Below, in pieces: positions 1-23,967 of a stretch of DNA of 23,967 nt. How positions within the stretch are numbered: the stretch's first letter is position 1; every line of letters starts with the position of its first letter. Source of the stretch: a virus; IMG/VR virus record IMGVR_UViG_3300024978_000198; one strand, given 5' to 3'. A program made the position numbers and the translations under genes. The notes below the pieces were generated by a model. The model was not told the DNA's origin and did no database searches. It worked only from the letters and a program-made list of their open reading frames with translations.

Positions 1-841
1 ACGTGCGGCAGGCGAAGCCGCCTTGTTCGAGCCGGACGGGGCGGATGCGCACCACGTCTCCGGTCAGTTCACATCGGTGCCGGAGAATCGGGTCGATATG
101 GCAGACGGCGTCCCAGCCGTTACTGATCGCCCCGGAAGCGTCGAACTGTGTCGCCGCCGGTCCGGGTCCGCCCCACTCGGCGGATTTCTCTGCCATCGCC
201 TCTGCGTCGGTGATGGTCACCCATGGGTTGTTCTTCTTGATCACGTCGATGGCTGCGCTGTCGGTGCAGCAATCGGAAAGCAACTTCATCAACACGCCGT
301 ACGGGTCTGATTTGTCCACGGTCAAGCCGAACGCCTTTAACCAGTCGGATAGCTTTGCCGGGTCGTACCTCTCGGGCAGGTAGAACTTCCGAGACAGCAC
401 GTCCGTCAATGCCGCGAATTTCGACGAGACGACGGCTGTCTTGGCGAAGGAAAGCATCCGATGCGCGGTGCGCACGTCAGCGGCCTGAGTATCGGTGAGC
501 GAGGATGTATCGACCGATCGGAGCAGCGCAAGACAGTCTCGTAAGGTCTTACCGTTGGTGGCGATCAGGATCCCGCCGACTTTGAGGGTGGCCGCTACCA
601 GGTCCTTCCCTGTGACTTCGATGGGCGCCTTGCCATGCTTCTGCATCATGGTCACGCCGCGGTGCTGGAACAGAAAGTGAGCGGATTGCTGCAGCGTCCC
701 CGAAGTGACGCGTACCGGCATGGATCGCTGTGACATGCGCACGATCGGGCGTCTGGCCTTGGTAGCCTCGGCTCGCTTGGCCGCGTCGTATCGGTCGAGT
801 GCGGCGCGGGTACCCAACGGCTTCTGGTTCGTCTCGCTCAT
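1..841 (-). CDS. Hypothetical protein, 3'-truncated by the window edge (>=280 aa), divergent from the helicase
   Basis: Absent from the ORF track because no stop lies in the window. Manual translation from ATG 841 (MSETNQKPLGTRAALDRYDAAK...IDPILRHRCELTGDVVRIRP...) stays open to base 1. The ATG lies exactly 9 nt after a CCGCACAT motif. Confidence 0.8.
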   Translation of the reverse strand, partial: MSETNQKPLGTRAALDRYDAAKRAEATKARRPIVRMSQRSMPVRVTSGTLQQSAHFLFQHRGVTMMQKHGKAPIEVTGKDLVAATLKVGGILIATNGKTLRDCLALLRSVDTSSLTDTQAADVRTAHRMLSFAKTAVVSSKFAALTDVLSRKFYLPERYDPAKLSDWLKAFGLTVDKSDPYGVLMKLLSDCCTDSAAIDVIKKNNPWVTITDAEAMAEKSAEWGGPGPAATQFDASGAISNGWDAVCHIDPILRHRCELTGDVVRIRPVRLEQGGFACRT

Positions 842-850
842 GTCTTGCTC

Positions 851-877
851 ATGTGCGGCATCTGCTTGGCACCCCCG
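851..877 (-). promoter_or_regulatory. Element-specific promoter motif copy 1 (CGGGGGTGCC-N9-CCGCACAT-N9-ATG 841)
   Basis: Exact motif and spacing shared with the other copies. Confidence 0.8.
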
Positions 878-922
878 GCCACTTGACTGTCGCGGGCTCT
901 TCACCGCAGTCCGGAGCTGTTG

Positions 923-949
923 CGGGGGTGCCAAGCAGATGCCGCACAT
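923..949 (+). promoter_or_regulatory. Promoter motif copy 2 (CGGGGGTGCC-N9-CCGCACAT-N9-ATG 959)
   Basis: Exact motif and spacing. Confidence 0.8.
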
Positions 950-958
950 GAATGGTTC

Positions 959-2248
959 ATGTTGAGCACCGATGACCTTGAAGATGAACTTGCCCCGTCT
1001 CCCCCCGACGAAGAGACCGTCGGCGACACGCACGCGAGCAAGTATGACGAAGGCCTGGTTCCGAAGCTGGTCCCCGGATCGGTCACTGCCAGAGTGCTGT
1101 ACCAGGCCTGGTCCGGGTCCCCGGTGACAATCGTGGACTCGCCCCCGGGAGCAGGTAAGTCCACCCTGATCACAACCGTGGTTTCGCACCTGCGAGCCGG
1201 AACCGACCTGGCCATCGTGATCGCGACACCGACCCGTCGCCAGGCGATCGATATCGCGCTTCGTATCGAGAAGGTCACCGCTCCGGAGACTGTGTTTCTC
1301 GATTTCAAGTCGTTCAAGGACTCGGAAGTCTCCGACTACGGGATGCTGGCGTTGAACCGGTTAAAGTCGCCGCGATTTCCTCGCTCGGGCAAGGATACGG
1401 TTGTCGTCAATACCCTCGCCTCAATCCGGCGGCGTCGGATGGACCTGGACGTCCTCTTTATTGATGAGGCATACCAGGCCACCTACGCCGACGTGCTTGC
1501 CTCAGCGGCCAAGGCCAAGCAGGTCGTCCTGGTCGGCGACCCAGGACAGATCGGGCCCGTCATTACCGTAGACACGTCAGCATGGGATCACCTCGACTAC
1601 AACCCCGCCGCCCGCGGCCCGGAGGTGTTCGCGCGTCGGGGGGACGCTTTCGTACTGAATCTCCCGGGAACGTACCGGCTGGGGGCGGAAACCGCTGCGG
1701 CGATCGCTCCGCTGTATGGCTTCGAGTTCGATTCGAAGCGCCCGCACCGAGAAATTGATGGACTGCGCGAAGTCGAGTCGATCGTGATGAACGCGGCGAA
1801 CGGCGCACATGATGTTTCGCTTCTGTCCGAAGTTGCTGGTGTCGCAACGAAAATCGTAGGACGGGATCTGATCGGGGATGGTTTTGAACGCCGCCAGATC
1901 GAACCGTCTGACGTGGCGATCGTCGTTCCGCATAACGTCCAGGTGTCGATTCTCAAAGGCGCGCTGGAATCGATGGGGATGCCCGGAATCACCGTCGGCA
2001 CCGCCGACAAACTGCAGGGAGGTGAGTGGGAGGCAGTCGTTGTTCTCGACCCACTGTTCGGCGTGTCAGCGATCGACAATCACTCGGCAAGCCTCGGCAG
2101 ACTCTGCGTGATGTGCTCCCGGCATCGGAGCCACCTGACTTTCATTCACGACAACGAGTGGAACGAACTGCTCGCCGCCGACGAGAACATGGCCGCGGGC
2201 GAATCCGACAAGGCCATCGCAGTCAGGAAGTCGGTGACCCATGGATGA
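959..2248 (+). CDS. Superfamily 1 (Upf1/DNA2-like, AAA_11/AAA_12-type) helicase, 429 aa
   Basis: Walker A SPPGAGKS, motif Ia ATPTRRQA, II DEAYQ, III VGDPGQIGP, IV TYRL, V TADKLQGGE, VI RLCVMCSRHR. Start moved to ATG 959 on the basis of the upstream motif. Confidence 0.9.
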   Translation: MLSTDDLEDELAPSPPDEETVGDTHASKYDEGLVPKLVPGSVTARVLYQAWSGSPVTIVDSPPGAGKSTLITTVVSHLRAGTDLAIVIATPTRRQAIDIALRIEKVTAPETVFLDFKSFKDSEVSDYGMLALNRLKSPRFPRSGKDTVVVNTLASIRRRRMDLDVLFIDEAYQATYADVLASAAKAKQVVLVGDPGQIGPVITVDTSAWDHLDYNPAARGPEVFARRGDAFVLNLPGTYRLGAETAAAIAPLYGFEFDSKRPHREIDGLREVESIVMNAANGAHDVSLLSEVAGVATKIVGRDLIGDGFERRQIEPSDVAIVVPHNVQVSILKGALESMGMPGITVGTADKLQGGEWEAVVVLDPLFGVSAIDNHSASLGRLCVMCSRHRSHLTFIHDNEWNELLAADENMAAGESDKAIAVRKSVTHG

Positions 2249-2672
2249 CGGCACCGAGGCGCCGCGCAGCACACTGACCCTTGTCACCGCCGCCGGCGAA
2301 GGGTACACAGCCCGACCCCTGATGCAGGAGGAGGCGTTCGCAATGTTGGAGAACACGTTCGACGACCGGTTTTTCATGGCGCAGCTGACCACGAAGATGT
2401 TCGCGTTCCTCACTGTGAACCAGAGCCCACATAATCGGATCGTGGGGCAGATAGCCCGGCACTACGGCGTCGTCGAATCGACGATCGCCGACTTTCGCGG
2501 AGACATCGTGATCGCCGGCAGAGCGAACATCTACGAGCGCACCGTAGCGCCACTCGACGAGATCCTGATCGGCCGGCTGATCGACCAGATCGTCGATCTC
2601 GGCGGTGCGTTGCCGTTCGAATCGGCGGCCGACGGCATGTTTTCGGGGGTGCCAGGATCTCGCCGCTCATAG
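2241..2672 (+). CDS. Hypothetical protein, 143 aa
   Basis: Overlaps the helicase stop by 8 nt (translational coupling); protein-like composition. Confidence 0.75.
   Translation: MDDGTEAPRSTLTLVTAAGEGYTARPLMQEEAFAMLENTFDDRFFMAQLTTKMFAFLTVNQSPHNRIVGQIARHYGVVESTIADFRGDIVIAGRANIYERTVAPLDEILIGRLIDQIVDLGGALPFESAADGMFSGVPGSRRS
2644..2670 (+). promoter_or_regulatory. Promoter motif copy 3 (CGGGGGTGCC-N9-CCGCTCAT), predicting +1 at G2680 for the non-coding RNA locus
   Basis: Same spacing as the other copies. No ATG follows; instead a 9-bp stem begins at 2681. Confidence 0.75.
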
Positions 2673-3014
2673 ATGGGGTGTCGGTTCGGTGATCGAGCCT
2701 CATCGGCTCGCCCGTCGATCCGAACCGAGGCGACGACTTCGGTAGTTGCGGGCCACGCGCCAGCGACGTTCCTTGATAACTGGACAGTGAACGAGATGTA
2801 ATTTCTCCTCAAGCCACGGGCCTGGGGAAGAGTGCGCGCCCGGCAGTTGATCGGGCAGCGAAACGTATCGGTCGGGAGCAACACCCGGCGCACTCGCGGG
2901 GACCGCCAATCCCGAAGCGGCGAGCTACGGCTCGGACGTGTCTAAGTCGGCGGCGGGTAGCCACGATACGGTTAGCGCCTCGGAAGGAACCGGAATCCGA
3001 ACGAGGCGCGCACT

Positions 3015-3087
3015 GCCTCGCTAGCTCAGCGGAAAGAGCAGCCGACTTCTAATCGGCAGGCCGGAGGTTCGAATCCTCCGCGGGGCG
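3015..3087 (+). tRNA. tRNA-Arg (anticodon UCU), CCA not encoded
   Basis: GCCTCGC TA GCTC AGCGGAAA GAGC A GCCGA CT-TCT-AA TCGGC AGGCC GGAGG TTCGAAT CCTCC GCGGGGC G: full cloverleaf. Confidence 0.95.
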
Positions 3088-3331
3088 CGCAGCCGTAACG
3101 CTTCGGCCGAAGCGGACCGGACTGCACTCAAGGTCCGCGCCAATAGAGCGGCGCCGGCTACTCGGGTTCGATCCCCGAGCAGGCTGGTTGCTAGACCGGT
3201 GGTCGCATTGCGCAAACTTGCGGCGCGGACCTTGAGTTTCGCTAGGTGCACAGCACGCCGGGGACGCCAGTTGACGGCACGGACTTGTGGGTCGCCTCGG
3301 CATCTCCGGTGAAAATCCGGGACAGCGAAAA

Positions 3332-3408
3332 CCCTTCGCGGGATTGGAATTCGGACTACCTGGGGCCCGGGTAGTCAGGCGCAGGTGAAAGCCCTGCCGA
3401 AGGGACCA
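3332..3408 (+). ncRNA. tRNA-like element with encoded ACCA end and no canonical anticodon loop
   Basis: CCCTTCG CG GGAT TGGA ATTC G GACTACC TGGGGCCCG GGTAGTC AGGC GCAGG TGAAAGC CCTGC CGAAGGG A CCA: 7-bp acceptor, 5-bp T stem with 7-nt loop, mini D arm, extended anticodon arm. Confidence 0.75.
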
Positions 3409-3409
3409 G

Positions 3410-3482
3410 ACCTCGTTAGCTCAGCTGGCAGAGCAACCGACTTTTACTCGGTGGGCCGCAGGTTCGATGCCTGCACGAGGTA
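3410..3482 (+). tRNA. tRNA-Lys (anticodon UUU), CCA not encoded
   Basis: ACCTCGT TA GCTC AGCTGGCA GAGC A ACCGA CT-TTT-AC TCGGT GGGCC GCAGG TTCGATG CCTGC ACGAGGT A: full cloverleaf. Confidence 0.93.
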
Positions 3483-3987
3483 CTGACCGCGCAGGTTCGA
3501 CTCCTGCCCCTGCAGACGACCGGGATGGCCACCGAAAGCTTCGGCCCGGCGCTTGTGGCACCGTGCGGCAGCGGGCGGACGTCTTATGGACCCGATTGAT
3601 CGAGGATCGGCCGAGTCCGAAGATGGGGATCAGCGGGAACTTTCCGGAACGTGCATCCGCCGGCCGTGCGAGATTCGGCAGTCTTAAACGACCCGACGAT
3701 GATCAGTGCGCCCATCAAAAAGCTCTTACGCTGAGCATCCCGCGTCAACGGGACCCTCAGCCCCGACGGACCAAGACTAGGTCGGTTCTATTCCGGGCGA
3801 CCCAATCCCTCTCATCGGCGGTTCCCACCCGGCGTCGATGTGATGTCCAGTGCTCATACCGGGTGGGCATTCTCGTCTCGTTCGCTGTCCAGTCAATCGG
3901 GAGCGCTGCTGGCTCATGGTTCGCCCCCGTGCGCAGCCGCTTCTTCGGTGGTTGAGCTACTTCGACTGAGAACAGGTGGTTTGCACA

Positions 3988-4596
3988 GTGCTCCTGTCCG
4001 ACAGGGACATCCTCGCGCGCATCGATGAACAGTCGATTGTCATCGCGCCGTTCATCGACACAGCAATGCAGCCGTCAAGCCTTGATGTTCGGCTCGATCG
4101 GCTCTTCCGGGTGTTCAACAATTCTCGGTATACCCATATCGACCCGTCCTTGCGGCAGGACGATTTGACATCAGAGGTCGAGGTTGCGGCCGACGGCAGC
4201 GAACCATTCGTACTGCACCCCGGAGAGTTCGTTCTGGCGTCTGTCCTGGAGTTCGTCGCGCTTCCAGATGACGTGTCCGCACGCCTTGAGGGAAAGTCGT
4301 CGCTCGGGCGGCTCGGGTTGCTCACTCACTCGACGGCCGGGTTCATCGATGCTGGCTTCCGCGGCCACATCACGTTGGAGCTCTCTAATGTGGCGAACCT
4401 GCCTATCGTGCTGTGGCCGGGAATGCGTATCGGCCAGTTGTGCTTCTTTCAGCTGTCGTCACCAGCGTTAGCTCCGTACGGGTCCGAGATGACGGGGTCG
4501 CACTATCAGGGTCAGCCGGCGGGACCGGCGCCGTCGAAGTCGTACGAGAGATTCACCAAGGGGATCGAGGTCGGCAACAATCATGCGCGCCGCTGA
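3988..4596 (+). CDS. dcd: dCTP deaminase
   Basis: (M)[48 protein letters not shown]; GTG start after an AGGTGG Shine-Dalgarno sequence. Confidence 0.95.
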
Positions 4597-4894
4597 CGTC
4601 ACCTTCAAGGATTCGCTCGACTTCAACCCAGCCATGGACGAGCTCGCGGCATGCCGCTCGGCGGATCCCGACCTGTTCTTCCCAGAAAGCGCACACGACT
4701 ACGAGAAGGCAGTCACTATCTGCAGGTCGTGCCCGATCCAGCAGAAGTGCCTGGAGTGGGCGGTGCGAACGAAGGCTAGCGGTGTGTGGGGCGGGACCCT
4801 CCTGAAATCGGGTGTGAATTCACATACCTCGACTCCGTGGCGTCGCGAGCTGGCGAAGCGCAAGGCGTTGCGCCAGACGTGTCGCGCCGCCTGA
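4583..4894 (+). CDS. whiB: WhiB-family Fe-S transcription factor
   Basis: Four Cys ([12 protein letters not shown]...[11 protein letters not shown]), GVWGG turn, basic C-terminus; subfamily not assignable. Confidence 0.92.
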
Positions 4895-5300
4895 CGATGC
4901 TGCGGATACATGGAACAGATCGGGGTCCTGTCCTGATCCTCCCCGCAAGGAACGGGCGCTACAGATCCCTGAGGGCCACGGTGGTCGGAGGGTACTCACG
5001 CTCCACTCCGTAGTCCTCAACGCGGTTTGCTACCTCTTAACCAGCAAAGAGGTCTCTTCTTGGCCGGAACACGACCCCAGATCCGATCTGCCGGCCGCTT
5101 CCAGGTTCCGGGGCCGCACGCCGCGTCACCGACCCGCTACGTTGCGCGCCCCGCCGCGGCCAGAGTTCCGCCGCGGACGGGGATCGGAATGCTCCGGCTG
5201 GATGCGCATAGGGCTTCTACTTCGTCGCCGAGGGTGACGCCATCGATCAGATCGTCCGCCGACGCCGCTGCGGCAGAACTTATGGCAGCGTGACCTCAAT

Positions 5301-5327
5301 CGGGGGTGCCGGCCGATGCCCGCGCAT
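5301..5327 (+). promoter_or_regulatory. Promoter motif copy 4 (CGGGGGTGCC-N9-CCGCGCAT-N9-ATG 5337)
   Basis: Exact motif and spacing. Confidence 0.8.
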
Positions 5328-5336
5328 GTATTGGGC

Positions 5337-5510
5337 ATGGCGCTTATTGACGTATTCTTCCCGTACAAGGGTCTCAGCCCACAGGACCGGGCCGACATCG
5401 AGTATTTTCGATCCGTGAAGATGCTTCCCAATGACCTGGAGCTGGCGCGCAGGCTGTCGAACCGGCACATCAACGGTGACGGTCGAACTCGCGGTGGAGG
5501 CATCGGCTGA
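5337..5510 (+). CDS. Small hypothetical protein, 57 aa (MALIDVFFPYKG...)
   Basis: ATG at the motif-predicted position; TGATG overlap with the next gene. Confidence 0.65.
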   Translation: MALIDVFFPYKGLSPQDRADIEYFRSVKMLPNDLELARRLSNRHINGDGRTRGGGIG

Positions 5511-5707
5511 TGACGACAGCGACACTGGCTCCGCCGAGCTTCGCATTCACGGCGCAAGATCGGTGTGATCGGTGCGGCGCGCGCGCGGCGTTCGCCGTGA
5601 AGTTCACTGCGCCGACTCCACTATTGTTTTGCATCCACCACTTCCGCAAGCACCAGTCCGTCATGACTTCGCCGCAGTGGATCCAGGGGTCACCTGGGAC
5701 ACAGTAG
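5510..5707 (+). CDS. Small putative zinc-binding protein, 65 aa
   Basis: DRCDRCGARA...LLFCIHH (CxxC...CxHH), a pattern I recognise from small actinobacterial proteins. Confidence 0.8.
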   Translation: MTTATLAPPSFAFTAQDRCDRCGARAAFAVKFTAPTPLLFCIHHFRKHQSVMTSPQWIQGSPGTQ

Positions 5708-5785
5708 CGGCACGCTCTTCTGCCGCAATGGCCCAACGTCCCTGATCGTCATCGACAATCGGGGGCGTTGGGGTTGGATGAGAAT

Positions 5786-6004
5786 TCAGCTGGCCAGAGC
5801 CACGAACTCGCTCACGGTGAACGAGTCTGCCGGCGTTGCGGCCCGAGTGTCCCACCAAGTCTGCTCGCCTCCGAAGAAGCAGCGATTGACGAGCTTCTCG
5901 GTGTGTGCTGCGGTGACGCCCCTGAATATGTAGACAATCCGTATCGATTCGTCCAGTACTTCGATCGTGTACATCGGCGCTGTCTCCAGCTTGGTGACCG
6001 TCAT
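5786..6004 (-). CDS. Hypothetical protein, 72 aa (MTVTKLETAP...)
   Basis: ATGA overlap with the stop of the ArdC-like gene. Confidence 0.6.
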   Translation of the reverse strand: MTVTKLETAPMYTIEVLDESIRIVYIFRGVTAAHTEKLVNRCFFGGEQTWWDTRAATPADSFTVSEFVALAS

Positions 6005-7029
6005 GCAGGCGTCCTCTCTGCGGCGTTCTTCCATGGGTCGGCGGCCAGGGTCTCTTTCACAGCATTGGCGACTGCCTCGGCGGATTCTTTTACCTTCTCC
6101 GGGTTGGTGTCGCCCCAGGATGCGACGTAACGGCCGGACTTGCCCACCGGGTCTTGCCCGTTGATGCGGCACAACGCATACGCGAACGATTCGGCCTCGA
6201 TCTCCATCGCCGGTCGTTTACCGCTGTGTCCGGTGCGGTACTCGTCCATCCGATCGAGGTGTCCCATTCTGATGTGTCCGAGCTCATGCGCGAGTGTCGA
6301 CGTTTGGTTCGCTGGCGGCAGGTCGGCGCGGATGACGACTTTCTTGTCGATCGGATCGGTGTAGCCGCGGGTGCCGCCGCTGATCGCTGCGTACTCGACG
6401 GTGAACCCTTCCCTGTGAATGGCATCGGTGAGGTCCTTCTTGAAGTCGGATGGCGGCTCCTCGGACAGCTCCATCATCTTGTCGACGTCGGGGATCTCGT
6501 CGCCCTCGGTCTGGGAGATGTCGAAGACGGTGGCGGTCGTGAATCCGGTGATGAAAGACCTGCGTACCGGCTTACCGTCGGCCCCTATGACGGGCTTGCC
6601 ATTCTCGTCCTTCTCGGTCTTCGAGACGCGCTTCGGGGCCAGGATCGTGATACCTTTTTCTCCCTTCTTCACCTGGCGCCCAAGCTCTTGCCACTTGCGG
6701 AAACCCGCGGCGCGAGTCGCTCGGCCGCCGGTCTGAATCGCGATCAGCATCTGGTTGGACAGCGAGTAGTGATGGAACCTGCTCATCACGTCAAGCATCT
6801 TGTTCCACTCGTCGTCGAAACGAAGGTCTGCCACTGCGGCGGCGAGCTCTTCGCCAATGGCTTTGAGCTTTTCGTCAACCGTGTCGTACTTCTTGGTGAA
6901 CGACGACTCTTTGTCGACGATTGATTCACCGGTTGGTTCATCCAGTGCCACGTTCGACTCTGCATGCAACATATTGGCGAACTGACCGCCGGTCGGCACG
7001 CCGGCAGCAACTCTGGTCTGCGTCCTCAT
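6001..7029 (-). CDS. ArdC-like ssDNA-binding domain fused to a zincin-like metallopeptidase domain, 342 aa
   Basis: FHHYSLSNQMLI, AGFRKWQELGRQVKKGEKGITILAP and VFDISQTEG (ArdC-N); LAHELGH...EIEAESFAY (HExxH...E). Confidence 0.9.
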   Translation of the reverse strand: MRTQTRVAAGVPTGGQFANMLHAESNVALDEPTGESIVDKESSFTKKYDTVDEKLKAIGEELAAAVADLRFDDEWNKMLDVMSRFHHYSLSNQMLIAIQTGGRATRAAGFRKWQELGRQVKKGEKGITILAPKRVSKTEKDENGKPVIGADGKPVRRSFITGFTTATVFDISQTEGDEIPDVDKMMELSEEPPSDFKKDLTDAIHREGFTVEYAAISGGTRGYTDPIDKKVVIRADLPPANQTSTLAHELGHIRMGHLDRMDEYRTGHSGKRPAMEIEAESFAYALCRINGQDPVGKSGRYVASWGDTNPEKVKESAEAVANAVKETLAADPWKNAAERTPA

Positions 7030-7038
7030 ACCTCATCT

Positions 7039-7046
7039 ATGTGCGG
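7039..7046 (-). promoter_or_regulatory. Proximal half-motif CCGCACAT-N9-ATG 7029 (no upstream box)
   Basis: Exact 9-nt spacing to the start codon. Confidence 0.65.
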
Positions 7047-7130
7047 CAGCAGCAGTCCGCGCACAGCGAGGCCGAAGCGGACCCGGCGCCTGGCGGTTGG
7101 ATCGACGATCGCCGCCTGTGGGCGAGCATC

Positions 7131-7391
7131 TCAGACGCGGTGGTCCGAGGACATCTCCCGTTCTAGCTCACGCCAGAATGACTCAGTTCCGGCCTCACCC
7201 GATTGGTGTGAGAAGACGGGTAAAACGTCACATGCGATGAACGTCTCGGTGCCGCACCGAGCGCAGCGGATCATCTGATGACCAGCCGGGATCAGATCCC
7301 GGGTACAGGAGCATGGGCGCCGTCCGACCTCCCCGATCGGCGGTTGTGCCTGGCATCCAGGGCATCGAAAGGTGTCCCTTGCCGTAACCAT
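7131..7391 (-). CDS. Possible small Cys-rich protein, 86 aa
   Basis: CPGC, CSC and CARC motifs; fills the gap between two genes. Confidence 0.4.
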   Translation of the reverse strand: MVTARDTFRCPGCQAQPPIGEVGRRPCSCTRDLIPAGHQMIRCARCGTETFIACDVLPVFSHQSGEAGTESFWRELEREMSSDHRV

Positions 7392-7439
7392 GCGTCAATT
7401 TTCGCACATCCCGACGAAAACAGGCACGAATATCATTGA

Positions 7440-8396
7440 ATGATGGGCGTAGCTCGACAAACGACGATGTCTGCCGACTGGCTGTTGTTCGAGGATTGGT
7501 GTCGGTCCACTGGCGTGGACCCAACCGAATGCTCGGGGCCCGAGCTGGATTCATTCACCGAATTCGTCCGCGCGTCCCCGTCTACGGACCGCAGGAGGAT
7601 CCGCAACATTCGGGCCGTAATTCTGTCGGCCGGCGGGAGCGATCCGCGACCACCACAGACGATTGACCGCAGCGCCGTCTCCAAGGCGGCTATGGAGGTT
7701 CTCGCCGCGGCGCCTGTCTCGTCGTGGCCCAGCGGACTTCGCGGGCGTCGAGATGCTCTCGTGGTCGCTCTTCGAGGTGTGCTAGGTCTCAGCCGGCGCC
7801 GTATCCGCCGCATCATCCCCGCCGACGTCACGATCTCGAAAACGCGACTTGTGTCAGTTTCCGGTATCCGAGTTTCGCAGACGCTTGACGCCGGTCCGTG
7901 CCCTGCGTGCGCAGTGACCAGGTGGATAAGAATCCTGTCACAGTCTCAGCGACATGGCTGGATCTCCGTGAAACGGCAGATGTCTGGGCAATGGGTTGAG
8001 TATGCGCACGACTTCGACGATCACGATTGCACGAGAGCTGTTCTCGAAGGCTGGCAGCACTCGCCGGTCTTGTTGCCACCTATAGACCGGTGGGGTTGGG
8101 TGGAAGACGCCGCCGCGACGCTGTCGGTAAGGTCGCTTACCTCTATCGCCTTGACGATGCCACCGCAGCCTGATCTTGAGCCGAATACTCGTGCCACCGC
8201 TCAGCCGCAACGAAGCGGTCACTGGAGTCGAAAGGAACAAGTAGCCGATCTGGCTGGCCTCGATCCCCTGTTCGAGCGGCTCGACCAGGCGATCGACGAT
8301 GCTCTGGAGAAGACGAAGCGTGCATTGGATATTGCTTACGGGGGTGCCATCATGTCTCCGCACGCATTGAGTCGTGAGCGGCACTCAGGTCAATGA
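7440..8396 (+). CDS. Hypothetical protein resembling a degenerate tyrosine-recombinase fold (start may be ATG 7467)
   Basis: DWLLFEDWC N-terminus, GLRGRRDALVV..LGLSR, CPACAVTRW and LLPPIDRWG recall Cre/Xer-like plasmid proteins; no HxxR or catalytic Tyr box visible. Confidence 0.7.
   Translation: MMGVARQTTMSADWLLFEDWCRSTGVDPTECSGPELDSFTEFVRASPSTDRRRIRNIRAVILSAGGSDPRPPQTIDRSAVSKAAMEVLAAAPVSSWPSGLRGRRDALVVALRGVLGLSRRRIRRIIPADVTISKTRLVSVSGIRVSQTLDAGPCPACAVTRWIRILSQSQRHGWISVKRQMSGQWVEYAHDFDDHDCTRAVLEGWQHSPVLLPPIDRWGWVEDAAATLSVRSLTSIALTMPPQPDLEPNTRATAQPQRSGHWSRKEQVADLAGLDPLFERLDQAIDDALEKTKRALDIAYGGAIMSPHALSRERHSGQ
8339..8365 (+). promoter_or_regulatory. Promoter motif copy 5, variant (CGGGGGTGCC-N9-CCGCACGC-N8-GTG 8374)
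   Basis: Perfect upstream box and spacer; two mismatches in the proximal box. Confidence 0.6.
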
Positions 8397-8628
8397 ACGG
8401 AGCGGCAGCACGATGAGATCCATCCCCACCTACCGGGACGACGACGGTCTGTGGCACGCGCTCGTCCCGAACGGCCACACAAGCGGATGGGCGGCCGCTG
8501 CGCCCGCTATCAACGAGCGACGGCAAACCGAAGATTCACAGGGTGGTCCATGGGATTTTGGCCTCGCAGCGGTCCACTCAGACTTTTCATCGGAGACGGT
8601 GACCGACGTCGTCGAGGTGGCGCAGTAG
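8374..8628 (+). CDS. Hypothetical protein, up to 84 aa
   Basis: ORF directly downstream of motif copy 5; converges on the MazG-like gene. Confidence 0.5.
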   Translation: MSGTQVNERSGSTMRSIPTYRDDDGLWHALVPNGHTSGWAAAAPAINERRQTEDSQGGPWDFGLAAVHSDFSSETVTDVVEVAQ

Positions 8629-8645
8629 GCATAATGGGCGCCGAA

Positions 8646-8945
8646 CTAGACGTGCTGCCAGGTCCCGTCCGATTCCTGGCGCCACGTGCGAGCCAGGTTG
8701 ACCGTCATCTTCGCGGATGCTGCCGCGACGACATCCGAGGCGCTGTGTCCGTTGAGCTCGGCCCAACCCAAAAGACAGATCAGGACGTCGGCTGCCTCTT
8801 CCAGCGATGGCTCATCCGCGAACTCGCGCGCTTCCTTGACCGCCTTGAGAGCCGGCGCGTACGGCGGCTGCGGAACTATGTCACGAACGAAGCGCCCGAC
8901 ATCGGCTGACAGGGATTCAATATCTTGAGTGTCGGTCAGACTCAT
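8646..8945 (-). CDS. MazG-like (all-alpha) nucleotide pyrophosphohydrolase, 99 aa
   Basis: KEAREF...EEAADVLI (ExxE...EExxD), K..VN..RTW; ATGA overlap with the upstream gene. Confidence 0.8.
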   Translation of the reverse strand: MSLTDTQDIESLSADVGRFVRDIVPQPPYAPALKAVKEAREFADEPSLEEAADVLICLLGWAELNGHSASDVVAAASAKMTVNLARTWRQESDGTWQHV

Positions 8946-9736
8946 GCCACGCTCCTCTGTTCCTCCGGATAATCCAAGTCTTCGCCGCCGCGAGCGTGTT
9001 TTCCAGTCGGCGTGCCATTCCGGTCGGCGATGTCGTCGTTCCAGGTCTCCGGCGGCGCCCAAGTGCTTGTGCTTGTTTCGTCCACAGGCGCGGCATCCAC
9101 TACCTCACGAGGGAGCCTGCCGCGGATCTTCTCCACTTCAGTTTGAATGCTTCTCTCCGCCGCGCTTCGCGGCAGCATTCCTACCGGTTCCCTATCCGGG
9201 TTGTCGATATCATCGTCGTCCCACGCCATCGGCGGTGCCCAGCCCTTCTTGACCGCGTGAAGTTTCGATCGCAGGAACGTCGTCAGCTCATGCCTGTTCT
9301 GCGGCCTGGGCGGGGTATCCCACAGTTGGTCGTACGCTTCGGCTACTTTCTTGCGGGTCGACTCCAGGCATAGCGTCGAACAGATCACCTTCGGTAGGTA
9401 TTTTTCCTCGAAGCCGAGGATTCGAGCGAGCGAGGACTGGTCCCAGCCGATTGAAACAAGCGCTTGCAACCGCCGGCGAGTGCCGGTCGAATCGACTTTC
9501 GAGCCTTCGGCTAGGACAACGCGCGTGGCCATGACCGCTTGAGCGTGTTCGATGCAGATGGTCTGATAGGGGGCCACATTACGTGATGGGACGCCGTACA
9601 AGAGGCCACCGATGGTCGATCTTGGCACACCTGTGACCCTGGAGATCTGCCCCGGACCCATTCCGGCCCTCATAAGCCGCTGGACGTGCCGACGAATAGG
9701 GGCGGCGTCCACACGATTCACTTCTGTGACCGTCAC
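8942..9736 (-). CDS. Actinophage-type double HTH DNA-binding protein, 264 aa
   Basis: HTH GMGPGQISRVTGVPRSTI; GTRRRLQALVSIGW and GWAPPMAWDDDDIDNPD motifs typical of actinophage proteins. Confidence 0.8.
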   Translation of the reverse strand: MTVTEVNRVDAAPIRRHVQRLMRAGMGPGQISRVTGVPRSTIGGLLYGVPSRNVAPYQTICIEHAQAVMATRVVLAEGSKVDSTGTRRRLQALVSIGWDQSSLARILGFEEKYLPKVICSTLCLESTRKKVAEAYDQLWDTPPRPQNRHELTTFLRSKLHAVKKGWAPPMAWDDDDIDNPDREPVGMLPRSAAERSIQTEVEKIRGRLPREVVDAAPVDETSTSTWAPPETWNDDIADRNGTPTGKHARGGEDLDYPEEQRSVA

Positions 9737-9927
9737 GCCACGTCCGCCATTACCGCCGACAAGTCGCGCGGATGTACCGATCTGCTGTAGCCGCAGCCAT
9801 CGAACTGAACCATGACGAACGTTTCTCGGACGTCGGTGATCGTCACGGTACTGACTACGGATCCGGTGAAGGCACGGTACTCGACTCGCTGATCGCGAAG
9901 ACTCTTTGCCTGCTCAATGGTCATCAC
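9733..9927 (-). CDS. Small hypothetical protein, 64 aa
   Basis: 4-nt start/stop overlaps on both sides within the operon. Confidence 0.65.
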   Translation of the reverse strand: MMTIEQAKSLRDQRVEYRAFTGSVVSTVTITDVRETFVMVQFDGCGYSRSVHPRDLSAVMADVA

Positions 9928-10124
9928 GAGTGCTGCCTCTCCTTTTCGACCGACCGAAGAATGAACCTGCGGGCACCTTCTTGACTGGGAAACTCGTGCG
10001 ACTGACCGTCAATCTCAGTGATCCACCGACCGCCGGGGGCAGTCCGATAGACAATTCCGTGGAAGAGGTAACCGCCGTCGATCGTTCGAGTTGCCGCGGA
10101 CCCGTTCGTGACGTCGAAGCTCAC
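9924..10124 (-). CDS. Small hypothetical protein, 66 aa
   Basis: 4-nt start/stop overlaps on both sides within the operon. Confidence 0.65.
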   Translation of the reverse strand: MSFDVTNGSAATRTIDGGYLFHGIVYRTAPGGRWITEIDGQSHEFPSQEGARRFILRSVEKERQHS

Positions 10125-10705
10125 AGCACGCCGTCCTCGGTCAAGCCGGCGTTACGGCGGAACAGCTCCCAGAACGCGGCGGCGTCTTCGAGGTGGCAGC
10201 GCACGTCGTCCATCGCTCGGTGAGTCTTGCGGTCGTTTGCCGTCACCAGGGGTGACCCGGTTGCCATTTGGAACATGCGACGCGGCGATCCGACGTCGAT
10301 CGCGGCGTAGTGCAGTTTGGAGGCGAGGGCCGGCATTTGAGCCATGATGACGTGATGGTCGAAGTGCGATACACCGGAACCGGCCAGGTAGACGGTTCCA
10401 TTCGGGGCGAGCCGATCGATCAGCTCGACGACTTCGCTTTCAACCTCGCCCAGACGGGGAAGGTCCTTGGATCGGAGTGCATCGAGCAAGCCGTTGTCCC
10501 GGTGCATCTTCTCCACTGCAGAATTCGAAATCATCCTGTGTAACGCCGTCACCCGATTCACGGCAACGACCGATTCATACGTCCCGAGTTCGTTCAAGGA
10601 TGTGTCGGTCAGGACCGCAGCGAGCTCAAGGACGTCATCGACATACGGCTCCAGACCCGTAGTTTCCATGTCCATCCACAGCAGGAATTCTCGCTGGTTA
10701 CTCAT
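10121..10705 (-). CDS. orn: Oligoribonuclease (DEDDh exonuclease), 194 aa
   Basis: LLWMDMETTGL, MHRDNGLL, LAGSGVSHFD, LHY..IDV, HRAMDDV; true start ATG 10705 (MSNQREFLLW). Confidence 0.9.
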   Translation of the reverse strand: MSNQREFLLWMDMETTGLEPYVDDVLELAAVLTDTSLNELGTYESVVAVNRVTALHRMISNSAVEKMHRDNGLLDALRSKDLPRLGEVESEVVELIDRLAPNGTVYLAGSGVSHFDHHVIMAQMPALASKLHYAAIDVGSPRRMFQMATGSPLVTANDRKTHRAMDDVRCHLEDAAAFWELFRRNAGLTEDGVL

Positions 10706-10706
10706 G

Positions 10707-10865
10707 TCAGATGTCGGCTTTCGGGTCGATGGCTCGCGATCGTCGCTGGGGCGGGATCGTCCAGTTCTTGCGCTGTCGGATTGGGAAGAGAGCGAGCTGA
10801 CCAGGAGCCTCGGTCGGCGTGCTCGCATTCTTGCCTCGCCGTACCGATTTCGTAGTTTGACTCAT
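10707..10865 (-). CDS. Small basic protein, 52 aa (MSQTTKSVRRGK...GQLALF...)
   Basis: ATG exactly 9 nt after motif copy 6; stop lies 1 nt before the orn start. Confidence 0.6.
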   Translation of the reverse strand: MSQTTKSVRRGKNASTPTEAPGQLALFPIRQRKNWTIPPQRRSRAIDPKADI

Positions 10866-10874
10866 GCACCACTT

Positions 10875-10901
10875 ATGCGCGGTGAGTGTGTGGCACCCCC
10901 G
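10875..10901 (-). promoter_or_regulatory. Promoter motif copy 6 (CGGGGGTGCC-N9-CCGCGCAT-N9-ATG 10865)
   Basis: Exact motif and spacing, immediately after the dnaE stop. Confidence 0.8.
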
Positions 10902-10905
10902 GCTG

Positions 10906-13900
10906 CTACGCCGCCTTTGCGAGCGCCGCTGCCCCGCCAGAAACACGCTCGACCACAGGCTGACGTTCGATGCCTTTTGCTACGCCGACTAGAACCATCA
11001 CCAAGTTCGGGTTGTCCCCAATGATCGGTTCGGTTCGCTCGCCTTCAGACAGGCGCGAAGGAATCGTGTCGTTCTTATCGACCAGCTTGTTGCGGTCCCT
11101 GTTGATGAACAGCCGCAAGGTGCGGATCCACTTCTTGTCCAGGTGGAATTCTAGGTGCTTGCGCACATCGCGCCCCTCCGGAATAGGGACCGTGAAAATG
11201 TCATACGTGCCCCCTCCCGACTCCGCGGATAGGCCGGATGCACTGTCCGCCGCAGGCGTGCGATCCAGAACCGATGGGATGCCGGACTGTTCTGCGTCCG
11301 CGGTATCACTGACACCCTGGGGATCGTGATCGGTGACGGTGCTGTGCTCACCGGTTTCGGGGGCGCCGTCGCCGAACAGTCTGACCAGCTCTCCCATCCC
11401 GACCGCGTCGATCACTGTCTCGGACACCGAGTCGTCATCAACTTCGACGGGAATGATCTCGAAGGCGGTGATCTCCTTTCTGGTCTCTTCTTCATCGACC
11501 GACTCCATGTCTTCGACGCCGTCTGTCTCCAACTCATTGGTGCGCGGGCGCGCCTTCGATGTCTTGATTCGCCCATGAACTGCGATGATGTCGCCGGCCT
11601 TCGGCATGGTTCCCGAACGGGAGAGTCGGCGCACCATGTTGTCGAACGCCAGCACCGGGATGGACTCCTTTGATCCTTCGAGCAGGAGCTTCATCAGTCG
11701 CTTCCCATCGCCGTACATTCGCTCCTCGATCCCCGAGGCGATCCCAAGTGTGAAGACCGCGTCGCCGTCTTCTCCTGTGATCTTGTGAATCTGGGTCGGC
11801 CTGCCATTGTTGTTTTCGTCGCCGTAGCTCCAGCTCTTCAGCTGCCTGCTGTGCCGGCTGAGTGGACTGATCGACAACAGCACCCCGAGCCGACTTCGTT
11901 CCTTGACGGACCTGCGCAGTGAAGAGAACTCGTCATCGGGCACCTCGCACTCCAGGTGCGTGCGCAAGCTTCCCATCGCCATCAGGCTTCCCTTGCGCGT
12001 GAAGGTAACTCGCCCTCCCCCACTGACCGGGAACGTGTCGCATGCGCCCGCCTCGATGAGGGCTCTGGTCGACGCGTTGGTGATGGGCGCTTGCCCGTTG
12101 GCGCCGTCGACGACAACTCGGTTCATCAAGTTGGCGAGTGATCGGTAGGTGCCGTGTGTTGTTCGATTCGACACGATCGCCGAGGCGACGTCACTTCCTA
12201 CACCTTTGATTTCACCGAGCCCGAGCCGGACAACCAGTCGGGAGTCGTCGTCGGTCAGCACCGCTTCGGAGGTGATACCGCTCTCGCATACGGATGGCGG
12301 CAGGACGGTGACACCGTCAGCTCGGAGCGCTGCCAGCACGGCGGCGCGTCGCTCGTCGGAGTCGGTGGCCGAGAGCGTTGCCGCGCCGTATTGCACCGGC
12401 CAGTTCGCCTTGAGGAACGCGGTGATGTAGGCGACGAAGCCGTACGCTGCCGAATGCGACTTGTTGAACAGGTAGTCGCCGGCACCCTTCATCGAGTCCC
12501 ACACCTTGATCGCGGTGTCTTTGGCGAACGAGATCTTCTGGACCGTTCCGTCGGCGTCGACGATTTGACGCTGCGCTCCGTCGACGAAAAGCTTGCCGAC
12601 AGCGGCCATCTCGTCGTGCTTCTTCTTGGATACCGCTCTGCGGAGCCGGTTGTTCTCCGCTGGGCCGAAGCCTGCCACTACCGTGCCCAGGCGCATGAGC
12701 TGCTCCTGGTAGATCGACACGCCGTAGGTGTCGCCCAGCACGGAGGCGATGACTTCCTGCTCGTCAGTGTCCTCGGTGAAGATTGAATAGTCGATCGGCT
12801 CTTCGCCGTGCTTCCGACGGGCGTAGAGATCGTGGAATCCAGCCGATAACGGGCCTGGTCGGTACAACGCCACCAGAGCAGAAAGCTCTTCGATCGATTC
12901 GGGGCGCACTGCTTCGGTCAGTGTGGTCATGCCGGAGGACTCCAGCTGGAACACGCCGGTCGTCTTTCCGGCGGCGAGCATCGCCCACGTCTTGGCGACC
13001 ATGGGGTTGTTCGGGTCGGTGGGTAGCTTCTCAGGATCGAAGGTCTGAGCAAATTCCGACTGATCGGTCGCCCGGATCTGCCGGACCGACTCGGTGATGA
13101 TGTCGAGGTTGCGTAGGCCGAGCACGTCGAGCTTGAGCAGTCCCATGTCGGCGACGTCTTTGCCGTCAAACTGGGTGACCCAGTCGCTGCGGTCGGCGCG
13201 GCGGTCTTTGCGCAGCGGGACCATCGGTGCGAGTGGTTCGGTGGAAATGATGACGCCGCAGGCGTGCACGCCCTCGTTGGAGATGACTCCTTCGATCGTG
13301 CGGGCAGCATCGAACACTTCGCGGGCCTGCTTGTCGCCGGCAAGCTCTTCCCTCAGTAGCTCACCCGAGGCGAAGCCCGGATTGGCGATGTCAGCGAGTG
13401 TCGTCGATAGTCCGGGGATCAGGTTGGCAAGCTTGGTGCCGAGCTTGACAGAGGTGTCGGCAGGCAGCATTGAGCGTGCGGCGTTCTTCAGCGACTGCCG
13501 GGCCCGCGAGAAGCCGAAGGTGCCGAGTCGCGCAACGCGGTCCTCACCCCACCGCTGCTTCAGGTGCGCGAAGATCTCGCCCTGGTGTGCCTGCTCGAAG
13601 TCCAGGTCGATGTCGGGCATCTCCTCGCGGGTGTCGTCGAGGAACCGCTCGAATAGCAGGTCGAACTGCAGCGGGTCGATCTGAACGATCCCCAGACAGT
13701 AGGAGACCATCGAGCCGGCGGCAGAACCCCGCCCCGGGCCGACCCGGATCCCATTGCTCCGAGCCCAAGTGACCAGGTCGTGCACGATGAGGAAGTAGTC
13801 GATGAAACCGAGGCGTCCGATGACCTTGAGCTCGTGATTGAGCCGGTCCTTCACGTCCGGGCGCCCGGTTGGCCAGTCATCGCCGTAGCGCTCGGCGGCA

Positions 13901-15099
13901 CCGATCTTGATCAAATGCTTGATGTAGTTGCGGGACGCTTTATTGTCGTTGTCCGGGGCAACCGGGTCACGGAACTCGGCGGGAACCGGGAACTTCGGCA
14001 GCCGAATGCGTGACTCGGGCAGCACGTCCGGCTCGACCATGTCGGCAATGGCGGCGGACTGGTGGACGGCGTCGATGCCGGCGTTGCCGTAGCGGGAGAA
14101 CGCGGCGATCATCTCGTCGTAGGTGCGCATGTGGTAACCGGTGCCGGTGAAGGTCCACCGGTCTGTGTCGGTGACCCGGTAGGTGCGTCGCGGCGAGGAC
14201 GCGCCAATGCACAACCACAGATCGTGCGCGTCGTGGTCGTCGGCGTGAGTGAAGTGGGAATCGTTCGTGGCCACGACTTTCAGCGGAAGGTTCTCGGTGC
14301 CGTCGGCCTCGTCGAGGTCGGCAAGTAGGCGCCGGGTCCATTTCGCCATGCTGAACAGGCGCTCGGTGACTTTCTGCTCCGCCGAGGTATCGTGCTCCAT
14401 CACCTCGATGAACAAGTGATCGCGGATGTAGTCGGCGGACTCGCCTTCGAACACGCTGATGAGCTTTCCGAGGTTCCGTTTCGTCATCGCCTTGCCGTCG
14501 ATGACCGTGCGGTCCCCTTCAGTGCGAGTGATGATGTTGGGGTTGCCGTCGATCATTTCCTGGGCGGCGTCCATTCCGTCGAGCAGCAGTGTGCCGGCGA
14601 TCGGGCCGGAGATGCACCCGGTGAGCACGATGATGCCGCGGTGGTGCTCGCGCAGCAGGTCGTAGTCGATGCGAGGCTTGGACCAGAACGACTCCGCGGA
14701 TTTCGAAGCCAACATCGAAAGATTCTGGTATCCCTCTGCTGTGGCCGCGAGCAGAGTCAGGTGCTCGTAGGTCTTCTTCTTGAAGCCCTTGTTCGTTCCG
14801 GCCTCGCCGCCATCCGCGTCGAGCACGTCGCGGGGCGCGATCTCGAAACCTTCACGGTTTCGGTCCCCGATCGCCAAGTATGCTTCCATGCCGATGATCG
14901 GCTTGATGCCGGCGGCGCGTGCAGCTTTGGCGAGTTTCCATGCCGATGAAACGGTGCCGTGGTCGGTGATCGCGATCGCTGGTTGGCCGTCGTCGGCCGC
15001 GGCTTTCGCCAGATCCGCAATCTGGCTCAGACCGTCGCGCGGGCTATGAGACGAGTGGGTGTGTAGCGATACATACCTGGTCAAGGCATCTACGGCCAT
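10906..15099 (-). CDS. dnaE: DNA polymerase III alpha subunit (PHP + Pol + OB), ~1397 aa; alternative GTG start at 15111
   Basis: PHP: LHTHSSHS..DG, ITDHG, GMEAY, HLTLL, TNDSH. Polymerase: GRGSAAGS, MPDIDLDF, HACGVII, GVFQLES, FNKSHSAAY. Confidence 0.97.
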   Translation of the reverse strand: MAVDALTRYVSLHTHSSHSPRDGLSQIADLAKAAADDGQPAIAITDHGTVSSAWKLAKAARAAGIKPIIGMEAYLAIGDRNREGFEIAPRDVLDADGGEAGTNKGFKKKTYEHLTLLAATAEGYQNLSMLASKSAESFWSKPRIDYDLLREHHRGIIVLTGCISGPIAGTLLLDGMDAAQEMIDGNPNIITRTEGDRTVIDGKAMTKRNLGKLISVFEGESADYIRDHLFIEVMEHDTSAEQKVTERLFSMAKWTRRLLADLDEADGTENLPLKVVATNDSHFTHADDHDAHDLWLCIGASSPRRTYRVTDTDRWTFTGTGYHMRTYDEMIAAFSRYGNAGIDAVHQSAAIADMVEPDVLPESRIRLPKFPVPAEFRDPVAPDNDNKASRNYIKHLIKIGAAERYGDDWPTGRPDVKDRLNHELKVIGRLGFIDYFLIVHDLVTWARSNGIRVGPGRGSAAGSMVSYCLGIVQIDPLQFDLLFERFLDDTREEMPDIDLDFEQAHQGEIFAHLKQRWGEDRVARLGTFGFSRARQSLKNAARSMLPADTSVKLGTKLANLIPGLSTTLADIANPGFASGELLREELAGDKQAREVFDAARTIEGVISNEGVHACGVIISTEPLAPMVPLRKDRRADRSDWVTQFDGKDVADMGLLKLDVLGLRNLDIITESVRQIRATDQSEFAQTFDPEKLPTDPNNPMVAKTWAMLAAGKTTGVFQLESSGMTTLTEAVRPESIEELSALVALYRPGPLSAGFHDLYARRKHGEEPIDYSIFTEDTDEQEVIASVLGDTYGVSIYQEQLMRLGTVVAGFGPAENNRLRRAVSKKKHDEMAAVGKLFVDGAQRQIVDADGTVQKISFAKDTAIKVWDSMKGAGDYLFNKSHSAAYGFVAYITAFLKANWPVQYGAATLSATDSDERRAAVLAALRADGVTVLPPSVCESGITSEAVLTDDDSRLVVRLGLGEIKGVGSDVASAIVSNRTTHGTYRSLANLMNRVVVDGANGQAPITNASTRALIEAGACDTFPVSGGGRVTFTRKGSLMAMGSLRTHLECEVPDDEFSSLRRSVKERSRLGVLLSISPLSRHSRQLKSWSYGDENNNGRPTQIHKITGEDGDAVFTLGIASGIEERMYGDGKRLMKLLLEGSKESIPVLAFDNMVRRLSRSGTMPKAGDIIAVHGRIKTSKARPRTNELETDGVEDMESVDEEETRKEITAFEIIPVEVDDDSVSETVIDAVGMGELVRLFGDGAPETGEHSTVTDHDPQGVSDTADAEQSGIPSVLDRTPAADSASGLSAESGGGTYDIFTVPIPEGRDVRKHLEFHLDKKWIRTLRLFINRDRNKLVDKNDTIPSRLSEGERTEPIIGDNPNLVMVLVGVAKGIERQPVVERVSGGAAALAKAA

Positions 15100-15146
15100 C
15101 ACTTCACGCACCTCTACTCAAGCGAATGGACTCTTCGACTGACGGC

Positions 15147-15743
15147 TCAACTGGCCAGCGCCGGGGTATCGAATACATGCGCGGCAGGAGCACGGCACCC
15201 CCGCGTGTCGCGGGCTTGCGCCTTGAGTAGGCGTCGAAAGGCGAAGATCCAGGCGTCCAGAGGCGCGACGAAAATGTCCGGGTCGCCGTTGTAGCGGACG
15301 ACGGCGATACGCCGCCGCCGGGGCATGCCGATGTTCTCCAGCTTGATGTGCTCAAGTGCCCTGGGGACCGTCGAAAACACGGCCAGCTCATCCTCAGGTG
15401 GGGCGCCGGTGGGCCACGCGGTGGTCGATGCGACCCAGCGAATCGACCCCTTTCTGACGCGTGGCATGCACGACATTCCGAAGTGGATTCCAGTGCCGGC
15501 GTTGACGGACTGCACCTCGGCCCCGAGCGCCGCCTCACGTACTGATTGCGCGACCTTCGAGGGCCAGTACTTCACCTGAATGGTCACGCCTTCGATGGCA
15601 TGGAGATCACCCGTGTCGAGCTTCCGGCCGGCTCCTAGTTTTCGCTGGGCCATCGGGACGAGCATCTCCGGTGCCATCTCGCGAAGGACTTCCACGGCTT
15701 CGCGTTCTTTCGCGTCGCCCTTGGCCTTGTTGGGGTTCGTCAT
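15147..15743 (-). CDS. PD-(D/E)XK nuclease, Holliday-junction-resolvase-like, 198 aa
   Basis: NPNKAKGDAKERE, DTGDL and TIQVK match the phage/archaeal-type Hjc pattern. Confidence 0.8.
   Translation of the reverse strand: MTNPNKAKGDAKEREAVEVLREMAPEMLVPMAQRKLGAGRKLDTGDLHAIEGVTIQVKYWPSKVAQSVREAALGAEVQSVNAGTGIHFGMSCMPRVRKGSIRWVASTTAWPTGAPPEDELAVFSTVPRALEHIKLENIGMPRRRRIAVVRYNGDPDIFVAPLDAWIFAFRRLLKAQARDTRGCRAPAAHVFDTPALAS
15177..15203 (-). promoter_or_regulatory. Promoter motif copy 7 (CGGGGGTGCC-N9-CCGCGCAT) inside the resolvase 3' end, pointing at dnaE; predicted +1 at 15167
   Basis: Exact motif and spacing; the predicted +1 is an A on the minus strand. Confidence 0.75.
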
Positions 15744-15752
15744 GCCCTATCT

Positions 15753-15760
15753 ATGCGCGG
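15753..15760 (-). promoter_or_regulatory. Proximal half-motif CCGCGCAT-N9-ATG 15743
   Basis: Exact 9-nt spacing to the start codon. Confidence 0.65.
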
Positions 15761-16254
15761 CCAGTGCCGACGAGTGGCAGTTTCCTCGCTTTCCGTAGTC
15801 ACGTTCAGGCTGGATTCTGGGAACGACGCCGGCGTTGAGCTGCGAAGATGTGCCACTTCAAAATCGTGTTCCCGGAACCGTGTTCACGCAATAGAGATTC
15901 AACAGGTAGAAAGTGTGCGCTTTTCACGTTCTGGAAGATTCATGCGATCGCGTGCGGCTGCGGTGGCACTGCTTCACAAAAAAGCAGACATTCGGACTAA
16001 CACGGATAATCGGCCGAAATACCAACATCGGGCCGCAGCTCCGGCGTCACGGGGGCGAGTGTCGAACCGTCGGGGCGCCGGAGCTGATCCTAACAACCCT
16101 GTCAAGAAGACCGCAACTCCCACGCGGAAAGTACCCCGTTTGAACAGGGTGTGTACCACCAACACATGTTCAAGACGTGGTTGATGAACTGGCCGGGAGT
16201 CGCTCGGAAATGGACCAGAGATGCGTTTGTACCAAAAATCGACCTACCACCAGA

Positions 16255-16383
16255 ACACATATAGGGGAACAGGGGTACTTCTATAAGGGCAGGGGGACAC
16301 ATATACAGGAACCCTCATATACCCATATACCCCTATATGTATATATATATGAGTGAGTACAAGTGTACAAATTATTATTATTA
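16255..16383. other. AT-rich tract with short direct and inverted repeats; candidate replication origin core
   Basis: (AT)n run at 16340-16350; ACACATATA x2 (16255, 16297); CATATACCC x2 (16316, 16324); 11-bp inverted repeat 16257-16267/16330-16340; (ATT)4. Confidence 0.5.
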
Positions 16384-16599
16384 GGGCCCCTGACCAGCCG
16401 CTTCACGGTTGTCACACCCGTGGCCATTCGCCGCCAACGATGCGCAACAGCCACCGCACCCGAGAATCCACTCACCCGCGATCGAATACGCCAGCTGTGC
16501 GATCTGCGCATGGTCTCGATTAGTTCCGGAATACGGACCATCCGTGACACGGACGAAAACGAGAACTTAACGCATCCGCACGAACTGAAAGACATAACC

Positions 16600-17511
16600 A
16601 TGGCGCCCGTAAGACGGATCTTCCTCACGGAACCCGAAAGCAATCTAGTAGTCGTGCCGGATCCGCTCCAGGCCTGGGACAGCTTCCAGCACTGGGTCGA
16701 GTTCACCGGCGTCGACCCGAGCCACATGATCGTCTCGCCGACATTCTCCGTCCCTCTGATGTCATATCCCGAGAATTGGCCCGATGGTCGCCGCCGGTGG
16801 TCCGGGGTTAAGCCGGGGGCGATGTGGCATCCACTGCTATGGCTGCCGCCGCGACTTTCCGCCCGGTACCAGGTCGAGACCAATGAGGGCGAGCTCGTCG
16901 AAGAAGATGACGTGACGTGGTCGGTGCGCGTTGCGCTGGAAATGATCGCATCCGGGCTCTACAACCCGGAGAACGGCTCCTGGCTCGACATCCTGTCCCT
17001 AGTCGATATCGACCCCGAGACGCCTGACGGGATGGTGCGCGTCCAGAGCTGGCTGCAGGGCAGCGAAGACGAAGTGCTCGACGCCATTGACCTGACTGAT
17101 TTCCTCGTGGCCACCGAAGAATTCCAGCAGAACCCGGACTGGGCGATCTCACTGGCATTCGAGCGGCGGGCAGACCTTTTGGTAATCAATTGGACCAAGG
17201 CAAGCGAGGACTTCATCGACGAGCTGTACGAGATGCTCGACGACACCCCCGATGAGCTCGACATGCTCAAGGTCGGCTCGTCCACTATCGCCCGTATCGC
17301 CGGGCTGTACTTCTCCGCCATTGAGGTCGATGAGGACAGCGACTACGACGAAGGCCTGTGGTGGAAGTCCGTCGCGGATGCGATCGAGTCATACGACGGG
17401 GCCCCGGATCGACTGATCAAAGGCCCGCTCAACGACATGCTGGCAAGACTTCAGGCGATCAACAAAGTCTATGCCCCGCAAGCAGAGCTTCTCGCCGCGT
17501 CCGCTGTTTGA
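16600..17511 (+). CDS. Acidic hypothetical protein, 303 aa (MAPVRRIFLTEP...)
   Basis: Strong GC3 codon bias begins near ATG 16600; GAAAGA lies upstream; no domain recognised. Confidence 0.85.
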   Translation: MAPVRRIFLTEPESNLVVVPDPLQAWDSFQHWVEFTGVDPSHMIVSPTFSVPLMSYPENWPDGRRRWSGVKPGAMWHPLLWLPPRLSARYQVETNEGELVEEDDVTWSVRVALEMIASGLYNPENGSWLDILSLVDIDPETPDGMVRVQSWLQGSEDEVLDAIDLTDFLVATEEFQQNPDWAISLAFERRADLLVINWTKASEDFIDELYEMLDDTPDELDMLKVGSSTIARIAGLYFSAIEVDEDSDYDEGLWWKSVADAIESYDGAPDRLIKGPLNDMLARLQAINKVYAPQAELLAASAV

Positions 17512-17563
17512 CGCCTATTGCCCGAGCTTCGCTACTGAATGAAGGACTGAGGTGGTTGCCACC

Positions 17564-18244
17564 ATGTCACACATTCGCCGCCGTGGGTACCCCAGCGCGC
17601 TACTCGATGACGGCGAAGTGGTGCTCCGGCATCAGCACCCACATTGGAAGCTCCTCATCTCCCCGATTCTGTGGACGGCCGTGCTCACCGTCGGGCCGGC
17701 GCTCGGGTACTTCCTCTGGTTCCAGGACTACACCGGTATGTCCCCGGAGGCCCGCGGGATCGTTCTCCGATCGTCAGGAGCCATTGCGGGGGCGCTTCTG
17801 GTAGTAGCCGTCCTCGTCCCTGTTGTGAAGTGGCGCTGTGAACATTTCGTTCTCACGACTCGGCACATCTTCACTCGCAAAGGCGTGCTCTCCCGCTCCG
17901 GTCATCAGATCCCGCTGATCAACATCTTGAACATCGAGTCACAGGAGACCTTCCTCGGGAGGATCCTCGGGTTCGGTTCGCTGTCGATGGACACAGCTGC
18001 CTCTGACCCCCTCGTGTTTGAGGACGTAGCACATGCCCGCTGGCTCAATGCCAGACTGACCGAGTTGATCTCCGGTGGTGTCGATCTACGGTCTCGTCTG
18101 GAAACTGCCGACTCACTGAAACAGGGCACCGATACAGACACCGTCGATGTGTCTGGTTATGAGGATGCCGACAGAATCCAAGGTCGAGTGGCGAGTCCAT
18201 GGGGAGAAGATTCTCAGGAGCGAGTGGCGGAAGAGGCCATCTAG
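17564..18244 (+). CDS. Membrane protein with a bacterial PH (bPH_2/YdbS-like) domain
   Basis: GYP..LLDDGEVVL...HPHWK, two hydrophobic helices, FVLTTRHIFTRKGVLSR...IPL...LGRILGFGSL; GAGGTGG Shine-Dalgarno. Confidence 0.88.
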   Translation: MSHIRRRGYPSALLDDGEVVLRHQHPHWKLLISPILWTAVLTVGPALGYFLWFQDYTGMSPEARGIVLRSSGAIAGALLVVAVLVPVVKWRCEHFVLTTRHIFTRKGVLSRSGHQIPLINILNIESQETFLGRILGFGSLSMDTAASDPLVFEDVAHARWLNARLTELISGGVDLRSRLETADSLKQGTDTDTVDVSGYEDADRIQGRVASPWGEDSQERVAEEAI

Positions 18245-18484
18245 TCAAAAAGGATGAGGCGCCGCGGAATCCAACGGGGGCAAGATCCCGCGGCGCGCCC
18301 GACACGTCCGGCCTGGGGTACCGGGTTGACCGAGCACCAACTCGTGGGGGCTCCGTAACGTCGCGTCCGGTTCGAAATCATATTCGAGCGCCGCAGGAGA
18401 TGATCTTCATTTCAGCCGGCGCGTCGCGCCGCCAACTCAAAACGTGCAGGTCGATGTCACACCGTCGGTCTACCCTGCGCCCGT

Positions 18485-18745
18485 ATGAACAGGATTCTCA
18501 ATGGCCATCGGGTCGCCATCACTGGCGCATTGACCGGTCCGCTACGGGGACTGCACCGTCAGGACGCGTTCCGTCTCATCGAGTCGCTCGGCGGCATCCC
18601 GAGCAAGTCCGTTTCATCCAGTACGACACTGCTAGTCTCCTCTCGATTTAGTACCGTAAAAATAGCTCGGGCGACGAAACTTGGAGTGAAGATCATCTCG
18701 TCCTCGGACCTCGCGGTACTTCTAGGGAACAGGACGTTATGGTGA
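18485..18745 (+). CDS. Stand-alone BRCT domain protein, 86 aa
   Basis: VAITGAL...R.DA..LIESLGG...SVSSSTTLLV...K..RA.KLGVKIIS, as in the LigA/RFC-type BRCT. Confidence 0.85.
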   Translation: MNRILNGHRVAITGALTGPLRGLHRQDAFRLIESLGGIPSKSVSSSTTLLVSSRFSTVKIARATKLGVKIISSSDLAVLLGNRTLW

Positions 18746-19938
18746 CACAGGGCAAGATCACCACAGAAAAGACTCCAGCACAGCAGGCCGTCATCGGACG
18801 GCACCCGGTGTTCGACACCAATTTGCTCACTGTTGGGTACTGGCTACCATCGCGGTCGGTCACTGGTGGGCCAGAAACTTCCGATCCGACCACCCTCTTG
18901 GTGTCTCGGCTGCTCGCCGTGGGGCCGAATAGGGTCGTCGGGGCGAAATGTGTGTTCATGACCGCCGACATCAGATCGTTGATTCAGGGGGCACTTTTGC
19001 TGCTGCCGCCTGGACGCAGCGTGGTGCACATCCCTGACAAGGTGCATACATCTCATGAGACCGTCTCGGCTGCACGGACCCTCGTCCACACCGGGGTGAA
19101 GATCTCTGTCACCAAGCAGCGCATCGACGATCCCGACGACGCCATGTCTCGGCTCGCTGAAATAGTACGGATCGATGTGAACGCCGCTGGTGTCGATGGA
19201 GTGGTCAGCCTGGCCGACGAGCTGATGCGTCGGGATGTCTCCGTGTCTGCCTATCAGATCAAGAGAAAAGATCATCTCTCGAAGATTCTTCGGTCGAAGG
19301 TGGCCCTGCTGCAGGGGTCCGCATTGGCGCAGCCGTCGTTCCGCGGCGGACTCATTTTGCCTATCTCGGCGATGGCGGCCGTTAGAGTCGCGGCTATCGC
19401 GCTGGACTCGTCGATCGACTTGGCTTCGTTGGAGCGCACTATATCGGCGGATCCGGGGATGATGCTGCAGCTGATGTCGGTGGCATCGATCGGCCGGCTC
19501 GGTCAGACGCGACGAAACGTGCGCTCCATCCGCGAGGCGCTCGTGTTCATGGGCGAAAACCGCGTCCGAGCCTGGGCTACGCTGCTCGTGCTCAAGAACC
19601 TCGGCACGGTAGACATTGACTCGATCCTCACTGCGTTGATGCGCGGGCGGATGTGCGAGCTGCGATGCTCGGGGCACTCCGACTCAGCAGTGGCGTTCAT
19701 CGCCGGGATCGTCTCGGCTCTCGACATCCTCACCGGCGCCAGCTACGACAAGCTGCGCAAGACGATATCGATCAACGAAGAGATCATGGCGTCGGCGTTC
19801 GACCGGAAAGGGCCGATCGGGAGGATCGTGGACGAAGTAATCGATTTCGAGATGGGCGTCGGGCACACGCCAGCGCTGGAGTCGATCGCCGCCGAAGCAC
19901 TTCGGTGGGGCATCGAGTCCATCGATTCACTTACCTGA
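18739..19938 (+). CDS. Degenerate EAL + HDOD domain protein (YuxH/PdeH-like architecture), 399 aa
   Basis: N-terminal GRHPVFD...GY, VRIDV, LLQG; C-terminal HDOD: ISADP, VRSIREALVFMG, ALMRGRMCE, AFIAGIVSALD. Confidence 0.8.
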   Translation: MVTQGKITTEKTPAQQAVIGRHPVFDTNLLTVGYWLPSRSVTGGPETSDPTTLLVSRLLAVGPNRVVGAKCVFMTADIRSLIQGALLLLPPGRSVVHIPDKVHTSHETVSAARTLVHTGVKISVTKQRIDDPDDAMSRLAEIVRIDVNAAGVDGVVSLADELMRRDVSVSAYQIKRKDHLSKILRSKVALLQGSALAQPSFRGGLILPISAMAAVRVAAIALDSSIDLASLERTISADPGMMLQLMSVASIGRLGQTRRNVRSIREALVFMGENRVRAWATLLVLKNLGTVDIDSILTALMRGRMCELRCSGHSDSAVAFIAGIVSALDILTGASYDKLRKTISINEEIMASAFDRKGPIGRIVDEVIDFEMGVGHTPALESIAAEALRWGIESIDSLT

Positions 19939-20089
19939 CGCGGCGGCGAGCCGGTCGACTCCCTCGCGTGGACGTCGTACATCGATGTCGACAAGGCTGC
20001 GGCCATCACCGACGACGAGATTATTGGGGTGTGACAGTCGCGCCGGCATCAGATTCCAAGACCCGAGATCACCTTTGGGCGCAGCGGAC

Positions 20090-20986
20090 TTAGGCGACCG
20101 GATCGCCTTTCTGCGCGACGTCCAGCAGGAATGCGGCATACGGGGTGGTGTCAGCGGTGCGGAACATCGCGGCGAGAGCGAGCTGATACTCAGGGGCTCT
20201 CGCCGCAGGTATCGCGATCGCCTCGAAGCCGTGAGTCATCAATTCGCCGTCCGCCATGTACCTCGCTGTGCGCTTGTTCCCGTCGAAGTACATCTGCAGG
20301 TAGCTCGCCATGGCGGCGTAATTGACCGCTCGAAGCACAGGATGAACGATCGCGCTGGTGCGTTCGGCGAGCACATTCTCGGAGGCTGCGAGCGTCTCCT
20401 TGTCTGGTGCGTAGAAGATATCACCCATCACATTGACGGTCGCGCCCTTGCCGTCCGAGTTGACTATTGAGTGATTCCGACGCACCCCTGGAAAGATCGC
20501 CTCGTTGCGCGCCAGCACGCCGTTGAGTTCATCAGAGGTGTCCAAGTCGAGACGAAACGACCGTCCGCGGACCTTGTTAACCAGGAGTTCAGATGCCTCG
20601 GTCAGATCAAGAATCTGATCGACATCGGTCACGTCTTTGCCGTCAGGGGCCGTTCCCTCCAGAAGGGTGTAGACCTCGGGCAGGGTGAACGAGTTTCCTT
20701 CCAGGAAGGCGCTGGAAAAGGCAAATTCGGCGCGACGTTCTACGTATCGAGCGATCGCACGATCACGGGTGTGAGATCGGAAGCGCCCCAGGTCTGCGTC
20801 GGACGCGGCCAACAGTCGGAGGTCCTTCAGCCCAACTGCCCGGTATTCAGCTTCTGCAGAGACTAGGGATACACCTTCAGGTTCCCCGGCTCTGCGATAC
20901 CTGGATCGCATGGATCCGCCGGGCATCCCACCGACCCCCTTGACCCGGTACTGGTTCGTCCCTATCCCGCCGCCCGTCTTGCTCAT
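20090..20986 (-). CDS. Fic/Doc family protein, 298 aa, non-canonical active site
   Basis: QMYFDGNKRTAR in place of HPFxDGNxRxxR; N-terminal inhibitory motif SAFLEGN. Confidence 0.88.
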   Translation of the reverse strand: MSKTGGGIGTNQYRVKGVGGMPGGSMRSRYRRAGEPEGVSLVSAEAEYRAVGLKDLRLLAASDADLGRFRSHTRDRAIARYVERRAEFAFSSAFLEGNSFTLPEVYTLLEGTAPDGKDVTDVDQILDLTEASELLVNKVRGRSFRLDLDTSDELNGVLARNEAIFPGVRRNHSIVNSDGKGATVNVMGDIFYAPDKETLAASENVLAERTSAIVHPVLRAVNYAAMASYLQMYFDGNKRTARYMADGELMTHGFEAIAIPAARAPEYQLALAAMFRTADTTPYAAFLLDVAQKGDPVA

Positions 20987-21639
20987 CGCGGCAACACCTC
21001 TGGCACCTCAGTCCGGTCGAGTGACAGGAGGTAGTCGCGGAAGGACACTGCGGTCTCCTGCGAGTCCCAGAAATTCGGATCGAAACGGTTGGGAGCCAAT
21101 ATCTCCGGCTCGCCGATGGTCGTCAGACTCTCGGTGAGTGAGCACAGCTCCTCGAAGACATTGCTTCCGGCTGTCACCTCGTTCGCGGCGATCTCGATCG
21201 CTCTCTTCGCATCGATCATGTTTCCATGTTCGGCTTCTGGGGGTACGCCGAGTCGTCGCTTGAGTCTCCTCCGGATACGGATAATGTCGCGTGCATCCTT
21301 GTAGGTCTGGACATCTATGCCGCCAGGGACACGCCCATCGATCAGCATCTGGGATTCCAGGTGGCTGAGCCCGAGCTGCACGAGAAGTCGCCGTGTTCCT
21401 TCCTCCCATGAGCGGCCTCGGCTGATCCTCCTCGCGGTGTCCGATTTGATCGTGCGAGCCTGCTCCTTGGAGACGATGCCGGGTCGCCACGTGGCGAGAT
21501 CGCTGAATGACCAGAAGTTCACTCCGCCGGCACGCCGACGGGGCTTCGGGGCCTGTCCGCGCGCAACGTAGGCGCGAAACGTCGACGGGGATACCCCCAC
21601 GACTTTCGCTGCCTCGGTTGAGGTGAGTTCGGACTGCAT
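20983..21639 (-). CDS. AlpA/MerR-like HTH protein coupled to the Fic gene, 218 aa
   Basis: LTSTEAAKVVGVSPSTFRAYVARGQAPKP...W; ATGA overlap with the fic start. Confidence 0.8.
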   Translation of the reverse strand: MQSELTSTEAAKVVGVSPSTFRAYVARGQAPKPRRRAGGVNFWSFSDLATWRPGIVSKEQARTIKSDTARRISRGRSWEEGTRRLLVQLGLSHLESQMLIDGRVPGGIDVQTYKDARDIIRIRRRLKRRLGVPPEAEHGNMIDAKRAIEIAANEVTAGSNVFEELCSLTESLTTIGEPEILAPNRFDPNFWDSQETAVSFRDYLLSLDRTEVPEVLPR

Positions 21640-21667
21640 AGTGCCACTATACAGCTAATCCGCTGTA
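21638..21667 (-). promoter_or_regulatory. SigA-type -10 (TATAGT, 6 nt before the ATG, leaderless) overlapped by two palindromes
   Basis: ATAGTG-C-CACTAT (21638-21650) and TACAGC-N6-GCTGTA (21650-21667). Confidence 0.6.
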
Positions 21668-21766
21668 GGATCTAGGTCATGGCTGTCGCACCCTGAGGTC
21701 GGTGGGACCCGTCCTCGTCCGGTCTCAGAGTTTAGAACCAGGGTCCACCTTGGGTGATGCGGTCAG

Positions 21767-22108
21767 CTAGAAGCAGTCGCAAACCTGGTCGCCGTACTCA
21801 TCCACCTCGCCGGTGGGCGGAGGGTAGTAGAAGTTGTCGGAATCTCCCCGGCGACATGCGCCCATGGCTCTTTGAGCGTGAGTCGGGTCGCCGGTGTGCC
21901 GCCAGATGTCATTGCAGTACGCAACGCCATGGACAACTCGCAAGAGGGAGGGATCTGTCGGACCGTCTCCGCAGGGGCACGGAGCGGTCTGCCGGACGGG
22001 CGCCCCGTGATCGAGCTCGATGTCCGGCTCATCGTGCTTTCCGGGAGCGAACTTTCCGCCCAAAGACGCCGGCGAACCCTTGGAGTGCCGGAGATGGTTG
22101 GTGTCCAT
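21767..22108 (-). CDS. Cys-rich hypothetical protein, 113 aa, with the N-terminal GG(K)FA tag
   Basis: MDTNHLRHSKGSPASLGGKFAPGKHDEPDIELD...CPC...C...C...CDCF; ATG 9 nt after CCGCGTAT. Confidence 0.75.
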   Translation of the reverse strand: MDTNHLRHSKGSPASLGGKFAPGKHDEPDIELDHGAPVRQTAPCPCGDGPTDPSLLRVVHGVAYCNDIWRHTGDPTHAQRAMGACRRGDSDNFYYPPPTGEVDEYGDQVCDCF

Positions 22109-22117
22109 GCATCTTCT

Positions 22118-22125
22118 ATACGCGG
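22118..22125 (-). promoter_or_regulatory. Proximal half-motif variant CCGCGTAT-N9-ATG 22108
   Basis: One mismatch; exact spacing. Confidence 0.55.
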
Positions 22126-22330
22126 GCACCGACTCCGAGCAGCACCAACCGTTCCCGGGGTGCCTCCATGGCGGAGCCTTAAACACTCCGGAACGAGTCA
22201 CTTCCACACCAGTGGCGATTACCCACGATAAGTGACATTATCCCAGCTGGACCCGTCTACCGACGAGACCAGCGACACGCCGGCCGATATGTTGAATCGT
22301 TCGCTCCACCACGATTCGGTCTCCGTTGGG

Positions 22331-22356
22331 CGGGGGTGCCAACGGACCCCGCGCAT
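22331..22356 (+). promoter_or_regulatory. Promoter motif copy 8 (CGGGGGTGCC-N8-CCGCGCAT-N9-ATG 22366)
   Basis: Both boxes perfect; spacer of 8 nt. Confidence 0.75.
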
Positions 22357-22365
22357 AGATCTGAC

Positions 22366-22791
22366 ATGAGGGGCACCGCCAGGACTTCGACACGATCCGC
22401 CCAGGTTGGGCACAATGGGGCGCATAGCCAGATTTCCTCGCGACATGCGGAGGATGCAATGCGGAGATTGACAACGTTCACGCCGACCGAAGTCGCGGAC
22501 ATGATCGGTGCCACTGAGTGGTGGGTGCGCGAGCAGGCCAAGAACCGCAATGTGCCTCACATCCGACTCGGCCGCGGCAAGGTTATGTTCCGCGAGTCCG
22601 ATGTCCTGGCGTTGCTGGACGCCATCGCTGTGCAGCCTCGCTCGGGAGCGTCGGTCTCGATCGATGACGATTCGCCTGACCACGGTCCTGCTGCTGATAG
22701 CGGGACATCCGAGTTGACCATGAAGGAAGTAGCCCTCCTGGCCGGTGTGTCGCCGCGAGCGGCCGCGCGGATGGCCCGCTCTGCCAGCTAA
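22366..22791 (+). CDS. xis: Excisionase-like HTH_17 DNA-binding protein (start 22366 by the motif; a later ATG at 22459 is possible)
   Basis: FTPTEVADMIGATEWWVREQAKNRNVPHIRLGRGKVMFRESDV; adjacent to the integrase. Confidence 0.8.
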   Translation: MRGTARTSTRSAQVGHNGAHSQISSRHAEDAMRRLTTFTPTEVADMIGATEWWVREQAKNRNVPHIRLGRGKVMFRESDVLALLDAIAVQPRSGASVSIDDDSPDHGPAADSGTSELTMKEVALLAGVSPRAAARMARSAS

Positions 22792-22794
22792 GTG

Positions 22795-23967
22795 TCAGCT
22801 GGCAATTCCGTATAGCGCCCGTTCGGCAGCTGCTGCAGCGTCAATGTGCTGTTGCGGCAGCAGATGCGAGTAGCGATCGACGGTCGTGGTGATCGACTCG
22901 TGGCCCAGTCGCCGCTGCAGCACCATCAGATCAGTCCCCTGCGCGATCATCCACGAGGCGTGAGTGTGGCGCAGGTCGTGGATTCTGGGCGTCTTCACAA
23001 GGTGCTTGGCGGCGAGGTCCAAGTTGCCGTCTGGATCGACCGGGTTCTGCGCCTTCTCGATGGCAGGTCGCCAGGTCTTCCACCAGAACGTGTTGTGCCG
23101 GACGCGACCGCCCTCTTTGTTGACGAATACCAGGCTGTCGCGACTCTTCCCGCTAAGTGACTCCTTGATCTTCACCGCCAGCTGGGTAGGCAACGACACG
23201 GTTCGCCTGCCGCGGAACGTCTTGGTCGGTCCGACGTAGAACTGGTTTGAATCGTCGCGCTTCCACGCCTTGTTTACACGCACTGTCGGCGGCGCAGCGG
23301 AGAGGTCGCAGTCGGCGACCGTCAGCGCGGTGATCTCGCCCCAGCGGAGCCCGGTAGCAACCATTGTCTCTACGAGCAGTTGGTACGGCTCGGCGATCTT
23401 CGACAAAAGGAGCTCGAACTCATCCCTACTCAAGAAGTTCATCGTGTCGCCAGCCGACACGGACTTCGGCAGCTTGATCCCGTCGCAAGGACTCGATCCG
23501 ATCGCGCCCTTGCGCACCTGCGTCTTCATCGCTGACGAGAGAAGCCCATGCACATTTCGGATCGTCTTCGCCGCCAGACCTTTGCCCTGCAGCATGGAGA
23601 CCCAGGCGATGACATCGTCGGTCTTGACTGTCGAGACCGGCATCTGACCGATTGCGCCCGACATGTGGTTCGCGACCTGGCGGCGGTAGCGCGCCTTCTG
23701 CTCGACCGAAGCGCTCAGGAGTTTGTCGATGTGGTCGAGCACTGCGTCCGACACGGTGGTCTCGCCTCGCCTCGTTGCGGCGATCGACAGCGTGGCTTTG
23801 GTTTCATCTCCGCCTGCCACTTCGATCACGCGTGCGAAGGTCTCAGCCTCGGCCTCGCTCATGAACACGAGCGACTTACGGGTGCGGGCGTCTCTGTCGG
23901 TGACCCACCAGCGAACCCGGAATCTCGGCTCACCGCGTGAGGTTTCGTATGCGTCGACCTTAGCCAT
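22795..23967 (-). CDS. int: Tyrosine integrase, 390 aa
   Basis: Arm-binding N-terminus (RFRVRW), TGLRWGE, HDLRH and LGHESITTTVDRY give the complete catalytic set. Confidence 0.96.
   Translation of the reverse strand: MAKVDAYETSRGEPRFRVRWWVTDRDARTRKSLVFMSEAEAETFARVIEVAGGDETKATLSIAATRRGETTVSDAVLDHIDKLLSASVEQKARYRRQVANHMSGAIGQMPVSTVKTDDVIAWVSMLQGKGLAAKTIRNVHGLLSSAMKTQVRKGAIGSSPCDGIKLPKSVSAGDTMNFLSRDEFELLLSKIAEPYQLLVETMVATGLRWGEITALTVADCDLSAAPPTVRVNKAWKRDDSNQFYVGPTKTFRGRRTVSLPTQLAVKIKESLSGKSRDSLVFVNKEGGRVRHNTFWWKTWRPAIEKAQNPVDPDGNLDLAAKHLVKTPRIHDLRHTHASWMIAQGTDLMVLQRRLGHESITTTVDRYSHLLPQQHIDAAAAAERALYGIAS

Follow-up and report, generated by a model that had tools for sequence, protein, structure and literature searches.

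An rrn-type boxA and closing helix frame two tRNA genes and candidate small RNAs on a putative actinobacterial mobile element

The window analysed here is a stretch of 23,967 nt, filed as IMG/VR virus record IMGVR_UViG_3300024978_000198. Near one end of it, between a promoter motif and the dcd gene, only two tRNA genes lie amid ~900 nt of other RNA, which raises the question of what this locus makes. A preliminary description, written from the letters and open reading frames of the window, had proposed a single ornate RNA of ~1.1 kb (2680..3790) with nested tRNAs, either a divergent GOLLD-type RNA or an undescribed class. In our analysis, a reading with slightly better than even odds (roughly 0.55) is that of a non-coding cassette with an rrn-type frame, probably transcribed from the promoter of the element as one precursor, which processing would turn into two tRNAs and several small RNAs, including tRNA mimics. 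Unless a strand is given, all features below are on the plus strand.

The element and the extent of the cassette

The proteins of the window include a superfamily-1 helicase, a dCTP deaminase, WhiB, ArdC, DnaE, Fic and a tyrosine integrase. The helicase shares 41-43% identity with proteins of Arthrobacter-group plasmids of 375-440 kb and 48% identity with a protein in a Nakamurella MAG; its closest relatives (P0002-P0005) are 52-54% identical. Therefore, the window points to being part of a large actinobacterial plasmid or integrative element, as far as its sequence tells. DNA of the window is present in bioreactor and wastewater metagenome runs, and any of four among them may be where it came from. 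At 36 loci with relatives of the helicase, no tRNA cassette was found within 10 kb, only two single tRNA-Leu genes, and the upstream 143-aa ORF gave no relative besides itself.

An element-specific promoter motif is located at 2645..2674. This motif, drawn by eye as a pattern from the copies in the window and in the contig with the sister cassette (L047, see below), occurs seven times in the window, compared with at most one occurrence in 100 shuffles, and four further times in L047, while it was found at none of the 36 loci of related elements. Five of the seven window copies are followed by N5-ATG, and by this spacing the predicted +1 of the copy at the locus is placed at G2680. The same start had been predicted earlier from the motif, and the proposal that the unit is driven by the element's own promoter agrees with the presence of the motif upstream. 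The 9-bp stem that was said to begin at 2681 is found in the sequence (2681-2689/2720-2728), and all 12 motifs quoted in the preliminary description were located where it had put them. Hairpins are predicted for the leader upstream of boxA (2681..2743), and the segment 2673-2810 as a whole folds no better than shuffles (z -0.43).

Four ORFs over the locus have coding scores of -0.03 to -0.37, which marks them as non-coding; among ten reference genes, nine scored +0.11 to +0.34 and one scored -0.11. The non-coding nature of the proposed ~1.1-kb unit thus holds, but its 3′ end does not lie at 3790, as the unit runs to ~3960 and includes a trailer arm at 3873-3924. The hairpin 3′ of this arm (3929..3960) is a predicted fold and a possible weak terminator, which a terminator scan did not call; dcd follows downstream of the cassette, after this hairpin. 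Within the frame, the units are arranged in the order A, tRNA-Arg, M, B1, B2, tRNA-Lys, orphan T-arm and C. Most of them abut with gaps of 0-1 nt, module ends coincide with tRNA ends, and the framed insert measures ~1.07 kb. A structured non-coding unit around the tRNAs, as first described, is therefore retained, with a modular make-up instead of that of a single ornate RNA.

A boxA and a leader-trailer helix around the locus

The leader arm (2748..2799) contains an rrn-type boxA at 2769-2781 and pairs with the trailer arm (3873..3924). At the level of DNA, 2748-2796 and 3876-3924 constitute the longest inverted repeat of the region. As RNA, the closing helix comprises 46 pairs, seven of them G-U, with an energy of -76 kcal/mol. 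Among 3162 tiles of the window, which have a mean of -29.6 kcal/mol (sd 5.4), the best partner of the leader arm is 3873-3924, and the next unrelated tile reaches -53.6 kcal/mol. We regard this boxA and leader-trailer frame as solid. The preliminary description had overlooked it. Two convergent sigma-70-like sites at 2773-2802 (+) and 3896-3869 (-) were dropped as promoters because they are both arms of the closing helix. The trailer spacer (D, 3799..3872) contains a 9-bp stem (3824-3832/3859-3867; z -0.11 for the spacer) and aligns to the rrn trailer region in one of two operons compared (z 4.4).

The stretch 2769-2789 is identical at 15 of 21 and 16 of 21 nt to the sequence just upstream of the 23S rRNA in two actinobacterial genomes, and the 16S-leader version of this stretch has a similar pairing with the 16S trailer. 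A pattern built on the boxA arm gave matches in 26 of 301 genomes; rrn operons made up 24 of the 25 loci returned, and the match in the 26th genome (G794) was a non-rrn one. While the position of the stretch in rrn leaders is shown by these comparisons, its name is our assumption, as we take the actinobacterial sequence at 2769-2781 to be a boxA. In E. coli, according to the accessible part of the source, boxA loads an antitermination complex and the rRNAs are flanked by long leader-trailer helices (PMC10250234). These rrn helices are cut by RNase III, as stated in the available portion of a second paper (PMC11404451).

The locus thus shares with an rrn precursor the boxA in the leader and the long helix between leader and trailer. 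An enclosed rRNA was not found, as there is no Rfam SSU or LSU match, and A, M, B and C show no significant alignment to the two rrn operons. Judged by its sequence, the locus would work like an rrn frame but is no rrn operon. At four other plasmid tRNA arrays, three of which were rescanned, neither a boxA-type site nor a standout closing helix was seen, suggesting that the frame is not general to such arrays. The literature covered, mostly non-subscription, contained no report of a boxA and leader-trailer frame around a tRNA array.

A sister cassette came to light when contigs were mapped to the locus: a second contig, of matching depth, contains a diverged copy of 3145-3218. The entries L045-L047 from the metagenome scan are one DNA, here called L047. 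It possesses 24 tRNA genes called by ARAGORN and four more recognised by Rfam or by eye, with an HNH gene downstream. Its frame shares the boxA-like site, is closed by an inverted repeat of 22 nt (9790-9811 / 12658-12679), extends from tRNA-Tyr to tRNA-Cys and encloses a plain 2.85-kb tRNA array. Alignment of the two closing helices over 20 pairs showed four double changes, one single change, 11 unchanged pairs and four broken ones. The lead of the helix partner over the next-best tile is slim in L047 (-32.9 vs -32.1 kcal/mol). The strand asymmetry of pairing also differs, since the plus strand is favoured in the window, whereas in L047 the minus strand pairs better than the plus. The depths of the window and L047 in three data sets were 98 vs 94.7, 244 vs 253 and 2.8 vs 2.3, respectively. 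From these depths and the common promoter motif, rather than from a joining contig, it is likely that both cassettes are carried by one replicon.

Units inside the frame

Both nested tRNAs of the preliminary description were called by ARAGORN and Rfam at the positions given there, namely tRNA-Arg(UCU) at 3015..3088 (67 bits in Rfam) and tRNA-Lys(UUU) at 3410..3483 (64 bits). The tRNA-Arg(UCU) of the window is identical to the tRNA-Lys(UUU) of L047 at 56 of 74 nt and, on this comparison, seems to descend from a Lys(UUU) gene; the L047 array, as far as that contig extends, contains no Arg(UCU). In 11 genes of the window, AGA accounts for 19 of 306 Arg codons and AAA for 38 of 172 Lys codons. Behind tRNA-Lys lies an orphan T-arm (3486..3515, hairpin 3491-3507), which is identical to the T-arm of tRNA-Lys at 16 of 18 nt. 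A search for its 5′ half found none, and the T-arm is likely what remains of a tRNA that was deleted or duplicated. Outside the tRNAs, T-loop hairpins occur four times (3166, 3309, 3385 and 3495), while none of 2000 shuffles contained more than one; the T-loop and cloverleaf patterns were set after inspecting the sequence.

The best-folding part of the locus is its middle (z -4.3), which the preliminary description had left undescribed. Module M (3089..3237), which is unclassified, begins at the base directly 3′ of tRNA-Arg and consists of a 5′ hairpin and a stem of ~14-16 bp, which encloses a T-loop arm along with a single-stranded block that is conserved. It has one homologue, L047:9925-10077 (E 8e-20), located behind tRNA-Tyr, which is the first of the tRNAs that the frame of L047 encloses. 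Both copies fold well, with z -5.8 in the window and z -4.0 in L047. Comparison of the two copies showed that six of the 39 modelled pairs are changed on both sides, five of these in the closing stem, compared with 0-1 in slid controls, and that the T-loop arm and the single-stranded block are nearly invariant. Since the covariation comes from two sequences and the structure was drawn from the same two, it speaks for the stems without amounting to a formal test of covariation. In L047, module M is present without A, B or C. The sequence downstream of M is unrelated between the two loci; that of L047 folds well (z -3.4) and is not homologous to B.

No Rfam family matched M in either locus. A model built from the two sequences (R1) detected no third copy in 40 sources, five plasmids and 35 + 61 genomes, and M together with B gave no homologue in GTDB samples of 35 and 301 genomes. 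T-loop hairpins of Streptomyces phages were rejected as homologues of M, as they reached ~19 bits with the M model and covered the hairpin alone.

Module B1 (3238..3331) is uncertain: its outline is weakly cloverleaf-like, the central arm is long, and a T-loop hairpin lies at 3305-3321. When it is folded alone, its 6-bp closing stem has a probability of 0.7-1.0 and its T-arm one of 0.17; no homologue of B1 was found. Module B2 (3332..3408), in contrast, forms a 77-nt tRNA-like cloverleaf as its minimum-energy fold alone and ends 1 nt before tRNA-Lys. It contains a perfect 7-bp acceptor, the discriminator A, an encoded CCA, a T-loop and a 4-nt D loop. In its central arm, a perfect 10-bp stem carries a loop of 3 nt; this arm exceeds a normal anticodon arm by 6 nt, which makes decoding unlikely. 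Thus B2 has the 7-bp acceptor, T arm and CCA end of a canonical tRNA but lacks the 5-bp anticodon stem and 7-nt loop. In line with this, neither RF00005 nor ARAGORN called B2 at default settings, and a relaxed threshold was needed to call it, at which most of the 29 calls were spurious. It aligns to no tRNA of the L047 array. A descriptor of B2 matched once in the window, in none of 2000 shuffles and nowhere in 1.33 Mb of control DNA.

The fold of B2 depends on its context. For B2 alone, the D arm has a probability of ~0.2 and the T arm of ~0.4. When B1 and B2 are folded together, an alternative fold lies 5.2 kcal/mol below the B2 cloverleaf, and the cloverleaf helices have a probability of ~0.07. 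M and B2 are nonetheless credible as new small RNAs, on the strength of a single homologue and a single descriptor test, and the mostly non-subscription literature covered yielded no report of either module.

The two outer domains are less clear. Domain A (2800..3014) is closed by 2831-2840/3005-3014, a perfect 10-bp helix that ends flush with the 5′ end of tRNA-Arg, as had been noticed earlier; a perfect helix of at least 10 bp was present in only one of 100 shuffles of domain A. The folding of A itself is in the range of z -1.6 to -2.3, and the claim of a structured 335-nt 5′ domain proved only borderline (z -1.96). In the favoured fold of A, the helix CGTATCG/CGATACG, which had been proposed as crossing, takes a nested position. 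Domain C (3518..3798) contains predicted hairpins at 3730-3761 (p 0.99) and 3769-3783 (p 0.75). Contrary to the 3′ domain with nested stems and crossing helices that had been described, this part folds no better than shuffles (z +0.88; z -0.34). It possesses 13 perfect helices of at least 6 bp, a number matched by 18 of 100 shuffles and thus expected by chance, so that crossing helices or pseudoknots are unproven here; ViennaRNA, moreover, cannot score crossings. For calibration of the fold test, a real GOLLD 3′ domain and ROOL gave z -1.4 and three raiA RNAs gave -2.1 to -2.5. Because GOLLD and ROOL themselves score as low as this, a weak z does not exclude structure.

Neither A nor C has a homologue in the plasmid, phage and viral searches, in L047 or in GTDB samples of 401 genomes for each. 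The best genome matches of A, C and M+B were short chance alignments, blastn of the locus and its parts against plasmids and phages returned tRNA or chance matches only, and scans of IMG/VR for parts of the locus gave none or chance matches only. The core of a group I intron has the order P3-P4-P6-P7-P8, with P8 directly following P3. By eye, the helix order of C is core-like, but C was rejected as such an intron since it has no Rfam match, no P8 after the candidate P3 and no exons. Fragments of rRNA and a permuted tmRNA were likewise rejected as identities of the modules for lack of support.

Readings of the locus and comparison with known systems

In the reading that we prefer, transcription would start at G2680 from the promoter of the element. 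By likeness to rrn operons, Nus factors would assemble at boxA and keep the polymerase going over 1.3 kb of untranslated RNA, after which the closing helix would form and probably be cut by host RNase III. RNase P would cut at 3015, 3332 and 3410, and 3′ trimming would free the pieces. The two tRNAs may then top up the decoding of AGA and AAA. M and B2 appear to keep the elbow (T-loop) of a tRNA without a usable anticodon and, by analogy, are most likely tRNA-shape mimics, which could act as processing handles or as decoys for enzymes that bind or cut tRNAs. A, B1 and C would be folded spacers or putative further small RNAs.

Since M recurs without A, B and C, and since the module ends are tRNA ends, a single RNA with nested tRNAs is less likely. 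Such an RNA would be one large ornate molecule of ~1.07 kb, analogous to GOLLD or ROOL, in which A and C fold together and the tRNAs, M and B lie in the linker, possibly with formation of a cage. A GOLLD linker can indeed carry tRNAs, according to the accessible part of PMC12286853, and the release of rRNAs by a helix closing the whole RNA, as found in the consulted part of PMC10250234, provides a precedent for the frame; yet in L047 the same frame holds the plain array, and M travels on its own. An imperfect helix between A and C (2807-2822/3543-3558) could bring the two domains together, but helices of this type are common in the helix list. Similarly, the loops in M and B2 are self-complementary, but their self-dimer energies fall within or near the shuffle range, with -18.9 for M, equal to the best of eight shuffles, and -15.6 for B2 compared with -12.5 for its best shuffle. 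Therefore, self-dimerisation of the modules was rejected as lacking support. The weak folding of C is no bar to this ornate RNA, given the z of -1.4 for the real GOLLD 3′ domain and ROOL, while the canonical look of both tRNAs and the CCA end of B2 speak against it.

Matches to known large RNAs are lacking as well. The two halves of the locus (3484-3900 and 2660-3409), scanned separately against Rfam, gave no GOLLD or ROOL match at E<=10, so that the suggested divergent GOLLD-type RNA was not borne out. The same Rfam library gave 196.7 bits for a GC-rich mycobacterial GOLLD (L002), used as the positive control. Overall, we consider the single ornate RNA unlikely. A bolder form of it is equally doubtful, namely that the 1.07-kb insert represents a new class of giant structured RNAs of actinobacterial megaplasmids, which would be made and released like rRNA, be built from tRNA-elbow modules (M, B1 and B2) and two tRNAs, and fold or oligomerise as an analogue of GOLLD and ROOL unrelated to them in sequence, with M as a mobile RNA domain reused in the tRNA array of the element.

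The locus could also be a second tRNA array in decay, with two working tRNAs, with B1, B2 and the orphan T-arm as degenerate copies, and with A and C as GC-rich spacers. The orphan T-arm without its 5′ half is what decay would leave behind, but B2 does not look decayed, with its perfect 7-bp acceptor, perfect 10-bp arm and CCA, and it aligns to no array tRNA. Although C folds like shuffles, and no homologues of A, B and C were found in the 301-401 actinobacterial genomes sampled for each, the 14-bp stem of M has been kept through five double changes and the 46-bp helix is intact. Decay of an array is thus a quite unlikely explanation. Least probably, B1 and B2 would be antisense RNAs of the C4 type, tRNA-like in shape and freed by RNase P, and would regulate genes of the element, a role that would suit the 77-nt cloverleaf of B2 with its remodelled central arm, C4 RNAs being RNase P-processed cloverleaves, but that is opposed by the lack of an Rfam C4 match and of any complementary match of at least 11 nt for B2 in 39 kb of element DNA, in which no module exceeds shuffles.

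Returning to the framed cassette with small-RNA cargo, the frame provides sharp ends for RNAs that are missed by Rfam and by tRNA finders. It delimits two small candidates, M as a covarying module without a family and B2 as a tRNA mimic that ends in CCA and lacks an anticodon loop. If M and B2 are stable, they would bear on the non-tRNA cargo of plasmid and phage tRNA arrays and on why GOLLD- and ROOL-like RNAs occur in tRNA arrays.

Compared with known systems, the locus resembles GOLLD (RF02032) in being large, non-coding and close to tRNAs on a mobile element, with tRNAs between 5′ and 3′ folded regions. In GOLLD, the 3′ region is conserved and tRNAs can be present inside the RNA, according to the accessible parts of the sources (10.1101/2024.12.08.627333; PMC12286853; PMC12990946; PMC6582537). 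However, the position near tRNAs on a mobile element and the tRNA inside are not specific to this family, and the conserved 3′ domain was undetected in the locus, where C shows, by eye, only a few short look-alike words in a different order. The 5′ part of the locus compared with the 5′ domain of one mycobacterial GOLLD, a part outside the Rfam model, gave z -0.2 to 1.6, and the GOLLD model had no match in L047 either.

With ROOL, the locus shares a 58-nt local alignment of 3301-3358 to the L. salivarius RNA, and the ROOL model (RF03087) gave no match, with a control (L102) at 130.4 bits. This likeness of B was rejected: it reaches z 6.6 against shuffles, but four of 4040 tiles score at least as high, two of them B itself, and the two others, unrelated dnaE tiles, outscore B, whose match is centred on a generic T-loop word. 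For raiA (RF03072), no match was found with controls at 122-155 bits, and pairwise z was at most 1.9; the ROOL and raiA comparisons drew on the accessible parts of PMC12968392 and PMC12515178, while those of PMC10383478 and PMC5643018 contained nothing decisive for the family comparison. YrlA (RF02553) had no match over M in either locus, and no Ro60/TROVE domain occurs among 22 window and 15 L047 proteins. Like YrlA and C4 look-alikes, B2 possesses acceptor, D and T arms and CCA, and M carries a T-loop arm on a helix; in contrast to them, both lack a model match and the CCA end of B2 is open. M and B2 may belong to an undescribed RNA class.

The accessible parts of two papers (PMC6582537; PMC4758250) describe horizontally transferred arrays of tRNA genes that come with an HNH gene and in some cases with GOLLD. 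L047 is such an array, sharing the frame and module M with the window cassette. A tRNA array unit is defined in the consulted portion of PMC4758250 by at least 20 tRNA genes, a number that L047 reaches; the window cassette, in contrast, has two tRNAs among its ~900 nt of other RNA. The closest parallel of the frame is found in rrn operons, where a long helix likewise encloses the entire cargo and has a boxA-type sequence in its leader arm. Unlike in rrn operons, the cargo here consists of tRNAs and unclassified modules without rRNA, and the locus lies on a mobile element under the promoter motif of that element. Combined, these findings suggest that the conjugative-type element borrows host signals for the transcription and processing of rRNA in two places, around a full tRNA array and around a mostly non-tRNA cassette.

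The tRNA array of the sister contig

The metagenome contig L047, which probably belongs to the same element as the window, carries an array of about 28 tRNAs (L047:9778-12679), the frame of which consists of a boxA-like site together with a leader-trailer helix of 22 nt. Its tRNA-Trp lies immediately outside this frame and an HNH gene comes after the array, while the Tyr, His and two Ser tRNA genes of the array were not called by ARAGORN. Comparison of the window tRNA-Arg(UCU) (3015-3088) with the tRNA-Lys(UUU) of L047 showed that the first 14 nt are shared and that 56 of 74 nt are identical. Because of this shared sequence, an anticodon switch is suggested to lie behind the tRNA-Arg(UCU).

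On the 3' side of module M, the unit common to both cassettes that has a T-loop arm within a long stem, L047 contains a second well-folded spacer (L047:10070-10251; z of -3.4 against shuffled sequences), which ends in a 13-bp hairpin ahead of tRNA-Gly. No relationship of this spacer to module B of the window or to any Rfam family was found.

Promoter motif copies and neighboring genes

The cassette promoter motif is contained in the last codons and the stop of a 143-aa ORF (2241-2672, plus strand), whose codon use is gene-like and which has zero relatives among 5.8 billion proteins. A divergent pair of motif copies with near-identical cores (841-875, minus strand; 922-953, plus strand) precedes the helicase gene and an unnamed ORF running leftward. 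Another copy, at 15201 on the minus strand and a short way upstream of dnaE, falls within the 198-aa ORF; no N5-ATG follows it. In L047, the motif is situated in front of a TnpB/Cas12f-like gene of 633 aa (L047:2644-4545).

Elsewhere in the window, the 5' part of dcd (4001-4160) folds strongly, most of all on the minus strand (z of -4.5 and -3.0). The regions 18485-19938 and 20090-23967 hold genes with BRCT and HDOD domains, as well as a Fic gene that has an HTH partner. They also include an HTH gene resembling excisionases, which adjoins the integrase at the end of the window.

Related features on other elements

Unannotated intergenic T-loop hairpins were observed in Streptomyces phages (L007:1499-1525 and L008:1498-1525). 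The phage hairpins, with 29 records matched, are near-identical to the T-arm of module M, and the remainder of the module is absent from them.

Neither GOLLD nor ROOL was found at three tRNA-array loci of Arthrobacter and Curtobacterium megaplasmids, which possess 33-37 tRNAs and a predicted tmRNA (L001:17112-17499, L003:4592-4982 and L004:7309-7699). At two of these loci, an RNA ligase is encoded within the tRNA array.
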